From: Escherichia phage HK6
Reading direction: 5' to 3' (one strand)
Sequence record: PP724615.1
Length of the DNA stretch: 64,000 bases
Part shown: piece after piece, positions 1-64,000 of the stretch
Layout: each line of letters opens with the position of its first letter
How positions within the stretch are numbered: position 1 is the first letter of the stretch
Notes under the pieces: model-generated
Database searches by the model: none
Seen by the model: the letters and a program-made list of their open reading frames with translations, nothing else
What the model was told of the DNA's origin: nothing
Made by a program: the position numbers and the translations under genes

Positions 1-258
1 GCTTTAAAAGTTTAGAAGTTTGAGTTCTTTAAACTTTTTAGCTTTCATACTTAAATGTTGATCTTTGAAGTTGTGTCGGTAATATCAACGACGCTTTGTT
101 TTTACGTGTCAGATTAAATGTCTGATGTAATAAACATAATCTCCAATAGATTATACTTTATAGTATGGTCAGCGGTCTTATTTAACCTCGTATTTCAACC
201 GCTGCTGCGAGGTAAGATGCTTGGGCTTTCGTCTACCGATTTACTAGCTTTTAAATTA

Positions 259-897
259 TTACTCTACTTCAATGAAGGTAGAGGCGTTAGACTCGGACAG
301 AACAAAGTCAACATTTGTTGCAAAGTCCTGGTATTCCTCGTCATGCTGCTTAATCAGCTTTTCCAGTTCCAGCGGGTCAATCAAGAATGGAGTATTCTTG
401 AGTTCCAGCAGGTTGAGCTGCATTTTAACTTCATCTTCGGAAGTTTTCTTATCGCGGGTAGCCATGCTATCCTGCAAACGCTCATATTTAGCATCAAACT
501 GTGCTTTCTGCGTATTAAACTTAACCGTAGCGGCATGGAACTGCTTACGCATGTTAGCCAGCAGTTGAGCTTTAAGTTCCATAGAACGCTTAGCTTCAAT
601 TGCTTCCGCAACAGTCATCTTACGAGAGCCAATCTCAACGACTGTTTCCGCATTGCTTTTAATCAGAGCAGCTTTGATACGATCACGCTGGGACATCATA
701 TCCAGGAGAGATTGGAAATCTGCCTTAATACGAGCAGACAGATCGTCTACTTCGATTGCAGCGCCAACTACAACCTTATTTTTATCCTTACCTTCACCAA
801 CAGCGATCAGAAGCTGTTGTTCAGTAGCTTTACGAATTTTAGCTTCCAGAGATTTGATAGTTGCCAGAGCGCGAGTTTTAGAGATACGAGTAGTCAT
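259..897 (-). CDS. hypothetical coiled-coil protein
   Basis: 212-aa ORF with charged, helical-looking composition; overlapping plus-strand 270-aa ORF (118-930) is low-complexity and judged a shadow frame. Confidence 0.45.
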   Translation of the reverse strand: MTTRISKTRALATIKSLEAKIRKATEQQLLIAVGEGKDKNKVVVGAAIEVDDLSARIKADFQSLLDMMSQRDRIKAALIKSNAETVVEIGSRKMTVAEAIEAKRSMELKAQLLANMRKQFHAATVKFNTQKAQFDAKYERLQDSMATRDKKTSEDEVKMQLNLLELKNTPFLIDPLELEKLIKQHDEEYQDFATNVDFVLSESNASTFIEVE

Positions 898-950
898 TAT
901 TTGCTTCCTTATATGAAGTTTGAGATTTGAATTTGTTTAAATTTGGTCTA

Positions 951-1133
951 TTACAGACCAATTGCCAGCAGAGTGCGCAGAACAGTATCATTACTGTTAT
1001 CAATTTTAGGATTAGCACGATTTAGCAGATCAAAGATTTTCTGGATACCTGATTGACGTTCAGCCATACGACGGATACCCAGATTACGAGTAGCTTTCTT
1101 ACCATTTTTACGAACATTTTTAGATACTGGCAT
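951..1133 (-). CDS. small basic hypothetical protein
   Basis: 60-aa ORF downstream of a minus-strand sigma70-like promoter at 1174-1203. Confidence 0.4.
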   Translation of the reverse strand: MPVSKNVRKNGKKATRNLGIRRMAERQSGIQKIFDLLNRANPKIDNSNDTVLRTLLAIGL

Positions 1134-1173
1134 ATTTGTTTTCCTTTTATTGTTTTCTCAAATTTATGAATAT

Positions 1174-1203
1174 ATTATACAGAATTTTGGAGCCGGAAGC
1201 AAA
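1174..1203 (-). promoter_or_regulatory. sigma70-type promoter (minus strand)
   Basis: Reverse complement reads TTGCTT, 18 bp, TATAAT then ATATTCATAAATTTGAGAAAAC. Confidence 0.55.
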
Positions 1204-1905
1204 TCAAATTTTCATTTTTTCGATCATAGCTGCAACACAATAGCTCTCAACTAAGGCATCGAATGCTGGATCATGTTTAACCGGATAGATCCCATAACGA
1301 ATAGTGTCCATTTTCTCCATTTTAGCGGTTGCCCAGCTAATACCTTCAGCCTCTAGCTCTTTGTAACTATATCCAGCTTGCATCCAGAGATTACGAAGAG
1401 ATCGAACATTGCCCAAATTCCAGAATTTCCACGGAACTACCTCTTCATTGGTTCCAGCATGGAAAGTGTTTGCAGAGTAGATAGTCATATCAAACTCTGG
1501 GCCATTGCCATAATACAAAGCATTATCGCCTAGAGCCAACTCCATAATATTTTGAGCCATAGAGTAGGCAGCATAGTTAGAGCCGAGTTTATTAGTACAA
1601 TGATGTTTACCGTTTTGGAATGCAATCAGCTTTGGATTACGCTCGTTCATAGCTTGCATAATGTGGATAGCAGACGGACTGTCTTTAGCTTGATCCATCC
1701 AGAATGCTAGAGTAGATGCTGTAACTTTGGCACCAGAATTAAGCTGATCCTGCACATCCAAAGTAACAAATACTAGATCAGGGTCTTTATCAATTCCATG
1801 CATAGCCACAAAAGCGAATGAAGGCATTGCGATATGAGTAGTACCACAATCTCCCGGAGTTCCCAGAGATTCAATATCTAGCATACCAAATGGTTTTACT
1901 TTCAT
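1204..1905 (-). CDS. DEDDh-type 3'-5' exonuclease (DexA-like)
   Basis: Exo I-like motif LDIESLG near N-terminus, PWKFWN segment and C-terminal H-x-A-x-D motif (KHDPAFDALVESY) as in DnaQ/T4 DexA-type exonucleases. Confidence 0.6.
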   Translation of the reverse strand: MKVKPFGMLDIESLGTPGDCGTTHIAMPSFAFVAMHGIDKDPDLVFVTLDVQDQLNSGAKVTASTLAFWMDQAKDSPSAIHIMQAMNERNPKLIAFQNGKHHCTNKLGSNYAAYSMAQNIMELALGDNALYYGNGPEFDMTIYSANTFHAGTNEEVVPWKFWNLGNVRSLRNLWMQAGYSYKELEAEGISWATAKMEKMDTIRYGIYPVKHDPAFDALVESYCVAAMIEKMKI

Positions 1906-1933
1906 AACTTATCCTTTATTGTGTAGAAAACTA

Positions 1934-2170
1934 TTAAAGAGCTGTCTCTTTAATAGACTCCCACTTCTTGGGGTCTTTAAAACCAGGAAGCATATCCTCA
2001 CTGACATCCCAGTTCTCTTCCATAGAGAAGTCGGGCCATTCATTCCAGCTACCTTCCAGCTCTTCATAACAGGTGTCCATTACCTCATGACTAGAAAGTC
2101 GTGTATAATCTCTAGCGGACTTATGAGTGCTAGCACGGTTAAAATCATTCTTTACTACAAAATTACGCAT
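1934..2170 (-). CDS. small acidic hypothetical protein
   Basis: 78-aa ORF rich in Asp/Glu/Trp (EELEGSWNEWPDFSMEENWDVSEDM). Confidence 0.4.
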   Translation of the reverse strand: MRNFVVKNDFNRASTHKSARDYTRLSSHEVMDTCYEELEGSWNEWPDFSMEENWDVSEDMLPGFKDPKKWESIKETAL

Positions 2171-2211
2171 AGTTTCTCCAAATAAGAGGGGCTTTCGCCC
2201 CCTGATTTAAA

Positions 2212-2427
2212 TTACTTGCCCAGCAGTTTAAGGATATTTTCCATAATAGTTTGGGCAGATTTTTCACTCTTGTTGGTTTCAGCCAACTTTAAAGCTAGTT
2301 CTTCCTGCTGTTTCTGAATATCCGCAGCAATTTTTTGATCAGCCTCAATACGAGCTTGAAGCTCATCAGTGATAGTGGTAAAGGAAGCAACGATTTCAGT
2401 AACGGAACGTGGTTTCTTAGAGAACAT
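2212..2427 (-). CDS. small hypothetical protein (helical)
   Basis: 71-aa ORF flanked by GC-rich hairpins at 2186-2203 and 2467-2482. Confidence 0.4.
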   Translation of the reverse strand: MFSKKPRSVTEIVASFTTITDELQARIEADQKIAADIQKQQEELALKLAETNKSEKSAQTIMENILKLLGK

Positions 2428-2491
2428 AAAAAATATCCTTGATTAGTTAGAGAATTAGTAGATTGTAGGGGCTTCTGCCCCTATTTATCTA

Positions 2492-3007
2492 TTACTTCGC
2501 TTTACGCTTGCGAGCTGGTTTAGCAGATTTACGGGCAGAATCACCCGTGAACTTAATGCCTACACCGTAACACAGAGCGCGAACGTTATCTTTACTATAC
2601 TCTACGCCAAAGATATTTGGCTTAACAGAACCAAACTGTCCACGAGCATCACGTAGTACGTCTGCCGTTGGTTTACGCTTCTGGTTAACTGCTTTCTCAT
2701 AGTCTTTCATAGCCATGCCATTACGAGAGAACAATTCAGCCCCAGCGTTGAAGCTCAGGGAAACTGGGACAGATTTGTGGCCGTAATTTTCTACATACAT
2801 AACCATTTTGTAGGATTTACGGGTGGCATTTTTAGCTTTAGGCTTCTGACGAATCGGAGCCGGATTATTCAGTGCTTGTGCAGCCTGAGCATCGGTAGGA
2901 TGCTTACGCAGGTGGCGTTCCAGACGAGCTTTGCGATTAGCCTCGGTCTGCGGGAAAGTTTTAACTGCCGGAGCTGCTTGAGTTTTTGCGTTTTTCTGCT
3001 TAGCCAT
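2492..3007 (-). CDS. basic Lys/Arg-rich protein, possible abundant nucleic-acid-binding protein
   Basis: 171 aa, strongly basic N- and C-termini; host-optimal codons (CGT, CTG, GGT, AAA); consensus promoter 3046-3074 just upstream on minus strand. Confidence 0.5.
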   Translation of the reverse strand: MAKQKNAKTQAAPAVKTFPQTEANRKARLERHLRKHPTDAQAAQALNNPAPIRQKPKAKNATRKSYKMVMYVENYGHKSVPVSLSFNAGAELFSRNGMAMKDYEKAVNQKRKPTADVLRDARGQFGSVKPNIFGVEYSKDNVRALCYGVGIKFTGDSARKSAKPARKRKAK

Positions 3008-3045
3008 TATTTGTTTTCCTTTTTGTTTATCAATTTATGAAGTAT

Positions 3046-3074
3046 ATTATACGAGAATTTGAAGCGTTTAGCAA
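3046..3074 (-). promoter_or_regulatory. sigma70-type promoter (minus strand)
   Basis: Reverse complement reads TTGCTA, 17 bp, TATAAT then ATACTTCATAAATTGATAAAC. Confidence 0.55.
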
Positions 3075-3082
3075 ATGAATTT

Positions 3083-3532
3083 TTAATTTATTAACTGTAA
3101 GCTTCTTTTAATTTCAGACCTTACCTGCATCAAAAGAACTCCTAAAGTATTATCCCCGATGCCTCGGCAAACACCCCAATATGTATCTCCCCAGGTATTT
3201 CCTTCGATCAAAGTTGCATTTTTTGTTGCTAACAGTTTGTCCCTCAAATCAGGGATTGCAAACTTTAACCGTAAAAGCTCTAGCATTACATCATCTTTTA
3301 CCTTATCCCAGTCAGAGCGCAGAGTTAATTTACGTCCTCTACGTTTGGCAACACCTGCATTTAGGGAGCGCAGTACATGAGCTACATCATCTTTTTGGTC
3401 GGATTTCATAGCCTGAAAAGCATGTTCTACAGTATCAGCATGCCATATTTCATTCAGATATTCAAAAGTAATTGGTGATAAATAAAAGTTTGATAAGAAA
3501 CTATAAGCACCTTTAAATTCAGTAATCTTCAT
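3083..3532 (-). CDS. NADAR / YbiA (DUF1768) family protein
   Basis: Recognisable alignment to E. coli YbiA from memory: FLSNF...EHAFQAMK, SDWDKVKDDVMLELLRLKF, EGNTWGDTYWG, GDNTLGVLLMQVR. Confidence 0.75.
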   Translation of the reverse strand: MKITEFKGAYSFLSNFYLSPITFEYLNEIWHADTVEHAFQAMKSDQKDDVAHVLRSLNAGVAKRRGRKLTLRSDWDKVKDDVMLELLRLKFAIPDLRDKLLATKNATLIEGNTWGDTYWGVCRGIGDNTLGVLLMQVRSEIKRSLQLIN

Positions 3533-3813
3533 TTTTTACGCCCCGCATCTTTAGCCTCTTCGGCTGTATAGATATACTGATAAGCCCCTTTGGAGTATGC
3601 TGGAGCAGTACACATTTTCTTACGCTCAATCTCTTCTTGAGCTTTTCTTTCGCGTTCAGCTAATTCTTCGTCCAGATAAACTAAACGTTGTTCTGGAGGG
3701 GGTGGAAGACGTGTTTCTGGCTCACCAATATTAGCCTTTCTTATTTGACGAGGTGATTGTGCGCGTTTTCTCAATGGTTTAAATCCTAATGAATTTGAGT
3801 TATAAATCCGCAT
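3529..3813 (-). CDS. hypothetical protein
   Basis: 94-aa ORF, stop/start overlap with flanking genes. Confidence 0.35.
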   Translation of the reverse strand: MRIYNSNSLGFKPLRKRAQSPRQIRKANIGEPETRLPPPPEQRLVYLDEELAERERKAQEEIERKKMCTAPAYSKGAYQYIYTAEEAKDAGRKK

Positions 3814-3890
3814 AAAGCCCTCCTCACTTTCAATACGAATATTATACTAAATTAGAGGGCTTTAAGCAAGAGAATTTTTCAATTTATTTA

Positions 3891-4379
3891 TCACATCTCA
3901 GCCATTTCAGCTTCAGTAATAACTGTATTACATAAGGCATCTACAGCTTCATTACCACTAATACCAGAATGTCCTTTAACCTTAATAAAGGTAGGGTTAG
4001 TATTATGAAAGTTGATATACTGCTGTGTTAATTTAAATGCTTCCTGCCAAAGTTCTAGATTAAGAGGAACTTCACCATCTGCTTTCTTCCAGCCTTTCCT
4101 TTGCCAAGAAAACATCCAACTTTCCATGCCATTTTTGCAATAAGCAGAGTCAGTATAGATAGCAATTGGTCTATTATCTTTTTTAACAGACCAACGTAGA
4201 GCTTCTACGATAGCTGTGAGTTCCATCTCATTATTTGTAGTTTTAGGATTATAACCAGATTTAGAACCTAAACGATCGTAGTTATCATCATAGACAATAA
4301 AACCCCAAGCACCTGGACCTGGGTTAGACTTACAAGCACCATCTGTGTAAATGTGGAAAACCGACATTATACCTCCCAA
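3891..4379 (-). CDS. rnh: ribonuclease H (RNase HI family)
   Basis: YTDGAC..NPGPGAWG, EMELTA, YTDSAY, KGHSG..NEAVDAL motifs. Track start is a TTG; more likely start is ATG at 4367 preceded by GGAGG and overlapping the upstream stop by 1 nt. Confidence 0.8.
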   Translation of the reverse strand: MGGIMSVFHIYTDGACKSNPGPGAWGFIVYDDNYDRLGSKSGYNPKTTNNEMELTAIVEALRWSVKKDNRPIAIYTDSAYCKNGMESWMFSWQRKGWKKADGEVPLNLELWQEAFKLTQQYINFHNTNPTFIKVKGHSGISGNEAVDALCNTVITEAEMAEM

Positions 4380-4648
4380 CTAATTTTAAGACCCATGTCT
4401 ACAAAGGCGGCTTCTCGGTAGTATTGTGAGAGATGATACCCCTTATCCGATAAGGTTTTTAGTACCGATTTAGCTGCTCCTGGCATTTCTCTAGGATTAT
4501 ATAGCCACCTAGCGTAAGGATTATCTCGAATAATTACTTCTGTATTTCCAGACTTAGCAGCTTCTACAATCTTTTCTTCTATAAACTTTAGAAATGCAGG
4601 TACTTCTGTTAACCCTGCAAGTTCTTGAGCTTCTTTGGCTGAAATCAT
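4367..4648 (-). CDS. hypothetical protein
   Basis: 93-aa ORF with GGAGG RBS and consensus promoter 4674-4702 upstream. Confidence 0.4.
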   Translation of the reverse strand: MISAKEAQELAGLTEVPAFLKFIEEKIVEAAKSGNTEVIIRDNPYARWLYNPREMPGAAKSVLKTLSDKGYHLSQYYREAAFVDMGLKISWEV

Positions 4649-4673
4649 TATATACCTCCAATTTATAAAATAT

Positions 4674-4702
4674 ATTATATTTAAATTTCACTAAATAAGC
4701 AA
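4674..4702 (-). promoter_or_regulatory. sigma70-type promoter (minus strand)
   Basis: Reverse complement reads TTGCTT, 17 bp, TATAAT then ATATTTTATAAATTGGAGGTATA. Confidence 0.55.
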
Positions 4703-4720
4703 ATGAAATTTAAATATAAT

Positions 4721-4735
4721 AGCCCCGAAGGGCTA
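4721..4735 (-). terminator. rho-independent terminator after thyA
   Basis: AGCCCC-GAAG-GGGCT hairpin; T-rich on minus strand downstream. Confidence 0.6.
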
Positions 4736-4741
4736 CTTAAG

Positions 4742-5581
4742 TTAAGAGGACATTTTAGCTTTAAGAGCTGGATGTGGATCATATCCTTCAAGTTGGAAGG
4801 ACCAAGCCGCAGTATTATTCTCTAATAAATCATAGAGATCTACAAATTCTGGCATTACTAGAGTTGGCAAAGGACGTGGTTTGCGTTTCATTTGCTCCTC
4901 TACTTGCTCTATATGATCACTGTAAATATGTGTATCTCCACCACTAAAGATGAGATAACGAGGTTTTAATCCAGTCAGTTTTGCCAGGATATGTGTTAAT
5001 AAAGCATAGCTAGCAATATTGAAAGGCAGACCTAGAAAACAGTCTACAGAACGTTGTGTCCATTTAAGGTCTAAGTATCCATCATTACTTACGTAACATT
5101 GAAAACCATAGTGACATGGTGGTAATGCCATCTTATCCAGTTCAGCTACGTTCCATGCGGATACTAGGTGTCTACGACCGTGTGGATTATTCTTGAGACC
5201 CTCAATGAGTTCTAGGATCTGATCTCGTCCACCAAAGTTACGCCATTGTTTACCATATACTGGCCCTAGATTACCATTGTCATATCCCATACTTATGGCT
5301 TGGTCTTCATAATTTGGAGTCCAGATGGTCCACTGTCCTTCGTCACGCCCAAATGTGAATACTCGCAGATCATGGAGATTTGTAGATCCAGATAAAAACC
5401 ATAAGAGTTCTCCAACTACCGACTTCCAAGCTAGACGTTTTGTAGTTACAGCTGGAAATCCCTCACGTAAATCGAACTTAGCATAGGAATCAAAAATTGA
5501 AACTGTGCCTGTTCCTGTACGGTCGTTACGTGGTTCACCTAGTAGAATTACATCTGTTAGAATTTTTAAATATTGTTGCAT
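4742..5581 (-). CDS. thyA: thymidylate synthase
   Basis: PRNDRTGTGT and LPPCHYGFQCYV (active-site Cys) motifs; ~279 aa. Confidence 0.9.
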   Translation of the reverse strand: MQQYLKILTDVILLGEPRNDRTGTGTVSIFDSYAKFDLREGFPAVTTKRLAWKSVVGELLWFLSGSTNLHDLRVFTFGRDEGQWTIWTPNYEDQAISMGYDNGNLGPVYGKQWRNFGGRDQILELIEGLKNNPHGRRHLVSAWNVAELDKMALPPCHYGFQCYVSNDGYLDLKWTQRSVDCFLGLPFNIASYALLTHILAKLTGLKPRYLIFSGGDTHIYSDHIEQVEEQMKRKPRPLPTLVMPEFVDLYDLLENNTAAWSFQLEGYDPHPALKAKMSS

Positions 5582-6114
5582 TAATAAGTAACCAATTCCT
5601 GTACAAATCGCAGGCTGTTATCACTGTTTGCGCCAGTTGCGTAAACTAAACGAGTAGATTCATAGTTGTAATCTAGAATCGTATTATCCAGATGTACATC
5701 TGCCTCTAGTTTTTGATTACTAAAGATTGTTGATACAAAAGCACTTTCAATATGTCCATGAATATACATTTCGTACAGTAATGTTGCACCGCCTAAAACC
5801 ACTGTCTGTTGATCTTTTAAGAATGTGGGTAATGTATCTCCAATCTTTGAAATTGGGGTATAGATACCATGTTTAATATCATCAGGCAGAGGACGATCCG
5901 CACGAATAAAGAGATCAGATTCTCCAATCATACGTTGCCGAACAACTTCTGGAAGTGCTAAATAAGTACCCGCACCAATGATGATGTTATCTGGATTCAA
6001 CACGTCCAGTTGAGAATAGAAAGCATCTAGTTCTTCTTTGAAGGAACCCCAGGGGAGTTTACCTCGGAGGCCGAACTCTCCATTCGGCCCAACTGCATAT
6101 ATTGCTGTAATCAT
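5581..6114 (-). CDS. frd: dihydrofolate reductase
   Basis: N-terminal IYAVGPNGEFG..GKLPW and VVLGGATLLYE motifs; start overlaps thyA-proximal gene (ATGA-type coupling); classic thyA-frd-nrd arrangement. Confidence 0.7.
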   Translation of the reverse strand: MITAIYAVGPNGEFGLRGKLPWGSFKEELDAFYSQLDVLNPDNIIIGAGTYLALPEVVRQRMIGESDLFIRADRPLPDDIKHGIYTPISKIGDTLPTFLKDQQTVVLGGATLLYEMYIHGHIESAFVSTIFSNQKLEADVHLDNTILDYNYESTRLVYATGANSDNSLRFVQELVTY

Positions 6115-7256
6115 AAGAAATCTCCAAATTCATTACCCAGATCTTTCAGAGTATCCGTAGAGGTCTCAGTTACCTGACCTACACGGTAGGCTGCACCAAT
6201 CTGGATTTCTTGTGGAGCAGGCTGTAAAGAAGTAGTATCCAACCAGTTCATGATCCACGGAATAGGGTTTTTGGTGATTACTGGTAAATGACTAGGCCAT
6301 TCTACACCAATGTGCATGAACGCATTACGCCCTACAAAATATAGGTACTCTTCTAGAAGTTCTGCGTTCAAACCAATCAGACTACGACCTTTGAAAATGA
6401 AATGACCCCATTCAATTTCAGTTTTCAGAGTTTTCAGGAGCTGTGCTGGTGCTTTAGCCACTGCTTCATCTACCAGATCTTTGTCAAACTGCTGGAACAT
6501 AATCTGGATGATTGCTTTAGACATCTGAGTGTGTAGAGCTTCATCTTTAGCGATTAATTGCAGATTTTTAGCAATACCTTGCAGAATATCGTTCTCTGCT
6601 AATGCAAAGGTACATGCAAAGGATGCGTAAAACTGCATTGCTTCCAGACCGTAGATCGCAAAGTAAGCATCTAATAGCTTAGCCTGAGTTTCACGTTTAA
6701 CTTCAGGGAACTCAGTTTCTGGATATGTATTGTCTCCACGATGATCGCGTACTGCGATGAAATACTGACCTAACTGGTACAGTTCATCGAATAGTTCAAC
6801 AGAATCAGCGATGCGTGCGAATGCTTCTTGGTTTTTGGTTACAGAATCAATAAATTCTGCTGGATCAGTCAGCACATTACGAATAATATTGCTATAAGCA
6901 CGACTATGCAGGTCTTCAAAATAGCTCCACTGTTTGAGCATACCTTCCAATTCTGGACGACTTACAAGGGGCATAATAGCTGCTTCAGGAGCACGACTAA
7001 TAAAGGAGTCTGTTTGAGTCTGCCATGCTAAGTTCAGGAGTGTAATTTCCTGAATTTCCCGTGGGAGATTAGGCCATTGTTTCTTATCTGCTTCCAGACT
7101 GATTTCAGTTTCAGTCCAAAATTGAGAGCGTTGCAGGAGTGCCAGACGTTCTAGTTCTGGATGTGCTACACGTACATAATCTGCGATACCGAGAGAATCT
7201 CCCAGGAAAAGGTCAGCGTTAGTATGATCCCAATTCAGGTTTAGTAAAGTAGTCAT
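6111..7256 (-). CDS. nrdB: ribonucleotide reductase class I small (beta) subunit
   Basis: 381-aa ORF with ferritin-like di-iron protein features, immediately downstream of nrdA; own promoter 7288-7316. Confidence 0.8.
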   Translation of the reverse strand: MTTLLNLNWDHTNADLFLGDSLGIADYVRVAHPELERLALLQRSQFWTETEISLEADKKQWPNLPREIQEITLLNLAWQTQTDSFISRAPEAAIMPLVSRPELEGMLKQWSYFEDLHSRAYSNIIRNVLTDPAEFIDSVTKNQEAFARIADSVELFDELYQLGQYFIAVRDHRGDNTYPETEFPEVKRETQAKLLDAYFAIYGLEAMQFYASFACTFALAENDILQGIAKNLQLIAKDEALHTQMSKAIIQIMFQQFDKDLVDEAVAKAPAQLLKTLKTEIEWGHFIFKGRSLIGLNAELLEEYLYFVGRNAFMHIGVEWPSHLPVITKNPIPWIMNWLDTTSLQPAPQEIQIGAAYRVGQVTETSTDTLKDLGNEFGDFL

Positions 7257-7287
7257 TGATTTTCCTCTTTCTCACTATTTCAGGAAT

Positions 7288-7316
7288 ATTATAGCAAATC
7301 TGATAGCGATTAGCAA
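7288..7316 (-). promoter_or_regulatory. sigma70-type promoter for nrdB
   Basis: Reverse complement reads TTGCTA, 17 bp, TATAAT. Confidence 0.55.
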
Positions 7317-7333
7317 GTAAAATTTCAAAGAAA

Positions 7334-7362
7334 AAGGAGACCCGAAGATCTCCTTGTTTTTA
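7334..7362 (-). terminator. terminator hairpin between nrdA and nrdB
   Basis: GGAGA-CCCGAAGA-TCTCC hairpin 8 nt after nrdA stop, T-runs on both strands. Confidence 0.6.
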
Positions 7363-9693
7363 TTAAATAGTACAACCACCGGATGCACAACCGGCTGCTT
7401 CTTCTCCAGCACCTCCACCATTTGCGGTATTGAAGTTAGCATAATACCAAGTTTTCCACCCATACTTAACAGCAGTCATGAAATCACGAACCACTACTGG
7501 GCCAGGAATGATTTCATTCTCAAACTTGGTGTAGTCATAGTACATATTCGTACTGATAGACTGACTGAAGAATTTCTGCATAGTTGCTACCCACTTGATC
7601 CACTCGATACGATCTACATCATAAGCCAGTTTATAGCTCATTAACGTTTCCCAATCGGTTGCACCCGGAGCAATTGCAATTACTTTATTCACTGCACTAC
7701 CCTTGATAGATACAATCTTACGAGGCGGTTCAATAGAGTTAGTAACACCTAACAGAACAGAAGAACTTTCTCCCGGCATCTGAGCAGTCAGAACAGAGTT
7801 ACGCATACCATATTTCAGAATATCTGCACGCAGAGACTCCCAGTCCATTTCTAGACCTACGGATACCAGTTCATCAACAGTTTTCTTGTACGTGTCGATT
7901 ACCAGAATTCCTTTAGATGGTTTAGTACGATCAAACCACTCACATGCACCCTGTTCTTTAGCTAGTCGTACAGAGGCTTTATGCAGGAAGTAAGACAGTT
8001 TTTCAGCCTCACGGTGAATCCAGTTACGGGCTTCAATACCTTCATAAGCCAGACCTTCTGCTGCCATTGCACCTGCTGCGTTCATTAGTCCAATACCAAC
8101 ATTACGACGTTTCTTAGCCGTATATTCCATAGTTGGGAACGGATAATCCTGAATTTCAATAATTGTATCAACGAATTTCAGAAGGATGTAGCAAGTTTTT
8201 TCCCACTCAGCTAGTGATTCCATACGTCCAAGTACAACACCACCTAAGTTACACAAAGATACTTCACCAATATCCTCCGGTTTCATTTGATCAAGCTGCT
8301 CTTTTGTCTTATACAGCTCTGTGATATGATGGAACGGGCGTGTAGGCTGAGTAATTTCAACACAAAGGTTTGTCATACGGATCGGATCAAGGAAATTACC
8401 GTGACGATTAGATTCCCCGATGTGATGAGCATACATACGTCCTGTTTCCATTCGGATACGTAGCCAAGTATCTAGGATTTCTTTTGCAGAGACTTTAGGA
8501 GCTGCAGGAACTGTTTTTCCTTCGTGGTCGATCTTTGTAAGAGATGCCACACGTTTCTCCGCTGCCACGTAGATTTCTTCAAATTTAGCCTCGTCATCAC
8601 TATAAAACGCTTCATGAACTTCTGGAGCATAGAAGTATGACATTAGCGTAATATCTTCGTTTTTAAGATAACGTTTTAACAAAAGATTGTTAAAGCTCAG
8701 AGAATAATCCATCTTATCGATTTTATTCTCATCTGTAGCACGTTGTTGCTTAACCTGCATCAATTGAATGATTTCAGGGTCGAAGTATGGATAAGACACT
8801 GTAGCAGAACCACCACGAGTTTGCTGAGTATTGGCCTTTACTGAGCGGTCAATGTGTCGATAATATGGCAGTTTTCCGGAATGCGGGAATGCCCCATTTC
8901 GCACCGGATCAGCAATTGATCGGCTTTCAAGATGATACCCGATTCCCGCTCTGGCTGCGACCATTTTGAAGACGATGTGCTCGGCGGTGTCGATTGAATC
9001 CAACGTGTCAGTGGAATCCACGAGGCAGCAACTAGCAAATCCACGGTCACTAGAGCGCAGACCAACCAGTGGCGGCGTAGGAACGTTGATTTTGTGGAGT
9101 GACATTGCGTTGTAGAGATCGATTGCATCTAGAATTGTCCAGTTAGGTTGAGATAGCATCGCCATTGCCATACCCATGTAGGCAAACTGCGGAGTTTCGT
9201 AAATTTCACCAGTGGCTATGTTACGACGGGAATACTTATCAAAGAACTGCTTCAGTCCACCACTAGTAAAAAGACGGTCACGATCATGGTCGATAACCTG
9301 ATTCAGAGCTTCAAATTGCTCATCGGTAATCCATGCACTCATGTCTTCCCATGCACCTACGCTAACCATATGGTCATGGAAGAAGCGTAGAGAAGGTGGT
9401 TCGAAAGAATCATAAAGGCGTTTACGCATTTGCGCAAGACGTAATTCCTTTGCTGGCACATCATATGCTGGATTATCTTTAATAAGACTTTCAGCAGCTT
9501 TAATTAATGCATCCATCAGAGTGTCGGAATCTACAACCCCTTTAGGCAGAGTTTTTTGAGCAGCCATAGTAATGGCTGACCAACTTACATCAACTGTTTT
9601 GCAACCATACTCTGCCCAACCATTGATTTTTTCAGGAGCAAAGTCTTCTACAGTACCGTCACGTTTAATTACTTTTTCAATGCGATGGCTCAT
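7363..9693 (-). CDS. nrdA: ribonucleotide reductase class I large (alpha) subunit
   Basis: ATP-cone (VIKRDGTVEDFAPEKI), catalytic-site region NLCVEI and C-terminal Cys pair. Track ORF extends to 9798; preferred start ATG 9693 (MSHRIEK) has AAGGAAA RBS. Confidence 0.85.
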   Translation of the reverse strand: MSHRIEKVIKRDGTVEDFAPEKINGWAEYGCKTVDVSWSAITMAAQKTLPKGVVDSDTLMDALIKAAESLIKDNPAYDVPAKELRLAQMRKRLYDSFEPPSLRFFHDHMVSVGAWEDMSAWITDEQFEALNQVIDHDRDRLFTSGGLKQFFDKYSRRNIATGEIYETPQFAYMGMAMAMLSQPNWTILDAIDLYNAMSLHKINVPTPPLVGLRSSDRGFASCCLVDSTDTLDSIDTAEHIVFKMVAARAGIGYHLESRSIADPVRNGAFPHSGKLPYYRHIDRSVKANTQQTRGGSATVSYPYFDPEIIQLMQVKQQRATDENKIDKMDYSLSFNNLLLKRYLKNEDITLMSYFYAPEVHEAFYSDDEAKFEEIYVAAEKRVASLTKIDHEGKTVPAAPKVSAKEILDTWLRIRMETGRMYAHHIGESNRHGNFLDPIRMTNLCVEITQPTRPFHHITELYKTKEQLDQMKPEDIGEVSLCNLGGVVLGRMESLAEWEKTCYILLKFVDTIIEIQDYPFPTMEYTAKKRRNVGIGLMNAAGAMAAEGLAYEGIEARNWIHREAEKLSYFLHKASVRLAKEQGACEWFDRTKPSKGILVIDTYKKTVDELVSVGLEMDWESLRADILKYGMRNSVLTAQMPGESSSVLLGVTNSIEPPRKIVSIKGSAVNKVIAIAPGATDWETLMSYKLAYDVDRIEWIKWVATMQKFFSQSISTNMYYDYTKFENEIIPGPVVVRDFMTAVKYGWKTWYYANFNTANGGGAGEEAAGCASGGCTI

Positions 9694-9835
9694 TTGGCTT
9701 TCCTTTTTATAGTTATCAGGATTTAAGGAATATTCTACTTTATTATCGGTCATTAGGCAAATAAAATTTTCTGATAGAAAAGGCCCGAGTATTTTCATAC
9801 CCAGGCCCTGTATATTACCAGTCTAGCTTTTTAGC

Positions 9836-10126
9836 TTATTCAATTACTTTAGCTCTAGCTACTTCTTTTAATAGAATATCTATGGAGGTGCTCAGCTCGT
9901 TATAATTGAATGGTTTATTTGGATTTGAGGTTACAATTTTCCACGCTAGGGTTGTCTTAGGACTTTCTTCCCCTTCCTTACGTGTAATCATATTAGCAGC
10001 ACTCAGTGAAGTACGATGTATTTTAGTTTTACGGCTCAGATGAACGACGTTTCCCATATTACACCTTCCCCATGTCTTTAAAAATATCATAGAATGCTTT
10101 AGACTCAACAGAACGAACGTTATCAA
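9836..10126 (-). CDS. hypothetical protein
   Basis: 96-aa ORF; 5' end overlaps phoH 3' end, so real start is probably internal. Confidence 0.3.
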   Translation of the reverse strand: MITFVLLSLKHSMIFLKTWGRCNMGNVVHLSRKTKIHRTSLSAANMITRKEGEESPKTTLAWKIVTSNPNKPFNYNELSTSIDILLKEVARAKVIE

Positions 10127-10820
10127 TCAATTCGATCATTGAGAATGGGGCATTTTCGTATTTCTCATAGACTTCCATAAGGAGTGCTAGACCTGAGTCA
10201 CCTTTAATGTCTTTCTGAGCTATATCTCCGCAGATAATTAAACGGCAGTCTTGTCCTACACGAGTTAGGAGACAAATCATTGCCTCAACGGAAATATTCT
10301 GAGCTTCATCGACAATTACATAGGAGTTGTTGAAAGTTCTGCCACGAGCATGTTCGATAGCCAAAAATTTAATTTTCTGACGTTCGACATATCCTTTATA
10401 TGCATGATCGCCGATGGCCCATTTCATACCATCAGCTATTGGCTCCAACCAAGGTTCTAGCTTTTCCGCTAGATCACCAGGAAGCATACCAAGAGACTTG
10501 CCTAGAGGTTCATTAGGACGTACGAGAATCACTTGCTCAATATCTGAGTGAATGTCTACGAGTTCCTGAGCTGCAAGAACGGACGGAATAAAGGTTTTAC
10601 CAGTACCCGGCTCACCGATACCCACAGTCACTGTGTTGTTCTTGATCATATTGATATATGATTTTTGCTCGCGGTTTTTACCTACTAGGGATTTAGCAAC
10701 TGGATTAGCGTAATCATTAGAAAAATCAGCCTGAATTACGTTGTTCTCATATTTGTTGCCACGCTTTCTTGAACCATTGCGGTTCTCTCTTTTTTGACGT
10801 GCTTTTCCCATAAATAACAC
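10059..10820 (-). CDS. phoH: PhoH-like ATPase
   Basis: Walker A GEPGTGKT, Walker B-like VIVDEAQN, overall PhoH-type layout. Confidence 0.8.
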   Translation of the reverse strand: MLFMGKARQKRENRNGSRKRGNKYENNVIQADFSNDYANPVAKSLVGKNREQKSYINMIKNNTVTVGIGEPGTGKTFIPSVLAAQELVDIHSDIEQVILVRPNEPLGKSLGMLPGDLAEKLEPWLEPIADGMKWAIGDHAYKGYVERQKIKFLAIEHARGRTFNNSYVIVDEAQNISVEAMICLLTRVGQDCRLIICGDIAQKDIKGDSGLALLMEVYEKYENAPFSMIELIDNVRSVESKAFYDIFKDMGKV

Positions 10821-11105
10821 TCCTATAGTGTACTTCGCTAACAGAGGATCAACAAAAAGATCTTGTTTATCAACTTACAAATATATTATACCAATATATA
10901 CAGTAAAAAGCAACTACAATTTTAAATAAGCCTATGATATTGCATTTAAATAAAAAATTTGCTTGCTTTTAACGTGAGATGTGTGATACTAGATAATCAT
11001 TTTATATCGCGTGCACGAGTGCGTGATTATACAATTTTTAATAGAGATTGGCAAATAAAATTTTTTGACTCAGATCATGTTACAGAACTTTATAGTAAAA
11101 TATTG

Positions 11106-11134
11106 TTGACATCCGCCCTCGAATGAGTTATAAT
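11106..11134 (+). promoter_or_regulatory. sigma70-type promoter for nrdD
   Basis: TTGACA (11106-11111), 17-bp spacer, TATAAT (11129-11134); RBS GAAGGAGAG before ATG 11164. Confidence 0.6.
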
Positions 11135-11163
11135 AGTAGTCTTAGTTAGAGAAGGAGAGTATA

Positions 11164-13038
11164 ATGAATCGCAATGAAGAACTAAAGTATAAAGAAATGC
11201 AGGCGTTAATTAGAAACTGCAAAGAGATTATCGAAGGGTCAGCAGATGAAGAGCTGCTGTTTAATAATGCTAATAAACCCTCAGAACGTTTCCCTACACA
11301 AAGGGATATGCTTGCAGGTGAGTTGAGTAAGTATCTGATTCTAGAAGAAATGCCAATTCAGATTCGAAATGCTCATATGATTGGGGATATTCATTTCCAT
11401 GATGCTGATTATGCTGCATTAGGCATGACTAATTGTTGTCTGGTAGCTCTGGAAGATATGTTAAAGAATGGTATGAAGGTTGGTAATGCTGAAATTAGCA
11501 CTCCAAACTCTATTACCACTGCGGCGGCTATTACTGCTCAAATTATCACTCAGGTTAGCTCCCATCAGTATGGTGGTACTTCTGTAGATCGCCTTGATGA
11601 AGTATTAGCCCCTTATGTTCGTAAATCCTATGACAAAAATCATGCGTTTGCAAAACGTTGGACTAAGGATGAAGCCAAAGCATCCGTAATGGCTACGGAG
11701 ATGACTGAAAAAGAAGTCTATGACGCTTGTCAGGGTTTAGAATATGAAATCAATACCATGTTCAACTCTAATGGTCAGAGTCCATTTATTACCTTTGGTT
11801 TTGGTCTAGGAACTTCTTGGGAAGCACGTCTAGTACAGAAAGCAATACTGAAAGTACGCATGGATGGTTTAGGTATCAATAAACGTACAGCTATCTTCCC
11901 AAAACTGGTATTTGTACTTCGTGATGGTGTTAACATGAAACCAGGAGATGTTAATTATGACATCAAGAAGTTAGCTATGAAATGTACTGCTGAACGTATG
12001 TATCCAGATTATATCAGCTATGACAAGGTTGTAGAAGTTACTGGAGACTACAAAGTTTCTATGGGCTGCCGTTCATTCCTAGCTGCTACAGAAGATGGTG
12101 AAACTGCCGGTCGTAATAACTTAGGTGTTGTTTCTGTAAACTTGCCTAGAATTGCTATCGAAGCTGAAGGAAATATTGACCTATTCTTTGATTTGCTTGA
12201 GCTACGTGTGGATACAGCGTTAAAAGCATTGGAGTGGAGAGTTGATCGCTTAAAATACATTCAAGCTAAAGCTGCACCTATCCTCTATATGTCCGGAGCC
12301 TTTGGGTTACGCTTGGGGCCTGATGAGTATGTGTTCGATCATTTCTATAACCGTGCTTCTGTATCTCTAGGGTATATTGGTTGCCATGAAATGCTACAGT
12401 TCATGTTTGGCAAAGATGTAGACACAATGTCCGAGACCTGCATCAAGTTTGTTCAGCGTGTATTGCAGTACATGCGGGATAGAGTCGATCAGAAGAAGGA
12501 AGAGACTAAGTTAGGTTATAGCTTGTATGCTACACCGTCAGAGTCCCTATGCGATAGGTTTTGCCGTTTAGATCGTGAATATTTCCCAGAGCATGAAGAT
12601 ATTCTGTCTAAAGGATACTACACTAACTCGCACCACCTTGATGTAGAACGTAAAGTTGCTCCCAATGTGAAATTTGATTATGAATCTAACTTTACTCCTA
12701 TTGCTTCTGGTGGGTGCATTTCCTATGTAGAACTACCAGATATGAAACGATTCCCAGATGCACTGGAATGGGTTATTAATTATGCTGCTAGTAAAGTTCA
12801 TTACTTCGGTATTAATACTCCAGTGGATTCTTGTGGTAAATGTGGATTCTTAGGTGAAACAGTAGCATCCGAAGATGGGTTTAAGTGCCCTATCTGTGGT
12901 AATCATGACCCCGAAACTCTTGAAGTAACTCGTCGAGTTTGTGGGTATCTTGGAAATCCAGGTGCTCGTCCATTTAACCCCGGCAAACAGCACGAGGTAA
13001 TGGGCAGAGTGAAGCATCAAGATATTCGAGCTAAGTAA
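11164..13038 (+). CDS. nrdD: anaerobic ribonucleoside-triphosphate reductase (class III)
   Basis: C-terminal zinc site CGKCG...CPICG and glycyl-radical motif RVCGYLG; 624 aa. Confidence 0.85.
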   Translation: MNRNEELKYKEMQALIRNCKEIIEGSADEELLFNNANKPSERFPTQRDMLAGELSKYLILEEMPIQIRNAHMIGDIHFHDADYAALGMTNCCLVALEDMLKNGMKVGNAEISTPNSITTAAAITAQIITQVSSHQYGGTSVDRLDEVLAPYVRKSYDKNHAFAKRWTKDEAKASVMATEMTEKEVYDACQGLEYEINTMFNSNGQSPFITFGFGLGTSWEARLVQKAILKVRMDGLGINKRTAIFPKLVFVLRDGVNMKPGDVNYDIKKLAMKCTAERMYPDYISYDKVVEVTGDYKVSMGCRSFLAATEDGETAGRNNLGVVSVNLPRIAIEAEGNIDLFFDLLELRVDTALKALEWRVDRLKYIQAKAAPILYMSGAFGLRLGPDEYVFDHFYNRASVSLGYIGCHEMLQFMFGKDVDTMSETCIKFVQRVLQYMRDRVDQKKEETKLGYSLYATPSESLCDRFCRLDREYFPEHEDILSKGYYTNSHHLDVERKVAPNVKFDYESNFTPIASGGCISYVELPDMKRFPDALEWVINYAASKVHYFGINTPVDSCGKCGFLGETVASEDGFKCPICGNHDPETLEVTRRVCGYLGNPGARPFNPGKQHEVMGRVKHQDIRAK

Positions 13039-13044
13039 GCTAAT

Positions 13045-13080
13045 CAGCCGGGTTGCTAGTCGACCTGGCTTTTATTTTAT
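13045..13080 (+). terminator. rho-independent terminator after nrdD
   Basis: GCCGGG...CCTGGC stem (one G-U pair) followed by TTTTATTTTAT. Confidence 0.5.
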
Positions 13081-13109
13081 TTGCTTTCATCCAAAAATTT
13101 ATATATAAT
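13081..13109 (+). promoter_or_regulatory. sigma70-type early promoter
   Basis: TTGCTT, 17 bp, TATAAT, then conserved AGATTTATAAATTTGAGAGGAGA box that includes the RBS. Confidence 0.6.
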
Positions 13110-13137
13110 AGATTTATAAATTTGAGAGGAGAAAGAT

Positions 13138-13518
13138 ATGGAATTAAAGCCCTATATAGTTGAATCTACATGTGGTAGTTTCCATCTGGGTGTGGATGAT
13201 ATTGCTGAGGCTGTCTTTGCTGCTACAGGTGATTACTCGCATATAGAGGGTGTTGCATACCCTACCATTATTGGCGATTGGGTGGAAACAAATCTAGATG
13301 TATCGCCTTATAACCCATATTGCTTGTTTGATGAAGACAGAGATGAAGTAAAATGTAATCTTGAATTTGTGTATAATAGAGTGTTAAAAGTATACCAACG
13401 TAGCCCCAATGGGTACGAAGATATTACTTGGAGTATTAAACAGTATCTTAAAGATATATACTCTAGTTTTTCTGACGAAGACCTAGAAATAGTTGCAGTG
13501 GAGTTTAATAATGACTAA
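13138..13518 (+). CDS. acidic hypothetical protein
   Basis: 126-aa ORF with Asp/Glu-rich composition; first gene after the promoter. Confidence 0.45.
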   Translation: MELKPYIVESTCGSFHLGVDDIAEAVFAATGDYSHIEGVAYPTIIGDWVETNLDVSPYNPYCLFDEDRDEVKCNLEFVYNRVLKVYQRSPNGYEDITWSIKQYLKDIYSSFSDEDLEIVAVEFNND

Positions 13519-13717
13519 GAATGTGAAACACCTTAAATATCGCTTAATTTACAACGGACGTATGGAAACAGAAGATCTGGCCCAGTTAGCTATTAATTCT
13601 AAGGAGGTTACAGTGCGTGCGCTGGCAATTGAAAAGTTGCGTGCCTCTTATGAAAATCGTGTTATGGAATTAGAGGAGAAACTTTATGGCATTCTCGAAG
13701 CCGATGCTACCAGATAA
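13493..13717 (+). CDS. hypothetical protein
   Basis: 74-aa ORF overlapping neighbours; start likely internal (MTKNVKHL). Confidence 0.35.
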   Translation: MQWSLIMTKNVKHLKYRLIYNGRMETEDLAQLAINSKEVTVRALAIEKLRASYENRVMELEEKLYGILEADATR

Positions 13718-13907
13718 GGGTTTAAACGCCGCTTTGGAAAACGCATTAATGCAGCACTGGGAAACTGGCTATAAGGATGGTGTTGAATCCTGCGCTACTA
13801 TGCTAGAAGTTATTGCTAATACCTTAATGGAGAAAGGCAATAAAGAATTAGCTGAGCTATTAGATAGTATTGGGCAAAACTTCAGAGAACAGGTGAAAAA
13901 TGCGTAG
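13686..13907 (+). CDS. hypothetical protein
   Basis: 73-aa ORF; stop overlaps the Sir2-like start. Confidence 0.35.
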   Translation: MAFSKPMLPDKGLNAALENALMQHWETGYKDGVESCATMLEVIANTLMEKGNKELAELLDSIGQNFREQVKNA

Positions 13908-14736
13908 ATTAATTATTATTAGTGGTGCAGGTTTGAGTGTTGAAAGTGGTGTACGAGCTTTTCGTACTAATACTGCTAGCGGTAAAGCATTGTGGGATGA
14001 TTATGATCTAGAAGAAGTATGTAATATTCATGCCTTTCGTGGTAATTTTTATCATAAAACCCATATGTTTTACAACAAGCGTCGTGAAGAGCTAAAAACT
14101 GTTGAACCCAATCTTGCGCATTTGCGTATTGGTGAATGGTATAAACAATATCCAGGTCAAGTAGTAAACTTGACTACCAACGTTGATGACCTTATTGAGC
14201 GTGCTGGCGTTTCACATAGTGACATTCTGCACATTCACGGATATTTAAAAGAGGTTGTTGTAGCTGATAGCTACAATAGTAGCAATAAACGGATTATTGA
14301 TGTAGGATACAGTTCTATCGATCCGGATGATTATAAATGGGTTAAACCTAATGTAATCTTCTTTGGAGAGCATGCTCCAGCATATGCAGAAATGTACAAT
14401 GTTTTTGATGGTATTACCAGTCAAGATATGATTGTTGTGGTTGGTTGTTCTAACCAAGTAATTAACTTCTACTGGGAATTATTTCCTGTTCTTAATTTGA
14501 CTGCTGCGAAACTTATGGTTGTTAACTACCATGATAGTGCCCTCGCAGCGGAACCGGGCTATCAAGGTATGACTCGTAGTGAGATGTACCAGCTGGAGGA
14601 ACGCGGTATCCCTTACTGGAGTAAAGGTGCGGTAGATGCTTTCAGTGACCCTGATTTTATTGCTCGTGTAGAAGCTCATTTAGAGGGTAGACCTTATGTG
14701 TTGAGAAGCAAGGGAAACAGATATGTCCATAGTTAA
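13900..14736 (+). CDS. Sir2 (sirtuin) family NAD-dependent protein lacking the zinc ribbon
   Basis: GAGLSVESGVRAFR (cf. GAGISxESGIPxFR), TTNVDDLIERAG (cf. TQNIDxLH..AG), HIHG catalytic His, VIFFGE, VVVGCS, VVN; no Cys pairs between HG and FGE. Confidence 0.7.
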   Translation: MRRLIIISGAGLSVESGVRAFRTNTASGKALWDDYDLEEVCNIHAFRGNFYHKTHMFYNKRREELKTVEPNLAHLRIGEWYKQYPGQVVNLTTNVDDLIERAGVSHSDILHIHGYLKEVVVADSYNSSNKRIIDVGYSSIDPDDYKWVKPNVIFFGEHAPAYAEMYNVFDGITSQDMIVVVGCSNQVINFYWELFPVLNLTAAKLMVVNYHDSALAAEPGYQGMTRSEMYQLEERGIPYWSKGAVDAFSDPDFIARVEAHLEGRPYVLRSKGNRYVHS

Positions 14737-14905
14737 ATCTGTATATACACATCCCGATGACATATTTGTATGGGCAGATGGTAGTTGGTGCTATCGATGT
14801 GAGTTATGGGAAATGGACTATAAATCCGATGACTATGGCGTCATATATGTTGATACGGTTGAGTATGATACGTTCTTAGAAAGGAACAAAAATGGAAATA
14901 AGTAA
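14723..14905 (+). CDS. hypothetical protein
   Basis: 60-aa ORF inside an overlapping gene chain. Confidence 0.3.
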   Translation: MSIVKSVYTHPDDIFVWADGSWCYRCELWEMDYKSDDYGVIYVDTVEYDTFLERNKNGNK

Positions 14906-15398
14906 TACTCCAATTATTTTTCTAGATATTGATGGGGTGCTCAATTCGAGCATCTCCCACCATCATGCACCTGATAATGAAAAGATTTTCTTTGGAAGTG
15001 ACTGGGTTTTCAAACCGCTTCTCAAGGCTTTTCAGGATTTTATTCGTCCTTCTCCGATAATGATTGTTGGAGTATCCTCATGGTTCTCTGTCAGGAATGA
15101 GATGGAAAACGTTCAGATTATGACCGGATTAGGTCTTATCGATCGTTTTCTTGGTACAACGGATTTTACTGGGGGTGGATTATCTAGGGGTAATTCTGTT
15201 CTTCGCTTCGTTGAAAAGCATAAGCTCAAACATTGGTGTGTGCTTGATGATGCTGGTGCTATGATGTATCAGTATCCAACGGTTATAGTCAACGGTAGGA
15301 CTGGGATAAATCTTCAAGATTTAAAAGCTGTTAGCTATATGCTAGAATTTAGCCCAGATCTTGAAATGTGTAAATCCTTACAACAATTTAAGGTGTAA
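14892..15398 (+). CDS. HAD-superfamily phosphatase-like protein
   Basis: N-terminal FLDIDGVLN (HAD motif I, DxDG) and later CVLDDAG acidic motif. Confidence 0.55.
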   Translation: MEISNTPIIFLDIDGVLNSSISHHHAPDNEKIFFGSDWVFKPLLKAFQDFIRPSPIMIVGVSSWFSVRNEMENVQIMTGLGLIDRFLGTTDFTGGGLSRGNSVLRFVEKHKLKHWCVLDDAGAMMYQYPTVIVNGRTGINLQDLKAVSYMLEFSPDLEMCKSLQQFKV

Positions 15399-15400
15399 AT

Positions 15401-15829
15401 ATGTTCAATAATGTATTCTCTAAAGAAGCTAACCCAATTTTGGTTAACTTTTGGCGTACTCTCCCAGCTAGCCTGTATAATGAGGCTATTAACTCCTTGA
15501 AAATATGGTGTGAGAATAATGAAATCTCCTTTGCTTTTAAAGATGATATTGATGAGGCCCCCTGTATTGGTTTAATTGTTCAGGTAGAGGAGGGTCTTGA
15601 GGAGATTGTCGGCTGGAAAGAGTTAGATGAAATAGGCTTAGTTTTTGCGTTAAACTATAAGCTGTTTATGCCTGCTAAGCATCGCCTCGTTGTTAACTAT
15701 AAAACTAGTGAATCTCCTGGTTTTCAAGTTAATGAACGTTACGGTTGGTCTTACTTACCGGAAGAAGTAAATGATGGTATCCAAAAACTTCGCCGTTTTG
15801 GTTATCAAATTCCGGGTTTAACTGCTTAA
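15401..15829 (+). CDS. hypothetical protein, paralog A of a tandem pair
   Basis: 142 aa; shares PCIG, W.EL...GL.(V/F)ALN, (I/V)PGL blocks with the next ORF. Confidence 0.5.
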   Translation: MFNNVFSKEANPILVNFWRTLPASLYNEAINSLKIWCENNEISFAFKDDIDEAPCIGLIVQVEEGLEEIVGWKELDEIGLVFALNYKLFMPAKHRLVVNYKTSESPGFQVNERYGWSYLPEEVNDGIQKLRRFGYQIPGLTA

Positions 15830-15838
15830 GGAGGAAGA

Positions 15839-16231
15839 ATGGAACAAGTATATTGGCGTCAGATTGACCCTAGTTTGGTGAAGCGTGCGGAAAAGCTGCT
15901 ACAACGTTGGTTAGGGGTAAGGCAAGCCTCCTTCACTTTTCCGGAGCAGCAAACGGATGATCCCTGCATTGGCGTTTTCCTGTCTGGATATGCCGGGGAA
16001 TGGGAGATGGACTGGAATGAATTGTCAGCTATGGGTTTAATTGTTGCCCTAAACTTCTCTATATTCCATCCACGTGGTTTGGCCATATGTCGCGTGCCTG
16101 ATGACGGTTGTTCGCCCCATCTTTTACAGGTGGAAAATGATATTTGGGAGTACACTCCAGATATTCTCGCAGAAGCTAAAGAACAATTAAATCGTGTTGG
16201 GATTTATGTTCCGGGATTAAATGATGAATAA
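15839..16231 (+). CDS. hypothetical protein, paralog B of a tandem pair
   Basis: 130 aa; colinear similarity (roughly 25-30% identity by eye) to 15401-15829. Confidence 0.5.
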   Translation: MEQVYWRQIDPSLVKRAEKLLQRWLGVRQASFTFPEQQTDDPCIGVFLSGYAGEWEMDWNELSAMGLIVALNFSIFHPRGLAICRVPDDGCSPHLLQVENDIWEYTPDILAEAKEQLNRVGIYVPGLNDE

Positions 16232-16418
16232 GGAATTTTGGAAAATAAAAGGGAAGATTTCTAAGTGGAATACTACAGGGAAAATTAGTAAGTCTCTAGA
16301 GATAGAGATAGCTAGAATGTTTACTGATCCTAATTTTGATATAGAAAAACTAAGCAAAGTAGATGCTAAAAAAGTAGATAAGTATATAGAAGAGATTAGA
16401 AGTATTTTAAGTGTCTAA
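16221..16418 (+). CDS. hypothetical protein
   Basis: 65-aa Lys/Glu-rich ORF, last before the terminator. Confidence 0.35.
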   Translation: MMNKEFWKIKGKISKWNTTGKISKSLEIEIARMFTDPNFDIEKLSKVDAKKVDKYIEEIRSILSV

Positions 16419-16424
16419 TCCACG

Positions 16425-16452
16425 TAACCGAGTCATTTTGGCTCGGTTTTAT
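16425..16452 (+). terminator. rho-independent terminator
   Basis: AACCGAGTC-ATTTTG-GCTCGGTT hairpin followed by TTTAT. Confidence 0.6.
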
Positions 16453-16494
16453 CCGTACTCAAGACCAATGATAGCACCATCCGGAAAATTTTAC

Positions 16495-16523
16495 TTGCAG
16501 GATGCCCAAAATCTTGATATAAT
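16495..16523 (+). promoter_or_regulatory. sigma70-type early promoter
   Basis: TTGCAG, 17 bp, TATAAT followed by ATTTATATTGAATTGAGAGA box. Confidence 0.55.
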
Positions 16524-17021
16524 ATTTATATTGAATTGAGAGACATTAGTAAAAATTGATTTTGCTAATTTTTCTTGTTTACAATCCGCGATACGGAACA
16601 GTTAGGCTGCCCCATTAAGGGTTGTTTTAACTGTTACGTGTTAGTTTTTAAACAAATAGTTAATAGAATACTTAGCGATCTACATCCCGTAGGAACCCTG
16701 GTAAGGCCTCGAAGCAACCTAGTGTGAGGTGGTTGTGAAGTGAGACGGGAAGAGTGAAAAACTCTGAGAAGTGATGACGTAAGGTATACTGCATCTAGTA
16801 TGAGCTAGTACATGAAGCATTAGGTGAGCAAATCTGGCTTAGCGGCCATCCTCAAGGATTTGTGCGGTATAGTGAAGCGGCAGTGTAGCGTGAAAGGGGA
16901 AGTTGCCACCCCCCTTCAGTATTTGCGATTAATTGTTGAGAAATTGACAGTAACAGTTGTTCTATTCTTTCTGAATAGTCCTAAAGAAAACTTATTTCAT
17001 TTCCAACACAGGAGTATTGTT

Positions 17022-19811
17022 GTGTTCTCAATCCTACAAGGTCATGCAGGATTTCATCGCGACTTAGCCACAGGCATTTGGCGAGAAGTTAAAGCAGAAG
17101 ACTATCTTTTTGCTAAAAGATTTTCCTCAAAGCATCCTGAAGGTAAACCAGCTTCAATGCCCTTCAAGTTTGATGTAATTGATGAAGTTGATCCTCAAAC
17201 CCTAGTAGAAATGCTCCCTCTTATGAGACGTTTAACGTCTGACCCTCATATCGTTGCGGTACGAGGTCGATGTCTTGCACCCAAAAATAACGTGCGGCGT
17301 AAGAAGGGCAACTTTAATGTATCTAACCCAAGTCATATAATTGCATTGGACGTGGATGGTATTGTAGATACAGGTGGTTGTAACAAGTTTGATCTTGTTG
17401 GCATGGCTCGACATATTATTAGGATGTTAAATAGTATTAGTGAGGATATGTTTCCTCTTGATGCAGGGTTTATTGCTCATGCATCGTCTTCGGCTGGGCT
17501 AAAACCAGGTATCCGAATGCACTTAATACTAGAATCTAATGTTAAAGTAACTCAGGGTCAAATCAAATTCTTATTTACATCTATCAACGAAAGTAGTAGA
17601 CAAAAGTATGGCTTTGATATTGCCGACTTAGCTTATTACTCTTCCGTACAGCTCCATTATTTTGCAGATCCGTTATTTACCGATGGTATAGTAGATCCGT
17701 TTAAAGCGGAGGGTGCCTCACGTCTGGTATTTGTTAAGGGTTCTAAAGTAAATTTACCTAATAATCTGGTTGACTATGAAACAACTAGAGGTGAGTTTAA
17801 AGAGGAGTTCTACTCTTTACTCGACCAAATTAAGGGTAAAAAAGCTGCCTCTGATAAAGTAGAGGAAACTATCAGCGAACTAGAAGAAGCTGAGGATGGA
17901 GTGTACCTACGTATTATACCTAAACTCTATCATAGAGCTTTGGAGGATGGTGTTGATTTTGCATGGCTAGAAAAAGAAATCCGTCCAGCCTTATCAGAAT
18001 ATATTGCAACTAAAGATAATAGTCGCAATATTCAAGATTACTTTAATAACGGTCGTAAGCAGGCTCTAAAAGCATTTGTTAATAATTCTAAACGTGATAT
18101 ACCTGATGTTTTAAAAGGTATTCCACTTAAAAAGCTAGAAACTAACTCTCTAGAAACTGATAACTTCTTGAAATTAAATACTGTACCACCAGAAGGTTAT
18201 ATGACTTTTGTAAAAGCAAGTCTAGGTACAGGTAAAACTACGGCGGTTGTGCGTTGGTTAGATTCAGGAGTTATTAAAGGTAATTTCTTAGCAATTACCA
18301 ATACTCGAGCACTGGTATCTTCAAATGCTAAGAAATTTAGTGCAGGACAATATGATAAGTCTGTAGATATGCTTAATTTTAAGCGTGGCGCTATTGACCG
18401 TATGTCCACAACTATACATTCTTTGCATAAGTTCAAGAGTTTTATTGGTCAAATTGATGCAATCTTTATCGATGAATGTGATGCTGTAATGAATGACCTA
18501 TTATTCGCCCCGGTTGTTAAACAACGTCGTGAATGTATTCAGGTTCTTCGGGATATTCTTGCAACTGCAAAAATCATTATATTATCTGATGGGGATATTA
18601 GTGCAGAAACAATTGAAGCATACGGTTCTTTGATTGAGTTTGATAAACCAGTAGCATTTTATAATCATCACCGTAAGATGCTGTCAAAAGCTCATGCTTA
18701 TGAGTTCCCTGACGAATCCAGTATTTGGGTTGCACTTCAGACTTCTCTAGAGATGGGTGAGAAATCTATCCTAGTATCTGACTGTGGTCCAGATGAACTG
18801 AATGAGAAGGGCATGGCGTTGCGTCGTAATACGGGTGCGTTAGTTAAGGAAATCCACTCAAACTCTACGTCTGATGTAGATATTCGACGTATTCTGGATT
18901 ACACAACTAATGAGTTAATTGACCAACAAATTGATTGCTTATTATGTAGCCCATCCGTAACGAGCGGTGTTGACTTTAACTATTTTGATAACGTATTCGT
19001 TATTACTAGGACCAGTAACCAAGCGCCAAACATGCGTTTTCAAGCAATCAGGCGCGACCGTGGCGCTCAGAACATTTATTATTTTATTGATAAATCTACG
19101 AGTGGATTCTCCGCAGGTTCTGAGCAATATAACATTGACGAGGGTTGGCTGGAGTTAGCACAGCAATTATACGCACGTCGCAGAGAGCTGGAATCTAGGA
19201 ACTATACTAGTACTTTACGTTACTATTTGCTTGATCAGGGTGCAACTATTGATATTTTCAGTGAAAGCTGGGGAACTATCGAAGGTGCGGGGAAAGAATA
19301 TACAGAAGAGCGAATCAAAGCCATTTTGTATTCAACCCCTGATTATTGTGCTCCACGCCATGCAGATGCGTATGAAGCTAAACTACTTCTTGTACGCTAT
19401 TATCATCTTGAGTCTATTAAAGATGTAACAGTTGAGCATGTTGAACAATATATCAAGGATAAACCGAATGATCGAGCTGCATTCTTCCATAAGATGCACG
19501 AGATGTTCTGGGAAGATATTAAGAAGTGTTCAAATGTCACTATCAAACCATTCATAGAAGCTCTGAAAGGTAAGAAGAAAGATTTCTTCCTTAAAACAGG
19601 TCAGAGTGCTAACCCAAAATATGCAAGAATGTATCTTGGTATGATGGGTATTGGTAAGGATATGAACACGGAGAATATTGTAGACTGGTACAGAACCTAT
19701 TGTAAAATCGAGTGTATGCCAATCCCATATAAGTTTATGACTGATGAGGAGAAACATATGCATGATGAAGCAATGGCAGAGCTAGGTGCTAGAAATGACA
19801 GTGAAGAATAA
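17022..19811 (+). CDS. putative replication origin-binding-type helicase/ATPase
   Basis: Walker A ASLGTGKTT and Walker B IFIDECD mid-protein. Track ORF starts 16824; in-frame GTG 17022 preceded by GGAG (17011-17014) is the more plausible start. Confidence 0.55.
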   Translation: MFSILQGHAGFHRDLATGIWREVKAEDYLFAKRFSSKHPEGKPASMPFKFDVIDEVDPQTLVEMLPLMRRLTSDPHIVAVRGRCLAPKNNVRRKKGNFNVSNPSHIIALDVDGIVDTGGCNKFDLVGMARHIIRMLNSISEDMFPLDAGFIAHASSSAGLKPGIRMHLILESNVKVTQGQIKFLFTSINESSRQKYGFDIADLAYYSSVQLHYFADPLFTDGIVDPFKAEGASRLVFVKGSKVNLPNNLVDYETTRGEFKEEFYSLLDQIKGKKAASDKVEETISELEEAEDGVYLRIIPKLYHRALEDGVDFAWLEKEIRPALSEYIATKDNSRNIQDYFNNGRKQALKAFVNNSKRDIPDVLKGIPLKKLETNSLETDNFLKLNTVPPEGYMTFVKASLGTGKTTAVVRWLDSGVIKGNFLAITNTRALVSSNAKKFSAGQYDKSVDMLNFKRGAIDRMSTTIHSLHKFKSFIGQIDAIFIDECDAVMNDLLFAPVVKQRRECIQVLRDILATAKIIILSDGDISAETIEAYGSLIEFDKPVAFYNHHRKMLSKAHAYEFPDESSIWVALQTSLEMGEKSILVSDCGPDELNEKGMALRRNTGALVKEIHSNSTSDVDIRRILDYTTNELIDQQIDCLLCSPSVTSGVDFNYFDNVFVITRTSNQAPNMRFQAIRRDRGAQNIYYFIDKSTSGFSAGSEQYNIDEGWLELAQQLYARRRELESRNYTSTLRYYLLDQGATIDIFSESWGTIEGAGKEYTEERIKAILYSTPDYCAPRHADAYEAKLLLVRYYHLESIKDVTVEHVEQYIKDKPNDRAAFFHKMHEMFWEDIKKCSNVTIKPFIEALKGKKKDFFLKTGQSANPKYARMYLGMMGIGKDMNTENIVDWYRTYCKIECMPIPYKFMTDEEKHMHDEAMAELGARNDSEE

Positions 19812-20028
19812 AAAATGGGAAACAAGGAAGTTCCCAGTAAAAGAACGTAAAGTTCCTGTTTACGACACTTCGGAAAAGCTATGTAGGGTAGTACCGCATA
19901 GATTAGCTGGCATCCCTAACATATCCGAGTGGTTACTTAAACAACGGAAAACAAACGTGTCTCTTCGTATCGGCTTTGAGTTAGATAAAGTCTACGCTGA
20001 ACTTGCTTCTTTGCTCAAGGAATCGTAA
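19786..20028 (+). CDS. hypothetical protein
   Basis: 80-aa basic ORF overlapping the end of the upstream gene. Confidence 0.35.
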   Translation: MLEMTVKNKKWETRKFPVKERKVPVYDTSEKLCRVVPHRLAGIPNISEWLLKQRKTNVSLRIGFELDKVYAELASLLKES

Positions 20029-20036
20029 AAATTTAT

Positions 20037-20065
20037 TTGCTTTCAGGAAAATTTTTCTGTATAAT
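20037..20065 (+). promoter_or_regulatory. sigma70-type early promoter
   Basis: TTGCTT, 17 bp, TATAAT then AGATTCATAAATTTGAGAGAGGAG. Confidence 0.6.
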
Positions 20066-20096
20066 AGATTCATAAATTTGAGAGAGGAGTTTAAAT

Positions 20097-20801
20097 ATGG
20101 CTGGTTCTCGCAGAAAGAAACATATCCATGAAATCCCGGATGAAGTCTTTAAAAAGGTTATAGAGCATCTGGAGAACGGTGGTACTAAGAAAGCAGCATG
20201 TGAAATGCTCGGCGTATCATCCAATCCAACTATGGAAAGGATGATTGAAGAATGGCAAGACCGCCAGATTCAAGTTGCCGAAATGAAGAAAAAGAAACGT
20301 GGTACACTCATTGAAGGCATTGAGTTAGCTAACGTTATTGAGCAGTATTTATCTGGTGATTCTTTTGAAGAAATTGCCGATCGTAATTATCGCTCTGTAG
20401 CAATGGTCAAATCAGTTTTGGAACGCTATGGTGCTTTACTTCGTTTGAACGATATTGTAGACCCATTGAATCCTCCAATTATTCCTGATGATGCTGTAGC
20501 AGAAGAATTTGCAGTTGGTGAGCTTGTTTGGGTTCCTGGATACCAGTGTATAGGCGAAATCAAAAAGGCAATGGATAATCCTGTAGGTTGCTACCGTGTA
20601 TGGCTTCTATCGGAAGGCAAACAACAGAACGTCCATTATATGAATTACGAGCTGGCCTCTGTTAAACATCTGGAAAAATTAGGGGTTGACGTAAAATCTC
20701 TAGGGTACAAGTGGACTCGTGAAGAAGTAATTTCATTAATTAATGAAGCTGTTAAGGCTGCCTTGAAACTTGATAAAGAAAAAGGAAAACGCCGTGAGTA
20801 G
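20097..20801 (+). CDS. putative DNA-binding regulatory protein
   Basis: 234 aa; HTH-like segments TKKAACEMLGVS and SFEEIADRNYRSVAMVKSVLERYG. Confidence 0.4.
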   Translation: MAGSRRKKHIHEIPDEVFKKVIEHLENGGTKKAACEMLGVSSNPTMERMIEEWQDRQIQVAEMKKKKRGTLIEGIELANVIEQYLSGDSFEEIADRNYRSVAMVKSVLERYGALLRLNDIVDPLNPPIIPDDAVAEEFAVGELVWVPGYQCIGEIKKAMDNPVGCYRVWLLSEGKQQNVHYMNYELASVKHLEKLGVDVKSLGYKWTREEVISLINEAVKAALKLDKEKGKRRE

Positions 20802-21045
20802 GCTAACTGATTTGCTTAAAGATGGGGAAGTAAAAACTCTCTATCGTAGAAGCTGGGATAATGATAATAATGGCTTAGTATTACTAACTCTAGATGCTGA
20901 CTCAGATGTAGTTACCCAACATACCTGGGTAGCTGGTAATTATCCCTATAGTGAGGTTGTTACGTTAACAGTATGCGAAGCTATTGCCGACGATTGGGAG
21001 GTTGCCAGCATCGATGATATGCTCGCTGTTGGCCTGGTGGAGTAA
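20770..21045 (+). CDS. hypothetical protein
   Basis: 91-aa ORF. Confidence 0.35.
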   Translation: MIKKKENAVSRLTDLLKDGEVKTLYRRSWDNDNNGLVLLTLDADSDVVTQHTWVAGNYPYSEVVTLTVCEAIADDWEVASIDDMLAVGLVE

Positions 21046-21148
21046 CTACAGAAAAATTTCAGTTGCTTAATCCTATAATTCTTGATATAATATTCTCATA
21101 GTTTGAAAGAACTATTCTGTTTAATTCTTAATTAAGGAAATATAAAAT

Positions 21149-21559
21149 ATGACTACTCCAACTCAGTGGACTGATGAACTGTTCGAAAAAATGTCTTCCG
21201 AATACGTTGCTCGCATGGAGCAATTTCCAGAGGATGAACGTCCGGGTGTTAGCATGGAAATTGTTAGCGAAATTGCCCAGGAAAATGGTGTAACTCCGAA
21301 TGGTTTTCGTATGAAGCTAACTAAAGCAGGTGTGTATATCAAGAAAGCTGCTGGCTCCGCTTCTAAATCTAGCGCATCTACTGGAGAAAAAGCTTCTGGT
21401 GGTTCTCGTACTTCTAAAGCCCAAGCTCATGCCGACCTTCGTTCAGCATTCTCTGATGCTGGCCTAGCACCAGATTTTCTGGATGATGCAATTATCGACA
21501 AACTGACCGGTAAAGCGGCTGCTCATCTGGCAGAAGCAATCCGAGCTATCACTAAGTAA
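21149..21559 (+). CDS. hypothetical protein (probably highly expressed)
   Basis: 136 aa; host-optimal codon choice; Ser/Ala/Gly-rich linker. Confidence 0.45.
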   Translation: MTTPTQWTDELFEKMSSEYVARMEQFPEDERPGVSMEIVSEIAQENGVTPNGFRMKLTKAGVYIKKAAGSASKSSASTGEKASGGSRTSKAQAHADLRSAFSDAGLAPDFLDDAIIDKLTGKAAAHLAEAIRAITK

Positions 21560-21595
21560 TTTTTAGATAAATCCACCAACAAAAGGAACACAGTT

Positions 21596-21892
21596 ATGAC
21601 CAAAGCTGAAATTATCGCACAATGTGAAAAATTTGGTGAGTTTTATCTTCATTACGAAAAACTTCGTCAGAAAGGAACCACGTACCTTCAGGGTACGATG
21701 GAATTTGATCCAGCTCAAGATAAATATCTGGCTGAGCGTATTAAACGTGAACGTATTCGTAAAGCGAAAGATGATGAGATCCTTGTCTTCTCTCGTACTA
21801 ATGATAGCTTCCGTTTTATTCCTGTCGAGAAAGTCCGTCGTGTGACTAGCCTCCAATCAGAGTTAGATCGTGCTTCTCCAGTAGGCCGATAA
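21596..21892 (+). CDS. hypothetical protein
   Basis: 98-aa ORF followed by terminator hairpin. Confidence 0.4.
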   Translation: MTKAEIIAQCEKFGEFYLHYEKLRQKGTTYLQGTMEFDPAQDKYLAERIKRERIRKAKDDEILVFSRTNDSFRFIPVEKVRRVTSLQSELDRASPVGR

Positions 21893-21902
21893 GAAACCAA
21901 TT

Positions 21903-21926
21903 AGCCCCTATATGGGGCTTTTTGTG
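21903..21926 (+). terminator. rho-independent terminator
   Basis: AGCCCC-TATAT-GGGGCT followed by TTTTTGTG. Confidence 0.6.
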
Positions 21927-21942
21927 TATTTGGGATATGTAA

Positions 21943-22251
21943 ATGAGCGAACAGGTAAATCAAAACTATGAAGGACACGTTGATGACCAGTCCATCATAC
22001 TCTGGGAGAAGGAGGGAGAACAAGTAAGATTAACAGTATCTGAATTTCGTGGGAATCTATACATGGGTATTCGTTACTGGCTTCTTGATATTAATGATGA
22101 ATGGTTTCCAACGAAATCTGGCTTCTCTTTTCCTTACACCCTAGAAACAACATCACAGCTTTTCTATGCGTTTACACAGATTCTTAGCGAATCTGAGGTT
22201 TTACATGAGGTACAGAAACGAGCTGAAGAACTCAAAGCCAAGAATGCCTAG
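21943..22251 (+). CDS. hypothetical protein
   Basis: 102-aa ORF. Confidence 0.4.
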   Translation: MSEQVNQNYEGHVDDQSIILWEKEGEQVRLTVSEFRGNLYMGIRYWLLDINDEWFPTKSGFSFPYTLETTSQLFYAFTQILSESEVLHEVQKRAEELKAKNA

Positions 22252-22278
22252 TTCTTGGCTTTTTCTTTATAAATGTAT

Positions 22279-22307
22279 TTGCTTTCAACTCAGTTTTGTT
22301 ATATAAT
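22279..22307 (+). promoter_or_regulatory. sigma70-type early promoter
   Basis: TTGCTT, 17 bp, TATAAT then ATTTATATAAATTAATGAGAGGG. Confidence 0.6.
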
Positions 22308-22337
22308 ATTTATATAAATTAATGAGAGGGTTGCAAA

Positions 22338-22610
22338 GTGAAAAAGATAAATATAAGTACACTTAAACCTTTCCCATATATCGGACAGCCTCTTATACTT
22401 ATGTGGGAGGAGAAGATTAATGGAGAAAAGTATACTAAAATTAGAAGTGGGTATAAGCTGATTTCACTTCATTACGAAAAAGAAGTATTAACAGCTGAAA
22501 TATACTCTCCATTATCAGATAGGCTAGTAAAAACCACGTATTTGCATCTCTGCAAAAATTTTACATGGCACGGATCCACTAGACAGCCCACGTACTATGA
22601 GGCAGAATAA
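22338..22610 (+). CDS. hypothetical protein
   Basis: 90-aa ORF with GTG start immediately after the promoter/RBS box. Confidence 0.35.
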   Translation: MKKINISTLKPFPYIGQPLILMWEEKINGEKYTKIRSGYKLISLHYEKEVLTAEIYSPLSDRLVKTTYLHLCKNFTWHGSTRQPTYYEAE

Positions 22611-23582
22611 ATGACTAATGTAAAAGACTTTATTAAACGTTGCCAAGAAGCGTATTACCAGGGAATGTCTTTAATCTCTGACGAAGAATATGATCGTCTG
22701 ATTAAAAGATTTCCGTTAGAAGAAGAGATCGGGCCTAAGGGCGATATTCCACATCTGTATCGTATGTATTCTTTACAGAAAGTTTATTATAATCGTGGAG
22801 ATAAACCTCCATTTAACCCATTAGGTCAGGTAGAAACTGATAAGTTAGATGGTTGTGCGATTTCTCTGTTATATATTAATGGAGAATTTGTTCAAGCACT
22901 AACTCGTGGTAATGGTATTCTAGGGAATGATGTCACAAGCAACGTAAGATTGCTGAACATCCCTAAAAAGATTTCCCAAAAAGTACCTACTCAAATCACT
23001 GGTGAAGTTCTAATTACAAAAGAAGTAGAAAATAAACGTAACTTTGCCTCTGGTGCTATTAACCTCAAAGATAGTGATGATTTCGTACAACGTATCGGAG
23101 AAGGTGGTTTAATCTTCGTTGCATACGGTATCCAGTGTTCTGCTGAATCTGTAGGTATTACAGAAGCATATTTAAAAGATATGCTTTGGCTAGAGAATGA
23201 GGACTTCTTAACAGTTGTTAATGTGCGTTCCTTCTTTAAATGGATTCCGACGGACGGTAAAGTTGTTCGTATTAATGATAACAACAAATTCTTTCGTGAA
23301 GGCTGGACTAATAAATTTCCTCGTGGCGCATTCGCTATTAAAGAAGATGAAGAAGGCGAAATTACAACTCTTACTAAAGTTGAATGGCAGGTAGGGGCTT
23401 CTGGTAAAGTAACTCCAGTTGGTTATTTCGAACCGGTAATTATTGATGATGCTACAATTGTTAAGGCGACTCTTAATAACGTTGATTATATTAACTCTCT
23501 TGATCTAGAGATCGGTTGCCAGATTCGAGTAATTCGTGCTGGTGGTGTGATCCCGTGCATAGTAGAGCGAGTATACGATTAA
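22611..23582 (+). CDS. ligA: NAD-dependent DNA ligase, N-terminal (adenylation/OB) part
   Basis: KLDG motif (catalytic Lys, KxDG); ends before the zinc finger/HhH/BRCT portion. Confidence 0.7.
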   Translation: MTNVKDFIKRCQEAYYQGMSLISDEEYDRLIKRFPLEEEIGPKGDIPHLYRMYSLQKVYYNRGDKPPFNPLGQVETDKLDGCAISLLYINGEFVQALTRGNGILGNDVTSNVRLLNIPKKISQKVPTQITGEVLITKEVENKRNFASGAINLKDSDDFVQRIGEGGLIFVAYGIQCSAESVGITEAYLKDMLWLENEDFLTVVNVRSFFKWIPTDGKVVRINDNNKFFREGWTNKFPRGAFAIKEDEEGEITTLTKVEWQVGASGKVTPVGYFEPVIIDDATIVKATLNNVDYINSLDLEIGCQIRVIRAGGVIPCIVERVYD

Positions 23583-23725
23583 TACATAACCCTTTGCTAC
23601 CCATCTACCATATCGGAATTATAAAGTGGTTATTGACATTTTCGCCGCTTAGGTATATACTATTATCATTCAGTTGAGGGATAGAAAGTTATGGCGAGGG
23701 TAAGCAAAGTTAGTTAAAATTGTAG

Positions 23726-23754
23726 TTGCTAAATGCTTAAATACTTGCTATAAT
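23726..23754 (+). promoter_or_regulatory. sigma70-type promoter inside the ligase split
   Basis: TTGCTA, 17 bp, TATAAT then ATTTATATAAATTGATAAGGAAG. Confidence 0.6.
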
Positions 23755-23781
23755 ATTTATATAAATTGATAAGGAAGAAAT

Positions 23782-24564
23782 TTGATGAAAATCGAAATTC
23801 CAACACAATGTCCCTCTTGTGGTTCTAAGCTAGATCTTGTCAACGGACAATTATTCTGTAGGAATAAGTCCAACTGTCCAGCGCAATCAAGTAAGTTAAT
23901 TGAGAACTTCTGTTCAAAAATGAAGTTAAAGGGCTTTGGCCCAAAAACTATTGAGAAGCTGGAGCTGACGAAGATTTCAGAACTATTTTACCTAACCGAA
24001 GAAGATTTGGTTAGAGCCGTGGGTAGCAAGGTTGCCGCTAAGTTAATTAGCGAATTAAATACTAAAGTTCGCGGAGGCATTGACTTTGGTTCAGTTCTCG
24101 GTTCTTTAGGAATCCCTCTAATTGGAGAGGTTGCAGCAAAGAAATTATCCCAAAATTGCACTAGCTTCCACGATGTGAAGGCTGACGGCAAGGCTGGAGA
24201 AAACTATAAAGCCTGGCTAAATTCCCCACAAGGCAAGGATGTTATCGAACTACCGTGGAAATTCTCAACTGGTATTAAGGGCACTAAAGCCGACATCATC
24301 ATTACAGATGAGTTAGTTGCCCAGCCAAATGGAATCGCGGTATGTATTACCGGATCTTTGCAAGATTTTGCAAATCGAACGGATGCAACAAACTATTTAG
24401 AGAGTCTAGGATATACGGTTAAGAAATCCGTTACCAAAGACGTCAAATACCTAATCTGTGAGGATGAATCAAAACGTTCTTCCTCATCTTATAAGAAAGC
24501 CGAAACGAATGGGATAGAAATCCTGTCGATTAAAGAACTATTGGAGAAAAATAATAATGTCTAA
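23782..24564 (+). CDS. NAD-dependent DNA ligase, C-terminal (Zn-finger/HhH/BRCT) part
   Basis: Four-Cys zinc finger CPSCGS...CRNKSNCP, HhH-like GIPLIGEVAAKKL, BRCT-like CITGSL. Confidence 0.65.
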   Translation: MMKIEIPTQCPSCGSKLDLVNGQLFCRNKSNCPAQSSKLIENFCSKMKLKGFGPKTIEKLELTKISELFYLTEEDLVRAVGSKVAAKLISELNTKVRGGIDFGSVLGSLGIPLIGEVAAKKLSQNCTSFHDVKADGKAGENYKAWLNSPQGKDVIELPWKFSTGIKGTKADIIITDELVAQPNGIAVCITGSLQDFANRTDATNYLESLGYTVKKSVTKDVKYLICEDESKRSSSSYKKAETNGIEILSIKELLEKNNNV

Positions 24565-25324
24565 ACTGAACTGGAACGTAGAAGGTGTAACCGAGTCTCT
24601 GAAAGCAAAAGCCACTGCTCTGGGTGTTGCTGTAATCTCTCAAGAACAAGTAGCTGCTATCGCTGCTGAACTGGCTGCTGAAACTGGCAAAGATGTTACT
24701 GCTCGCTCTGTTGGCTCTAAACTGCGTAAAGAAGGTTTTGAAGTACAGAAAGCTAACGAAGTGCAGAAATCTCCGTGGACTCCTGAGCAGGAAGCTGAAC
24801 TGGTTGATTTCCTGAACGCTCATGCTGGTCAGTATACCTATGCTGAAATCGCTGCTGCTGTAGCTGGTGGTCAGTTCGGTGCTAAACAGGTACAGGGTAA
24901 GATCCTGAGTCTGGAAATGACCGCTTCTGTTAAACCAACTGAAAAAGCTGCTGCTGTTCGTTCCTTCACTCCGGATGAAGAAACTGATTTTGTTAATCAG
25001 GTTGTTGCTGGTGCTACTATTGAAGCTATCGCTGCTCACTTCGGTCGCAATATTAAGCAGATCCGTGGTAAAGCTCTGAGCCTGCTTCGTGAAGGTCGTA
25101 TTGCTGCTATGCCGGTACAGGAAACTTCAAGTGCTAAAACTCGTGAAGATCTGTTAGAAGGTCTAGATCTGGTTAACATGACTGTTGCTGAGATCGCTGA
25201 GAAAACCGGTAAGTCTGAGCGTGGTGTTAAATCTATGCTGTCTCGTCGTGGTCTGGTTGCTAAGGACTATGATGGTGCCGCTAAGCGTGCTAAACTGGAT
25301 GCAAAAGCTGCGGCTGCTGAATAA
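24557..25324 (+). CDS. four-repeat HTH-like protein (probably highly expressed)
   Basis: Four ~55-aa internal repeats each containing an (A/V)EIA...G(K/R)xxxx(V/I)xxKxLSxxxxG core; strongly host-optimal codons. Confidence 0.5.
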   Translation: MSKLNWNVEGVTESLKAKATALGVAVISQEQVAAIAAELAAETGKDVTARSVGSKLRKEGFEVQKANEVQKSPWTPEQEAELVDFLNAHAGQYTYAEIAAAVAGGQFGAKQVQGKILSLEMTASVKPTEKAAAVRSFTPDEETDFVNQVVAGATIEAIAAHFGRNIKQIRGKALSLLREGRIAAMPVQETSSAKTREDLLEGLDLVNMTVAEIAEKTGKSERGVKSMLSRRGLVAKDYDGAAKRAKLDAKAAAAE

Positions 25325-25341
25325 TCTGGTAAATTAAACCT

Positions 25342-25377
25342 AAGGGGAGGGGGCTATGCTCCTTCCCCTTTTTGCAT
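25342..25377 (+). terminator. rho-independent terminator
   Basis: AGGGGAGG...CCTTCCCCT stem followed by TTTTGCATTT. Confidence 0.55.
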
Positions 25378-25406
25378 TTAGAAGGCACGAAAGCGTGCAA
25401 AGGAGA

Positions 25407-26879
25407 ATGACCTTGTTTAACGTGCAAGCTGTAGTGTTGAAGATGCTTCTCGCTTCCGAACAGAAGCAAATAGCATTGGAAACATTCTCAAAACTGCATA
25501 AAGATCATTTTAATGACGCTTTCTCCTCAATTTACCAAGCCGTCCAGAATTATTATAAAAAATATAACACAATGCCGTCCATTGACGCACTTATGCTTGA
25601 AGCTAATAGGAACGCCCGCCTTTCTCAAGCTCTAGTCGTCTTAGCTAACACTCAAATTCCAGAAGTGAGCATGGAACAGGCACTTGAAGTCCTAGAGGCC
25701 GAATATACACAGGATTTATTCCTGAAGCTTCTAGAAACAGACGTGCTTCAAGATTTAACAATGCTGGATCAGGGAGAAATTCTCAACCGAGTTGCCTCCC
25801 TTCACTTAAAATTAGAAGAGAAAGTAACGAATACTGGAAAAGTATTCAACGCAGATAACATGCGTATTTTCCAGAGAGAAGAAGATACCAAACTGAACTT
25901 AATCGCTCTTGGTATTTGTAATGAGTTCGACGCTCAAATTGGTTTAGCTCGCACAGAAACGTTACTGCTTGGTGGTTGGCGTGGTACTGGTAAATCCATT
26001 ATCTGTTCAAACATACAGGTTCAGCAATATTTGAATGGGGATATTGCTCCATACTTCTCAATTGAGATGAAAGAACATGAAGTATTTAGACGTAATCTAG
26101 CCATGTTAGCTGGTGTATCAGCATTAGCAATGCGTAATAATACTCTAGAAGGTGCAGCTCTATTAAGATTAGCCAGAACTAGAGCTAGAATGTTTAATGG
26201 TGGTGAAGAGCTTTTCGATAACTTCGTTAAACAGTACACAATGGCTAAGATGAGTGATTTCTACGATATGGAGAGTAAACTAATAGAAGGGTATGAGCTA
26301 CATACTCCTATGATTATTGTTTATGACCCTGAGCTGTCTATTACAACAGTTGACGTAGAATTAAATAAATTAGTTGCTAGATATGGAGATAAAGTTACAG
26401 TAGCTTTACTGGACTATATTAACCAAACCCGACTTCCAGATTCTAAAACCATTGATATGTATGACTGGAAAGAACAGATGGTTGTTAGCTCGTCTTTCAA
26501 ATCTATCTGCCAGAAACATAACGTGGCTGGTGTAGCTCCTTACCAGATCGATCAAGATGGTAGAACACGTATGTCAAAGGGGATTCTTGATTCCGCAGAC
26601 ATGGCTGCTAATCTTAATGCTGCAAAAGCTGATAATGGTCAAGGTGCTATTATGTTTGACTTCGTTAAGACTCGTTCTTCTGATAGCGTGAAGTTTATGC
26701 CTAAAATGAACTGGGAAACTCTGCGAATGGATAACACTACCAACCTAGCAATGGAAGATATATCTCAAATGGAAGCTGAGTTCGTTATCCCTATTGAGAA
26801 GGATAAGCCGGCTCAACCTAAACGTGCTAAGAAAGACAAAACTGAAAATTCAACAGGTGAACAGGCCAGCGATATATGA
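25407..26879 (+). CDS. putative replicative helicase (DnaB/RecA-like ATPase)
   Basis: Walker A GGWRGTGKS. Track ORF starts 25356 inside the terminator hairpin; ATG 25407 (MTLFNVQ) after AAAGGAGA is preferred. Confidence 0.5.
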   Translation: MTLFNVQAVVLKMLLASEQKQIALETFSKLHKDHFNDAFSSIYQAVQNYYKKYNTMPSIDALMLEANRNARLSQALVVLANTQIPEVSMEQALEVLEAEYTQDLFLKLLETDVLQDLTMLDQGEILNRVASLHLKLEEKVTNTGKVFNADNMRIFQREEDTKLNLIALGICNEFDAQIGLARTETLLLGGWRGTGKSIICSNIQVQQYLNGDIAPYFSIEMKEHEVFRRNLAMLAGVSALAMRNNTLEGAALLRLARTRARMFNGGEELFDNFVKQYTMAKMSDFYDMESKLIEGYELHTPMIIVYDPELSITTVDVELNKLVARYGDKVTVALLDYINQTRLPDSKTIDMYDWKEQMVVSSSFKSICQKHNVAGVAPYQIDQDGRTRMSKGILDSADMAANLNAAKADNGQGAIMFDFVKTRSSDSVKFMPKMNWETLRMDNTTNLAMEDISQMEAEFVIPIEKDKPAQPKRAKKDKTENSTGEQASDI

Positions 26880-27766
26880 GTAGAATAACAGAACTACTTG
26901 ATCTGAAAGGCATTGAATATAAAGACACAGGTGGGGACATCCTCATCTGTTGTCTCAATCCAGATCATGACGATAAACACCCAAGTTTGCGTATTGATCC
27001 TGAAACAGGTATTATGCACTGCTTGAGTTGTGGCTTCGGTAAAGGTATACCGAGCATTTACCATTATTTTAATGAGACTCAGTACAGACAGTCCCCAAGG
27101 CTATCGCAAGTACGCAAAAAGATTTCAGAGATTAGGAATGGATCAACGAATCTTGCAATTCCTGAATCTGCTTACCTTTTCGAAGGTGATTTCCGAGGTA
27201 TAAGTTCTAAGACCTTGAAGAAATATTTTGCTTTCCAACACCAAGCAGACTGGGAAGGCAGAATTGTATTCCCAATCACAGATGCTGTTGGACGCAATAT
27301 CCTATTTTTGGGTCGTTCTATAAACAGTTCTGCCCCTCCTAAATACTTAGTAAAACCAAAACAAGTTTCACCGCCGATTTTCCCTGTACGATATAATACT
27401 CCAGTGCTTATTCTAGTTGAAGGTATCTTTGATATGCTGAACCTAGAGGATAATGGTATAGACTATGCTTCTTGCTGCTTTGGTACACATCAGTTCACTT
27501 CAGATAACATTGCAGATAAGTTCAGTCCTTATATTATTGCTGGTGTAAAAGTTGTTGTTATCTTACTAGATAATGATGCTTCTGGTAATAAAGCTGCACA
27601 AGCGTTGGCCAAGCTAATTCGTACAAAAACGCGTTTAACACCTGTAGTTGCTAACTTTCTCCTACCTGAAGGCAAAGATCCAGGTGAGTTAAACAAAGAT
27701 GAAATTGATATGTTAGCAAAACGTATTGAAATTTTAGTTGCTGAATCGCTTAAAGATTTGGTATAA
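26876..27766 (+). CDS. DnaG-like DNA primase
   Basis: Zinc-binding CLNPDHDDKHPS...HCLSCGF, TOPRIM-like LILVEGIFDM and LLDNDASG. Confidence 0.7.
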   Translation: MSRITELLDLKGIEYKDTGGDILICCLNPDHDDKHPSLRIDPETGIMHCLSCGFGKGIPSIYHYFNETQYRQSPRLSQVRKKISEIRNGSTNLAIPESAYLFEGDFRGISSKTLKKYFAFQHQADWEGRIVFPITDAVGRNILFLGRSINSSAPPKYLVKPKQVSPPIFPVRYNTPVLILVEGIFDMLNLEDNGIDYASCCFGTHQFTSDNIADKFSPYIIAGVKVVVILLDNDASGNKAAQALAKLIRTKTRLTPVVANFLLPEGKDPGELNKDEIDMLAKRIEILVAESLKDLV

Positions 27767-27828
27767 TATATTGGTAAGTTAGAGAAGAAACACTGAAGTT
27801 ATACTTACTTACCAAGAGGAGATTAAAT

Positions 27829-30396
27829 TTGAAAATCGCAGTAGTTGATAAAGCTCTAAATAACACTCGTTATGATAAACATTTCCAGCTATACGGCGAG
27901 GAAGTTGATGTATTCCATATGTGTAACGAGAAGTTATCTGGTCGTTTGCTTAAAAAGCACATTACTATTGGAACACCAGAAAACCCATTTGATCCGAATG
28001 ATTATGATTTTGTTATACTAGTAGGTGCTGAACCTTTCCTGTATTTCGCAGGTAAGAAAGGCATTGGTGACTATACTGGTAAACGTGTAGAGTATAATGG
28101 ATATGCTAACTGGATTGCGAGTATCAGCCCAGCCCAGTTACACTTTAAACCTGAAATGAAACCAGTTTTTGATGCAACAGTAGAGAATATCCACGATATT
28201 ATCAATGGTCGTGAGAAGATTGCAAAAGCTGGTGATTACCGTCCTATTACTGACCCTGACGAGGCGGAAGAATATATCAAGATGGTGTATAATATGGTTA
28301 TCGGACCTGTAGCATTCGACTCCGAAACCTCAGCACTATACTGTCGAGATGGTTATCTGCTTGGTGTTTCTATGTCTCACCAAGAGTATCAGGGTGTGTA
28401 TATCGATTCTGATTGCCTCACAGAGGTTGCAGTATATTATCTCCAGAAAATTCTGGATAGTGAAAATCACACTATTGTTTTTCACAACCTGAAGTTTGAT
28501 ATGCACTTTTATAAGTACCATCTGGGACTTACTTTTGACAAAGCACATAAAGAACGCAGGCTCCATGATACCATGTTGCAGCATTATGTTCTGGATGAGC
28601 GTCGTGGTACTCATGGCTTGAAATCTCTAGCAATGAAGTATACCGATATGGGTGACTATGACTTTGAACTAGATAAGTTCAAGGAGGATTACTGCAAAGC
28701 ACATAAAATCAAGAAAGAAGATTTCACTTATGATTTAATTCCGTTTGATATTATGTGGCCTTACGCTGCAAAAGATACCGATGCCACCATACGTTTGCAC
28801 AATTTCTTCTTACCAAAAATTGAGAAGAATGAAAAACTTTGCAGTCTGTATTATGATGTTCTAATGCCTGGTTGTGTATTTCTCCAGCGTGTTGAGGATC
28901 GTGGTGTACCAATTTCTATTGATCGCTTGAAAGAAGCTCAGTATCAGTTAACTCATAATCTGAATAAAGCTCGTGAGAAGCTGTATACTTATCCAGAAGT
29001 CGTTCAGCTAGAGAAAGATCAGAACGAAGCGTTTAACCCAAACTCTGTTAAACAACTCCGTGTTCTTCTGTTTGATTATGTTGGCTTAACTCCAACAGGT
29101 AAATTGACGGATACTGGAGCAGACTCTACAGATGCAGAGGCTTTGAACGAATTGTCTACGCAGCATCCAATTGCTAAGACTCTACTAGAAATTCGTAAGC
29201 TGACTAAGCTGATCTCTACTTATGTTGAGAAGATTCTTCTGAGTATTGATGCAGATGGTTGCATTCGTACTGGCTTCCATGAACACATGACTACTTCTGG
29301 TCGTCTGAGTTCTTCTGGTAAACTGAACCTGCAACAGTTACCTCGTGATGAATCTATTATCAAGGGTTGTGTAGTAGCTCCTCCCGGGTATCGTGTAATC
29401 GCATGGGACTTAACAACTGCGGAAGTTTATTATGCTGCTGTTCTATCTGGTGATAGAAATATGCAACAGGTATTTATCAACATGAGAAATGAACCTGATA
29501 AATACCCTGACTTCCACTCTAACATCGCACACATGGTATTTAAGCTCCAATGCGAACCTCGTGATGTTAAAAAGTTGTTCCCAGCTCTGCGTCAGGCTGC
29601 TAAGGCAATTACCTTTGGTATTTTGTATGGTTCTGGCCCGGCTAAAGTAGCTCATTCTGTTAATGAAGCTCTTCTGGAACAAGCTGCTAAGACAGGCGAA
29701 CCGTTTGTAGAATGTACTGTTGCAGATGCTAAAGAGTACATTGAAACTTATTTCGGTCAGTTCCCGCAGCTTAAGCGTTGGATTGATAAGTGCCACGATC
29801 AAATCAAGAATCATGGGTTTATCTATAGTCACTTTGGGCGTAAACGTCGTCTGCATAATATCCACTCCGAAGACCGTGGTGTTCAGGGTGAAGAAATTCG
29901 TTCTGGATTTAACGCAATCATTCAGTCTGCTTCCTCTGATAGCCTCCTTTTAGGTGCTGTAGATGCAGATAATGAGATCATTTCTCTTGGCCTAGAACAA
30001 GAGATGAAGATTGTTATGCTGGTTCATGACTCCGTAGTTGCTATTGTTCGTGAGGATTTGATTGATCAATACAATGAAATCCTGATTCGTAATATCCAAA
30101 AAGACCGTGGTATCAGTATTCCTGGCTGTCCGATTGGTATTGATTCTGATTCTGAAGCTGGAGGTTCTCGTGACTACTCTTGTGGTAAGATGAAGAAGCA
30201 GCATCCATCAATCGCTTGTATTGATGATGATGAATATACTCGTTATGTCAAGGGTGTATTACTTGACGCAGAATTCGAGTATAAGAAACTAGCTGCAATG
30301 GATAAAGAGCATCCAGATCATAGCAAATACAAGGATGATAAGTTTATTGCTGTATGTAAAGATTTGGATAACGTGAGAAGGATTCTCGGTGCTTGA
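27829..30396 (+). CDS. DNA polymerase (family A, with 3'-5' exonuclease domain)
   Basis: 855 aa (same length as T5 DNA polymerase, from memory); exo motif FDSETSALY, Pol A motifs RQAAKAITFGILYG and MLVHDS. Confidence 0.9.
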   Translation: MKIAVVDKALNNTRYDKHFQLYGEEVDVFHMCNEKLSGRLLKKHITIGTPENPFDPNDYDFVILVGAEPFLYFAGKKGIGDYTGKRVEYNGYANWIASISPAQLHFKPEMKPVFDATVENIHDIINGREKIAKAGDYRPITDPDEAEEYIKMVYNMVIGPVAFDSETSALYCRDGYLLGVSMSHQEYQGVYIDSDCLTEVAVYYLQKILDSENHTIVFHNLKFDMHFYKYHLGLTFDKAHKERRLHDTMLQHYVLDERRGTHGLKSLAMKYTDMGDYDFELDKFKEDYCKAHKIKKEDFTYDLIPFDIMWPYAAKDTDATIRLHNFFLPKIEKNEKLCSLYYDVLMPGCVFLQRVEDRGVPISIDRLKEAQYQLTHNLNKAREKLYTYPEVVQLEKDQNEAFNPNSVKQLRVLLFDYVGLTPTGKLTDTGADSTDAEALNELSTQHPIAKTLLEIRKLTKLISTYVEKILLSIDADGCIRTGFHEHMTTSGRLSSSGKLNLQQLPRDESIIKGCVVAPPGYRVIAWDLTTAEVYYAAVLSGDRNMQQVFINMRNEPDKYPDFHSNIAHMVFKLQCEPRDVKKLFPALRQAAKAITFGILYGSGPAKVAHSVNEALLEQAAKTGEPFVECTVADAKEYIETYFGQFPQLKRWIDKCHDQIKNHGFIYSHFGRKRRLHNIHSEDRGVQGEEIRSGFNAIIQSASSDSLLLGAVDADNEIISLGLEQEMKIVMLVHDSVVAIVREDLIDQYNEILIRNIQKDRGISIPGCPIGIDSDSEAGGSRDYSCGKMKKQHPSIACIDDDEYTRYVKGVLLDAEFEYKKLAAMDKEHPDHSKYKDDKFIAVCKDLDNVRRILGA

Positions 30397-30886
30397 TTTC
30401 AAATTGCCCGTATATGCTTTACGGGCGTTTGTATCAATTGAGCAAGAAGGTGATTATTCCGTAATTACAACAAGGTATAATAAATACGTGCTAGATAACA
30501 GGAAGTTGCCTGGCACTTTTTCTCAACGTAGGCTTATTCTATTTGAGAAACGGAAAGAATTACCATACAAGCTCTATCCTATTAGAGGTAGAATATCAAT
30601 GTTGTCTCAATTAGTTGGGTCAAAGCGTAGCCAATTTATAGATTCTGATGGAAATCTTATTAACTGGAAGAAAACTACGTTCTATGATGTTGTCACCTCT
30701 AAAGTTTTGCATTCAGCTAGAATTTATAACGGAAAATACCAATGCTATGTAGCTAAAGTTCCATACCCATTTGTATTATCCTATGTTCCAGCTTATATAA
30801 GCTATATTCTGGTAAATAATAGCCCTGTTATTTATCAAGTCCATCAAGAGGAGCCTGAAATTCCTAGACTTAGAATAAAATTATGA
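30389..30886 (+). CDS. hypothetical protein
   Basis: 165-aa ORF between polymerase and helicase with coupled overlaps. Confidence 0.4.
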   Translation: MLDFKLPVYALRAFVSIEQEGDYSVITTRYNKYVLDNRKLPGTFSQRRLILFEKRKELPYKLYPIRGRISMLSQLVGSKRSQFIDSDGNLINWKKTTFYDVVTSKVLHSARIYNGKYQCYVAKVPYPFVLSYVPAYISYILVNNSPVIYQVHQEEPEIPRLRIKL

Positions 30887-32235
30887 AGGTTGTCATATCT
30901 AATAAAGCATATTTCAAGCCCGATGATGAACTTTGGGATTATTGTAGTAAGCAAACCACTTATCACATTGAGACAATGACTAGTAAATACCCTATTATGT
31001 ATAAGAATAGTGGTGTTGTTGCCAAAGAGATTAAGTGGATTCCTATTACGCGTCTGGACTTACTAGACGCTAAAGGAGTAAAATACGAATTAGTCGATAA
31101 ACGTACATTAGCTCCGGTAGATATACCAAAACCTAAGTTCAAACTGCGTGAAGAAGACCAGCTCCCAATATATGAAGAGTGTGATGATACCTGTATTATT
31201 AATGGTAAGCCCGGATTCGGTAAAACTATCCTAGCCCTTGCACTTGCGTATAAATTTGGCCAAAAAACTCTGGTAATATGTACGAATACATCCATTCGTG
31301 AGATGTGGGCAGCAGAAGTTCGTAAATGGTTTGGGTTTGAGCCTGGTATCATAGGTTCTGGGAAATATAACATTGATCCACCAATTGTGGTCAGTAATAT
31401 TCAAACAGTGAATAAACATGCGAATAATCTTTCTAAAGTATTCGGTACTGTTATAGTTGATGAGGTTCACCATTGTGTGGCTACAACTTTCACTAACTTC
31501 CTAGAAATATCATGTGCTCGCTATAAGATTGGGCTATCTGGAACATTAAAACGTAAAGACGGTCTACAAGTTATGTTCAAAGATTTCTTTGGATATAAGA
31601 TCTTTAGCCCACCGGTTAATAATACTGTTGCACCTACAATCCATAGATACTCCGTACCTGTTGAGTTATCAGGGAACCAAAACGTACCATGGGCATTACG
31701 TGCTAACGATGTATATAATCATCCTGAATATCGAGAGACTATTATAAATCTAGCACATCTATACGTGAATATGGGGCATAAAGTACTCATTGTAAGCGAT
31801 AGAACAGAGTTAATCCAAACAGTACTAGAAGCTCTTGCACAGCGTGGTGTTACAACATATGAAATTATAGGGGCAACCCACTTAGATGATCGATTAAAAA
31901 TTCAGGAAGATATAGCAAAAGGTGGACCTTGTGTACTTGCAGCAGCTCAAAGTATCTTCTCTGAAGGTATTTCTCTTAATGAGTTGTCCTGTTTAATAAT
32001 GGGAAGTCTCATTAATAATGAGTCTCTCATTGAACAGCTTGCAGGTCGTGTTCAACGTATTGTCGATGGTAAACTCGACCCTATTGTTGTAGATCTAATT
32101 ATGAAAGGGGGCACTGGACTAAGACAGGCTTCTGGACGTATGGCAGTATATCGTAACAACGGGTGGAAAACTATTACCATGACTCCGGAGAAAGCAGTTC
32201 AATTAGCTAAAATTGCATTTGGCAACAGCTCATAA
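30883..32235 (+). CDS. SF2 DNA helicase
   Basis: Walker A NGKPGFGKT, DEVHH box, SGT motif. Confidence 0.7.
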   Translation: MKVVISNKAYFKPDDELWDYCSKQTTYHIETMTSKYPIMYKNSGVVAKEIKWIPITRLDLLDAKGVKYELVDKRTLAPVDIPKPKFKLREEDQLPIYEECDDTCIINGKPGFGKTILALALAYKFGQKTLVICTNTSIREMWAAEVRKWFGFEPGIIGSGKYNIDPPIVVSNIQTVNKHANNLSKVFGTVIVDEVHHCVATTFTNFLEISCARYKIGLSGTLKRKDGLQVMFKDFFGYKIFSPPVNNTVAPTIHRYSVPVELSGNQNVPWALRANDVYNHPEYRETIINLAHLYVNMGHKVLIVSDRTELIQTVLEALAQRGVTTYEIIGATHLDDRLKIQEDIAKGGPCVLAAAQSIFSEGISLNELSCLIMGSLINNESLIEQLAGRVQRIVDGKLDPIVVDLIMKGGTGLRQASGRMAVYRNNGWKTITMTPEKAVQLAKIAFGNSS

Positions 32236-32318
32236 ATGATGTATAATATATACATAAATTTGAGAGAGAAAGTTTCGGATTGATAAGAAAGTCCGAAGCA
32301 GAAAAATAAAAATTTTAG

Positions 32319-32349
32319 TTGCTAAATTCTCTCGAAATCTAGTATAATA
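32319..32349 (+). promoter_or_regulatory. sigma70-type promoter
   Basis: TTGCTA, 19 bp, TATAAT then ATATACATAAATTCGAGGAGAA; near-identical box with weaker -35 at 32220-32262. Confidence 0.5.
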
Positions 32350-32455
32350 TATACATAAATTCGAGGAGAAAACAAAAATTAAATTCTTCGATTATGAAAA
32401 GCTATACTTACTAGCTAGAGGAAATTCCGACCTAATTATTAAGCTATTCAAAAGA

Positions 32456-32740
32456 ATGCTTACAGAGCCTGATGCTCACCAATTATTGGTCGGTTCCTCA
32501 TTCATTTTGAATGAATCAACAATAGTTGATAATCCAAATAAATTGTCTAATAGACAACTGGCAGAATATCTAGGAATTTTAAGTCTACGAAATTATGCCG
32601 AATACAAGTTTACAAACGATCCTAGTTTGGACATACAATATGTTCCAGTATGGATACCACGTTTAGTAATCGACACTAACCCACTAATCGCAATTAACAA
32701 ATCGAAATTAATCTTTAAAGAGGAAATAAAATATGGCTAA
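32456..32740 (+). CDS. hypothetical protein
   Basis: 94-aa ORF. Confidence 0.35.
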   Translation: MLTEPDAHQLLVGSSFILNESTIVDNPNKLSNRQLAEYLGILSLRNYAEYKFTNDPSLDIQYVPVWIPRLVIDTNPLIAINKSKLIFKEEIKYG

Positions 32741-33506
32741 GTCTTGGGGCGAAACTACTGGCGGTTCTAACGATAAAATCGAATTCCTGAAGTTCAACAA
32801 CGGTATCACTCGTGTTCGTATCGTTTCTGGTGTTCTTCCACGTTATGTTTATTGGCTGACTAATAAAGATGGTAACGCAGCTCCTTTCGAATGTCTCCGT
32901 TTTAACCGTGACAAAGAGAGTTTTGTTCGTGGTAAAGCTGATCCGGTTCATGAGATGGGCTTCTTCGAGAAAGAGCTGGATAAAGATGGTAATCGTGTTC
33001 CGCTGAAACCGAAGAAAAACTATATCGCTTTTGTTATCGACCGTTCTGATAACAAACTGAAGGTAATGGAAGTCAAGGCTACTATTCTGAAAGGCATCCA
33101 GTCTATCATGAAGCAGTTGAGCCTGGCAACTCCGTTTGATATTGATATTTCTATCGAGAAAAAAGGTAAAGGTTTCGATACTGAGTATGATGTACAGCAG
33201 ATTGCTGCTATGCAGTTCCAGATTAAGCTGCAAGATCCTAACAGTGCGGAATCTAAGCAATATGTTGCGGATGTAGATCTGATCGGTGAAGCTATGTGTG
33301 ACGAAGATGGCGACATCATTAAGTTCGAAAAAGTTCCTTCTCTGGAACAAACCTATCCGGTTCCTACCTATGAAGAGCAGAAAGAAGCAATCCAAGCCTT
33401 CATGGAAGGTCGTGAGAATAAAGATGATGATGCCAAATCTGGTAATAGCAATGCAGGCTCCCAGAAAGGTATTGACTCAGAAGCTGCAAGCGATCTAGAC
33501 GACTAA
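32733..33506 (+). CDS. abundant DNA-binding protein with acidic C-terminal tail (D5/SSB-like)
   Basis: 257 aa; host-optimal codons; C-terminus DSEAASDLDD resembles acidic tails of phage SSBs; terminator directly downstream. Confidence 0.5.
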   Translation: MAKSWGETTGGSNDKIEFLKFNNGITRVRIVSGVLPRYVYWLTNKDGNAAPFECLRFNRDKESFVRGKADPVHEMGFFEKELDKDGNRVPLKPKKNYIAFVIDRSDNKLKVMEVKATILKGIQSIMKQLSLATPFDIDISIEKKGKGFDTEYDVQQIAAMQFQIKLQDPNSAESKQYVADVDLIGEAMCDEDGDIIKFEKVPSLEQTYPVPTYEEQKEAIQAFMEGRENKDDDAKSGNSNAGSQKGIDSEAASDLDD

Positions 33507-33513
33507 TAAATAG

Positions 33514-33535
33514 AGGGGCTTCGGCCCCTTTTCTT
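33514..33535 (+). terminator. rho-independent terminator
   Basis: AGGGGC-TTCG-GCCCCT followed by TTTTCTTAT. Confidence 0.65.
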
Positions 33536-33543
33536 ATATCTTT

Positions 33544-34020
33544 ATGATTACACAAGATAGACTTAAAGAGCTATTGGACTATGATCCTCTAACCGGTATA
33601 TTTAGATGGAAAGTCTCAAGAGGAAGAGTATCAAAAGGATTCATAGCAGGGACGGAAGTATGGGTATCTGATAACTATATCAGATTGGAAATCCGAATTG
33701 ATGGTAAAAGGTATAAAGCACATCAACTAGCTTTCTTATACGTGTATGGATACATTCCAGAAGAAATTGACCATAAGGATAGGAATCCATTAAATAATGC
33801 CATAGATAATTTACTAGACTCTTCTAAGTCACGCAATCAGTTGAATAGAAACAAGAATAGTAATAAAGAATTACCAAAAGGTGTTTTCTTAAAACATTCA
33901 ACTGGTAGATATTTTGTTCAAATTAAAGGTAAGCATTATGGATATACAGATTCCATATATGAAGCAGAGACTGTAGCAAATGCAGTATATGATAGTCTAT
34001 TAAGTGAAAATACTATTTAG
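33544..34020 (+). CDS. HNH homing endonuclease with AP2-like DNA-binding domain
   Basis: HNH core HQLAFLYVYGYIPEEIDHKDRNPLNNAIDNL and AP2-like KGVFLKHSTGRYFVQIKGKHYGYTDSIYEAE. Confidence 0.65.
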   Translation: MITQDRLKELLDYDPLTGIFRWKVSRGRVSKGFIAGTEVWVSDNYIRLEIRIDGKRYKAHQLAFLYVYGYIPEEIDHKDRNPLNNAIDNLLDSSKSRNQLNRNKNSNKELPKGVFLKHSTGRYFVQIKGKHYGYTDSIYEAETVANAVYDSLLSENTI

Positions 34021-34981
34021 TGCTGATCATCATATTAAGCTGGGCCAAGATAAGATACCAAAAGAATGGCAGAAGCGTCGCTTCCTGATGCTAGGAGAAC
34101 GGTTAAATGATATATTCCATAGTCATAACTGTGATCTTCATATTGCTGGTGGTGATATACTTGATGTTGCCGACCCGTCGTCAGAAGAAATAGAACTGCT
34201 TGAACAGTTCATGTCAAGACTTGACCATCCAGGCAAAATCTTTACTGGAAATCATGAAATGTTAACGAAAACCATTTCATGCCTATATCATTATGCAGGA
34301 GTTATTAATAAAGTAACGAGTGGGAAGTGGGAAGTAATTACCAAACCATATCGTTCCCCTGAGTTTGATATTGTTCCATATGACGAAATCCATAAATCCA
34401 AATGGAAACCATCTGAATCAAAACTATGTTTCACACATGTTCGTGGTGAAATACCTCCACATGTAAAACCAGAAATTGATCTAACTAAGTACAACTGTTA
34501 TGATACTGTAATTGCTGGCGATTTACATTCTTATACTAATAGCCAGACTATCGGATCCACTAGACTTCTCTACCCAGGGTCTCCATTAACTACATCGTTT
34601 CATAGAGAACGCACAAAAGGTACAAATGGTTGCTTTATCATTGATACCGACACATTAAAAGTAGAATGGATTGAACTCGGTGATTTACCACAACTGATTC
34701 GTAAAACAATCGGAGCGGGTGAAGAGATGGAACCTAGTGATTATGATCGTGTAGTCTATGAAGTTACTGGTGACGTTGTTCAATTAAAGTCTATTAAAGA
34801 CTCTGATTTATTAGATAAGAAGATTAACCATCGAGTTACTAAAGATGCTAAGTTAAATCTTGTTGATCTTGATATGTTAGGTGAACTTGAACTTTACTTC
34901 CGTGAAGTCGAGAAGCTATCTCAAGGAGACATTGATAGAATCTTAGCTAGAGCTGCGAAATATGTCAAAGATTACAATTAA
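34004..34981 (+). CDS. SbcD/Mre11-like nuclease
   Basis: Calcineurin-like phosphoesterase motifs ADHH, GGDILD, GNHE, HVRG; followed by SbcC-like gene. Confidence 0.7.
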   Translation: MKILFSADHHIKLGQDKIPKEWQKRRFLMLGERLNDIFHSHNCDLHIAGGDILDVADPSSEEIELLEQFMSRLDHPGKIFTGNHEMLTKTISCLYHYAGVINKVTSGKWEVITKPYRSPEFDIVPYDEIHKSKWKPSESKLCFTHVRGEIPPHVKPEIDLTKYNCYDTVIAGDLHSYTNSQTIGSTRLLYPGSPLTTSFHRERTKGTNGCFIIDTDTLKVEWIELGDLPQLIRKTIGAGEEMEPSDYDRVVYEVTGDVVQLKSIKDSDLLDKKINHRVTKDAKLNLVDLDMLGELELYFREVEKLSQGDIDRILARAAKYVKDYN

Positions 34982-36800
34982 GACACTAAAATTTAGTAAC
35001 GTTATGTCTTACGGTAAGGACATCGTAATTCATTTCGATAAGAATCCAGTTACTCAACTAATTGGTGGCAATGGGCTAGGGAAATCCACCATCGCTACTG
35101 TTATTGAAGAACTATTCTATAATAAGAACTCACGTGGTATTAAGAAGGATGCTCTGTTCTCTTGGTCTACTCCGAAAAAAGAGTACGATATGCACGCTTA
35201 CTTCTCGAAAGATGAAGATGAGTACGAACTACATAAAGTAGTTAAATCAACTGCTAAAGTAACTCTTATTAAGAATGGAGAAGATATTAGTGGACACACG
35301 GCAACTCAAACATACAAGATGATTGAGGAGATTATGGGAGGTGACTTCCAAACGTTCACCAAACTAATTTATCAATCAGTGGGTTCCAATCTAGACTTTC
35401 TAAAAGCAACAGATGCAACACGTAAGGCTTTTCTTGTTAACTTGTTCAATCAAGAACAGTATAAAGAAATGTCAGAAACTATTAAGGCTGACCGTAAAGA
35501 AATAGCAAATACCTTAAATAATTTGCAGGGCCAAATGGCTGTAATTACGAAAATCCTTAATGGAAAGAATAATCTAGGAACTCTACAGGAACCTGTAGAA
35601 GTACCCGAGTTTGATGAAGAGCCATTAGCACAAGAACTTACTGAATCGAAAATTAAGGCGGCATTAGCCAAGTCTCAAGAGGCTAATATTACTAAATTGC
35701 GTAATTTGGACAAAGCTGTACAAGTTGCCGAACAATCTTTCGAGCCTTTCAAAAATTTGCCTGCGCCCACTGACCAAAATGAAGAGATCTCGAGTGTTAC
35801 GCGTGACCTAACGATTGTGACCTCACGTGCGGGCGAAGTCAAGAAACGTTATCAGAAGTTCAAGCAAGAAGCTTCAAATACTGAATGTCCTACTTGTGGT
35901 ACTCATCTGGATACAACTGCTGCTCAAAAAGCAATGGATATGGCTAGAACAGAATATGATCCTCTGTTCAAAGAGAAGCAATCTCTTGAAGCTAAGTTAG
36001 AACAGTTGAAGAAAGAACAACTTGAATACACTGCATATATTAGAGCAAAGGATGCTTTGGATAAAGCAGTGATAGCTAGAGACGAGTTCAAAAATTCAAT
36101 GAGTGATGCTTCTTTTGAAGAACTCAATGTGCAAATCCTACAGGTGCAAATCCGACAATTAGAACAGGAAATCGCTGATGGCCGTTCTAAGGTTGCAATT
36201 GCCAAAGAGCATAACGCAAATGTTGAATTAGCCAATGCAAAATATAAGGCGAAACTAGAACAGATTGAGAAAGCTGAGGCAGAACTGTCTGAGATTACTT
36301 CCAAACTGGATGAAGTATCAGAAGCTGTTGCTGATCTCGATATTCTGATCGCCGCATTGAAAAATCTGGTAGGGTATAAGCTAGAGCATAGTGTGAAAGT
36401 ATTTGAAGAGCTTATCAATAAATACCTTTCCATTATGACTGGTGGTAAGTTCGCACTTGGATTTGAACTTGATGAAACAAAATTACAAGTAGTAATCTTC
36501 AATGATGGAAATCGTACTAGTATGGAGAATTGCTCTACTGGTCAGCAAAGTAGAATCAATCTAGCAACTCTGTTAGCTATTCGAATGCTACTAACATCTA
36601 TTAGTAAAGTTAATATTAATCTTCTATTCCTTGATGAAGTAATTAGCTTTATTGATACTAAAGGACTTGACACTCTTGTTGAATTATTAAATGAGGAAGA
36701 AAGTCTAAATTCTATCATTGTTTCTCACGGGCATACGCATCCATTGGCTCATAAGATTACTGTCAAAAAAGATGCAGAAGGATTTTCCTACTTAGAATAA
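34962..36800 (+). CDS. SbcC/Rad50-like ATPase
   Basis: Walker A GGNGLGKST, long coiled-coil middle, ABC signature STGQQS, Walker B LLFLDE. Confidence 0.75.
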   Translation: MSKITIKTLKFSNVMSYGKDIVIHFDKNPVTQLIGGNGLGKSTIATVIEELFYNKNSRGIKKDALFSWSTPKKEYDMHAYFSKDEDEYELHKVVKSTAKVTLIKNGEDISGHTATQTYKMIEEIMGGDFQTFTKLIYQSVGSNLDFLKATDATRKAFLVNLFNQEQYKEMSETIKADRKEIANTLNNLQGQMAVITKILNGKNNLGTLQEPVEVPEFDEEPLAQELTESKIKAALAKSQEANITKLRNLDKAVQVAEQSFEPFKNLPAPTDQNEEISSVTRDLTIVTSRAGEVKKRYQKFKQEASNTECPTCGTHLDTTAAQKAMDMARTEYDPLFKEKQSLEAKLEQLKKEQLEYTAYIRAKDALDKAVIARDEFKNSMSDASFEELNVQILQVQIRQLEQEIADGRSKVAIAKEHNANVELANAKYKAKLEQIEKAEAELSEITSKLDEVSEAVADLDILIAALKNLVGYKLEHSVKVFEELINKYLSIMTGGKFALGFELDETKLQVVIFNDGNRTSMENCSTGQQSRINLATLLAIRMLLTSISKVNINLLFLDEVISFIDTKGLDTLVELLNEEESLNSIIVSHGHTHPLAHKITVKKDAEGFSYLE

Positions 36801-36803
36801 AAC

Positions 36804-37286
36804 ATGGCTGTAGATAGTAGAGAGAAAGGTAAACGTGGTGAATATCAGGTAAGAGATATTTTACGTGAACGTACAGGTCTTGAGTGGGAACGTGTTCCTG
36901 GTTCTGGTGCTTTTGGCCAGAGCCATGGACTAAAAGGTGACATCTACCTTCCACCACAAAGCGGACACATTAGTAAATACTGCTTCGAAGTTAAGTGGTA
37001 TAAAGATGACGCATTATCAAGTAATTTATTTAATGTTGGTGAATCCACTCTAGAGAAGTGGTGGCAGCAGTGCTCACGTGAAGGTGAGCAGATGAACTCC
37101 AAACCTGCATTAATATTCAAAAAAGACAGAGGACAGTGGTTAATAGCTTTGGATAGCTCAGACCCGATGGTTGACAACTTAATGAGTCGTACCCATATGG
37201 TGTTAAATAAGAAAGACATGGAAATCGTAATTGGTTTATTTGAGCCGTGGCTACATCATGCATCTGTTGAGGACTTAATTAAATAA
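36804..37286 (+). CDS. PD-(D/E)xK nuclease, Holliday-junction-resolvase-like
   Basis: GDIYLPP (Asp) and CFEVKW (E-x-K) arrangement in a 160-aa protein between SbcCD-like and FEN genes. Confidence 0.45.
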   Translation: MAVDSREKGKRGEYQVRDILRERTGLEWERVPGSGAFGQSHGLKGDIYLPPQSGHISKYCFEVKWYKDDALSSNLFNVGESTLEKWWQQCSREGEQMNSKPALIFKKDRGQWLIALDSSDPMVDNLMSRTHMVLNKKDMEIVIGLFEPWLHHASVEDLIK

Positions 37287-38161
37287 TGAGTAAATCCTGG
37301 GGAAAATTTATTGAAGAAGAGGAAGCTGAAATGGCTTCCCGTCGTAACCTAATGATTGTCGATGGAACTAACTTAGGCTTTCGCTTCAAGCATAATAATA
37401 GTAAGAAACCATTTGCCTCAAGTTATGTTTCCACTATTCAATCTCTTGCAAAATCTTATTCTGCTAGAACTACAATAGTTTTAGGGGATAAAGGGAAGTC
37501 AGCATTCCGCTTAGAGCATTTACCTGAGTATAAAGGGAACCGAGATGAGAAATACTCGCAGCGTACGGAAGAGGAGAAAGCGTTAGATGAGCAGTTCTTC
37601 GAGTATTTGAAAGATGCTTTCGAGTTATGTGAAACTACATTCCCAACTTTCACTATTCGTGGTGTAGAAGCAGACGACATGGCAGCTTATATTGTTAAGC
37701 TCATCGGGCATCTATATGATCACGTTTGGCTAATTTCTACCGATGGTGACTGGGATACCTTATTAACTGATAAAGTTTCTCGTTTTTCTTTCACAACGCG
37801 TCGTGAATACCATCTTCGTGATATGTATGAGCATCATAATGTTGATGATGTAGAGCAGTTTATCTCTCTGAAAGCAATTATGGGTGATTTAGGGGATAAT
37901 ATCCGTGGTGTCGAGGGTATCGGGGCAAAACGCGGGTATAATATTATTCGTGAATTTGGTAACGTTCTGGATATTATTGATCAGCTTCCACTGCCTGGAA
38001 AACAGAAATATATACAGAATTTAAATGCTTCGGAAGAACTGCTTTATCGAAACCTAATTCTGGTTGATTTACCTACCTACTGTGTGGATGCTATTGCTGC
38101 TGTAGGTCAAGATGTATTAGATAAGTTTACAAAAGATATTTTGGAGATTGCAGAACAATGA
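37286..38161 (+). CDS. 5'-3' flap endonuclease/exonuclease
   Basis: 291 aa (T5 D15 exonuclease size, from memory); PIN-like N-terminus LMIVDGTNLGFR, acidic metal-binding clusters, H3TH-like region. Confidence 0.8.
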   Translation: MSKSWGKFIEEEEAEMASRRNLMIVDGTNLGFRFKHNNSKKPFASSYVSTIQSLAKSYSARTTIVLGDKGKSAFRLEHLPEYKGNRDEKYSQRTEEEKALDEQFFEYLKDAFELCETTFPTFTIRGVEADDMAAYIVKLIGHLYDHVWLISTDGDWDTLLTDKVSRFSFTTRREYHLRDMYEHHNVDDVEQFISLKAIMGDLGDNIRGVEGIGAKRGYNIIREFGNVLDIIDQLPLPGKQKYIQNLNASEELLYRNLILVDLPTYCVDAIAAVGQDVLDKFTKDILEIAEQ

Positions 38162-38604
38162 TTAAAATTAAATTAACTCATCCAGATTGTATGCCTAAGA
38201 TTGGTTCCGAAGATGCCGCAGGTATGGATCTACGAGCATTCTTTGGTACTAACCCTGCTGCAGATTTACGCGCTATTGCACCTGGTAAATCCCTAATGAT
38301 TGACACCGGTGTCGCGGTGGAAATTCCGCGAGGTTGGTTCGGTTTGGTAGTTCCACGCAGCTCTTTAGGTAAGCGTCATCTGATGATTGCAAACACCGCA
38401 GGGGTGATCGATTCAGACTATCGTGGAACTATTAAGATGAACCTTTATAACTATGGTTCTGAAATTCAAACTCTGGAGAATTTTGAAAGACTTTGTCAGC
38501 TAGTAGTAGTACCACACTACTCAACTCATAATTTTGAAATCGTTGACGAACTGGGGGAGACTAATCGTGGGGAAGGCGGATTTGGAAGTTCAGGAAGCAA
38601 ATAA
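38158..38604 (+). CDS. dut: dUTPase
   Basis: Motifs AGMDL, PRSSLG, GVIDSDYRG and C-terminal Gly-rich tail. Confidence 0.85.
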   Translation: MIKIKLTHPDCMPKIGSEDAAGMDLRAFFGTNPAADLRAIAPGKSLMIDTGVAVEIPRGWFGLVVPRSSLGKRHLMIANTAGVIDSDYRGTIKMNLYNYGSEIQTLENFERLCQLVVVPHYSTHNFEIVDELGETNRGEGGFGSSGSK

Positions 38605-38830
38605 TTTTACTGATCCTAATATGATAGGTGTTGATACTAATGCGTCAACTTATCAGATTAAAACTACTGAACCAGAAACGTTTGTGCTAAGAACGGATAA
38701 AGAAGGTAATGTTATTTTCTGGGATCCTGAAGGTTTTGTAGAGCTTTGTACTAATACAGATAATGAGCAGTTAAAATTACTACTAACTATTTATAATCTT
38801 GGCATTATAGAAGGTTGTAGAAGTGAATAA
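38534..38830 (+). CDS. hypothetical protein
   Basis: 98-aa ORF overlapping dut 3' end; real start likely internal. Confidence 0.3.
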   Translation: MKSLTNWGRLIVGKADLEVQEANNFTDPNMIGVDTNASTYQIKTTEPETFVLRTDKEGNVIFWDPEGFVELCTNTDNEQLKLLLTIYNLGIIEGCRSE

Positions 38831-38835
38831 CAGAA

Positions 38836-38870
38836 AAAACCCCAGTGGATTTTGTCCACTGGGGTTTATT
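38836..38870. terminator. bidirectional terminator at the convergent early/late junction
   Basis: AAAAAA-CCCCAGTGGA-TTTTG-TCCACTGGGG-TTTATT: 10-bp stem with A-tract upstream and T-tract downstream. Confidence 0.7.
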
Positions 38871-38919
38871 GTACTTAGCATCATAAAACTACGCTAAGTT
38901 CTCTATATTAACAAGTTTA

Positions 38920-39084
38920 TTTACAGGGCTTTAAGTTCTTCAGCGAAGTTACCGCGACCACCCCAACCGTTACCGATCCAGAAACCAATCAAACCACCAA
39001 TTGCATCACCGATACCAGCCGCACCAGCTTCGCTACCAAAGCCGTCACCGCCCAGATTGGTAGGTAAAAGAGTCAAGTCAGACA
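38920..39084 (-). CDS. small glycine-zipper peptide (54 aa), not in ORF track
   Basis: Translated by hand: MSDLTLLPTNLGGDGFGSEAGAAGIGDAIGGLIGFWIGNGWGGRGNFAEELKAL; GGAG RBS 9 nt upstream of ATG; GGT-rich codons. Confidence 0.4.
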
Positions 39085-39306
39085 TAAGAAAATCTCCATA
39101 TATGGGTTGTTAGACGGATGTAACCAGTTGGTTACACTGGTAAGTATACTCGCTAACATACTATTTACCATGATATGCGTGTAAATAAATTGTAAATAGC
39201 CTGGCATTGGTACTCCTATAATGCAATGGACGCCATGACTTGAACAAAAGGAGGGAGTTATGTTTAAACGCGGTGCGGTCATAGGTAAGGCGAGAAAGTG
39301 ACAACT

Positions 39307-39338
39307 AAAAAAAAAAAAAAAAGGAGCCAAACGGCTCC
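39307..39338 (-). terminator. strong rho-independent terminator after the tail-fibre gene
   Basis: On minus strand: GGAGCC-GTTT-GGCTCC hairpin followed by a 16-nt T run. Confidence 0.75.
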
Positions 39339-39351
39339 TTAATTATTGTGG

Positions 39352-42009
39352 TTATGGCAGATCGTTGTTAACCACATTGCCCTTCAACGCAGCTATCTCC
39401 GCTTTCAAACTATCAATTTCTGCTTTGAGCGCTTGAGTGGCGCCCATCAAGTCCATAATAATAGGGTTAGTATCAATTGAAGGTCTGTCTCGGGTCTTCT
39501 GTGAAACAATTTTCTTCTCGACTTCACGACGAATAAATTTCTGTTCAATGCGTTGTTCTTTGATTTGTTCTGTAATACCAGTTTCGGGGTCGGTATAATC
39601 TACAGTAACCTCTACAGGTACATCCTCGTATATATCCTTATAAACATCCTCGTATACATCCTCATAAATCTCTTCATTGTGCTTCACATATTGTGGGGTG
39701 ACTTTCTCCGATTCTTCTGCAATAATACCAAATCTTATTCTTTCTTGTTCATCATCCTTATAAATAAAAGTGACCATGCGTTGTGCCATGATGCGGTTTA
39801 AAGCATCAATAGGATTACCGTCATTGATCTCCTTTTTATATGCTAAGCCAGATGTTCCTTGCAGTGCAAGGGTTCCGGCAGCACTCGGAAGCCTAATCCA
39901 ATACTCAGGCGAACCTGCTGGGGTATATGTTTGAAATCCATAGCTCCCTACAGTTTCGCTAAATCCAACACGGGTTCGAATAACTCCATTTGCTGCTAAG
40001 TTACAAGCATAAGACGCTGCACCATTGGATCTAAACGTTGCAGCGTCGGTTCCTGCTTCCCCGCCACCTGCTACAATCCGCCCGGTAATATAGGTAGAGA
40101 ACGCAAGTGTAATCCCAGTACCCGCACCCCCAATGATTACCGGAGTAGAATGATACGTGCCATCCTCATTGTAGTAGTAGAATGCATAGGCCCCGCTGGC
40201 AGCATGCCCTGATCGCCATCTTACAGTAGATGGACTGGAAGGTCCAGTATAGGCTGTGTAAGCCGTACCCGCACCCGTCGCTCTAACTAATAGGCTGTCT
40301 TGACTATAGCTCCCAGTTGTCCTGAGCTGACCAACTTCCCCAAATGAATTAGTCTTGTGAGATGGTAGCGTGACTGTTTTAGCTGAAGCGCTGTAGTTAA
40401 AGACAGCATTAGTGCTACTAGTATTATTCTCCTGGAGTCGTATGCTACCGCCATCCATAACCATAACATAGCCAGTTACATCACCTGCGGCGTCAACTTC
40501 TTCAAATTTAATTGTTGGGTTAGCACTCTTGATTAAAAGAGGGTCACTAGCGGTCGCCCCAAATTCTGCATTAAGGTTAAACTTCTGCTTTTTGGTAAAA
40601 GTATTTTCAGCACCAAGTCTAGCTATGCTGGAAGGGTCCATTGAATCCACATACCCTTTCGCACGGTTAGCTTCCTCTGTTGCTAGGGTAGCTTTCTGCC
40701 CTGCGGTTGTAGCGCTGCCTGCGGCTGCTGTAGCTTGTTTCACCGCTTCGGTTGCACTAGCACCCGCTTGAGTTGCAGAAGCTGCGGCAGCGTCTTTTAG
40801 TGGGGTTATTGCATTAATTGCTTCCGTCTTAGCTGTATTAACTTCTTTGACTGCGTCGGCTTTAGCTGTTGCGACTTCAGTCAACGCGGAGTCTTTAATT
40901 GCTTGAGTATCTGTTTTTAACTGAGTAACGTCAGCCTTAATCTGAGTAACTGTAGCTACAGCAGCGTTAGTTGTGTTAGCAGACCCCGCCGCGTCAGCTT
41001 GTGCTTGTCTAGCAGCCTCTTCACTAGCTTTTGAGTTAGTTTCACTAGCTTTTGAGTTAGTTTCTGAATTTTTTGCTGCAGCAGCAGCAGCAGTAGCCTG
41101 CGTAGCGAATATTTCTGCCTCATCCCTGAATCCTTTGGAATCAGAAGCAGATGCAGCACTACTAGCAGCGTTAGTTTCTGAAGTTTTAGCTGCGGAAGCG
41201 GATGCAGCAGCGTTAGTTTCTGAAGCTTTTGCAGCTGCAGCAGAAGCAGCCGCAGCCGTTTCTGAGGTTTTAGCCGCTGAAGCAGAAGCAGACGCAGCAG
41301 TTTTGCTACTATTAGCATTAGTCTCAGAAGTTTTAGCCGCTGTTTCACTAGCTTTTGCATTAGTCTCAGAAGTTTTAGCTGCGGTTTCACTAGCTTTTGC
41401 GTTGGTTTCTGAAATTTTTGCTGCTGTTTCACTAGCTTTTGCATTAGTCTCAGAAGTCTTAGCAGCTTTAGCACTGTTAGCAGAAGCAGTAGCAGAAGAA
41501 GCAGAAGCAGTAGCAGAAGAAACAGACTGAGCTGCAGAAGAAGCAGACTGAGTTGCAGATTGTTGAGAAGATCCTGCGGAAATTTCTGCTTCATTCTCAG
41601 AAGTTTTAGCCGCTATTTCACTTGCTTTTGCGTTAGTTTCTGAAGTTTTAGCCGCTATTTCACTTGCTTTTGCATTGGTCTCAGAAGTCTTAGCAGCTTT
41701 AGCACTATTAGCCGAAGCAGTAGCAGAAGACGCAGACTGAGTTGCAGATTGCTGGGAAGATGTTGCGGAAATTTCAGCTTCATTCTCAGAGTCTTTAGCA
41801 CTTAATTCTGACTGTTTAGCATTAATCTCAGATTGCTTAGCTGCTGCAGCGGATGCTTTAGAGGACTCTATAGCAGAGGTTAGCTCTGCAGCAGTAATGG
41901 AGCTAATTGTATTCCCAAGAACTACAGTGTATTTAGGGTATTTACTTGCAGTTACACTATTTTGGTCCATAGTGACCATTTGTTGTAAAATTATTTTCGT
42001 TATAGCCAT
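39352..42009 (-). CDS. L-shaped tail fibre protein with C-terminal intramolecular chaperone
   Basis: 885 aa; long Ala/Ser/Thr repeat region; C-terminal IDALNRIMAQRMVTFIYKDD...RIRFGIIAEESEKVTPQYV resembles peptidase S74 chaperone domains. Confidence 0.7.
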   Translation of the reverse strand: MAITKIILQQMVTMDQNSVTASKYPKYTVVLGNTISSITAAELTSAIESSKASAAAAKQSEINAKQSELSAKDSENEAEISATSSQQSATQSASSATASANSAKAAKTSETNAKASEIAAKTSETNAKASEIAAKTSENEAEISAGSSQQSATQSASSAAQSVSSATASASSATASANSAKAAKTSETNAKASETAAKISETNAKASETAAKTSETNAKASETAAKTSETNANSSKTAASASASAAKTSETAAAASAAAAKASETNAAASASAAKTSETNAASSAASASDSKGFRDEAEIFATQATAAAAAAKNSETNSKASETNSKASEEAARQAQADAAGSANTTNAAVATVTQIKADVTQLKTDTQAIKDSALTEVATAKADAVKEVNTAKTEAINAITPLKDAAAASATQAGASATEAVKQATAAAGSATTAGQKATLATEEANRAKGYVDSMDPSSIARLGAENTFTKKQKFNLNAEFGATASDPLLIKSANPTIKFEEVDAAGDVTGYVMVMDGGSIRLQENNTSSTNAVFNYSASAKTVTLPSHKTNSFGEVGQLRTTGSYSQDSLLVRATGAGTAYTAYTGPSSPSTVRWRSGHAASGAYAFYYYNEDGTYHSTPVIIGGAGTGITLAFSTYITGRIVAGGGEAGTDAATFRSNGAASYACNLAANGVIRTRVGFSETVGSYGFQTYTPAGSPEYWIRLPSAAGTLALQGTSGLAYKKEINDGNPIDALNRIMAQRMVTFIYKDDEQERIRFGIIAEESEKVTPQYVKHNEEIYEDVYEDVYKDIYEDVPVEVTVDYTDPETGITEQIKEQRIEQKFIRREVEKKIVSQKTRDRPSIDTNPIIMDLMGATQALKAEIDSLKAEIAALKGNVVNNDLP
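40985..41800 (-). repeat. tandem and segmental coding repeats within the tail-fibre gene
   Basis: Near-identical ~39-nt units (TTTTAGCCGC..TTTCACTAGCTTTTGC..TTAGTTTCTGAAG) recur at least 5 times; ~100-nt segment at ~41455-41600 duplicated at ~41680-41790. Confidence 0.7.
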
Positions 42010-42431
42010 TATTGAGTTACCCCGTCACTAATATAAATTTTACCTTCCATAATACGGAAAGAGCTAGTAGCACTACCAACAGCTGTTCTAGTAATTATAA
42101 CATCGTAGTATCCAGCTAACCTTTGTCTAGGATTATACCTATCCCTTTCTTTGGATGCTTTGGAAGCAATAGTAGTTACGGCATTAACAGGTAAGCTTAT
42201 AGATGCTACACCTTGTCTAGCATCCACAATAGAAGTGGTAAAGGATGCTAAAGTTTCAGCTCCATCTTCTAAGCTACTTTTAATACTTCCTCTAAGAGAG
42301 AAGCCAGTAAGATCTACTGGCTTAGATGTAGCAGGATAAACACTATCATCTACATCCATAAATTGCATAAGTAAACCATAAGGTACGTTTTCGTCTACTA
42401 CTAAATCAATAACTCTATTTTCTGTACTCAT
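42009..42431 (-). CDS. tail protein (T5 p132-like by position and size)
   Basis: 140-aa ORF coupled between tail-fibre and baseplate genes. Confidence 0.4.
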
Positions 42432-42435
42432 TATT

Positions 42436-44538
42436 TTACCTTATATGGATATACCCGTTTTGCAGGTCTATCTTCATTTTGTAAGATCCCTCTGGATTAG
42501 AGGATAGTGCTGCTGCACGATCATATATAATATTTACACCAATTTGTGATAAGAAAGCGTTATTAGCAACAATTTTACTAGCAGTTACTGTACCATTAAC
42601 TATCATATCACCATGTAAAACCATTGCAGGGCTAGCCCATGCTGAACCATTCCACTGCCTAGTAAACGCTGTTCCTGGTGCTCCGCTCTTATACTCTGTT
42701 AGTACATCATATTTAACAGGACCAGTACCAAAGTTAGATGTAAAAAACGAATTAGCTTGAGAATCATTCCATGCTGTTAAATTCGCAATAGCAAGAGAAT
42801 ACATTCCAGGACCACGTTGTCCATTATTACCTGGTCGTCCATCAGCTCCTGGTTTACCATCTGCTCCTGGTCTACCATCAACACCTTCAGTACCACTCCA
42901 TTGAACTACATCTGACCAACTGGTTCCGGATACTAACTGATTAGTAACAGGGTCTAGAGTACCAGTAGAGCAGTAAATATTTTGAGTATTAGATGTTCTA
43001 TTTGGTGGGGTTTTAGACCAACCAGAAGGTGGGTATGCAGGGCTTGTTGGTTTAGCAGGTAATGAAGTACCTAGAATATAAATAAATACTGTTTGTTTAC
43101 CCTGTATACCCGTCGCTATATCAATGTCGCCATTAGGTGTACCGATCACAACTCCACTAGAAATTCTTAAGGTATCACCATCATAACGAATATATTGTGT
43201 AGCATTACCGATATCTAGTTTTGGCTTCGCAGTAGCATTATCCATACCCATCCAAATACCAGATTTTGTATCCCCCCAAGTTTTACCTTGAGTATAGATT
43301 GCAGGGTTGTCTTGACCAGTCAAATTAGTCATGACAAAGTTCGCAGCATTAATGGTTTTGGTTATTACACTTCCATCAACGTTAACTATCTTTTTAATAG
43401 GGTCAAAAGATATTGGTGCTTTTCCTTCGGCATCTAGAAGTCCAATGTTAATTGCACCGGTGGCAGCGTCTATTAGAAAGGTTTGTTTCCAGGTAGATCC
43501 ATCTTTAATCTTACCCTTGATGTATGCATAGTTTACTTCGATACCGGTCTCATTAACAAAACTATTATCTAACGGTGTACTCTCATTTAGTATAAATGTC
43601 TGTACTGCGGAATCAGTAACATCTTGAGCATCTGGTCCCCAGGCAATAGATGACACTTTAAATTTATGCTCTACTTTCCATGGGAATGATATAATTGTTG
43701 CCGACTGAGCAGCCCCCACGTTGATTTTTTGTGCTTTAGTCCATCCAGTTCTTGCAAATTCTGCTGAATCTATATAAGAGACAACGAATTCACGAACGTT
43801 GGCACCTGCACCCCTATTCCAATCCCATTGCACACGTAAATCATAGCGTTCTTTACCGTCTGCTATACGCGCAGCTTTAAACGCAATATTAACAGGAGCT
43901 GTAGGGGGTACAAAGTTATATCTAACTTCAAAGACAGTAGGATACTCATAGTATCCAGATGAATCAATAGTTACTCCATCTGGTAGGGATATTTGTCCAG
44001 AAATTCTTACCTTATAGAACCCTATTGGCACACCACCAAACATAATAGTTGGCATCAACGCACCAACATAATATTTAACCCACGGATTATTAGCATTAGA
44101 ATTGTTTTTTAATTCTATAGTACAATAATCAGCTTCTCCTGTAGTATCTATATAAACTATTGGCGCTCCAACACCTACGTCTACAGGCTCTGATTCACAT
44201 CTAGTACCTGTAATTCTAGGTGCCGACTTCATTTTAAAAGTTTGTTTGTCAGATAGATTAATACCTATCTGAGCATTAAGTAGTTCAGAGTCTATTATAG
44301 AATCATAAAATGCACCCTGAACTTCATAAGTTGTTGTAGGTTTTAGGTTATTAATAGTTACAGAGAAGGTATCAACTCCAGTAAAATCTCTACGAGTAAC
44401 ATTGCTACCTTCTTTAAGCCAAAAAGATCTGCCTATAACGTCGTAATCAGAGTAGATAGAATGCTGGATATACGCCAACGTATATCCAGTTAAGACGCTA
44501 TTTAGGACCATTTTAGCTGGTGCATTATTTGAAATCAT
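42436..44538 (-). CDS. baseplate/tail-tip protein (pb4-like) with collagen-like segment
   Basis: 700 aa; nine Gly-X-Y triplets [27 protein letters not shown]; position after baseplate hub gene. Confidence 0.5.
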
Positions 44539-47388
44539 TTAAATAGTAGCCCAACTAACAGATTGCTCACCATTTTCCCCTTCTGCTCTAATCCTAAATC
44601 GTAGTTTACGATTAATTCCTAAAGCACCAGAGTTTAATAGTGCAAAATCCGCCTTATTATATGTTAATAGATAGTCATAAGTATAGGCATCCTCTATCCT
44701 AATACTACGAAGCATTCTATCCTGAGAATCATGTATTTCTAGAGTATAATAAATTTCTGGAATTATTTCTTCCTCAGGTATCTTATCCCAAGCAAGCTTC
44801 ACGTCTGGCCCAACAAATTCAGTTACATCTCCAGAAGCTGTATTAGTTACTCTGAAGTTACTAACTACACTCAAGTTTCTAGCAGAGTTAAGATCCACGG
44901 AAAGAGTAACAGGAGAACTACGTCTACCGTTAATATCAACAGCACGTAATTCAAAAATAGCTAAACCAGCAGGCTCACCTATAATCTCCTGAATCATCCT
45001 TTCATTAGGATTATTCTCTAATTGCTGAATTATGTAAGGATCTACATGACCTGAATGAGCTATAGAATAATATACTACGTTATTAGTAAGACTAGGTAGC
45101 CAAGATAGTTCCCCATTTTTACCTATAGCACCTATCATGCCACCAGGAGTTGGGGTATATTTAAAGTCTCTAGGAGGAAGAACATTATTACTAATATCTG
45201 GAATATCATTGCCGCTATTATCCACTTGATCAGAATTGATGAATACATCTTCACCATACTCTTGTAGTGTTAAATTAATCTTACCATCACGAGTATTTTC
45301 TACTTCATCTACTAAGAAGAACTTGTCTTTCCACCCATAACGCTCGTAAGTAAAAGCAATCGGGTCATTTGGCTCTATACCAATAAACTTATATGGTACT
45401 GAGAAGCTAAGTGTACGTGAGTACCTGGACTTTTTAAGCTCTCTATCAGCGTAACTACGAGCGGTGTAGTAGTTAGTAATATTTGCAAAAGATAGCTGAA
45501 GTTTTTTATCCAAACCCTTATCTTGTTCTTTAAACTTAGAGTTATAGAATGTAATAGAGTTTGTTTTCCAGCTTAGTGCAGGATCTACTAAAGATGCTTG
45601 TACTGAGTTAAACTTATTCCTACCAGTAGTATCAGATAAGTCTAAGTCCCCATAAGTATCTAGAAAACCTATTTTCAAAGGAGTTGTAGAGTGCTTCTCT
45701 ACAGTTATTCTATACTCACCAGATAAGTTATTTATAGCACCACCAAAAGAGTCTAGTACTCCCTGAACGTTTTTAAATACTGATTCGGAGGTGTCTAATA
45801 TAGTGTTTAACTGGACTACTTGGCGGTGTTCAGAAATAGAATCACTCCAACCAATATATCTCCAATAGGGTTGCCAACTAATCTGATAAGACTCATCGAT
45901 TATATCCAGAATTTTTGCTTCTGATATAATTTTTTGTAGTGGAAACTGATCTAGAGTTATATTAGCTCCATAACGTTCAGAGGTTAGATAGTCCATGAGC
46001 TGCCAGATACCGTTAAGGCTAGTTTTATCAGCTTTAACAGACCCATCAGAGCTATATACTTTAACTTTCTTACCTTGTACTTCGGCACTAATTTCTGGAA
46101 TTTCAGTTCTATTCTCGTTAATAGTAAATCTAACTACAGCATAGGCTGTATCTAAGAGCTTATAACGAGAATCCCAGTACTCTGGACCATTGCCATTTTG
46201 ATTCTGTAAATAGAAACCTCTTCTTTTAGCAATATCTACTAGTACTTGAGCTGCTGTCTGGTCGGGTTTGCCATGAAAAGTCCATATTCTTATATCGCCA
46301 TTACCATCATTATACTTGTACTCCTGGCCATGTACAGAGGGTTGAGAAGTACTTGTACCCGCAGCCAATCTATGCATTGTATCGCCCACTAGTTTCTTAC
46401 GACCAAAGCAGGTTCTAGCACTGGAATCCGTTTCATCAAAACAGATCATTGGGCTGTCACCAATATAGAAATCTAGAAATCCGTCAATTTCTCCTTCCGA
46501 AAACGCATAGACTACATACACTATATTAGGGTTATTTAGCTCAGTATCTGCAAAAATAGGGATACCAGGAATTTTCTGAACCCCATATACAACAGGTATG
46601 AATTTAGCAGCTAAGTTAAAGTCTAAATCAACTTCTTTAGTTACAGTCTCATAATACTTTTTAAGACTGTAACTTCTTGATAGCCCAAAAAGTTTCTTCT
46701 TGGACTGAAGTTTATAGCGTTCTTCTTTTACCTGATATTTAGCTAATATAGTGGTACTTTTATTAGAGTGGAAGAATCCATAGTCTTCTTGGTACTCAGG
46801 GCGTTTAGCACCATTTGATGGCTGAAGAGTCCCATTAACAACTTCAAGACCTCGGTGAGAAGCATCATCAGTATAACGACCATTCACTCTATCAAAGTCG
46901 TAGAACTGGTTGGAACAGTTCCACGTTATAACAGAAGTTCCTATACCAGAAGTGTTAACATTATCCTTTATTCCTCCGCCAGTAATTTTACCCCGAAAGA
47001 ATAGTAAAGGTCCATTAGTATCAGGATCCACAGGAAGAATATTACCTTCTTCATCAATTATAGCTTGATGTATAGTGATAGTTCTATCTAAGAAAGATAC
47101 TCCATTTTGAACTAGTTTTAATACTTCATCTTCTGCTGTACCAGTTATGGTAAAAGATAGGCTCCCAATAGATAGTTCACGGTTTTGTTTATGGGAGCCG
47201 ATACTTTTTACTTTACCAGATCTATATAAGATTCCGTTATAAGTAACATCTCTAAAGTAGTCAGTTAAATAAATATAAGTAGCAGCAGAGCCTGATGAAC
47301 TAGGAAGCTCTAAAGCTATAAGACAAGCTGTTTTTAGCTTGTCATGAGTATTAAGATATGTTTTAGCACTATCGAGTATCTGCTTCAT
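44539..47388 (-). CDS. baseplate hub protein (pb3-like)
   Basis: 949 aa, same length as T5 pb3 from memory; immediately after Dit-like gene. Confidence 0.55.
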   Translation of the reverse strand: MKQILDSAKTYLNTHDKLKTACLIALELPSSSGSAATYIYLTDYFRDVTYNGILYRSGKVKSIGSHKQNRELSIGSLSFTITGTAEDEVLKLVQNGVSFLDRTITIHQAIIDEEGNILPVDPDTNGPLLFFRGKITGGGIKDNVNTSGIGTSVITWNCSNQFYDFDRVNGRYTDDASHRGLEVVNGTLQPSNGAKRPEYQEDYGFFHSNKSTTILAKYQVKEERYKLQSKKKLFGLSRSYSLKKYYETVTKEVDLDFNLAAKFIPVVYGVQKIPGIPIFADTELNNPNIVYVVYAFSEGEIDGFLDFYIGDSPMICFDETDSSARTCFGRKKLVGDTMHRLAAGTSTSQPSVHGQEYKYNDGNGDIRIWTFHGKPDQTAAQVLVDIAKRRGFYLQNQNGNGPEYWDSRYKLLDTAYAVVRFTINENRTEIPEISAEVQGKKVKVYSSDGSVKADKTSLNGIWQLMDYLTSERYGANITLDQFPLQKIISEAKILDIIDESYQISWQPYWRYIGWSDSISEHRQVVQLNTILDTSESVFKNVQGVLDSFGGAINNLSGEYRITVEKHSTTPLKIGFLDTYGDLDLSDTTGRNKFNSVQASLVDPALSWKTNSITFYNSKFKEQDKGLDKKLQLSFANITNYYTARSYADRELKKSRYSRTLSFSVPYKFIGIEPNDPIAFTYERYGWKDKFFLVDEVENTRDGKINLTLQEYGEDVFINSDQVDNSGNDIPDISNNVLPPRDFKYTPTPGGMIGAIGKNGELSWLPSLTNNVVYYSIAHSGHVDPYIIQQLENNPNERMIQEIIGEPAGLAIFELRAVDINGRRSSPVTLSVDLNSARNLSVVSNFRVTNTASGDVTEFVGPDVKLAWDKIPEEEIIPEIYYTLEIHDSQDRMLRSIRIEDAYTYDYLLTYNKADFALLNSGALGINRKLRFRIRAEGENGEQSVSWATI

Positions 47389-47999
47389 AGACTTTCCCTC
47401 AAGGAAAGTGAAATACCAGAGTAAGTACCATTGTTATTTAATGTAGAACCAAAAGAATCAGCATTCATTAGCTTAGTTCTAAATAGGATACCATTAAAAA
47501 CTGGTTTTTCACTACCCGTAGTAGTAATAAATAGGTCAGGGTATAAGGATAAGTTCCATACATTTCCTGAGCTAGTAAAATTTGTTATTTTATAGACTTT
47601 TGGGTGGTTGGATAATTTAAATAGATCTCCAGCTTTTGGTAGTCCTGTCAAGGTTCCATTAGTATTTAGTATAATCTGAGAACCTTTCTGTCCTGCTGGT
47701 ATAGTAACACTTTTAGTATCACCACGTACTCTAAATGCTTCATACTGAGGTAGAAGTACTTCTAGGTAATCTCCAGTTCTTTTATATTCTAAAATTTTAG
47801 AATCTAGGAACGCATATTCATCTGGGAAAAGTTCCGGGTATGAGATATTAATTCCCCAGTATTGAGCAGATATTTTAACCTCTTTGACTTTACCATTAGG
47901 TAATTCATCACGAATCATAGGGTCATTATCTACTACGTTGACGCTTTCAAAACCTAACCCTGGGTACTCTGGGTTCGTGTATGGATCTGGTAGTCTCAT
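47385..47999 (-). CDS. distal tail protein (Dit, pb9-like)
   Basis: 204 aa directly downstream of tape-measure gene; own promoter 48027-48055 and strong RBS. Confidence 0.5.
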   Translation of the reverse strand: MRLPDPYTNPEYPGLGFESVNVVDNDPMIRDELPNGKVKEVKISAQYWGINISYPELFPDEYAFLDSKILEYKRTGDYLEVLLPQYEAFRVRGDTKSVTIPAGQKGSQIILNTNGTLTGLPKAGDLFKLSNHPKVYKITNFTSSGNVWNLSLYPDLFITTTGSEKPVFNGILFRTKLMNADSFGSTLNNNGTYSGISLSLRESL

Positions 48000-48026
48000 A
48001 GTTAATTTCTCCTCTTTAATAACAAT

Positions 48027-48055
48027 ATTATAATAGTATTGGAAAATTTTATCAA
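48027..48055 (-). promoter_or_regulatory. sigma70-type promoter for Dit-like gene
   Basis: Minus strand TTGATA, 17 bp, TATAAT, then AAAGAGGAG RBS. Confidence 0.5.
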
Positions 48056-48081
48056 GAAATTTTTATTTTTCCATAAAGAAA

Positions 48082-48102
48082 AGGAGGACATAAAGTCCTC
48101 CT
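48082..48102 (-). terminator. hairpin terminator after tape-measure gene
   Basis: AGGAGGAC-ATAAA-GTCCTCCT hairpin followed on minus strand by TTTTCTTTATGGAAAAATAAAAA. Confidence 0.55.
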
Positions 48103-48108
48103 CCAATA

Positions 48109-51100
48109 TTACATATTACCAAGAGATTTAAGGGTGGATCCATTCTCATTAAGAGCCAGTTCCACGGCATCTCTTAAAGCAGTGCTGTTATTCGATGCAA
48201 AATCTCTAAAGCTAGCAGCATCCATTGTGCTAATATTCAGAATGATTGGTCTTCCAGAGGTAGTCTTTGATCCATCGGAAAGCTGATCATTAGGTGTGGC
48301 TTTCATAGGAACCATAGGAGTTACTACTTCGGTACCATGCTCACCCATTTGATAGCTAACTCCAGGATACATCATACCACCTTCAGCACGCGGAACAAAT
48401 GAGTTAGCATTACCAACACCTTTATCACCACGTAAGTAGGATAATTCTCCTGAACTAGCCTGCATAGATACATCAACGTTCTTCTGTCGCTCACCTAAAG
48501 TTAGGTACTGAGTAGTATCTGCTCCAGAATCTGCAATAGAAGACATACCAGATGCAGAAGATGCTTGAGCAAGAGCTAAGGCACCTGCCAAACCTGCCGC
48601 CACCATCAAAGGAATAGAGAACGGGTATGGTACAGCTGTTGCCGCTTGCATTACTGCTACTGCAGTTTGGATGATAATCTGCTTCTTAGCTGCGTCTTGT
48701 TGAATCTTCAGCTTTTCAGCTTCCAACTTCTTCAACTTAGCTTTAGATGCTTCTGATTTACCATCACGTTTCTGCTCTGCTGCAATAGCTTGATCAATGG
48801 CACTAACCTGCTGGCTAGTACTATATTGAATCATAGAGGCTACAGTCTGCATACCGGAAGCAATCATAGACGTAGTATCTAGAGACCCCTGAGAGAACTG
48901 AATCATAGCATTAGTTAAATTACCCATGCTTTGAGCTACAGCAGTAGCTTCGGAATTTAACTCAGATAGTTTAGAAATTGCTTGGTCATAGGAAGACATC
49001 CTATTCTGCATATCAGCAAAATCTTTATCCTCTCCAGATAGCCCAGTTGTAGGAGTATACGTAGCTCCTACGGAAGAACCTACCTGTTGCTGCATCTGAC
49101 TTTCTCTCTGCTTCCTAAGTTGCTCTAAAGCAGCTGCAGTTTTATAAATCTCATTGCGATACTTAAGCTCTTCTTCAGTATTGCCCTTAGACAGCTCCAG
49201 CTGTTGCTGCAGAATGGATAACCTTTCAGTGAGAATCTGAGACTGGCCAGTAACATTTCTCTGCGTTTGGCTAACCTCTAAGGCATCCATGAGAGCTGAC
49301 ACATGAGTAGCGGTAGCCTGTTTCTCTGCTTCCCATAGTTCTCTACTTATTTGTGCTTGAGCACGTCTAGACTGTTCAGCCTCTTTCTGTTTGTCCGCTT
49401 GTTTTGTATACCATTCGTACTTCTCTCTCTCTATAGTTAGTTCTAGTTTTAGCTGAGCTAGTCTATATTGAGTAGTAGTCATAGTACGGTCATTCAGAAG
49501 AGCTATCTCACGATCTACACCAAGAATTTTATCTGTGTAATCCTTGACCTTCTTCTGGGCTTCCATACCCTGATTGGTAAGTTTAAGTTTCTCCAGCTGA
49601 ATTTTTTCAATTTCTTTTTCAACAGCTTTATTCCCCTGGTTTGTTTGAAGAACGCGGCGTAAAGCAGCTTCTTGCTCTTCTAACTGTTGTAATTCTAAAC
49701 GCCTACCGGCTTCCTGTGCCTTTTCTTTATCCTTAGTTTGATTGTATACATCAGCTATCTTCTGTTGAACTGCTAACTGATTTTTAGTTTCATTACCAGT
49801 TAGTTTAACATACTCAGATAGAGCCTGAGACGCAGTTTTCATTTCAGACAGAGTGTTATACCCCAGGTTAAGGTTTTTAACATACTCATCTGCACTTTTA
49901 CCAGTACCTAGAGATAGAGATTCTATGTTTTTTATAGCATCTGCTAAAGTAGCACTAGTCTTAGCAGCAGTATCTGTATTCTGAGCAACGTTCTGTATAT
50001 CATTAGCTAAGTCACTAGCAGTTTTCTTAGTCTGATTATATGCTTTTTGTTGTTCAGTTAGTCCTTTTAATACAGTAGAGTTAAAATCGTATACAGCATC
50101 AGGATCAGTAGTATCTCTCTGTAGATTAATCTGTTTCTGAAACTCTGGATTAGCCTTTGCAGCAGCAGCCCCAGCAGCTTGATACGCTGATTTCCAAGCA
50201 GTAAGATTCTCTGTAGAATCAGTAACTTCTTTATCCAAGCGTGCTACTTGTAGTCCCATAGCGGCGGTTTCTGCTACAAATTGTTTATTAGCTTCCGAAG
50301 CACCTGCTGCTGCAAGACCAACAGGAATACCTTCACCAACTTGACGTATAGCTAATTTTGTATAGAAATCTGCTTGTTCCATTCGTTTATCGAACTCAGA
50401 TTTTAGCTTATTACGCTTATCAAGAGATTCCTTATACATATCTAGAGCTTTATTATAGCCCTCTTCAGAAGCGGCCAAACTTAAAGCAACAGCACCAACG
50501 TTAGTAGGATCTATCTGTCTATTAGTTTTTTCTTGAGCTCTAGCTGCTTCAGCAGATACAGAAGCCTGAGAAGTATAAAATACTGTGTTGATAGCATCAA
50601 TTACTGGCCCTAGGTATTTAGCAGCAGCTTGTTGTATTGTTCTTAGTGCAGCATCTGCGTTAGCAGCAAATTGCTCCCACGGAGTAGCACGTAAAACTTC
50701 ATCTAAGTAACCAAAACGTTTAGTAGATTCTGCTATAACAGCATTGGCATACGCTTGCTGTTTCTGGAAGGTAGTAAGGCTATTAATATTATATGTTATA
50801 CCTGTGTTTGCAGCATTTAACTGTTTAACGTAATCAGCATAAGCATCGTTAAGACGAATAGTAACACCAAGTTCATCCAGAAGTTCGATTTCTTGTTTAG
50901 ATACACCCTTAATTACACGGTTAAGTGCATCAGTCATATCAACGCCAAGAACAGCAGCAGCACGACGAGCTACTAAACCAAATTTATTAAGTTGTTCGGC
51001 ATCAAATCCATAAGCAGATGCTGAAGATGCCTGTCTCATTGCTTCTTCAAAAGAGATTGCATAGCCAGCTGCCTCTTGTAGTGATCTAGCAAGGGACTGA

Positions 51101-51789
51101 ACAGGAGTACCTGTCTGAGTACCTACTATAACACCAAATTTTTCTAGACGATTTAACTGATCACCTAGTTTAAGTTGTTCGAATGCAGATTGCAAAACGA
51201 AGATGTTGGAAGCAATAGCAGCGTATAACAGTGGTAAACCACCACCTACCTTAGCCATTGCCGCAAAATCACGAGTTGCACCACGTGCTGAACCAGAAGT
51301 ATTACCAATGGCTCTAGAAGCTCTACCAGCGGCACCAGCAGTATCATTAAAACCTCTAGCTGTACCGCCTAAAACTCTATTGGTATCATACAATCTATCT
51401 TGAACTTTTTCTGTTGCAGCTGCAACATCATTACCCATTGCTTTAACAGATCTAGAAACTCCATCGAATCCAATCTCTAGTTTATCTGTTACTTCAATAA
51501 GTTGGATAGCCAGGTAATCTAGCTTATCACCAATACCATCAATGGATTTAGTGATACCAGCCATACCCCTACTAGCTTGCATTTTAGTAAGACTTTTTGC
51601 TGCCCTATCCGCTGCCCTCTCAATGGAGTAAAGGGTTTTGGGCATTTTACCTAACTGCTCATTTGTCAGTTCGGAAGCAGCAGCAGCGTTTTCCAACGCA
51701 TCAGATACGTTTTCAATAGACTTTGCAGTACGAGTTGCCCCCTTCTGCTTAACGTCTATTAGTAATTCTCGTATTAGCTTATCAGTCAT
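48109..51789 (-). CDS. tail tape measure protein (pb2-like)
   Basis: 1226 aa, long Ala/Gln-rich coiled coils, predicted TM segment VAVMQAATAVPYPFSIPLMVAAGLAGALALA, C-terminal peptidase-like region. Confidence 0.85.
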   Translation of the reverse strand: MTDKLIRELLIDVKQKGATRTAKSIENVSDALENAAAASELTNEQLGKMPKTLYSIERAADRAAKSLTKMQASRGMAGITKSIDGIGDKLDYLAIQLIEVTDKLEIGFDGVSRSVKAMGNDVAAATEKVQDRLYDTNRVLGGTARGFNDTAGAAGRASRAIGNTSGSARGATRDFAAMAKVGGGLPLLYAAIASNIFVLQSAFEQLKLGDQLNRLEKFGVIVGTQTGTPVQSLARSLQEAAGYAISFEEAMRQASSASAYGFDAEQLNKFGLVARRAAAVLGVDMTDALNRVIKGVSKQEIELLDELGVTIRLNDAYADYVKQLNAANTGITYNINSLTTFQKQQAYANAVIAESTKRFGYLDEVLRATPWEQFAANADAALRTIQQAAAKYLGPVIDAINTVFYTSQASVSAEAARAQEKTNRQIDPTNVGAVALSLAASEEGYNKALDMYKESLDKRNKLKSEFDKRMEQADFYTKLAIRQVGEGIPVGLAAAGASEANKQFVAETAAMGLQVARLDKEVTDSTENLTAWKSAYQAAGAAAAKANPEFQKQINLQRDTTDPDAVYDFNSTVLKGLTEQQKAYNQTKKTASDLANDIQNVAQNTDTAAKTSATLADAIKNIESLSLGTGKSADEYVKNLNLGYNTLSEMKTASQALSEYVKLTGNETKNQLAVQQKIADVYNQTKDKEKAQEAGRRLELQQLEEQEAALRRVLQTNQGNKAVEKEIEKIQLEKLKLTNQGMEAQKKVKDYTDKILGVDREIALLNDRTMTTTQYRLAQLKLELTIEREKYEWYTKQADKQKEAEQSRRAQAQISRELWEAEKQATATHVSALMDALEVSQTQRNVTGQSQILTERLSILQQQLELSKGNTEEELKYRNEIYKTAAALEQLRKQRESQMQQQVGSSVGATYTPTTGLSGEDKDFADMQNRMSSYDQAISKLSELNSEATAVAQSMGNLTNAMIQFSQGSLDTTSMIASGMQTVASMIQYSTSQQVSAIDQAIAAEQKRDGKSEASKAKLKKLEAEKLKIQQDAAKKQIIIQTAVAVMQAATAVPYPFSIPLMVAAGLAGALALAQASSASGMSSIADSGADTTQYLTLGERQKNVDVSMQASSGELSYLRGDKGVGNANSFVPRAEGGMMYPGVSYQMGEHGTEVVTPMVPMKATPNDQLSDGSKTTSGRPIILNISTMDAASFRDFASNNSTALRDAVELALNENGSTLKSLGNM

Positions 51790-51812
51790 GTTTTATTTTT
51801 CCCAATAAAAAA

Positions 51813-51837
51813 GGCTCTGGGCAAATCACCCAGAGCC
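51813..51837 (-). terminator. hairpin terminator/attenuator upstream of tape-measure gene
   Basis: GGCTCTGGG-TGATTTG-CCCAGAGCC followed on minus strand by TTTTTTATTGGGAAAAATAAAAC then ATG. Confidence 0.55.
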
Positions 51838-51872
51838 AAGCCTCATCGTGGAACGCCCATTGGAGGAAACTT

Positions 51873-52241
51873 TTACCGTGCTCGAGATTTAGCATGTGGC
51901 TTAACGTTAGGAATCCTTCCGTTTTGCGGTTTATGCTTCTCAGCACGTTTACGTGCAGCATCTACAGCTTTAGCATCAAATATATTGATAATGTGTAGAA
52001 CAAATTCTTTTTCTATAGGATCAGTAATCCCATAAATATCAAATAAAACACCTAATGCAGCCTTATCCTTACCTATAAAAATAGGAAAGTCACCCGGTAT
52101 GAAACAGTCAATTAGACTGTTATAAATATTCATACTAATAGCTACAATAGGTGGAAAATCCTCAAGTTCAACGGGCATAGCCTTAGGATCAGGCTCTATA
52201 CCCATTGACTCACAAAGTATTAAATATTGTTGTTTGGTCAT
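51873..52241 (-). CDS. putative tail assembly chaperone
   Basis: 122-aa ORF between tail tube and tape-measure genes (usual chaperone position). Confidence 0.4.
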   Translation of the reverse strand: MTKQQYLILCESMGIEPDPKAMPVELEDFPPIVAISMNIYNSLIDCFIPGDFPIFIGKDKAALGVLFDIYGITDPIEKEFVLHIINIFDAKAVDAARKRAEKHKPQNGRIPNVKPHAKSRAR

Positions 52242-52302
52242 TTTAGATGCTGAGCTTTTAATACATTTATCTGCAAAATCAGCAACAGCATCTAGAAGTT
52301 CT

Positions 52303-52707
52303 TTACGCTTTTGCGCTACGAAAAGTGTCTAAGTGGAACACTGTCTGGTTGATCCAAGAATCAAACGCAGCAGAGTTCTGCATAAGCATTACAGCATTAT
52401 CGCGACTAAAAGGAACTTCAGTCTCAGGATCAGCATCTGTTTCAATCAGCATCAGTTTTTCAACGTCACCTACAGTCAAACCAGTCCAACCTTTAATAGC
52501 AGCATCAACGAAGGCTTCAATGAACTTATCATCATCCTGTACCTGAATCAAAGTACCATTAACCCACTCATCACGCTTAGCAGAAGTGATAACTCGTTTA
52601 GAAGTAGCACGAGACATATAATTAAGCTCTAGCTTAAAATTCGGCATACCTGGGTATGAGAGAGTGACAGTACGAGTTTCTAGAGTAATATCTTTTAAGT
52701 TAATCAT
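52303..52707 (-). CDS. putative tail assembly chaperone
   Basis: 134-aa acidic ORF in the usual chaperone position. Confidence 0.4.
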   Translation of the reverse strand: MINLKDITLETRTVTLSYPGMPNFKLELNYMSRATSKRVITSAKRDEWVNGTLIQVQDDDKFIEAFVDAAIKGWTGLTVGDVEKLMLIETDADPETEVPFSRDNAVMLMQNSAAFDSWINQTVFHLDTFRSAKA

Positions 52708-53603
52708 TATTTTCTTTCTCCAAAGAAGTTTATTTCTACAGGATCTGAATCAGCAGTAGGTATTACATCATACTCTACCTGATACAAATCTGAGAAGTTT
52801 AGGCGTTTTGAAATACGTGCTAAAGGGAATGTTATAGAAACATATTTATTCTTAATAATTAGTGGAGTTCTTGTTTCAGGGTCTAGATTCAAGAACTTAT
52901 CTCCTACCAATCTCTTAACGTAATAGAAAGCTAGCGTTGCGGAAGCATTCATTTCATTGACATAAGCTCGTTTATTAGTATAAACTTTATTTATATCAAA
53001 TATACTTCTATCTTCTCTCCAAGAACATTGTTGCTGGAAGGACATAGATGCTGAAACTAATGCAGGCAATGGTGCGCTATTAGTATACACAGCTGGAGGA
53101 CTATATGGAAGTACTTCACCTTGTGTAATTGTATATCCATCGCGGAAAGTAGATACTTCAGAGAATTTTCCAGACTCAATACCAACATTTAGGATCGGTA
53201 TACTCTTATCTAGAGAAAAATCAACTGTTGATACATAACAGTTTTCGAAATAAATACAGCTATTATTAGGATTAATAATATACATATTGAACATAATAGG
53301 TTCAATATTGGGAGTATTTCTTGGCAAAAATAAAGAATTTCCCTCACGCGTGAATCCCATCCAATCAAAGAAATTAGACTCAATAAGCGTAGTACTGAAA
53401 TTTATTGCCAATGAAATAGATGAAGGATCTTGAGCATTAATAATAGAGTCTGCATAGTTTGTACGATTATGGATAGTACGTCTAAGAGTTTTAAACTCTT
53501 GAAAAGACGTACTAGCATCATAGTTAGAGAGGGCATCGAAATGATACCCTCTACCATCGTACTCAATAACTATTTTAGACTCTCGCATGAGAGAATAAAA
53601 CAT
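52707..53603 (-). CDS. tail protein (unknown role)
   Basis: 298-aa ORF in tail module. Confidence 0.4.
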   Translation of the reverse strand: MFYSLMRESKIVIEYDGRGYHFDALSNYDASTSFQEFKTLRRTIHNRTNYADSIINAQDPSSISLAINFSTTLIESNFFDWMGFTREGNSLFLPRNTPNIEPIMFNMYIINPNNSCIYFENCYVSTVDFSLDKSIPILNVGIESGKFSEVSTFRDGYTITQGEVLPYSPPAVYTNSAPLPALVSASMSFQQQCSWREDRSIFDINKVYTNKRAYVNEMNASATLAFYYVKRLVGDKFLNLDPETRTPLIIKNKYVSITFPLARISKRLNFSDLYQVEYDVIPTADSDPVEINFFGERK

Positions 53604-53607
53604 TTAA

Positions 53608-54999
53608 TTAACCACCTGTTACAGTAATCTGTTTAGTGCCTTTAACTCCAGAACCATCTTTAGCAGTAGCTTCTACAGTTACTGCACCAGTTTTACTAGC
53701 ATGTGCTGTTAACAGTCCGGTTGCACTGATAGTAGCTGCATCACCGGCAGTGATAGCCCAAGTAACTTCCTTATTATTTGCGGAAGAAGGAGTAACTTCA
53801 ACACTCATCTGAAGAGTAGCCGAGTTGTTTACTGTAGTAGCATCACCGGCAGATTTAACAGTAATTGCGGTTACAGCATCAGTAGCACCATTACCATTAA
53901 CAATCAAGTTATTAATAGTTGTTTTGGTATATTTACTAGAGAAGCCTAAGTAACCTTCATCACCAGCATCCAGATCAGATGGAATAGCCTTAAACTCTAC
54001 TGAAGTACCAAGTACATCATCAGTTTCAATAGTAGGAATATTAACGTGGGCTTGTTTAGCTACTAGAATAGCTGCAGGACGTTCATCATCATACTCACCA
54101 CCAAGTACTAGAGCGATTTCGAAGCGGTTAACTACCTTCAGAGTTTTGATAAGATCTTTATACAGTTCCATAGAACCAAGAGATTTATCATTCAGATAAG
54201 CAGTTAATGAACCAGTTAATTCAAAAGCACCAGTAAAGGAACCAATTGGAATAGTGACACGGGACATTACATTAGGTGTTAAATAAGTAATGTTGTTGTT
54301 AATAGTAAAAGTACCACCGGTAATAGGTATGTCATAAGACTTATTGGTATCCATGTCCTTGATCTTCAAGATCGTTAGTTTGTTCTTAATATAAGAACCC
54401 TGGATAGTCATATAAGTTTCATCATCAATACCTAGTTGATCTGGATCAAATGGGGCGGAATCCAGAGGAATAAGCTGATTACCATTACCAGACCAAGTTA
54501 CACGGCCAATATCTTCAATATCAACGTTAACTTCTGCCTGATTAATCTGACAGGAATCGATATAACTCCATGCTTTATCAGTCAGAATATAAATATGTAA
54601 CATTGCTAACTCGTGATAAGAGTTATCTTTGAAGTTAACCATGAAGTTAGCTTCGTTATTGTGTGCCCCTGTATTACCTTCTAGATTAATAGCTTTACCA
54701 CTAGAAAGTGCATGCCATAACATATAGTCAGGAACAATTTGTTTGTTGGTAGTTTTATCTTTATACGGTAGGATGTAAGTAGAAAAACTCCACTCAGCTG
54801 CGTTTAAAGAGTCGTTAAAACGTTTAGAACCACGAGTTGGACGCGGACCAGCTTCATTAACAGTAATATCTGTTGAGTTACTGTCCTGACCCCAAGAAAT
54901 ATCATCCTGAACTAGAATCTCTTGCGTGTTGGTCTTATTATGACCAGTCTTAACCGTAGACACGAAGATTCGAGTATTACGTAATAGTTGTAAAGACAT
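53608..54999 (-). CDS. major tail tube protein (pb6-like) with C-terminal Ig-like domain
   Basis: 463 aa; C-terminal ~80 aa Thr/Ala/Val-rich Big_2-like segment ending ITVTGG. Confidence 0.65.
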   Translation of the reverse strand: MSLQLLRNTRIFVSTVKTGHNKTNTQEILVQDDISWGQDSNSTDITVNEAGPRPTRGSKRFNDSLNAAEWSFSTYILPYKDKTTNKQIVPDYMLWHALSSGKAINLEGNTGAHNNEANFMVNFKDNSYHELAMLHIYILTDKAWSYIDSCQINQAEVNVDIEDIGRVTWSGNGNQLIPLDSAPFDPDQLGIDDETYMTIQGSYIKNKLTILKIKDMDTNKSYDIPITGGTFTINNNITYLTPNVMSRVTIPIGSFTGAFELTGSLTAYLNDKSLGSMELYKDLIKTLKVVNRFEIALVLGGEYDDERPAAILVAKQAHVNIPTIETDDVLGTSVEFKAIPSDLDAGDEGYLGFSSKYTKTTINNLIVNGNGATDAVTAITVKSAGDATTVNNSATLQMSVEVTPSSANNKEVTWAITAGDAATISATGLLTAHASKTGAVTVEATAKDGSGVKGTKQITVTGG

Positions 55000-55025
55000 T
55001 TAATTATTTTCTCCTAATCTGTAAC

Positions 55026-55511
55026 TTATCTGCGAAGTGACCTACGTGGAGGCTGATACCTCACTGTTACATTTATTTCTGCTAAACCATATGGGGCCAG
55101 TAGACCCTCATCTGTACTAACTGATGTAATGATCATATCAGTTGCCTCACATGGGAAGGTCGATCCATTAGGTTTACTAACAGTATATTCTAAATTTCCA
55201 CCTGTGTCAATAACGGTTTTTATATCCGCTACGAGTTTTTCAAGTTGCTCTTGAATGTCTGTTTTCTCTTTATCGTACACCAGGATTGGAAGTTCTAAAA
55301 ACATCCACTGTTGGCCTGAAGGAAGATACTGCCCAGTTTCAGTTCCGATATGAACTGCCACATAAGGAAACTCTCGTATTTCCTCAAATTTATAAGTTTG
55401 ACGAGAAACGTTTCCGTATAGATTATTAAAATATTCGTCAGGTTGAGAACCATCCATTTGTTTAGAGATTCGGTCAACCATAGCTTGTGCAATACTTGTT
55501 CTATGATCCAT
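55026..55511 (-). CDS. tail completion protein (putative)
   Basis: 161-aa ORF between head and tail tube genes. Confidence 0.35.
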   Translation of the reverse strand: MDHRTSIAQAMVDRISKQMDGSQPDEYFNNLYGNVSRQTYKFEEIREFPYVAVHIGTETGQYLPSGQQWMFLELPILVYDKEKTDIQEQLEKLVADIKTVIDTGGNLEYTVSKPNGSTFPCEATDMIITSVSTDEGLLAPYGLAEINVTVRYQPPRRSLRR

Positions 55512-55514
55512 TTA

Positions 55515-56282
55515 TTAGGTTCCTTGATTAACCTTAATTTTATATCTGGAGTGAATCAGGTCTCTTGCAGCTTTTGCTATAGCCTCACCAATAAGTTTTT
55601 GTGGGTTTCTAGCGCCAGGATAAGGTCGTAGAGATAATCTTCTGTATGTAGATACTGCCGGATTGAACACAGAATATGGACGAGTCATATAATTATATGT
55701 TACGTTCAATTCAGGAGAGCCTTTACTAGCTTCAGAATCACGAAGCATAACATCTTTAATTTTTAAAGAGTTTGCAAAGCGACCCGTTCTAAACTTTAAG
55801 GGTGCTCCCGCTTTTTTCATATCCTTTATTAAGTATTCTTTAGCAACTATCTCTAATATAATCTTCATATTGCTGTTAGACACAAAACGTCCAGAAGCAC
55901 CTGTTACTGCACCAGAGTATCCATCCTCAACATCACTAGGATCACCAAAGTTTACCTGCACTCTACCAGTAGAACGTTTTTTACCTACTGAGGATTTTTT
56001 ACCAGCAGTTGCTTGTATTAGATTCTCCAGAGCACCTAAATCTCCAGAAAGATCTAAACTAGAGGATACAGCTTTTAGTATAGAGGCTGTTCTAACATCA
56101 AGAAGATCTTGGGATACAGGTTTTGAAAACTTAAAAGATACTTGAGCAACAGTACCATCTCTGGTAGGATCTTTTAACCCTGTTTCAACAGAGTATACAA
56201 CAGTATTCTTATTATTTTCAGATCGGCCTGCAGTATCTAGCTGCTCTTTAATAATTTGTTTAGCTAGATCGGAAAGAGACAT
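55515..56282 (-). CDS. tail terminator / neck protein (putative)
   Basis: 255-aa ORF, position in head-tail joining block. Confidence 0.35.
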   Translation of the reverse strand: MSLSDLAKQIIKEQLDTAGRSENNKNTVVYSVETGLKDPTRDGTVAQVSFKFSKPVSQDLLDVRTASILKAVSSSLDLSGDLGALENLIQATAGKKSSVGKKRSTGRVQVNFGDPSDVEDGYSGAVTGASGRFVSNSNMKIILEIVAKEYLIKDMKKAGAPLKFRTGRFANSLKIKDVMLRDSEASKGSPELNVTYNYMTRPYSVFNPAVSTYRRLSLRPYPGARNPQKLIGEAIAKAARDLIHSRYKIKVNQGT

Positions 56283-56794
56283 TATACTCTCCTATATACT
56301 TCAATAATAGTACGAATATGCTCTGGAATACCAGACTTAGTGCTATTGAAGGTTACTGTTTCACCACCAATTGTTTTAGCTTGGCGATAATCTTGTTTGT
56401 GCCAATGATCTACTAGCATACATGCTGCAAGTTTGAGATCTTCAGGTATTGGATTGAATCCACCTTGTGTATATGCTACGTCCATATAACCTTCTGGAGG
56501 ATTAAATTTGAGAAGGATAATACCGTCAGAGTATAGCTTATACTGCTCTGGGTCAATCTCATTATCGTTAATCGTCACTTTAGTTACGGAGGTAGCAGAT
56601 GGTGAGCTCAGAAAATATTTCCTACGTGTAGGTTTTGTATTGATTAACTGGTCTACCGCATCAGCATCATCCATGCCTAGAAGGCTCGTGATCAGCGCAT
56701 TGGCAGCAGTAATCATCATTTCTACACCAGATTCTAATTCAGGTCGTTTTAAACCACCATATAATCTATAATCTTCGGCTGTGATGATTTGCAT
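56282..56794 (-). CDS. head completion / adaptor protein (putative)
   Basis: 170-aa ORF right after capsid gene terminator. Confidence 0.35.
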   Translation of the reverse strand: MQIITAEDYRLYGGLKRPELESGVEMMITAANALITSLLGMDDADAVDQLINTKPTRRKYFLSSPSATSVTKVTINDNEIDPEQYKLYSDGIILLKFNPPEGYMDVAYTQGGFNPIPEDLKLAACMLVDHWHKQDYRQAKTIGGETVTFNSTKSGIPEHIRTIIEVYRRV

Positions 56795-56813
56795 TTATTT
56801 TTCCCAATAAAAA

Positions 56814-56833
56814 AGGAGAGCCGAAGCTCTCCT
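56814..56833 (-). terminator. hairpin terminator after major capsid gene
   Basis: AGGAGAGC-TTCG-GCTCTCCT followed on minus strand by TTTTTTATTGGGAAAAATAA then ATG. Confidence 0.6.
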
Positions 56834-56853
56834 TATCGGCTGAAAAGCCTGTA

Positions 56854-58230
56854 TTAAGATGCAGCGTAAGCACCAGATACAACGCCATTATTAAAGTAAC
56901 GTTGCAGGTTAACACGCTGAGTAACGTAGTACGCATCACGCTGTTTACCAGCTTGGCGCTCACGTTCAACAGTAACAGCACGCTGACGCGGCATTACGAA
57001 GTTATCTTTATAAACAATAACTGCGAACTCTGCAGAGTTAGCTTTAGCCGGGAAGAACTCAGAAACTACAACCGGCAAACCGTAAATACGACCAACCTGA
57101 CCTTGCAGTTTAACAGCATCATTACCAACCTGGGCAACATCCTGCCATTCTTCATCTTCCAGCAAATCGTAATAAGCATCCATAGATACGATCAGTACCA
57201 GTTTGCTCAGTTTCAGACCATGACGGCCCAGTTTACGACGCAGTTTAGAGATAGTTTTAGCAGTTACCAGAACAGAACCATCAGCTTTAGCTTCAGTAAT
57301 AACTTTAGCACTATCGCCTTCAGCCAGTTTCAGCAGACCCTTAGGCTTACCAGTACCGTCACCCGTCATAAACGCTTCTTCGATAGAAACAGCGTGTGCT
57401 TCAATCAGACGCTTACGCAGCAGAGGTAGCAGGGAGAAGATTGCATCTTCTTCAGTTTCATCAGTAATGAAGGACTTAGCAGCCAGTTTATAGGTTTTGA
57501 ACTGAATTTCAGTCAGAGCACCTTTAACTTCGTCACCAGTAGTAGTGTCAGTACCATATGCACTAGCATCTACCCAAGTAGCTTTACCAGCATCTGGTTC
57601 AACCAACATAGTAAGAATTTTGCTAGACATTGGCAGTTCTTCAAACAGAGCACCAACTACTAGTTCTTTCTGCAGGTCACGAATAATACGCTGGGAGAAA
57701 ATAGTTTCATAGCTTTCACTAGAAACTTCTACTGAAGAGGACTGGTTTACAGCTTTCAGGTGTCTCTGGCCATGTTCGGTATCAAATACACCTTTTTCCA
57801 TCACATAAGACAGAAGAACCAGTTTTTCAACTTCATCTTCAAAGTTTTCCTGAGTACCGTACAGTGCTTTAGCTACGCTATCACCAACGAAGGAACGACC
57901 TTCACGAGCTGCTAGCAGAGATTTAATTTCATCCTGGAGACCAACAATAGTTTCCTGCTGTTTTTCTACAGTCTGTGCAAACAGTTCTGCGCTCTTTTTA
58001 GATTTTTCATCCAGGGACTTAACCAGTTCCAGAGCTTGTTCCAGTTTCTGACGATCTTCGCCAACTGCTTTAGAAACCAGATCATTCATACGAGCCAGTT
58101 CTTTTTCTTCCTGCTCTTTACGCATACGTTCAGCTTCAGCAGCTTTCTGAGCAGCGGTCAGACCTTCCAGAGATTTAGCCAGATCACCCAGACCAAGTTC
58201 TTCTTTCAGCTTATTAATATCAATAGTCAT
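56854..58230 (-). CDS. major capsid protein (HK97-like, with N-terminal coiled-coil delta/scaffold region)
   Basis: 458 aa; Glu/Lys-rich coiled coil in first ~150 aa; directly downstream of prohead protease. Confidence 0.75.
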   Translation of the reverse strand: MTIDINKLKEELGLGDLAKSLEGLTAAQKAAEAERMRKEQEEKELARMNDLVSKAVGEDRQKLEQALELVKSLDEKSKKSAELFAQTVEKQQETIVGLQDEIKSLLAAREGRSFVGDSVAKALYGTQENFEDEVEKLVLLSYVMEKGVFDTEHGQRHLKAVNQSSSVEVSSESYETIFSQRIIRDLQKELVVGALFEELPMSSKILTMLVEPDAGKATWVDASAYGTDTTTGDEVKGALTEIQFKTYKLAAKSFITDETEEDAIFSLLPLLRKRLIEAHAVSIEEAFMTGDGTGKPKGLLKLAEGDSAKVITEAKADGSVLVTAKTISKLRRKLGRHGLKLSKLVLIVSMDAYYDLLEDEEWQDVAQVGNDAVKLQGQVGRIYGLPVVVSEFFPAKANSAEFAVIVYKDNFVMPRQRAVTVERERQAGKQRDAYYVTQRVNLQRYFNNGVVSGAYAAS

Positions 58231-58247
58231 TTTTAAATAATTCTCCG

Positions 58248-58880
58248 TTATTCTTTAACGTAGCCTAAAGCTATCGCAAGTTTTTCTAGTTCAGAAAGAT
58301 TACGTTCTTGAGCTGGGACAGCTTTAGAACTTATTGCAGTAAAAGATTTACGCCATTCAGTATAATCATGACCATTCATGCTCTTAGCGAGATTGAATGT
58401 CGAGTCCTGATTACAAGGTACAGAAACTACCGAAACTTCGTATAGTTCTAAATCTTTAATAATAAATATATCAGTAGCTTCATCCCACTCTGCATCTAGG
58501 CAGCGGAATCCGATACTAAAAGTTTTCAGTACACCGTTTTTAATTAGTGAAAAGATAGCTGGATCAGAACTTTCATAGATCTCGCATTCGATTTCGAGAC
58601 CCATTTCAGTAGGGTTAAGATCAATACACTTGCCTATTGGACGACGATGGTCATGTCCGAAAAGAATAATCGGGTTTTTCATGTAGTTGGCAAGTGCATT
58701 AGATGTTTTCCATGCGGAGGCAGGAATTACATCCCCAGCGCGATCCTTACTAATTGTATTAGCGAATCCACGGATTTTTACAACACCCTCTCTGGATTCA
58801 CTATCAATAGATTTAATATAAGCATCTAAATGAACCGGTGCTGATTTTAACTTGTTATAGTCAATAGCAGCTTGTGTCAT
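58248..58880 (-). CDS. prohead maturation protease
   Basis: 210 aa between decoration/portal and capsid genes; LFGHDH-containing core. Confidence 0.6.
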   Translation of the reverse strand: MTQAAIDYNKLKSAPVHLDAYIKSIDSESREGVVKIRGFANTISKDRAGDVIPASAWKTSNALANYMKNPIILFGHDHRRPIGKCIDLNPTEMGLEIECEIYESSDPAIFSLIKNGVLKTFSIGFRCLDAEWDEATDIFIIKDLELYEVSVVSVPCNQDSTFNLAKSMNGHDYTEWRKSFTAISSKAVPAQERNLSELEKLAIALGYVKE

Positions 58881-58883
58881 TTA

Positions 58884-59372
58884 TTAGCCTCCAACACCAG
58901 GTGCAGTTGGGGTAGCTTTTACTGCCGCAGACTTAGGAGATTCTCCCGCCCCATTAACAGCTACTGCCTGGAAAGTATACTCTTTTGCTTCTAAGGTAGA
59001 AATAGTACCTGTTTTAGAAGACCCAGAATTATAGGTTTTTGGAGTAGTTCCATCAGTATAGTATACTTTATACTGGGTGATTGGTGAGCCGGTATTAGTA
59101 CCATCAGTAATTGTATAAGTTACTGAATTTTCACCTGGAGTTACCTGCAACGTAGGGGCTCCAGGGACAACGTCTACTGGACCAGCCTTACCATAAGCCT
59201 CTACAAATTTCTTCCATACTTTGCGGTTAGTATGCGCAGATGAAAGTCCTAGTTCTCTACGCAGAAAAGCATAGCTAGGAACATATTTATGCGCGGCAAC
59301 CGTAGCAAAGAAGATATGAGATTCTGGCAGTTTTTCACCAAAAATGGTCTTTAGACCACTATAATCAATCAT
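58884..59372 (-). CDS. capsid decoration protein with Ig/FN3-like domain
   Basis: 162 aa; C-terminal beta-rich segment TYTITDGTNTGSPITQYKVYYTDG...YTFQAVAVNGAGES. Confidence 0.5.
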   Translation of the reverse strand: MIDYSGLKTIFGEKLPESHIFFATVAAHKYVPSYAFLRRELGLSSAHTNRKVWKKFVEAYGKAGPVDVVPGAPTLQVTPGENSVTYTITDGTNTGSPITQYKVYYTDGTTPKTYNSGSSKTGTISTLEAKEYTFQAVAVNGAGESPKSAAVKATPTAPGVGG

Positions 59373-60586
59373 TCTTTATCTCCCTCGGTGGAACCTTGAG
59401 GTCTACCACCTTCTTGACCGGATACACCTGTTGCAGAACCAGCAACGTTGGCAGGAATACGAATCTTATTCATCTGCTCATCATCTAAAGGTTCAAGGTT
59501 TAGCTCTACACGAGCTTCGTTACCAGTCATAATACCATTATTAACCAATGAGGTTAAATGTTTAGCCTCAGCTTCTTTATCTGGTGTTAATGCAGCTACT
59601 TCCTTAGTATTAGGAGTAATCTTATAACCAAAAAAGAAAGTAAGAGAACTAGTCAGTTTGTTCAGCATAGGGATGATAGTCATGTAATAGAACAGTTCGA
59701 TATTTGGTCGAATGTTCGCATTATTACCACCATCAAGTAGCACCTGCGGAACACCAAAGGCTAGACAGATAGATTTATTAAATCCTTCTATGTCTTCCTT
59801 AAAGTCTAGATCTTTAAAAGAGGATATTTGGGAGTACGGTTTAGCTTTCATACCACCATCTAGAATCAGGACAGAGGACTGACCAGTACTAGGATTATAA
59901 TCTAGTTGTAATTCTTCTTGTTTACGCTCACGCAATTTCTTGTTCAGGATTTCATCCGTCTCAAGAATAAGACCAATCACGGTTCCGTTATCTAGGAACT
60001 TCTCTTTAAAGTTAAGCATCTTAGAACGCTTCTCAAGAGAATCAATAACAGTAGCAACACGAGATTGTCCAGAAATTTGAGAATTTGTGCCACACACGTA
60101 ACTGTTATCCTTTATAAAGATAATCTCATCTACGCGATAGTCTATCTGATTATTAAATATAAATTTTTTGATAAACTTATTGGCATCTGCCTCTACTTGC
60201 ATTAGTGCAGCAGGGACATGGTAAAGTGCTGTGCCATCCCAATAGATGTATGCACAACCTTCAAAAAGTAGGTCAGTGACTACAAGTCTACGGAATGTGC
60301 TTATATCCATGAATGGATTAGGTCGTACATTTAAGAGAGTGTCTAGAGTCTTTGTCTTGATGCCATTGGCATACGTGACAATATTATATTTATCTCCGAC
60401 AGTATAAGAACACTCCGCCGCACTATCTATAACCATATTAGCAGTTCTATTGAGAATCTCAATTTTACTGTAGGCTTGTCCAGTGGTAAAAGGCTTACGG
60501 TTAGTGCGATGACTAACTGGTTCCATGTCTCTTATAATACGTTGACCCGGATTTAGCTTTTCAGTAATCCAGCTTTTAAAACCCAT
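59369..60586 (-). CDS. portal protein
   Basis: 405-aa ORF between terminase/HNH and protease. Confidence 0.65.
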   Translation of the reverse strand: MGFKSWITEKLNPGQRIIRDMEPVSHRTNRKPFTTGQAYSKIEILNRTANMVIDSAAECSYTVGDKYNIVTYANGIKTKTLDTLLNVRPNPFMDISTFRRLVVTDLLFEGCAYIYWDGTALYHVPAALMQVEADANKFIKKFIFNNQIDYRVDEIIFIKDNSYVCGTNSQISGQSRVATVIDSLEKRSKMLNFKEKFLDNGTVIGLILETDEILNKKLRERKQEELQLDYNPSTGQSSVLILDGGMKAKPYSQISSFKDLDFKEDIEGFNKSICLAFGVPQVLLDGGNNANIRPNIELFYYMTIIPMLNKLTSSLTFFFGYKITPNTKEVAALTPDKEAEAKHLTSLVNNGIMTGNEARVELNLEPLDDEQMNKIRIPANVAGSATGVSGQEGGRPQGSTEGDKE

Positions 60587-61110
60587 TATAAGAACCTTGC
60601 GAATCCTGATTTTGTTTCAGTCTTGACTTGTGTCTTTTCTTGAGGATTCTGTAATTTGTCTTTCTGCTTTTGAACCCACACTTTTTGCTTATTAGCAGAA
60701 AATAAAGGAGGTTCTTTTGTGTAAACCTTATGTAATAATTGGTGATGGTGTACACAAAGGGTAACAGTGTCTTCTACTAGCTCATGCCTATATCGATCAT
60801 AGAATGCCGTCCTATTTGAAAGGACTATTTCTTCGTCAGTGAAATCCAATTGGAGTTCTTTAGCAAATTTTTTAACTAGTAGAGACACCGTATGGTAATG
60901 ATGAAGCTCTAATTCTTCAGCACAACCGCAGATAGCACATTGAGAGTCTTTTTTATATTGACTTTTTATTCCGTCTCTCATAAGGGATATAGCATCGCGT
61001 TTATATTTTACATTGCTTGCCATAGTGTTCTCCTCAACTGTATGAATATAGTATACATAATCGTATCGAATTTGTAAAGGGGATTTTAAAATGCAGGAAT
61101 GGGATACCAA
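60586..61110 (-). CDS. HNH endonuclease (packaging-associated)
   Basis: CAICGC...HHYH and CVHHHQLLH zinc/HNH motifs; between terminase large subunit and portal. Confidence 0.6.
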   Translation of the reverse strand: MVSHSCILKSPLQIRYDYVYYIHTVEENTMASNVKYKRDAISLMRDGIKSQYKKDSQCAICGCAEELELHHYHTVSLLVKKFAKELQLDFTDEEIVLSNRTAFYDRYRHELVEDTVTLCVHHHQLLHKVYTKEPPLFSANKQKVWVQKQKDKLQNPQEKTQVKTETKSGFARFL

Positions 61111-61137
61111 CTGAGTAGTATCCCATCCTATACTTAT

Positions 61138-62454
61138 TTATTTACCACGGGAAATAGAGTAAATTCCGTAGCGCAGCGCATCACAAAGGTGAGAGTTAGC
61201 ATCATGACGTGGTTTTTCACGTGATAATTTCTCTTCGCCTTCTTGGAAATCCCACTTATAGTTCTGCAATGCATGGATTAATGAGGAACATGAAGCATCT
61301 ACAATAATCTTATCCTGCTGGAATAGTGCTTGCAAGCATGCTAGACCGTCTAGGACAGACTTTTTAGCTGGAGCTGATGCAATTTCATGTTCATAAGCTA
61401 AGTCCTGACGGAACTGGGCAGCCGCGGAGTCAACGAAGATACGATCTACGTTATAACGATCTATACAGTGCTGAATATACGCAGCATGTTGGGCTGTGGT
61501 TTTCTCCGCCTGCTGGTATTCTTCTAGTACATAGTAAGTATCCGTATCGTAATGATATTTAATAGTAAGAACTGCTGTAGGATCACGATAACCAACGTCA
61601 ATACCGAGCAACGTTTCGAAGGCTTCATCATCTTTAAAGAAGTGACGCATACCTTTGAGGTCTTTAACATGATCTATAGCATTAAAGGTATCAAAGATCT
61701 GACCTTCGAATACAGAGAAGTCAGCCTCGTATTCTTGGCGGAAGTAGTTTTTACTAACAGTACGACGTGCTTCCTCGATATCATTCAGGTCAGCACGTGG
61801 ATTATCACGATATGTACCATGAATAGATACCCAGTTAGGCAACGTATCATCAAACCCATAGGCATAAAACTCTTTAAACCAGTTACCGCCACGAGGAGTA
61901 GAGATAAACAGAGCCTTAGAATTAGGTTTATCTAGGGTAGGACGCAACTGAACCCTGAAGGCATCACCACCTACATCGGAAATTGCCGCCTCATCAAAGA
62001 TGATAAAGTCATATGAACGTCCAACTGCGGAGTCAGCCTGAGCTGCAGAAGCTAGTTTAAACAGTGAGCCGTTTGCCAGCTCAATTTCTTTATCTTTAGC
62101 ATTCTCACGTTCAGTTTGTAGGCCGTACTTTTTAATAAGACCACGAATCTGAGACCACCCGATGTTGGCCAGTGAGTAGTTAGGGGCAACTACTAATACC
62201 TTCACATTAGGTTCCAGCAATTTTAGGAACCCAAGGGTATACGCGATGAAGGATTTACCTACACGGCGTGATACACACGCCGTTACAAAACGATGTCTAG
62301 GATCCTCTAAAGCATTGATAATCGCTATTTGAGGACCATTAGGTGTAATGCCTTCTTGCGCTAATATTCCAGAAACAGGTAGACGAAAGAAACGTTTATC
62401 TATTCCGAAATCAATAACATCTACTGTGTTAACGTAGGGTCTTGATACTTCCAT
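61138..62454 (-). CDS. terminase large subunit
   Basis: 438 aa; Walker A-like CVSRRVGKS, Walker B FIIFDEAA, C-terminal RNase H-like nuclease acidic residues. Confidence 0.85.
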   Translation of the reverse strand: MEVSRPYVNTVDVIDFGIDKRFFRLPVSGILAQEGITPNGPQIAIINALEDPRHRFVTACVSRRVGKSFIAYTLGFLKLLEPNVKVLVVAPNYSLANIGWSQIRGLIKKYGLQTERENAKDKEIELANGSLFKLASAAQADSAVGRSYDFIIFDEAAISDVGGDAFRVQLRPTLDKPNSKALFISTPRGGNWFKEFYAYGFDDTLPNWVSIHGTYRDNPRADLNDIEEARRTVSKNYFRQEYEADFSVFEGQIFDTFNAIDHVKDLKGMRHFFKDDEAFETLLGIDVGYRDPTAVLTIKYHYDTDTYYVLEEYQQAEKTTAQHAAYIQHCIDRYNVDRIFVDSAAAQFRQDLAYEHEIASAPAKKSVLDGLACLQALFQQDKIIVDASCSSLIHALQNYKWDFQEGEEKLSREKPRHDANSHLCDALRYGIYSISRGK

Positions 62455-62936
62455 TACTTTTTACCTCCAGTAGCTAGGGAAGTAATTAAGTCCATGTAGT
62501 TTTGATCCCCAGCTCCAGCAATAATGTTATTCTGGATATTGGTCTGATTAGCAGGAGCACGGACGGCAGCTTTAGCTTTTTCTAGCTCCACCATCATTTT
62601 CATTTCCTCCATTTTCATCTTATGTGCCTTCCAGAGAATATCCATAATATCTTGGTCAGAACCCATGCCAGTTTCTTCTAGTTCCTCCAGCTTACGTTTA
62701 ATAACTTCATCTAGAACACCGAACAAACGATCTCTGTTACGGAAACCACTCTCCATAAAAATATCATTTAAGTAATTCTTAACTTCACTACGATTCATAA
62801 TATCTCGAAAAGCAATTTCGGACATTCCAAGACTACGTGCGGCAGAAGGCACATCGCTGCCGCACTGTAAATAAGCTTCAATCACATCCATCCCTTCAGG
62901 GGACATAAGATCTGGTACTAATACATCATTTGCCAT
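62454..62936 (-). CDS. terminase small subunit (putative)
   Basis: 160 aa with N-terminal HTH-like region, immediately upstream of large subunit. Confidence 0.5.
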
Positions 62937-62946
62937 ATTTCCTCCT

Positions 62947-64000
62947 TTAGGTAAGGCGTTGAATTGTTATTTTTACATTAGGTAAGCAAGCTTTTAGCCC
63001 AGTTACATTACTAACAGAAGCATTTAACCATACGCTAACATTACCATTACCATCATTTTTTAAATAATAAGTTATAGTATAGTATCCAGTTTGTGCATTA
63101 CCACCATACAAGCTAGATACCCAGAAAGCTGTAGGAGTAAACATAGCACCACCACCACCAGTAGCATTAACCGCGGTTCCTTTGATAGTCATAAAAGGAA
63201 CATACTTTCCTGATGGTAACGATAAAATTTGGTGAAGTTTTTTACTAACTGCATTACTAGTAATTCTAAGACGACTATCGCCTGTGGTTGCTCCTCTATT
63301 GAGAATCTCGTTAGGATTAAAACATCCAATACCACCCGCGGATAACCAAGTATCATCTAAGAATTCCATAGTACATACAATAGCCCCGTCTCTAGCGCTC
63401 TGTATACCTAATCCCATAGTAGTTAAATGAACTGAACCCCCGCTATTAAATACAACATTCCCTGATAGTGTTGCAGATGCACTCCCAGATATTAAACGTA
63501 AAGGTATGTTACTCTCACTCCATACATCACCATATTTATTACCTATTTTTGGTGGAGTACTTTGTACATACCAGGAACTAGAAGGCATAAAACTATAAAT
63601 ACTAACAGTACTATTAGTTAACCCACTAATATTACCACCTTTGAATAGGGGAACATTACTTCCGTTAGTAACAGGTACTGCAAAGGTAGCTATACCGTTT
63701 ACTCCAGTAGAGGCAGAACCACTACTAACATTATTACCAATATTTCGTATATCGGCCCTACTGCCGGGGTTATACCCAGGTTGAACGAAATTTATAAATT
63801 TCCAAGAAGTGGTAGATAGATTAACTCCACGAATGGTAAAATCAGTAGGACTTATTTTTATATCAGACCCTTTAAATAGGTCAGTACCTACAGTAAAGCC
63901 ACTACCAGTATACCTTAGATTAGTAACGTACCATGTAACTTTTTTAGGTGTTACACCTAAACTTTCACTATATATCCCTATAGGACCACCAGGACCATTA
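62947..64000 (-). CDS. tail/receptor-binding-like protein, partial (5' end beyond window)
   Basis: Frame stays open from 62947 to the window edge (checked codon by codon 63589-64000); Gly/Ser/Thr/Asn-rich beta-type composition. Confidence 0.35.

Follow-up and report, generated by a model that had tools for sequence, protein, structure and literature searches.

The gene at 3083..3532 on the minus strand of Escherichia phage HK6 (PP724615.1; the window below means the whole stretch of 64,000 nucleotides that was analysed) encodes a NADAR protein that is the orthologue of AdfN(Bas32), and in this respect the finding is already known (Johannesman, Awasthi, Carlson, LeRoux, Nat Commun 2025, PMC11825919). 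Very probably the gene product is an early-expressed, stand-alone NADAR ADP-ribosylglycohydrolase, the AdfN of T5-like phages, which frees phage DNA of the guanine ADP-ribosylation caused by DarT1. Beyond the work of Johannesman et al. (2025), only the boundaries of the accessory cassette that carries the gene, its distribution and a testable idea on residue K63 are new here.

Orthology to AdfN(Bas32) and its demonstrated function

The window protein is identical at 148 of 149 positions (99.3%, full length) to the NADAR protein of Escherichia phage HildyBeyeler (MZ501074.1; bas33_0070, QXV80081.1), which is the BASEL phage Bas33. The NADARs of Bas32 and Bas33 are identical and have been given the name AdfN(Bas32) (PMC11825919). 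The only change, A9 in the window and T9 in Bas33, falls in a non-catalytic column that is variable across the 46 members of the family. Moreover, the locus is syntenic: the phages belong to the same genus, the order rnhA, T5p088 homologue, NADAR gene, DUF7022 gene is shared, the ATGA overlap in front of the NADAR gene is the same, and the flanking DNA is ~95% identical. Identity over the full length together with this syntenic locus identifies the window gene as an orthologue of AdfN(Bas32).

Ectopic expression of AdfN(Bas32) has been reported to neutralise DarT1 toxicity in uninfected E. coli and to bring the plaquing of RB69, T5 and Bas25 back to full titre on a DarTG1 host; T5 was not helped on a DarTG2 host (PMC11825919). 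Since the window protein differs from AdfN(Bas32) by one non-catalytic residue, the role proposed in the first-pass annotation, an anti-defence factor reversing the guanine ADP-ribosylation by DarT-type toxins, is supported and had already been demonstrated for this orthologue. The published tests establish sufficiency by ectopic expression, and they were made on the orthologue rather than on the window allele or the window phage. In those parts of the Johannesman 2025 text that were available to us, we found no deletion in a T5-like phage, no plaquing of Bas32 or Bas33 on DarTG1 and no in-vitro assay of this clade, and a search for native-phage deletion or for Bas32/Bas33 plaquing on DarTG1 found no second paper naming both DarTG1 and Bas32. 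On a DarTG1 host, the phage that encodes AdfN would be expected to depend on it. T5 is DarTG1-sensitive (PMC11825919), and the lack of a NADAR gene in T5 agrees with this reported sensitivity.

NADAR family membership, fold and active site

The Pfam NADAR profile PF08719 (DUF1768), whose gathering cutoff is 35.1 bits, was matched with 78.9 bits (E=6.9e-22); the match spans residues 9-142, corresponding to profile positions 9-163 of 163 and thus to nearly the whole profile. The protein also matched PHROG 1017 (E=8e-45) and, among solved structures searched by sequence, E. coli YbiA (2b3w, E=3.5e-15) and the NADAR protein of Phytophthora nicotianae (PnNADAR; 8bau, E=6.7e-7). These matches are far beyond chance and confirm that the open reading frame encodes a real NADAR protein.

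An AlphaFold2 model, built from 46 homologous sequences that are 50-60% identical and come mostly from phage-sized metagenomic contigs, reached a mean pLDDT of 97.9. It contains strands at residues 21-25 and 28-32 and helices at 35-41, 47-54, 59-66, 75-90, 94-101 and 129-148. In a Foldseek comparison with the PDB, the model was found to be similar to YbiA (2b3w; TM 0.82, 37% identity) and to ADPr-bound PnNADAR (8bau; TM 0.78), and weakly to the DarG1 NADAR of Geobacter lovleyi (8bat; TM 0.52, 19% identity), with no significant PDB match besides these three. The model and the Foldseek matches agree on a YbiA-like alpha-helical core with two small beta-sheets.

Catalytic and ADPr-binding residues were mapped on multiple sequence alignments (MSAs) that included 8bau (residues 22-142), E. 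coli K-12 YbiA, T4 gp30.3 and Bas60 bas60_0111. The SEQRES numbering of 8bau equals the published numbering +2, an offset that was checked on ten residues. Near E36, a pairwise HMMER alignment to 8bau runs 3 residues out of register and misplaces the catalytic Glu, so the assignment was based on the MSAs and on the E-x6-K spacing. On this basis E36 corresponds to PnNADAR E43 and T4 AdfN E36, K43 to PnNADAR K50 and T4 AdfN K43, and E110, at the third catalytic position, to PnNADAR E125, so that the catalytic Glu and Lys and the acidic or His residue typical of the third position are all in place. Further equivalent pairs are D116 and PnNADAR D130, W119 and W133, K63 and K75, R67 and R79, and W75 and W89. 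E36, K43 and D116 are invariant in the MSAs. E110 and W119 show no variation among the 46 sequences of the phage clade, and at least 90% of the sequences in the wider alignment have them. The catalytic Glu and Lys of E. coli C7 DarG1 are E88 and K95. The roles of the NADAR active-site residues were defined by Schuller et al. (2023; PMC11543638), and the residues equivalent to E36 and K43 were mutated in T4 AdfN by Johannesman et al. (2025; PMC11825919).

The first-pass annotation had read the sequence as a YbiA-like member of the NADAR family and had named a DUF1768 profile search as the way to check it. This assignment is borne out by the profile match over the whole domain, the AlphaFold2 model, the Foldseek matches and the catalytic residues; E36, K43, E110, D116 and W119, whose loss would have spoken against a NADAR protein, are all present.

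An orphan gene in the early region of a T5-like phage

The window belongs to a Tequintavirus (T5-like; Demerecviridae/Markadamsvirinae), and the 2.3 kb around the gene are 99.0% identical to Escherichia phage slur09. The NADAR open reading frame covers exactly 3083..3532, starts with ATG, encodes 149 aa and includes the stop codon. Its ATG overlaps the stop codon of an upstream open reading frame of 94 aa (3529..3813, minus strand), a T5p088 homologue of PHROG 4593 with no assigned function, in an ATGA arrangement. This overlap suggests co-transcription and translational coupling, and the NADAR gene is probably transcribed together with the upstream open reading frame. Beyond the T5p088-like gene lies the RNase H gene rnhA (3891..4379); downstream of NADAR, the DUF7022 gene (2492..3007) comes next, and an exonuclease-like gene is located at 1204..1905. 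The wider surroundings are made up of T5 early-region genes, namely rnhA, thyA (thymidylate synthase), frd (DHFR) and nrdAB (NrdB/NrdA).

Directly 3' of the NADAR stop codon, a promoter scan found a sigma-70-like promoter, TTGCTA-17-TATAAT (3046..3074, minus strand), in a region conserved with T5, where the T5 record annotates promoter P-H 207. This promoter, which drives the DUF7022 gene, lies at the left boundary of the cassette and has no part in NADAR function.

Neither the list of open reading frames nor Pfam nor PHROG revealed an ADP-ribosyltransferase (ART), DarT or toxin gene among the neighbours, and the NADAR gene is classed as an orphan because of this. This is also the context expected of an AdfN, as the flanking RNase H, T5p088-like, DUF7022 and exonuclease proteins carry no ART domain. 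With a GC content of 0.369 and a GC3 of 0.287, the gene lies within the range of its neighbours, and the base composition gives no sign of a recent foreign origin.

The first-pass annotation had furthermore linked the NADAR gene to a Sir2-like gene as joint NAD/ADP-ribose functions in host interaction. The window does contain a Sir2-family gene on its plus strand, at 13900..14736 (Pfam SIR2, E=9e-25), and in slur09 this gene is annotated as cobB / NAD-dependent deacylase. The proposed link found no support: the Sir2 gene is 10 kb away, on the opposite strand, and its spread is independent of NADAR, with homologues in ~1000 phage records (T5-likes, rV5-like and other large phages) that include T5-likes lacking NADAR. 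A functional NADAR-Sir2 pair is thus not supported, given that Sir2 is widespread in T5-likes regardless of NADAR.

Downstream of Sir2, the window segment 14892..16231 (plus strand) encodes a protein with HAD_SAK_2 (E=7e-20), the HAD domain known from 'Swiss Army Knife' RNA-repair proteins, and a tandem pair of DUF7415 paralogues. Among the BASEL phages, an active AdfN is also encoded by Bas60 (PaulScherrer). This phage carries a macrodomain protein, a sirtuin, a PRPP synthetase and a nicotinamide phosphoribosyltransferase (L010 9888..11454; L011 7000..7812 and 43141..45839), a NAD/ADP-ribose toolkit much richer than that of the T5-like window.

An accessory cassette of T5-like phages

The NADAR gene is lacking in T5 (AY692264) and in NBEco002. 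In T5, the order is T5p088, then an intergenic region with promoter P-H 207, then T5p087, and ~40 bp stand in place of the ~490 bp found in the window. On the left side, an alignment showed that the DNA of the window, T5, NBEco002 and Bas33 is identical up to the base adjoining the NADAR stop codon. On the right side, the similarity of the NADAR-less phages resumes ~42-43 nt into the upstream open reading frame (megablast, query 3533-3813), and their matches to the 2.3-kb locus fall into two pieces that together span 79-80% of it. The C-terminal tail of the upstream protein reads '...SKGAYQYIYTAEEAKDAGRKK' in NADAR-positive phages (window, Bas33) and '...NKGAYQYVSDEEQAKMVGR' in the NADAR-less T5 and NBEco002 as well as in the Salmonella phage UTK0009; the distinct tail was also recorded as '...IYTAEEAKDAGRKK' in NADAR-positive and '...VSDEEQAKMVGR' in NADAR-less phages. 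The last ~14 codons of the upstream open reading frame therefore travel with NADAR, and two alternative tails co-vary with the presence or absence of a NADAR gene downstream. Because of this co-variation, we define the accessory unit relative to T5 and NBEco002 as a cassette of ~490 bp (3083 to ~3574) that consists of the NADAR gene and the 3' end of the upstream open reading frame, with its boundary inside the latter.

The 2.3-kb locus has matches in 441 T5-like phage records in total. A tblastn search of phage genomes found the NADAR protein at 95-100% identity in 95 records, which corresponds to ~95 of ~441 T5-like records or ~21%, duplicates included. UTK0009 (Epseptimavirus) encodes a 60%-identical NADAR (L003 2489..2938) between rnhA and the T5p088 homologue, whereas the NADAR gene of the window follows the T5p088 homologue on its other flank. 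The different position suggests a second independent insertion into the same hot spot of a few hundred bp in the early region of T5-like phages.

Several records are short or oddly labelled. OR848833.1, OR847649.1 and OR848287.1 ('Listeria phage LM 4-14-1 / 4-11-1') and MG065692.1 ('Campylobacter phage C13') are T5-like at 89-100% identity to the window and probably represent contamination or mislabelled hosts. The annotation of the orthologues varies between 'swarming motility protein YbiA', 'GTP cyclohydrolase II', 'DUF1768', 'NADAR family protein' and 'hypothetical', and small neighbouring open reading frames have been given names that are hardly credible, for instance 'tail length tape-measure protein' or 'baseplate wedge subunit'. 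We regard this as annotation noise that deserves to be corrected.

Proposed mode of action

According to the proposed mechanism, the DarT1 toxin of a host DarTG1 system would transfer ADP-ribose from NAD+ to the guanine N2 amino group of phage DNA, and this modification would block replication. AdfN would cut the N-glycosidic bond between ribose and guanine, releasing ADP-ribose and restoring the DNA template, and with the restored template the phage could escape abortive infection. As it would act on the modified DNA and would not bind the toxin, AdfN can be described as a putative orphan antitoxin of type IV. The guanine-ADP-ribose glycohydrolase activity predicted for the window NADAR follows from the in-vivo neutralisation of DarT1 by the 148/149-identical AdfN(Bas32); by analogy, the hydrolysis of G-ADPr would depend on E36, K43 and E110 in the same way as in PnNADAR, DarG1 and T4 AdfN.

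Two observations stand against this explanation. Among the NADAR branches, that of YbiA is the nearest to the protein (40% identity), and E. coli YbiA itself serves a housekeeping function in riboflavin metabolism and does not rescue from DarT1 in vivo. Moreover, it lacks the N-terminal extension that has been proposed to bind ssDNA in DarG1.

Position among the NADAR proteins

Comparison with the characterised NADARs places the window protein near YbiA, with which it shares 40% identity (E=5e-21). The third catalytic position is Glu in the window NADAR, Asp in DarG1/BC4488 and His in T4-like phage NADARs; de Souza and Aravind, as cited by Schuller (PMC11543638), use Glu to distinguish the 'YbiA family' in their classification. 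By identity and by its Glu-type third residue the window NADAR thus appears YbiA-like, whereas the published tree places AdfN(Bas32) elsewhere, in a group with two archaeal NADARs and outside the YbiA group (PMC11825919). Like the window NADAR, E. coli K-12 YbiA (2B3W) consists of a minimal core without N-terminal extension, superimposes with the TM of 0.82 given above and has Glu as the third residue. In contrast, YbiA has Ala where the window protein has K63, is encoded in a LexA-controlled host operon beside dinG and, unlike AdfN(Bas32), does not rescue cells from DarT1 toxicity.

The DarG1 NADARs (E. coli C7; Geobacter/Trichlorobacter lovleyi, 8BAT; BC4488 subfamily) perform the job proposed for the window protein, the removal of ADP-ribose from guanine N2, and share with it the catalytic Glu and Lys as well as the Lys equivalent to C7 K115. 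Membership in the DarG1-type antitoxins is, however, ruled out. The window NADAR has no DarT1 neighbour, its 149 aa start at the core and lack the beta1-beta2-alpha1 N-terminal extension, which is the proposed ssDNA-binding surface of DarG1 (Schuller et al., 2023; PMC11543638), its third residue is Glu and not Asp, and the TM to 8bat is only 0.52.

T4 AdfN (gp30.3) resembles AdfN(Bas32) in being a phage-encoded orphan antitoxin against DarTG1, with E36 and K43 at identical MSA positions. Where the window NADAR has E110 and K63, T4 AdfN has His and Gln, respectively, and unlike AdfN(Bas32) it fails to neutralise DarT1 in uninfected cells. Assignment to the T4-type AdfN (gp30.3 clade) was rejected on the basis of a BLASTP E value of 1.1 and of Glu instead of His. 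T4 AdfN and the T5-like AdfN were acquired independently; the absence of BLASTP similarity fits the published picture of repeated NADAR co-option by phages (PMC11825919). The DS-32 'NADAR family anti-phage protein' (NF053876) was likewise rejected (44.9 bits against a cutoff of 240), and a match to PADLOC PDC-M42C (27.7 bits) reflects generic NADAR similarity.

A possible role of K63 in antitoxin competence

K63 of the window protein corresponds to PnNADAR K75 and to K115 in the DarG1 of E. coli C7. In C7 DarG1, K115 is not needed for catalysis, yet rescue from DarT1 in cells depends on it (Schuller, PMC11543638). In our alignments, Lys occupies this position in C7 DarG1, which rescues from DarT1 without phage (PMC11543638), in the window protein and AdfN(Bas32) (VAKRRGR), the latter of which rescues as well, and in AdfN(Bas60) (YYKRLGR), which also rescues (PMC11825919). 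YbiA (Ala, VAARMGR) and T4 AdfN (Gln) do not rescue without phage, though both are active in vitro. When these alignments are set beside the published phenotypes, Lys at the K115 position and DarT1 rescue without phage correlate in five out of five cases, and K63 is nearly invariant in the phage clade. The failure of T4 AdfN has also been ascribed to a need for phage factors or modified DNA (PMC11825919). Net charge and pI do not discriminate between YbiA, which fails, and AdfN(Bas32), which works (pI 9.0 vs 9.4, charge +2.8 vs +5.0).

It is conceivable, although on balance doubtful, that the T5-like AdfN represents a minimal YbiA-derived NADAR whose competence as a stand-alone antitoxin hinges on the surface residue K63 (DarG1 K115) and which, owing to its YbiA-type Glu, might remove cytidine-ADPr and RNA-ADPr as well, thereby guarding T5-like phages against ART defences beyond DarTG1. 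This proposal is drawn from residue comparisons.

Alternative roles

The main natural targets of the protein might be other ADP-ribosylations of nucleic acids, such as cytidine-ADPr or RNA guanosine-ADPr produced by pierisin/ScARP-like, YarT-like or other ART defence toxins, with the anti-DarTG1 activity being one facet of a broader eraser. We regard this as plausible, though less likely than not, and it is compatible with the explanation that we prefer. The YbiA-type Glu at position 110 and the 40% identity to YbiA point in this direction, as YbiA-type and generic NADARs strip C-ADPr from DNA and RNA, which DarG1s and the T4 NADAR do not (PMC12945103). Moreover, RNA G-ADPr is removed by all NADAR families tested (PMC11833690), and a YbiA-subfamily antitoxin exists for YarT, a toxin unrelated to DarT. 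However, no such toxin is known in the defence of E. coli or Salmonella against T5-like phages, and the DarT1 phenotype is the only one that has been demonstrated for AdfN(Bas32) (PMC11825919).

A housekeeping-type YbiA N-glycosidase that destroys reactive intermediates of the riboflavin pathway during infection (damage control or nucleotide salvage) is very improbable. The best characterised sequence relative, E. coli YbiA, is annotated as such an N-glycosidase, and the equivalog model for riboflavin-intermediate N-glycosidases, TIGR02464, was matched with E=3.2e-18, but its 66.5 bits stay below the curated cutoff of 73.7. In addition, there are no riboflavin genes among the annotated neighbours, the gene is dispensable in ~80% of T5-likes, and the anti-DarT1 phenotype of the orthologue AdfN(Bas32) is absent from E. 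coli YbiA. The nucleotide salvage that the first-pass annotation had offered as an alternative thus gains no support; the sub-cutoff TIGR02464 score, the accessory distribution and the phenotype of the orthologue count against it.

Iyer et al. (2022; PMC9503650) proposed from genomic context that phage NADAR and Macro domains chiefly degrade soluble ADP-ribose-derived immune signals or by-products instead of acting on macromolecular adducts. For the window NADAR this role is equally hard to credit, since that prediction predates the biochemical work, the tested phenotype is the reversal of a DNA-modifying toxin (PMC11825919) and nothing in the NADAR locus ties it to signal-based systems.

Significance for T5-like phages

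With removal of DarT1-dependent guanine ADP-ribosylation as by far the most probable function, a usually mislabelled accessory gene that is common among T5-like coliphages and Salmonella phages can be recognised as an anti-DarTG1 counter-defence gene. This knowledge is of use in annotating these phages, and also when the host range of T5-like phages intended for therapy has to be predicted on strains that carry DarTG1.

Follow-up and report, generated by a model that had tools for sequence, protein, structure and literature searches.

The sirtuin gene of a T5-like phage: a T5.102 ortholog without zinc ligands and its candidate functions

About 1000 virulent phages with sequenced genomes encode sirtuins (T5-, rV5-, phAPEC8- and KVP40-like phages and jumbo phages). 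Iyer, Burroughs, Anantharaman and Aravind (2022; PMC9503650) took SP15, a T5-like phage, to exemplify the type that combines a sirtuin with a Swiss-army-knife HAD protein, and the rV5-, Mydo- and PVP-SE1-like sirtuins to exemplify a 'viral RNA-repair sirtuin' clade; they proposed that viral sirtuins strip 2'-phosphates from RNA in a KptA-like manner. Tpt1/KptA genes are linked with genes for RNA ligase, 2H, Macro and NADAR proteins (PMC9503650), and, according to two papers (PMC11417386, PMC6097658), the Tpt1 route has a phosphate oxygen attack NAD+ C1'', after which ribose O2'' resolves the adduct. For the Sir2/CobB proteins of phages KVP40 and phiSt2, Skliros et al. (2016; PMC5107563) described loss of the zinc ligand site with retention of the catalytic His, listed T5 as a homolog carrier, and proposed a putative Acs-type deacetylation. 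In the searchable literature we found no experiments on T5.102 or on phage sirtuins, including on NAD+-using removal of RNA 2'-phosphates.

Here we describe the sirtuin gene in a 64,000-nt stretch of Escherichia phage HK6 (PP724615.1), which we call the window (Table 1). The ORF is a genuine gene, with an AGGTG Shine-Dalgarno sequence 7 nt 5' of its start, a match to Pfam SIR2 (PF02146; E=9e-25, 88.1 bits against a cut-off of 24) that covers profile positions 1-178 of 180, and a match to phrog_2162 (E 1.2e-119). Many Tequintavirus genomes (T5-like Demerecviridae) are 93-96% identical to the 3.5-kb stretch around it, and Tequintavirus records annotate the gene as a SIR2-family deacetylase. Using tblastn, we found homologs in 997 phage records, from T5-like, rV5/Mydo/PVP-SE1-like, Phapecoctavirus, Vibrio schizoT4 and jumbo phages. 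tRNA and Rfam scans of the whole window gave no matches. On sequence and predicted structure we are highly confident that this is the T5.102 ortholog, and that its product, a sirtuin with its catalytic machinery intact and no zinc ligands, belongs to a branch of CobB/Sir2Af1/SIRT5-like sirtuins specific to phages and is made from an early operon that also encodes a HAD_SAK_2 phosphatase.

Table 1. The sirtuin gene, its sequence motifs and its operon (coordinates in the window)
Feature	Position	Strand	Remarks
Hairpin terminator after nrdD, upstream cluster boundary	13046..13070	+	10-bp stem and T-run; -15.4 kcal/mol, z=-3.2; T5 RefSeq terminator there too
Promoter-like site TTGCTT-17-TATAAT for the cluster	13081..13109	+	Read from the sequence, under the -35 threshold of the scan; T5 RefSeq promoter at equivalent 55708-55782
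Acidic 126-aa ORF, T5.100 ortholog	13138..13518	+	phrog_11748; 93% identical to T5.100; pI 4.1
Small ORF, T5.101 ortholog, start likely near 13511	13493..13717	+	phrog_5236; T5.101 match at 13511-13708
Acidic 73-aa ORF overlapping sirtuin start	13686..13907	+	phrog_5827; variable; no T5 counterpart; 36% identical in Epseptimavirus
Sirtuin gene, T5.102 ortholog, 278 aa	13900..14736	+	ATG 13900, stop 14736
GAG NAD-phosphate-binding motif, residues 9-11	13924..13932	+	Invariant among homologs
Cys41, aligned with acyl-pocket residue CobB A76	14020..14022	+	Kept in 120/121 sequences; alignment to wild-type CobB and A76G variant
Y58-N-K-R61, class III Y-x-x-R anion-binding pocket motif	14071..14082	+	Y58 and R61 invariant; Y58 = CobB Y92 via Y92A variant row
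TTNVD, nicotinamide pocket (canonical TQNxD, Q to T)	14173..14187	+	T93, N94, V95 and D96 invariant
His113-Gly114, catalytic histidine	14236..14241	+	Invariant; aligned with CobB HG
Cysteine-free equivalent of zinc-binding module, residues 115-148	14242..14343	+	0 Cys; predicted strands 114-122, 130-134, 147-152, pLDDT 93-97
KPNVIFFGE, substrate-tunnel / FGE loop	14344..14370	+	K149, P150, F154, F155 and E157 invariant
GCS NAD-binding motif (canonical GTS)	14443..14451	+	G182 and S184 invariant; C in 109/121
Acidic 60-aa ORF, T5.104 ortholog, overlaps sirtuin end and HAD start	14723..14905	+	phrog_5116; 98% identical to T5.104
HAD_SAK_2 phosphatase, T5.105 ortholog, intact DIDGV motif	14892..15398	+	PF18143 at 7e-20; 98% identical to T5.105
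DUF7415 protein a, T5.106 ortholog	15401..15829	+	
DUF7415 protein b, T5.107 ortholog, paralog of a	15839..16231	+	PF24187 at 7e-32; 31% identity, E 3e-19 to a
Basic 65-aa ORF, last gene of unit	16221..16418	+	phrog_29527; pI 9.5
Hairpin terminator closing unit	16426..16448	+	10-bp stem, -13.5 kcal/mol, z=-4.05, then UUUUAU; T5 terminator annotated after T5.107

As seen in Table 1, the sirtuin cluster comprises nine ORFs, overlapping or abutting, between a promoter-like site and hairpin terminators, and the T5 annotation around T5.100-T5.107 has matching promoter and terminators. A first, sequence-only reading of this DNA had described an accessory early cluster in which the Sir2-like gene is co-transcribed with small acidic proteins, a HAD-like phosphatase and a duplicated gene, and this description was borne out: the majority of small ORFs have acidic products (pI 4.1-4.8), the HAD_SAK_2 gene lies 156 nt 3' of the sirtuin gene in the same promoter-to-terminator unit, and the duplicated gene is the pair of DUF7415 paralogs (DUF7415 has a confidently predicted fold, for which no PDB counterpart was found). 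We note that the HAD_SAK_2 gene is widely mislabelled 'Sir2' in annotations; correcting this is one practical output of the analysis. The sirtuin and HAD genes are jointly lost in phage DT57C.

We aligned the window sirtuin with 120 homologs of 49-96% identity (121 sequences in total). Invariant in all of them are G9-A10-G11, S13, F21-R22, W32, F57-Y58, R61-R62, P70-N71, H74, T93-N94-V95-D96, H113-G114, K149-P150, F154-F155, E157, G182, S184, V187, F190 and N209, which include the FFxE (F154-F155-x-E157) and GxS (G182-x-S184) motifs. The core sirtuin Rossmann motifs are present, as the first reading had stated, with two deviations from the canonical forms (TQNxD to TTNVD and GTS to GCS). Because the residues are invariant among the homologs, the NAD pocket and the catalytic His are under strong constraint, which excludes a decayed gene; and since both are intact, the window sirtuin very probably consumes NAD+, in line with the earlier suggestion of an NAD-consuming enzyme. 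The AlphaFold model (pLDDT 90.4, pTM 0.88) is a confident two-domain sirtuin fold that keeps the catalytic His113 and N94; we saw no sign of a non-sirtuin fold. The family motifs (GAGxS, FR, QNxD, HG, FGE, GxS, N) are thus all found save for the Q to T change, and the structural zinc held by two Cys pairs is missing.

In PDB searches with the single sequence and with a profile, E. coli CobB was the top match (1.8e-17 and 1.9e-30, respectively), followed by Sir2Af1/Af2, SIRT5 and Sir2Tm, and Foldseek agrees with this placement (CobB E 1e-16, TM 0.83). Further placement figures in the PDB and fold comparison were 14.6-14.7 for SirTM and 14.0 for SIRT6 and, among the defence NADases, 13.6 for PsSIR2, 12.2 for ThsA and HerA-Sir2, and 9.8 and 9.4 for Avs5/AVAST5. 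Profile search and structure prediction together therefore make the window sirtuin CobB/Sir2Af1/SIRT5-like, and it shares the Y-x-x-R acidic-acyl pocket motif of class III. The PDB search rows of engineered CobB variants pair CobB A76, Y92, R95, I131 and V187 with C41, Y58, R61, V95 and V152, and because Y92 and R95 map to Y58 and R61, the class III pocket is conserved.

This placement brings in a CobB-like NAD+-dependent lysine deacylase (of the deacetylase, desuccinylase or lipoamidase type), which early in infection would deacylate proteins of the host or the phage (nucleotide-metabolism enzymes, active-site lysines of ligases or the translation apparatus, for instance) and so reactivate them for the phage. 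We regard this as quite possible, though well short of an even chance. The hydrophobic acyl-lysine tunnel (V152, F154, V187, H113) and the CobB-like pocket (C41, Y58, R61, V95) are all retained, as in a lysine deacylase, which counts against a purely RNA-directed enzyme. However, the scores of the protein fall well short of the NCBIfam equivalog or subfamily cut-offs for CobB (101 vs 243 bits for NF001753; 91 vs 320 bits for NF040867), so it is CobB-like and no CobB ortholog. Membership of the viral RNA-repair sirtuin clade is indicated by the phrog_2162 match and by 57-64% identity to the rV5 and Mydo exemplars, and the window has the neighbourhood of that clade (a SAK HAD or RNA end-healing genes, with no adjacent Macro gene).

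The zinc module is where the first reading has to be modified. The window sirtuin has two Cys in total (C41 and C183) and none in residues 115-148, and a Cys pair in the module equivalent is absent from all 120 homologs aligned. The module equivalent is 34 residues long, against about 35 in E. coli CobB by alignment, and its blocks are modelled with pLDDT 93-97. The CobB zinc domain is a three-stranded sheet (PMC8556138), and this sheet is predicted to persist in the window sirtuin without its ligands. Judged by alignment and model, the zinc ligands are gone and the module itself is still present, not deleted. The first reading, which had the Cys4 zinc-ribbon insertion as absent, was right about the Cys ligands and wrong about the insertion, which is there with its 34 residues and three predicted strands. 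This clearer statement of the loss (ligands lost, module kept) is another practical output.

From the missing zinc it had been argued that the protein is of the NADase or ADP-ribosyltransferase type, that is, an enzyme that would lower or divert the NAD+ pool or modify host targets by ADP-ribosylation, so as to take over the host or blunt NAD-dependent immunity. The step from zinc loss to this type fails, since the features of class M do not fit here: SirTMs have QG in place of HG, a linked macrodomain and a zinc-coordinating domain that is kept (PMC4518038). A SirTM identity was ruled out, with H113-G114 invariant and no macrodomain in the cluster (the nine cluster ORFs scanned gave no match to Macro, GcvH or LplA domains). 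The closest relatives are CobB, Sir2Af1 and SIRT5, Y58 and R61 are invariant, the window sirtuin matched none of the PADLOC defence-system models, and it does not fit a defence SIR2 (ThsA, DSR1/2, SIR2-HerA, SIR2-STAND) as defined by models and partner genes. An NADase would also be wasteful for a phage with its own NAD-dependent DNA ligase (ligA/ligB at 22611-24561, within the window), which makes it unlikely, and related phages carry NAD-restoring pathways (NARP3 in TrudiRoth). For such an enzyme speak the apparently intact NAD pocket, by which NAD+ would be consumed, the weak ADP-ribosyltransferase activity that sirtuins can have (PMC9503650), and the pattern of divergence in the operon, which is conserved apart from the sirtuin and the small ORFs flanking it; this most variable block could be a sign of conflict. 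Taken together, we consider it improbable.

To place the protein in a wider set, we searched 1.84 billion representative proteins with a profile, which returned 7606 sirtuins, and counted the signature residues in the best 150 of these. In this set of phylogenetically non-independent sequences, T stands at the Q position of TQNxD in 35 of the 44 sequences with 0-1 module Cys vs 10 of the 89 with four or more, and 75 of those 89 have Q. The change from GTS to GCS, GSS or GAS follows the same zinc split in the best 150. The zinc-free relatives that we looked at are on phage-like contigs; of three zinc-containing relatives, two are on cellular-looking contigs (one beside LplA, one beside DAGK) and the contig of the third is too short to judge. 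The loop changes specific to the clade (Q93T, GTS to GCS, and VYP to VIN) fall in the NAD and substrate loops and speak against a deacylase. Net charge was tried as an RNA-binding test and rejected as non-discriminating: the zinc-free clade has a median pI of 5.2, yet ligases from these phages, for RNA as well as DNA, are just as acidic (pI 5.5-6.0). Domain fusions in distant relatives (tandem SIR2, SIR2 with WG repeat, SIR2 with GIY-YIG) gave no clear functional hint.

We surveyed the gene context at 59 IMG/VR loci and in reference records. The T5-like context is SIR2-HAD_SAK_2-DUF7415, with HAD_SAK_2 in about 30 loci, and the DUF7415 neighbour in SP15 is 92% identical to that of the window. 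In rV5-, Mydo- and PVP-SE1-like phages the sirtuin is found with Metallophos (a calcineurin-type phosphoesterase), an AAA_33 PNK-like kinase, an Rnl1 RNA ligase and a cREC 'cyclic-phosphate processing' domain. Rnl1 lies 1.2 kb upstream of the sirtuin in a 608-kb megaphage; a marine T4-like contig with a distant zinc-free relative has RlaP-SIR2-NADAR; on a TARA contig a nucleotidyltransferase-CoaE kinase fusion comes after SIR2, and HAD_SAK_2 is found 2.3 kb downstream in a setting not syntenic with T5; and on the contig of another zinc-free relative SIR2 overlaps PTH2, with AlkB-like and RNase_T-like genes nearby. RNA-end-processing neighbours thus recur in at least 6 separate lineages. These neighbourhoods reproduce and extend those of Iyer et al. 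(2022), and they point to RNA-end or ADP-ribose processing, not to the anti-immunity role raised earlier. A deacylase leaves the recurrent RNA-repair and ADP-ribose-processing neighbours unexplained, unless those proteins are its targets, and an unsystematic look at the regions covered showed no acetyltransferase partner.

The survey also has results that weigh against an RNA role. No RNA-repair neighbours were seen at the Phapecoctavirus and Vibrio phage homologs looked at. When we examined sirtuin-less Rnl1 modules (Otagovirus, Pakpunavirus, Vibrio JSF12), none had KptA in the place of the sirtuin; only NARP1-like Prs/NAMPT, Macro, kinase and DUF7390 genes were found. The T5 annotation of 1-75 kb has no ligase or RNA kinase as RNA-repair partner, and a search for Rnl1-type ligases returned 14 Salmonella-phage records and no T5-like phage among the 40 matches listed. 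As the T5-like phages appear to lack an RNA ligase and an RNA kinase, the RNA pathway would be incomplete unless host enzymes join. DNA ligase genes and genes of NAD salvage (Prs/NAMPT-like NARP1 pairs) occur in the sirtuin super-clusters of other lineages as well, and the common theme of the linked genes may therefore be NAD and not RNA.

An NAD theme would suit an enzyme of small molecules, which together with the HAD protein would act on phosphorylated ADP-ribose or nicotinamide-nucleotide derivatives in the NAD economy of the phage. In some lineages the neighbours do include NADAR, a Nuc_deoxyri_tr2 protein, the nucleotidyltransferase-CoaE-kinase fusion and NARP1-like Prs/NAMPT genes, and CobB was first tied to NMN-type chemistry (recounted in PMC9503650). 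The exact reaction is without precedent, though, the cleft elements for a peptide or macromolecule are conserved, there is no NARP1 beside the gene in T5-like phages, and NARP3 in TrudiRoth lies 20 kb from the sirtuin gene. We regard this explanation as very unlikely.

Our tentative best explanation, itself somewhat short of an even chance, is the one predicted by Iyer et al. (2022; PMC9503650), in which the window sirtuin would be a Tpt1-like enzyme that removes 2'- or terminal phosphates from RNA. NAD+ would be bound in the conserved pocket (GAG, F21/R22, N94/D96, S184, N209). An anionic group would be seated in the Y58/R61 pocket, from where its oxygen would attack C1' of the nicotinamide ribose and nicotinamide would leave; His113 would activate the ribose 2'-OH, which would resolve the adduct. 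The substrate may be a phosphate on broken or ligated RNA, either a 2'-PO4 or a terminal phosphate after tRNA cleavage by host metal-independent nucleases, and the products would be clean RNA and ADP-ribose cyclic phosphate, as with Tpt1/KptA. Linear end phosphates would be left for the neighbouring HAD phosphatase to take off. In formal terms, sirtuin and Tpt1 catalysis run parallel.

The Tpt1-like reading is guilt by association only. It draws on the invariant active site in 120 homologs and the confident predicted fold, on the zinc-free TTNVD subclade in phage-type contexts while the two informative zinc-containing relatives are on cellular-looking contigs, on the RNA-linked neighbourhoods in separate lineages and on the joint loss of Sir2 and HAD in DT57C. 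A CobB-like deacylase is nearly as likely. A broader and bolder version, which we think could be true but would not bet on, is that the zinc-free TTNVD phage sirtuins are no protein deacylases and would have nucleic acid as their substrate, a first among sirtuins: with NAD+ they would take 2'- or terminal phosphates off tRNA or RNA broken by nucleases, as a convergent replacement of Tpt1/KptA that works with HAD_SAK_2, cREC and Rnl1; the loss of zinc, the Q to T change and the change of GTS to GCS would then mark the substrate switch. If RNA healing is true, sirtuin chemistry extends to nucleic-acid phosphates and the phages have a counter-measure to tRNA-cleaving bacterial immunity; if the deacylase is true, a virus rewrites the acyl-proteome of its host.

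Compared with known systems, the window sirtuin is ordinary for a T5-like genome, with nothing new beyond an annotated gene and a published prediction: the gene is in the T5 reference record, the loss of zinc ligands in phage homologs was described in 2016, and the interpretation of the neighbourhood dates from 2022. The closest protein is T5.102 of phage T5 (YP_006930, 'putative Sir2-like protein', PHROG 2162), with 93.7% identity over 271 aa, at the same site between nrdD and the HAD and DUF7415 genes and with the same promoter and terminator layout; the window differs from T5 by the extra 73-aa ORF upstream, by missing T5.103, and by a slightly different C-terminal tail of the sirtuin. The rV5-, Mydo- and PVP-SE1-like sirtuins (e.g. 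rv5_gp080), at the 57-64% identity given above, are likewise zinc-free, have TTNVD and are early accessory genes, but their neighbours are Rnl1, AAA_33 kinase, Metallophos, cREC, MazG and DNA ligase, where the window has HAD_SAK_2 and DUF7415 instead. The KVP40 and phiSt2 Sir2 proteins are about 36-40% identical and have different neighbours. Identity to E. coli CobB (PDB 1S5P/6RXJ) and the class III sirtuins Sir2Af1 and SIRT5 is about 24-27%; unlike them, the window sirtuin is phage-encoded, has no zinc-ligand Cys, and carries Q to T, GTS to GCS and VYP to VIN. With SirTM and the defence SIR2 NADases (ThsA, DSR, SIR2-HerA, Avs5) it has the NAD+-using Rossmann core in common. Tpt1/KptA, the proposed functional analogue, is also NAD+-dependent, and has an unrelated fold (ART superfamily) with no sequence or structure similarity to the window sirtuin.

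Between Tequintavirus and Epseptimavirus, the sirtuin and the two small ORFs that overlap it are far more diverged than the flanking genes, as seen when window 13686-14905 was compared with the corresponding loci of phages Seabear (L004) and TrudiRoth (L072). The sirtuins share 59-62% identity and the two small ORFs 36% and 53%, as compared to 98% for NrdD, 90% for the HAD phosphatase, 87% for the T5.101-like protein and 72-73% for DUF7415. The sirtuin of Mydo, an unrelated myovirus, is equally close to the T5-type sirtuin (64-67%). Taken together, these identities suggest either allele exchange or rapid evolution of the sirtuin block.

Among the sirtuin cluster representatives from the profile search (proteins P0121-P0270; kinship ignored in the counts), change of Q to T in the TQNxD motif accompanies loss of the four zinc cysteines (35/44 vs 10/89), and the T of GTS is replaced alongside the same loss. 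The two motif sites lie at 14173-14187 and 14443-14451 in the window. The three changes are possibly a co-adapted signature of the phage clade. Distant relatives (P0136, P0201 and P0269) show other architectures, namely tandem double-SIR2 and fusions of SIR2 with WG beta-repeats or with a LEM-3-like GIY-YIG nuclease domain. We note that on two metagenomic contigs carrying the zinc-free relative P0138 (L080:1151-4172 and L081), the called genes downstream hold in-frame stops under code 11, which hints at a stop-codon-recoded phage.

Escherichia phage DT57C has two deletions in this region, equivalent to window 13710-14392 and 14536-15258, leaving a 90-aa ORF in which Sir2 residues ~169-212 are joined in frame to HAD residues 128-168 (see table). 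The sirtuin and the HAD phosphatase were thus lost together, and the phage is viable. RefSeq and pharokka-style annotations give the intact HAD_SAK_2 phosphatase gene the label 'Sir2 (NAD-dependent deacetylase)', which is why many records contain two 'Sir2' genes. The source of this label is phrog_18062, a 92-position profile that matches the HAD protein in the C-terminal half (6e-58) and the true sirtuin weakly (1.8e-5); the mislabel was probably seeded by the DT57C fusion.

About 400 nt of non-coding DNA (gap 16419-16823) separate the cluster terminator from the large replication gene (origin-binding/helicase-primase). Within it, window 16427-16664 is 89% identical to Epseptimavirus, whereas the adjacent coding genes are less conserved (67-77%). 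No Rfam family matches this stretch, which contains a promoter-like site and could serve as a long leader, in regulation or as an origin element. Back-to-back sigma-70 consensus sites are found in the phoH-nrdD interval (window 11026-11134), in agreement with the divergent promoters annotated in T5.

Coordinates of promoter sites, mislabelled or fused genes, and super-module loci
Feature	Location	Strand	Remark
Promoter-like site	window 16556-16585		within conserved non-coding 16427-16664
Sigma-70 consensus, 12/12	window 11106-11134	+	TTGACA-17-TATAAT; phoH-nrdD interval
Sigma-70 consensus, 11/12	window 11054-11026	-	TTGCCA-17-TATAAT; phoH-nrdD interval
HAD_SAK_2 gene labelled 'Sir2'	window 14892-15398; L001:7885-8391; L067:7589-8095		window gene is the T5.105 ortholog
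Sir2-HAD fusion ORF	L068:2980-3252		Escherichia phage DT57C; annotated 'sir2 (defective)'
Super-module, sirtuin-less phages	L069, L070, L071		Pseudomonas phages VCM and PA45_GUMS, Vibrio phage JSF12

The window also encodes an NAD-dependent DNA ligase split in two genes, ligA (22611-23579) and ligB (23785-24561), which are 99% and 96% identical to those of T5, respectively; replication of the phage therefore needs NAD+, which the sirtuin consumes too. In the sirtuin-less phages VCM, PA45_GUMS and JSF12, a phosphoesterase, an Rnl1 RNA ligase and an AAA_33 kinase form a conserved super-module, with a DNA ligase added in VCM and PA45_GUMS and a Macro-domain protein accompanying it in PA45_GUMS and JSF12. 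In all three phages the super-module directly adjoins the NARP1 NAD-reconstitution pair, made up of a Prs-like and a NAMPT-like gene, so RNA-repair and NAD-rebuilding genes are habitually co-located.

Follow-up and report, generated by a model that had tools for sequence, protein, structure and literature searches.

A conserved RNA structure in the untranslated leader of the D2 helicase gene of T5-like phages

Upstream of the D2 gene of Escherichia phage HK6 lies a long stretch of DNA that raises the question whether it acts as a replication origin or as a structured RNA. The stretch analysed here (64 kb, sequence record PP724615.1, referred to as the window) comes from a T5-like phage and shares 99.6% identity with Salmonella phage Th1. 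Its interval 16495-17022 is an untranslated D2 leader of ~490-500 nt, which extends from an extended -10 promoter to the GTG codon at 17022. The annotation of phage T5 likewise gives a promoter and the identical D2 start, with ~620 nt free of genes between them. A first-pass annotation of the HK6 sequence had noticed a promoter, repeats, a GC/purine-rich patch and a GC hairpin in this region, all of which we find within a few bases of where it had placed them, and had offered two readings: the region could be an iteron-type origin with an initiator gene beside it, or it could give rise to a structured RNA with a regulatory role. The D2 product is listed in databases as 'replication origin binding protein', and T5 D2 is a characterised bipolar SF2 helicase (PMC3632103). 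The landmarks of the locus are:

16426-16448, + strand: terminator-like hairpin at the end of the upstream small-ORF operon, an inverted repeat AACCGAGTCA/TGGCTCGGTT followed by TTTT
16495-16523, + strand: leader promoter, with -35 TTGCAG at 16495-16500, a 17-nt spacer containing TGn and -10 TATAAT at 16518-16523
17010-17014 and 17022-17024, + strand: Shine-Dalgarno (SD) sequence AGGAG and GTG start codon of D2, read from the sequence; the same start is annotated in T5
17022-19811, + strand: D2 gene, 929 aa, with Pfam PF02399 at residues 394-533; PHROG 3712

Phages HdH2 and KEY carry an annotated terminator at the position equivalent to 16426-16448. The leader promoter is kept in all Markadamsvirinae-type leaders, those of Pectobacterium and Erwinia phages included, and at the equivalent position T5 annotates a putative promoter. 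A simple promoter scan passed over this site, since the -35 matches in only three of six positions, and listed another promoter-like site (TTGATT-18-TACAAT, 16556-16585), which is not kept in the Erwinia/Pantoea group. A site scan reported zero terminator-like sites within 16200-17200, the stretch between promoter and start codon included. Judged from these signals, transcription of the D2 leader would start near 16530 and would probably read through into D2. A scan of the 64-kb window for tRNA and tmRNA genes found none.

HK6 possesses a longer ORF from 16824, which had been considered probably untranslated, GTG 17022 being the preferred start. Comparison with relatives bears this out. The extension is not conserved, as relatives carry in-frame stops 0-42 codons upstream of the start, and their D2 proteins all start with MF(S/T)(I/V)L at the equivalent of 17022. 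No conserved peptide was found in any of the six frames of the leader across relatives.

What is conserved in the leader is pairing. Between lineages the central ~300 nt are nearly unalignable while the flanks are ~100% identical, and the length of the domain is kept at 319-332 nt. RNAalifold on six variants gave 92 pairs, 34 of them with compensatory changes. Helices registered by hand in 38 distinct sequences from six lineages comprise 70 pairs, 55 of them compensatory, with 99.6% of cells paired, figures that are to be read with the reservation that cross-lineage registration of the short helices (P6a, P3a) by hand is biased towards pairing. In two independent groups whose alignment is unambiguous, double compensatory changes account for 12 of the 18 variable pairs, wobble changes for four and breaks for two (6/1/1 in one group, 6/3/1 in the other). 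In the controls, slid partners gave 0-1 compensatory changes and 7-14 breaks per group; random partners gave a mean of ~0.1, and none of 2000 trials reached six. In the model alignment of the P3 module, pairing extends to 93.9% of cells, and both sides change in 16 of the 26 pairs, compared with 5.2 in shuffles (0/500 reached the observed number) and 3-7 in slid controls. The helices are thus kept through compensatory changes across T5-like phages.

The same changes identify the strand. P1, P3 and P6b contain U-A pairs that become U·G and A-U pairs that become G·U, and because the frequent G·U pairs fit only the + strand, the fold is assigned to the + strand, that is, the mRNA sense. Folding energy is unremarkable (z = -1.7 for the + strand, -1.9 for the - strand) and was not used as evidence; the significance of the structure therefore rests on the comparative data. 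On the basis of these sequence comparisons, we put the probability that the leader forms a conserved RNA structure under selection at about 0.9.

The predicted fold has about 15 helices and belongs to a large RNA whose core domain spans ~330 nt (16628-16959). Its elements, from 5' to 3', are:

16545-16569, + strand: hairpin H1, UUAGUAAAA/UUUUGCUAA, overlapping the promoter-like site 16556-16585
16570-16576 and 16984-16990, + strand: possible outermost helix, UUUUCUU/AAGAAAA, an inverted repeat found in both group alifolds and in the constrained fold
16591-16615, + strand: conserved 5' box, ATACGGAACAGTTAGGCTGCCCCAT, unique in the window and near-invariant across lineages
16599-16609, + strand: small hairpin P0 in the 5' box, CAG-UUAGG-CUG
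16628-16672 and 16918-16959, + strand: closing stem P1, irregular, ~38 bp in five segments, its 3' strand including GTAACAGTT at 16950-16958
16680-16684 and 16884-16888, + strand: P2, CUACA/UGUAG, enclosing the core 16680-16888; from covariation
16686-16749, + strand: 5' subdomain, a three-way junction with P6 (16686-16690/16745-16749) and P6a (16697-16699/16704-16706)
16708-16711/16741-16744 and 16714-16719/16731-16736, + strand: outer and inner parts of P6b in the 5' subdomain; from covariation
16751-16765, + strand: hairpin P7, AGAG-UGAAAAA-CUCU, with A-U replaced by G-C within the group
16766-16773, + strand: junction GAGAAGUG, conserved in five of six lineages
16785-16871, + strand: 3' subdomain, P3 (16785-16792/16864-16871) enclosing P3a (16793-16825) and P4 (16828-16834/16857-16863)
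16836-16847, + strand: apical hairpin on P4, invariant GGC-UUAGCGG-CC, a motif present once in the window
16848-16856, + strand: pyrimidine-rich asymmetric loop 3' of the apical hairpin, AUCCUCAAG
16894-16899 and 16911-16916, + strand: hairpin P5, AAGGGG/CCCCUU, the GC hairpin noticed earlier; from covariation
16962-16978, + strand: hairpin P8, CUAUUC/GAAUAG, between the domain and the ribosome-binding site, without a following U-run

The outermost helix would enclose the entire leader structure; it is possible, with weaker support than the core helices have, and its My1 equivalents, read from the alignment, are AUUGCU/AGCAAU. P0 covaries from CAG/CUG to CGG/CCG in the Erwinia/Pantoea group. 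In the constrained fold P1 is composed of segments of 10, 11, 5, 5 and 7 bp with bulges of 1-4 nt. Its outer 9 bp show compensatory changes at six positions across lineages, its inner part shows eight wobble-compatible changes and one break, and a long closing stem is predicted in all lineages.

P1 also decides how the repeats of this region are to be read. The first option of the first-pass annotation had been an origin at the DNA level, in which the D2 protein would bind iterons or inverted repeats, and three AACAGTT-containing copies together with GTGA repeats do adjoin a gene annotated as 'origin binding'. A 12-nt inverted repeat (16593-16604/16628-16639) is 92% complementary, and between GTAACAGTT at 16950-16958 and the stretch 16629-16637 complementarity is complete. 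However, two of these copies form P1, one on each strand, and change together so as to stay complementary: TAACTGTTAC/GTAACAGTT correspond to AACUAUUAC/GUAAUAGUU in T5, to GGUUAUUAU/AUAAUAACC in My1 and to GGCUUA/UAAGCU in a further lineage. Because the upstream copy, AACAGTTA, remains fixed across lineages while the P1 strands covary, other lineages lack an intact 12-nt inverted repeat, and T5-type and Pectobacterium phages have lost it. The 237-nt core contains eight copies of GTGA where 1.4 would be expected (P<0.001), but comparison of relatives restricts this enrichment to the HK6 lineage, which disposes of GTGA/GNRA motifs as a conserved repeated protein site; the GTGAAG units are equally unconserved. 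Direct repeats form only short two-copy families and not the at least three initiator-binding sites of conserved sequence and spacing that an iteron origin requires, G·U-type substitutions suit RNA and not duplex DNA sites, and the name 'origin binding' derives only from helicase-domain similarity to herpesvirus UL9. An iteron origin is hardly credible to us. The alternative posed by the first-pass annotation is thereby divided: its structured regulatory RNA and its choice of start codon are strongly supported by the covariation and the unconserved ORF extension, its iteron origin is left unsupported by the covarying copies and the lineage-specific repeats.

P1 and P2 close two multi-helix subdomains, the P6/P6a/P6b junction with P7 and the P3/P3a/P4 module. 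P2 occurs within and between lineages in the variants CUGCG/CGCAG, CUGUG/CACAG, CUAGA/UCUAG and CUGCA/UGCAG. The architecture of the 5' subdomain recurs in single-sequence folds of six lineages, with compensatory changes in each helix; the T5-type variant is without the GAGAAGUG junction and shows no clear P7. P5 covaries as well, from G-C to U-A within the group, to AUAUGA/UCAUAU in T5 and to GGAGGA/UCUUCC in an Erwinia-like locus (L107). Invariant nucleotides number only about 8-12, few of them outside the UUAGCGG hairpin. This sequence, TTAGCGG in the DNA, was found in 42 of 42 distinct Enterobacterales-phage leaders collected, lies ~184 nt upstream of the D2 start in six lineages and is retained in Proteus and Providencia phages, in which all surroundings have diverged. 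The closing pair of the hairpin covaries (G-C, A-U, C-G), and the hairpin contains an invariant U·G.

Downstream of P8, 30-40 largely unpaired nucleotides carry the SD and the GTG start, and no conserved structure clearly occludes the ribosome-binding site. The internal loop of P4 is complementary to the SD over 5-6 bp in the Pectobacterium and Erwinia groups and over 3-4 bp in HK6 and T5; an anti-SD role for this loop was considered and set aside, being suggestive in two groups and weak in HK6. Only some lineages have the complementarity for a loop-loop contact of P5 with P6b, or for the 5' box to pair elsewhere in the domain or with the start region.

The element occupies a fixed position before D2 in phages of Escherichia, Salmonella, Pectobacterium, Erwinia and Pantoea; Providencia phages, too, carry the signature hairpin module, and Proteus phages the hairpin motif. 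More distant phages possess D2 homologues without any leader. A first covariance model, R1, was restricted to one lineage because MAFFT was unable to register the helices between lineages. On other lineages it scored barely above noise (14-18 bits), with equal-scoring false matches in coding DNA, and its match at 41150-41241 of the window was rejected as false, since it lies inside a repetitive ORF. Model R2, built from a structure-guided alignment, placed the module at an unchanged position in T5-type, Pectobacterium, Erwinia-like and Providencia loci as well as in one further lineage (L030/L105), with no competing matches below E=5 in 255 kb; in Vibrio-phage leaders it detected nothing. A sequence-only nhmmer profile of nine lineages gave no match in Proteus, Providencia, Vibrio or other leaders, and a metagenome scan contributed only 11 loci. 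Searches of Rfam 15 with cmscan, permissive on the region and at the gathering score on the leaders of 14 related loci, assigned no family; the only match in the region, the archaeal C/D box snoRNA sR17 (17.4 bits against a gathering score of 36, E=0.57), was dismissed as noise. The literature searched yielded only a paper on the D2 helicase and work on T5 promoters, neither of which mentions the leader. These results point to an undescribed RNA element, absent from Rfam 15 and from the searched literature.

What could such an element do? Its place in a 5' leader, its multi-junction architecture and its few conserved junction sequences, GAUCU and GAGAAGUG, would suit a riboswitch-type sensor that adjusts D2 translation on binding a small molecule, for instance a signal of the nucleotide pool. 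We consider such a sensor very improbable: invariant nucleotides are very few, the T5-type does without GAGAAGUG and a clear P7, there is neither a terminator nor an obvious anti-SD switch, and Rfam returned no match even at permissive E-values. Nor is there conservation of the alternative pairing that a riboswitch or attenuator might use, in which the 12-nt inverted repeat would compete with P1; apart from the apical hairpin no ligand pocket or operator is obvious.

We favour, with roughly even confidence, a role of the leader element in controlling D2 expression in cis. The promoter at 16495-16523 would drive a leader transcript of ~490 nt that reads through into D2, and the leader RNA, acting in cis on the D2 message, would set the amount of D2 helicase made. 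The invariant apical hairpin is a candidate recognition site for D2 itself or for another early phage or host protein. RNase III-type processing might act on the P1 duplex, which could also shield the long untranslated leader; the outcome would be controlled stability and translation of D2 mRNA. An autogenous operator is suggested by position and conservation. In phage T4 the operators of gene 32, gene 43 and RegA are single hairpins or pseudoknots. The gene 32 leader pseudoknot, the gene 43 operator and the RegA sites resemble the HK6 element, whose role is putative, as RNA structures in 5' leaders of phage replication genes, on the mRNA (+) strand and acting in cis on the level of the encoded protein. 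They measure tens of nucleotides, whereas the HK6 domain of ~330 nt with its 15 helices is much bigger than known phage translational operators, and the two have no similarity in sequence or structure.

This size belongs to the arguments for a different function, namely that excision from the leader, for which cleavage of P1 by RNase III is one route, leaves the domain to accumulate as a stable RNA of ~250-330 nt with its own task in trans. Host takeover, an anti-defence decoy, a scaffold or a cofactor would be candidate tasks, and the site upstream of D2 would then provide early transcription only. With ~15 helices the element is closer in size and complexity to stand-alone large RNAs than to operators, its primary sequence turns over fast while the shape is retained, the ribosome-binding site lacks clear sequestration, and a closing duplex of ~38 bp is the classical setting for RNase III excision, P1 lying within the substrate range of this enzyme (at least ~20 bp of near-continuous double-stranded RNA). 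In the lambda N leader, the T7 R1.1-type sites and the rRNA precursor stems, as in P1, a long irregular duplex of distant segments closes a structured region of an early transcript; known phage RNase III sites are simple hairpins of ~20-30 bp, whereas P1, known here from the predicted fold, closes a large multi-junction core. ROOL, GOLLD and HEARO-type RNAs are likewise multi-helix, covarying phage RNAs with fast sequence turnover; the HK6 leader differs from them in being smaller, in occurring in Enterobacterales phages and in forming part of an mRNA leader, where its spacing from a start codon is fixed. This fixed distance from the D2 start in every lineage speaks against a product acting in trans, as does the lack of a terminator or own promoter 3' of the domain. 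Furthermore, the element is single-copy in each 64-kb window, always immediately upstream of D2 and never found elsewhere, among loci that were all collected via their D2 homologue. An independent trans-acting RNA thus appears unlikely to us.

Composition brings replication back into consideration, now through the transcript. GC content is 0.46-0.50 with positive GC skew over ~16650-16950, between flanks of 0.29-0.37 GC, and the leader core is 59% purine. Such a G-rich RNA, made from a strong promoter adjoining the gene of an initiator-like helicase, could serve as a persistent RNA-DNA hybrid or a primer at a transcription-activated origin, used by the D2 helicase for T5 DNA synthesis. ColE1 RNA II, too, requires a conserved fold. 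With the transcripts of ColE1 RNA II, T4 ori(uvsY) and the T7 primary origin, the HK6 leader has in common that a promoter drives a folded G-rich transcript adjoining replication functions; it differs from them in continuing into a protein-coding gene. Electron microscopy has provided evidence of multiple internal origins in T5, with no origin given at sequence level (PMC3632103), and a sequence-level map of the T5 replication start was not found in the literature searched. However, selection is visible on RNA pairing only, with no conserved DNA-level repeats found, the positive GC skew extends to the adjoining coding DNA, and the D2 homologues of more distant phages lack the leader altogether. 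A transcription-activated origin is accordingly improbable in our estimation. We attach the same slight probability to the proposal that the leader RNA is an RNA component of T5 replication initiation, recognised by D2, for instance at the UUAGCGG hairpin, and priming or opening DNA at this place. If true, it would mark a T5 origin and a new, RNA-dependent mode of initiation for a large virulent phage.

Control of D2 in cis by its own leader would concern a classical model phage, T5, and a helicase that is biochemically unusual, being bipolar. The analysis corrects genome annotations in which D2 is extended or mis-started, or in which the leader is given small ORFs. It supplies precise helices and one invariant hairpin for mutagenesis, and it replaces the loose notion of an origin close to an 'origin-binding protein' by testable alternatives.

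The D2 helicase gene (17022-19811) follows a leader of about 490 nt on the + strand. As the first-pass annotation had stated, a promoter is present at 16495-16523 (TTGCAG-17-TGnTATAAT) and AGGAG precedes the start codon GTG 17022; a second promoter-like site lies at 16556-16585. Over 16400-17100, identity to Salmonella phage Th1 is 99.6%, and 535 phage records match the interval. In T5, the equivalent interval separates gene D2 from the last of the small early ORFs, and its annotation gives a putative promoter and the same D2 start; other records are annotated with a different start or with small ORFs in the gap. D2 loci fetched from IMG/VR, GenBank phages and metagenomes yielded 42 distinct leaders of Enterobacterales phages. 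Th1-type leaders, including that of the window, and T5-type leaders are near-identical around the promoter, in a 25-nt box shortly after it (16591-16615) and over the final 70 nt ahead of the start codon; identity falls to 20-60% in a central stretch of about 300 nt, the length of which is nearly constant (319-332 nt in six lineages). Comparison of related leaders revealed no conserved reading frame, in other lineages the frame preceding 17022 meets stops 0-42 codons before it, and all D2 proteins compared begin MF(S/T)(I/V)L. Therefore 17022 is the right start and the leader is non-coding. The longer ORF from 16824 exists, but in-frame stops upstream of 17022 in other lineages argue, as had been suspected, against a translated extension.

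Several observations concern the surroundings of the leader. The two small neighbours 5' of it, 15401-15829 and 15839-16231 (a DUF7415 protein), are paralogues (31% identity, E=3e-19), which suggests that an uncharacterised early gene was duplicated in tandem. A 65-aa ORF at 16221-16418 (PHROG 29527, unknown function) occurs in the window and Th1 and is absent from the T5 annotation of the interval. Just 5' of the promoter, close relatives differ (low identity in the first alignment columns).

For six variants, RNAalifold gave a structure of 92 pairs, with compensatory changes in 34. Separate alifolds of Th1-type (n=16 sequences) and T5-type (n=15) leaders gave the same overall plan, and single-sequence folds of six lineages have an identical helix order in the 5' half. 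Folding energy alone was uninformative; enforcing the model helices placed the fold only 3 kcal/mol above the unconstrained optimum.

Elements of the leader RNA model (all + strand)
16545-16569, H1, leader hairpin
16570-76 / 16984-90, possible outermost helix, with weaker support than the other helices
16599-16609, P0, small hairpin within the conserved 5' box
16628-16672 / 16918-16959, P1, irregular helix of about 38 bp
16680-84 / 16884-88, P2, core-closing helix
16686-16749, P6, P6a and P6b, three-way junction
16751-65, P7, hairpin
16766-73, junction GAGAAGUG, kept in 5/6 lineages
16785-92 / 16864-71, P3, surrounding P3a and P4
16828-34 / 16857-63, P4, bearing the apical hairpin
16836-47, apical hairpin GGC-UUAGCGG-CC, invariant; a pyrimidine-rich internal loop lies on its 3' side
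16894-16916, P5, GC hairpin
16962-78, P8, small hairpin

Across lineages, 55 of 70 pairs carry compensatory changes and 99.6% of cells pair in 38 distinct sequences, with strands registered by hand, a count that is biased for 3-bp helices because the pairing segments were chosen by the analyst. The decisive test was restricted to substitutions within the two large groups, both of which align unambiguously. It gave six double compensatory changes, one wobble and one break in the Th1-type group, and six, three and one, respectively, in the T5-type group. Sliding the 3' partner by 1-3 nt left 0-1 compensatory changes and 7-14 breaks; random partners averaged about 0.1, and 0/2000 trials reached six. 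Inner P1 shows eight wobble-compatible changes and one break, and a third group (Erwinia/Pantoea) adds compensatory changes in P0, P2, P6b, P7, P4 and P5. When the P3 modules of five lineages were aligned with guidance from the structure, 93.9% of cells were paired and both sides had changed in 16 of the 26 pairs, as compared to 5.2 in shuffles (0/500 reached the observed value) and 3-7 with slid partners. From the G·U pairs and the exchanges of U-A for U·G, it is the + strand, in the sense of D2, that folds. What selection maintains here is an RNA fold of the mRNA strand, located between a strong promoter and the ribosome-binding site of D2. Of the structured regulatory RNA proposed earlier, the conserved fold is thus established by covariation; a regulatory role is an inference.

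The repeats of the leader had alternatively been read as iterons of an origin. The inverted repeat (16593-16604 / 16628-16639), its third copy GTAACAGTT (16950-16958, complementary to the repeat motif), the GC hairpin AAGGGG/CCCCTT (16894-16916), the local rise in GC and purines, and the GTGA repeats (8 in the 237-nt core vs 1.4 expected) are all present. TAACTGTTAC (16628-37) and GTAACAGTT (16950-58) form both strands of the outer P1 helix and change together, to AACUAUUAC/GUAAUAGUU in T5, GAUUAUUAU/AUAAUAAUU in Pectobacterium phage DU_PP_V, GGUUAUUAU/AUAAUAACC in My1 and GGCUUA/UAAGCU in one further lineage. The upstream copy (16593-16604), part of the conserved 5' box, does not track these changes, so that the 12-nt inverted repeat is a chance feature of the window's lineage. 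GTGA units sit at helix ends and junctions, only in this lineage, and the GC hairpin, P5, covaries. Iterons do not behave so, and a DNA-iteron origin is disfavoured: across the enterobacterial lineages the structure is kept, the 12-nt repeat and GTGA units are not. T5 D2 is characterised as a bipolar SF2 helicase, and its "origin-binding" name derives from similarity to herpesvirus UL9, not from a mapped origin (PMC3632103). The window's D2, assigned to PHROG 3712, matches Pfam Herpes_ori_bp in the helicase core only (residues 394-533). That the folded transcript is instead a primer or R-loop RNA of a replication origin appears improbable.

R2, a covariance model trained on the P3 modules of five lineages, scored 101.5 bits in the window, 64.6 in the Providencia-type locus L035, 63.2 in the Erwinia-like L107, 49.3 in DU_PP_V, 44-45 in T5-type leaders and 39.2 in Providencia PSTCR5, which is outside the training set. 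My1 and the further lineage scored weakly at the right position; 255 kb held no other match below E=5. The element is single-copy in the 64-kb window. An 18-bit match of our first RNA model in an 885-aa ORF (39352-42009, - strand) was spurious; this Ala/Ser/Glu-rich coding sequence carries 21/42/84-nt tandem repeat arrays, especially at 41020-41700. In Proteus phages, the P4/UUAGCGG motif persists within a longer leader. T5-like phages of Vibrio (Ermolyevavirinae and relatives; loci L038, L041, L080-L082, L087, L093, also L039) have ORF-free, purine-rich leaders of 650-1100 nt before the D2 homologue, with conserved blocks between divergent types and no detectable similarity to the enterobacterial element. 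Their substitutions preserve a single-sequence fold more often than in the slid control, with 22 pairs kept (5 compensatory, 17 wobble) vs 21 broken, and 5-10 kept (0-2 compensatory, 1-8 wobble) vs 32-46 broken in the control. A leader is entirely lacking in front of more distant D2 homologues.

Some relatives are rearranged. Compared to Erwinia phage KEY and a metagenomic relative, Pantoea phage vB_PagS_AAS21 (L111:329-676) has about 300 extra bases that separate the upstream operon from the D2 leader and contain an annotated ORF of 116 aa; its RNA domain is intact. One phage (L028/L071) joins a T5-type central leader to a 3' leader and a D2 5' end of the Th1 type, indicating recombination breakpoints inside or beside the RNA domain. 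On another phage contig, a group I intron (L075:246-543, - strand; IMGVR_UViG_3300043120_000090; Rfam RF00028, 95.3 bits, E=4.5e-23) lies about 2.5 kb upstream of a D2 homologue (51% identity).

No terminator was found between the promoter and D2, and the element keeps a constant spacing from the start codon, TTAGCGG lying about 184 nt upstream in six lineages. We consider it about an even chance (roughly 0.5) that the RNA element controls D2 expression in cis. The apical hairpin, the only invariant one, would be the putative recognition site, and a G-rich, C-poor, tightly folded leader would protect the 490-nt untranslated stretch. The 38-bp P1 duplex is long enough for an RNase III substrate; a processed RNA acting in trans is unlikely, and a riboswitch very unlikely. 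The asymmetric, pyrimidine-rich internal loop 3' of the invariant hairpin (16848-16856) is complementary to the D2 Shine-Dalgarno sequence and resembles the 16S rRNA 3' end (CCUCCUUA in DU_PP_V). Among the equivalents examined (L064, L065, L107, L110, L111), those of the Pectobacterium and Erwinia/Pantoea groups can pair over 5-6 bp; in the window and T5 it is only 3-4 bp. Such pairing may be a functional lead, if a weak one.

Rfam 15 contains no match to the leader RNA, and nothing on it was found in the searchable literature, including the D2 helicase paper and the T5 and BF23 transcription papers. We class it as a new RNA family within a known general kind, the structured mRNA leaders and structured RNAs of phages, of a size unusually large for a phage leader.

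Follow-up and report, generated by a model that had tools for sequence, protein, structure and literature searches.

The D5 protein of the T5-like phage HK6: four HTH units, an extreme codon bias and a proposed role in coating phage DNA

The window analyzed here is a stretch of 64,000 nucleotides from Escherichia phage HK6 (record PP724615.1), and it is the genome of a T5-like phage of the family Demerecviridae. The gene of interest encodes a 255-residue protein, D5, and lies downstream of ligB. The features of the locus were mapped as follows.

23633..23661, plus strand: sigma-70 promoter (TTGACA-17-TATACT) upstream of ligB-D5, counterpart of T5 P-K28b, scoring 11/12 in a consensus scan
23726..23754, plus strand: second sigma-70 promoter (TTGCTA-17-TG-TATAAT), counterpart of T5 P-K28a
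23782..24564, plus strand: ligB, NAD-dependent DNA ligase subunit B, from the ORF list and annotated ligB in T5 and relatives
24543..24546, plus strand: Shine-Dalgarno sequence GGAG, 10 nt 5' of the D5 ATG (24557)
24557..25324, plus strand: D5 coding sequence, 255 aa plus stop, orthologue of T5.118
25342..25370, plus strand: terminator-like hairpin with a 13-bp stem (8 GC pairs) followed by TTTGCATTT, 18 nt past the D5 stop

The ligB gene belongs to the same transcription unit as D5, its stop overlapping the D5 ATG by 8 nt. Positions 23600-23790 of the window are 100% identical to the T5 region annotated with promoters P-K28b and P-K28a; these are reportedly among the very strong T5 promoters and are said to have been characterized in Bujard's laboratory. 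The gene order ligA-ligB-D5-helicase-primase-polymerase was found to be kept in T5, Proteus phage PM135 and Vibrio phage River4. The start of D6, encoding a DnaB-like helicase, is placed by the T5 annotation at an ATG at 25356, inside the hairpin that follows D5, and an alternative in-frame ATG preceded by AAGGAG is present at 25407; either D6 translation is also under the control of the hairpin or the true start lies downstream of the annotated one. At positions 26876-26879 of the window, the genes for helicase and primase abut directly, whereas in T5 they are separated by hegJ, an HNH endonuclease gene, and in Salmonella phage EH7 by an extra, hypothetical gene; both insertions are absent from the window. 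An antisense ORF of 169 aa (24530..25039, minus strand), Ser/Phe-rich and of low complexity, was rejected as a gene and attributed to the GCT/CTG-rich sense strand. Small early proteins cluster near D5.

21149-21559: D3 (PHROG 1725)
21943-22251: 102-aa ORF (PHROG 4053, 'transcriptional regulator')
32733-33506: SSB-like protein (PHROG 1607)

The D5 protein of the window is equal in length to T5.118 (YP_006946.1) and identical to it at 254 of 255 residues, the sole substitution being an A at residue 25, where T5 D5 has a D. The gene also has the same neighbors, the same promoter sequence upstream and the same genome position in the two phages. Residues 1 to 253 matched PHROG 323 ('transcriptional regulator, D5-like') with an E value of 1.5e-71, and assignment to this family agreed both with the full-length homology to T5 D5 and with the position of the gene, between ligB and helicase-primase-polymerase in a Demerecviridae genome. 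At the DNA level, the gene was 95 to 99% identical in more than 400 records of T5-like phages (Salmonella and Escherichia), in which it is labeled 'D5 protein', 'putative transcription factor D5' or 'DNA-binding protein D5'. Judged by sequence, the D5 proteins of the window and of T5 are one protein, previously named and characterized and not new. This identity with a classic, named T5 gene was missed by an earlier sequence-only reading of the same DNA. Homologues were detected in 902 phage records; the matches listed were all phage genomes of ∼104 to 128 kb, and the annotated records that were checked were those of Demerecviridae. Among 1.84 billion proteins, matches formed only 166 clusters at 50% identity.

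The D5 gene was originally defined through conditional-lethal mutants, and biochemistry papers of 1979 to 1983 reportedly described cooperative, non-specific binding of the protein to duplex DNA. Work attributed to Fujimura and Roop in 1983 is said to have found that gpD5 affects the T5 DNA polymerase in vitro. According to the T5 RefSeq note, D5 is a DNA-binding protein that takes part in shutting off expression and on which both DNA replication and late transcription depend; in PMC12630848, D5 function is referenced to McCorquodale et al. (1979, J Virol 29:322). All T5 gene classes are transcribed by the sigma-70 polymerase, and the mechanism of switching between them has been described as unknown (PMC7472727). 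When bands in RNA polymerase preparations of infected cells were assigned to T5 proteins, D5 was not one of them (PMC7472727), which fits with action via the DNA rather than via the polymerase.

The protein (27 kDa, Ala/Gly-rich, with a near-neutral pI of 6.8) was modeled with AlphaFold2 (AF2) utilizing 106 relatives. The model had a pLDDT of 91.9 and a pTM of 0.49 and contained three complete three-helix units (residues 11-58, 76-118 and 139-178). The domains, which are connected by short linkers, are thus folded with confidence, whereas the low pTM indicates that their mutual arrangement is not fixed, as for beads on a string. The units, termed R1 to R4, and the helix that follows them were placed as listed.

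24563..24742, plus strand: HTH unit R1, aa 3-62, AF2 helices 11-22, 29-43 and 49-58
24767..24928, plus strand: HTH unit R2, aa 71-124, AF2 helices 76-88, 95-101 and 109-118
24956..25108, plus strand: HTH unit R3, aa 134-184, AF2 helices 139-150, 155-162 and 166-178, clear paralogue of R2
25130..25270, plus strand: HTH unit R4, aa 192-238, AF2 helices 210-217 and 221-231
25271..25321, plus strand: conserved C-terminal helix, aa 239-255, AF2 helix 240-254, motif DYDGAAKRAKLD

Residues W6, R50, K55, L56 and R57 of R1 were invariant in the alignments, while R2 is acidic (pI 4.7) and opens with the Myb-like motif WTxEQE..L. R4 is shorter, its first helix not being predicted as helical (pLDDT 76 for residues 191-200). 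The conserved residues at the motif of the C-terminal helix are D237, G240, A241 and K246. R4 together with its 'KDYDGA.K' tail was also observed as a stand-alone module in unrelated architectures (P0237 and P0242), there joined to transmembrane or zinc-ribbon proteins otherwise unlike D5; this suggests that R4 plus tail acts as a single functional unit. Some D5 relatives (P0124, P0183, P0202 and P0210) have five HTH units rather than four, the fifth unit of P0124 being an extra R2; the number of repeats is thus not constant in the family. In other proteins, HTHs of a similar kind form long arrays.

The sequence-only reading had proposed a protein built of four repeats sharing a core motif. 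The core motif was present in all four units, as AAIAAEL..GKDVTARSVGSKLRKEG in R1, AEIAAAV..GAKQVQGKILSLE in R2, EAIAAHFGRNIKQIRGKALSLLREG in R3 and AEIAEKTGKSERGVKSMLSRRG in R4, and the architecture is real. The statistical significance of the repeats was uneven. In a single-sequence test, pairwise unit scores were compared with those of 500 shuffles, with R2 taken as residues 71-130 and R3 as residues 131-190. The R2-R3 pair gave a z value of 7.4, and none of the 500 shuffles reached its score. Pairs R1-R4, R2-R4 and R3-R4 gave z values of ∼2.1 to 2.4 (14 to 17 of 500 shuffles), and R1-R2 and R1-R3 were at chance level. Profiles of the units, taken from a family alignment of 27 sequences, were then compared with hhalign. 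R2-R3 was matched at 95.8% with an E value of 7e-9, R1-R4 and R3-R4 at 2e-4 each, R1-R3 at 5e-3, R2-R4 at 1e-2 and R1-R2 at 0.11. When the four units of 14 family members were pooled and aligned with MAFFT, all of them fell into one register, with the pattern [W/Y/F]-[T/S/N]-x-[E/D]-E..L, then xxxIAxx and then G+..R/K.V..K. In terms of helices, an aromatic start leads into helix 1, xxxIAxx corresponds to helix 2, and a Gly/basic turn is followed by helix 3 with R/K.V..K. By sequence, R2 and R3 are the only clear paralogues, R1 and R4 being divergent and R4 the most divergent or truncated. A DNA-level search within the gene detected no repeat of ∼165 nt and only GCT-rich low complexity; the lack of a long DNA repeat indicates that the unit duplications are old and that there has been no recent internal duplication.

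The type of HTH was examined with Pfam models across the 106 relatives. Sigma70_r4_2 (PF08281) matched residues 204-230, in R4, with 28.7 bits against a cut-off of 25.7, and matched R4 in 98 of the 106 family members. HTH_23 was found on R3 in 64 members, Myb_DNA-binding on R2 in 23 and HTH_33/32 on R1 in about 20; in D5 itself, R1 gave a weak match to HTH_33 and matched a designed variant of the engrailed homeodomain at an E value of 3.8e-4. The resemblance of R4 to sigma-70 region 4 is restricted to the HTH part of the model (positions 23-49 of 54). Sigma70_r2 had no match in D5 or in any of the 106 relatives, and D5, in contrast to the sigma-70 family, has neither region 2 nor region 3. The possibility that D5 is a sigma factor was rejected on these grounds and on its absence from the proteins identified in polymerase preparations. 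The earlier description of the repeats as sigma region 4-like is consequently apt only for R4, whereas the units overall are closer to the GcrA DNA-binding domain and to Myb/homeodomain-like HTHs.

A profile of the pooled repeats matched the N-terminal sequence of GcrA with 94.9% probability and an E value of 4.7e-8, this GcrA sequence having been entered by hand and validated as PF07750 at an E value of 1.2e-26. The Pfam GcrA model itself matched only 8 of the 106 family members, all below threshold. The likeness to Caulobacter GcrA (PF07750; PDB 5YIU) is at the level of the domain only: D5 has four such units in tandem and has no counterpart of the C-terminal domain through which GcrA interacts with region 2 of sigma-70, the whole protein being taken up by four HTH units and a 17-aa helix. 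HMMER profiles of the full-length family and of the pooled repeats retrieved no GcrA or Myb entry at significance from the PDB sequences; the entries returned were confined to designed variants of the engrailed homeodomain and to de novo coiled coils. A whole-chain Foldseek search of the PDB gave the Myb repeats of SNAPC4 (7xur_A) as the best match, with an E value of 9e-3, which is not significant, and nothing at 1e-3. Myb/SANT and homeodomain-like arrays (c-Myb R1-R3, SNAPC4, CDC5L, Tc3/Mos1) likewise consist of tandem three-helix HTHs of ∼50 aa joined by flexible linkers, and R2 and R3 open with a Myb-like W/F-T-x-E-E..L motif. However, the three tryptophans that occur at regular spacing in true Myb repeats are not kept, and the Pfam Myb score of D5 (17.6) is under the cut-off of 24.4. 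The likeness of D5 to the GcrA and sigma families is confined to a single small domain, and D5 belongs to neither of them. The earlier suggestion of a DNA-organizing or transcription-modulating HTH factor gained support from the identity with T5 D5, from the T5 annotation and from the HTHs recognized by Pfam and AF2.

A second line of evidence concerns codon usage, for which the sequence-only reading had described a near-exclusive use of CTG, CGT, GGT and GCT and had predicted very high expression. The codon counts agreed with this description (CTG, 16/19 Leu; CGT, 10/12 Arg; GGT, 17/19 Gly; GCT, 40/45 Ala), amounting to 83 to 89% of the respective codons, as compared to 16%, 48%, 54% and 49% for CTG, CGT, GGT and GCT in the other ORFs of the window. 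The CAI of 0.709 ranked first among 65 window ORFs (mean, 0.283; standard deviation, 0.109). The E. coli weights for this measure were entered by hand, and the reference-free Nc gave the same ranking, the D5 value of 30.5 being the lowest of 56 ORFs (mean, 44.9; standard deviation, 5.6). The GC content of the gene is 0.469 versus a window average of 0.392, and its GC3 is only 0.306, within the range of neighboring genes; this low GC3 indicates that the bias is a choice of particular codons and not GC enrichment. The next most biased genes encode the major head protein, the SSB-like protein and the D3 DNA-binding protein, all of which are expected to be abundant. A 171-aa ORF (2492-3007, minus strand; PHROG 4516) had the fifth-highest CAI in the window (0.50), which places it with the genes of the head protein, the SSB-like protein and D3, and may encode another abundant protein. 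No tRNA was found in a scan of the window.

The bias extends to distant relatives, D5 having an Nc rank of 1 of 40 in Vibrio phage River4 and of 2 of 35 in Proteus phage PM135, with CTA and TTA as the preferred Leu codons in these relatives. Retention of the bias with different preferred codons fits with optimization to the host of each phage and argues against acquisition of the gene from a host. These results are evidence for conservation of an extreme, host-specific codon bias across the D5 genes of Demerecviridae, which fits with selection for high expression. A D5 homologue was among the proteins with the highest spectral counts in particle preparations of phage phiR2-01 (PMC8624392). The prediction of an abundant protein is supported by the codon bias, by promoters identical to P-K28b and P-K28a and by these spectral counts.

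We consider it probable, at roughly 75%, that D5 is an abundant early dsDNA-binding protein of T5-like phages which coats the phage duplex by means of its four HTHs. In this proposal, ligB and D5 would be co-transcribed from the two tandem sigma-70 promoters, with the transcript ending at the hairpin past the D5 stop, and the gene's own GGAG ribosome-binding site and most biased codons would yield stoichiometric amounts of protein. Each HTH would touch DNA with little sequence specificity, such that many copies of D5 could coat the duplex phage DNA. Coating might then shut off the early sigma-70 promoters and make the replicating DNA ready for use by the replisome and in late transcription, effects that correspond to the phenotypes assigned to D5 by genetics. 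The proposal joins the identity, operon structure, domain architecture and codon bias established in the present analysis to DNA-binding and replication and late-transcription roles that are drawn from the literature and the T5 annotation. That coating by four HTHs is how the transcription switch works is something that we infer. The near-neutral pI of D5 and the acidic nature of R2 count against coating, being unlike typical basic nucleoid proteins, and some of the units may bind protein rather than DNA. A further caveat is the W74* mutant of D5 that has been reported to escape a retron (see below).

Three other explanations were weighed, and all are less well supported than coating. D5 could be a GcrA-like, sequence-specific activator of late promoters whose HTH docks at promoters and which recruits or reprograms the sigma-70 RNA polymerase. 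The profile match to the GcrA N-terminal domain, the requirement of D5 for late transcription in the T5 annotation and the use of one sigma-70 polymerase for all T5 gene classes by a switch of unknown mechanism (PMC7472727) are in keeping with such a role, which we nevertheless judge unlikely: the sigma-interacting domain of GcrA is absent, the Pfam GcrA matches are few and sub-threshold, the HMMER profiles failed to retrieve GcrA from the PDB sequences, and the proteins identified in polymerase preparations of infected cells did not include D5 (PMC7472727). In addition, for a site-specific regulator we would not expect a codon bias exceeding the one of the major head protein. Slightly less probable again is a role mainly as a replisome accessory, a duplex-binding partner of the T5 polymerase or helicase that modulates strand displacement or nick use, with the effects on transcription being secondary. 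The strictly conserved place of the gene between ligase and helicase-primase-polymerase in distant genera and the annotated requirement for DNA replication would suit this role, and the C-terminal helix and acidic R2 could serve as protein-contact surfaces. The effects on T5 DNA polymerase that gpD5 is said to have would also suit it. A replisome role is, however, compatible with coating, and for a replisome subunit, stoichiometric amounts would be more than is required.

The third explanation, in which the codon bias would stem from a recent transfer of the gene out of a bacterial host or be an artifact of amino acid composition, appears highly improbable. The raised GC content and the Ala/Gly-rich protein would be expected from it, but GC3 is like that of the neighbors, and both CAI and Nc are calculated separately for each amino acid. 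Moreover, the listed matches among the 902 records are all phage genomes, with the annotated ones that were checked assigned to Demerecviridae; the 50%-identity clusters are few for a search of that size; and the orthologues of the Proteus and Vibrio phages are strongly biased toward other codons. A more speculative variant starts from GcrA, the DNA-binding domain of which discriminates the methylation state of DNA. By analogy, D5 might read the physical state of T5 DNA (replicated or unreplicated, nicked, modified) and act as a sensor flipping sigma-70 transcription from early to late. We regard this as doubtful, on a par with the replisome role; were it true, possession of four versus five units would tune the DNA footprint.

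D5 has been named and biochemically studied since 1979, and the locus matters little as a discovery. The value added here is a clearer map, consisting of four GcrA/Myb-like HTH units and a conserved C-terminal helix; both this refinement of the map and the host-specific nature of the codon bias are modest advances. The protein has returned to attention, as a July 2026 preprint describes the type IX retron-Kva2 as being naturally triggered by T5 D5 (bioRxiv 10.64898/2026.07.11.737809), and the map could guide truncations for study of D5 DNA binding, retron-Kva2 triggering and the mechanistically unsolved early-to-late switch of T5. According to the preprint, D5 is monomeric at 26 kDa, is toxic when expressed alone and remodels the retron-Kva2 complex in mass photometry, and an AlphaFold3 prediction has a D5 HTH binding the msDNA stem-loop in mimicry of the winged-helix protein of the retron. 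T5 mutants escaping retron-Kva2 carried the D5 mutations G53D, W74*, V149I and G232D (bioRxiv 10.64898/2026.07.11.737809). On our map, G53 and G232 are nearly invariant positions in or just past the third helices of R1 and R4, and W74 (codon 24776-24778) is the conserved aromatic residue that opens R2. A viable W74* escaper is puzzling and sits uneasily with the essentiality of D5; it may reflect a mixed population or suppression.
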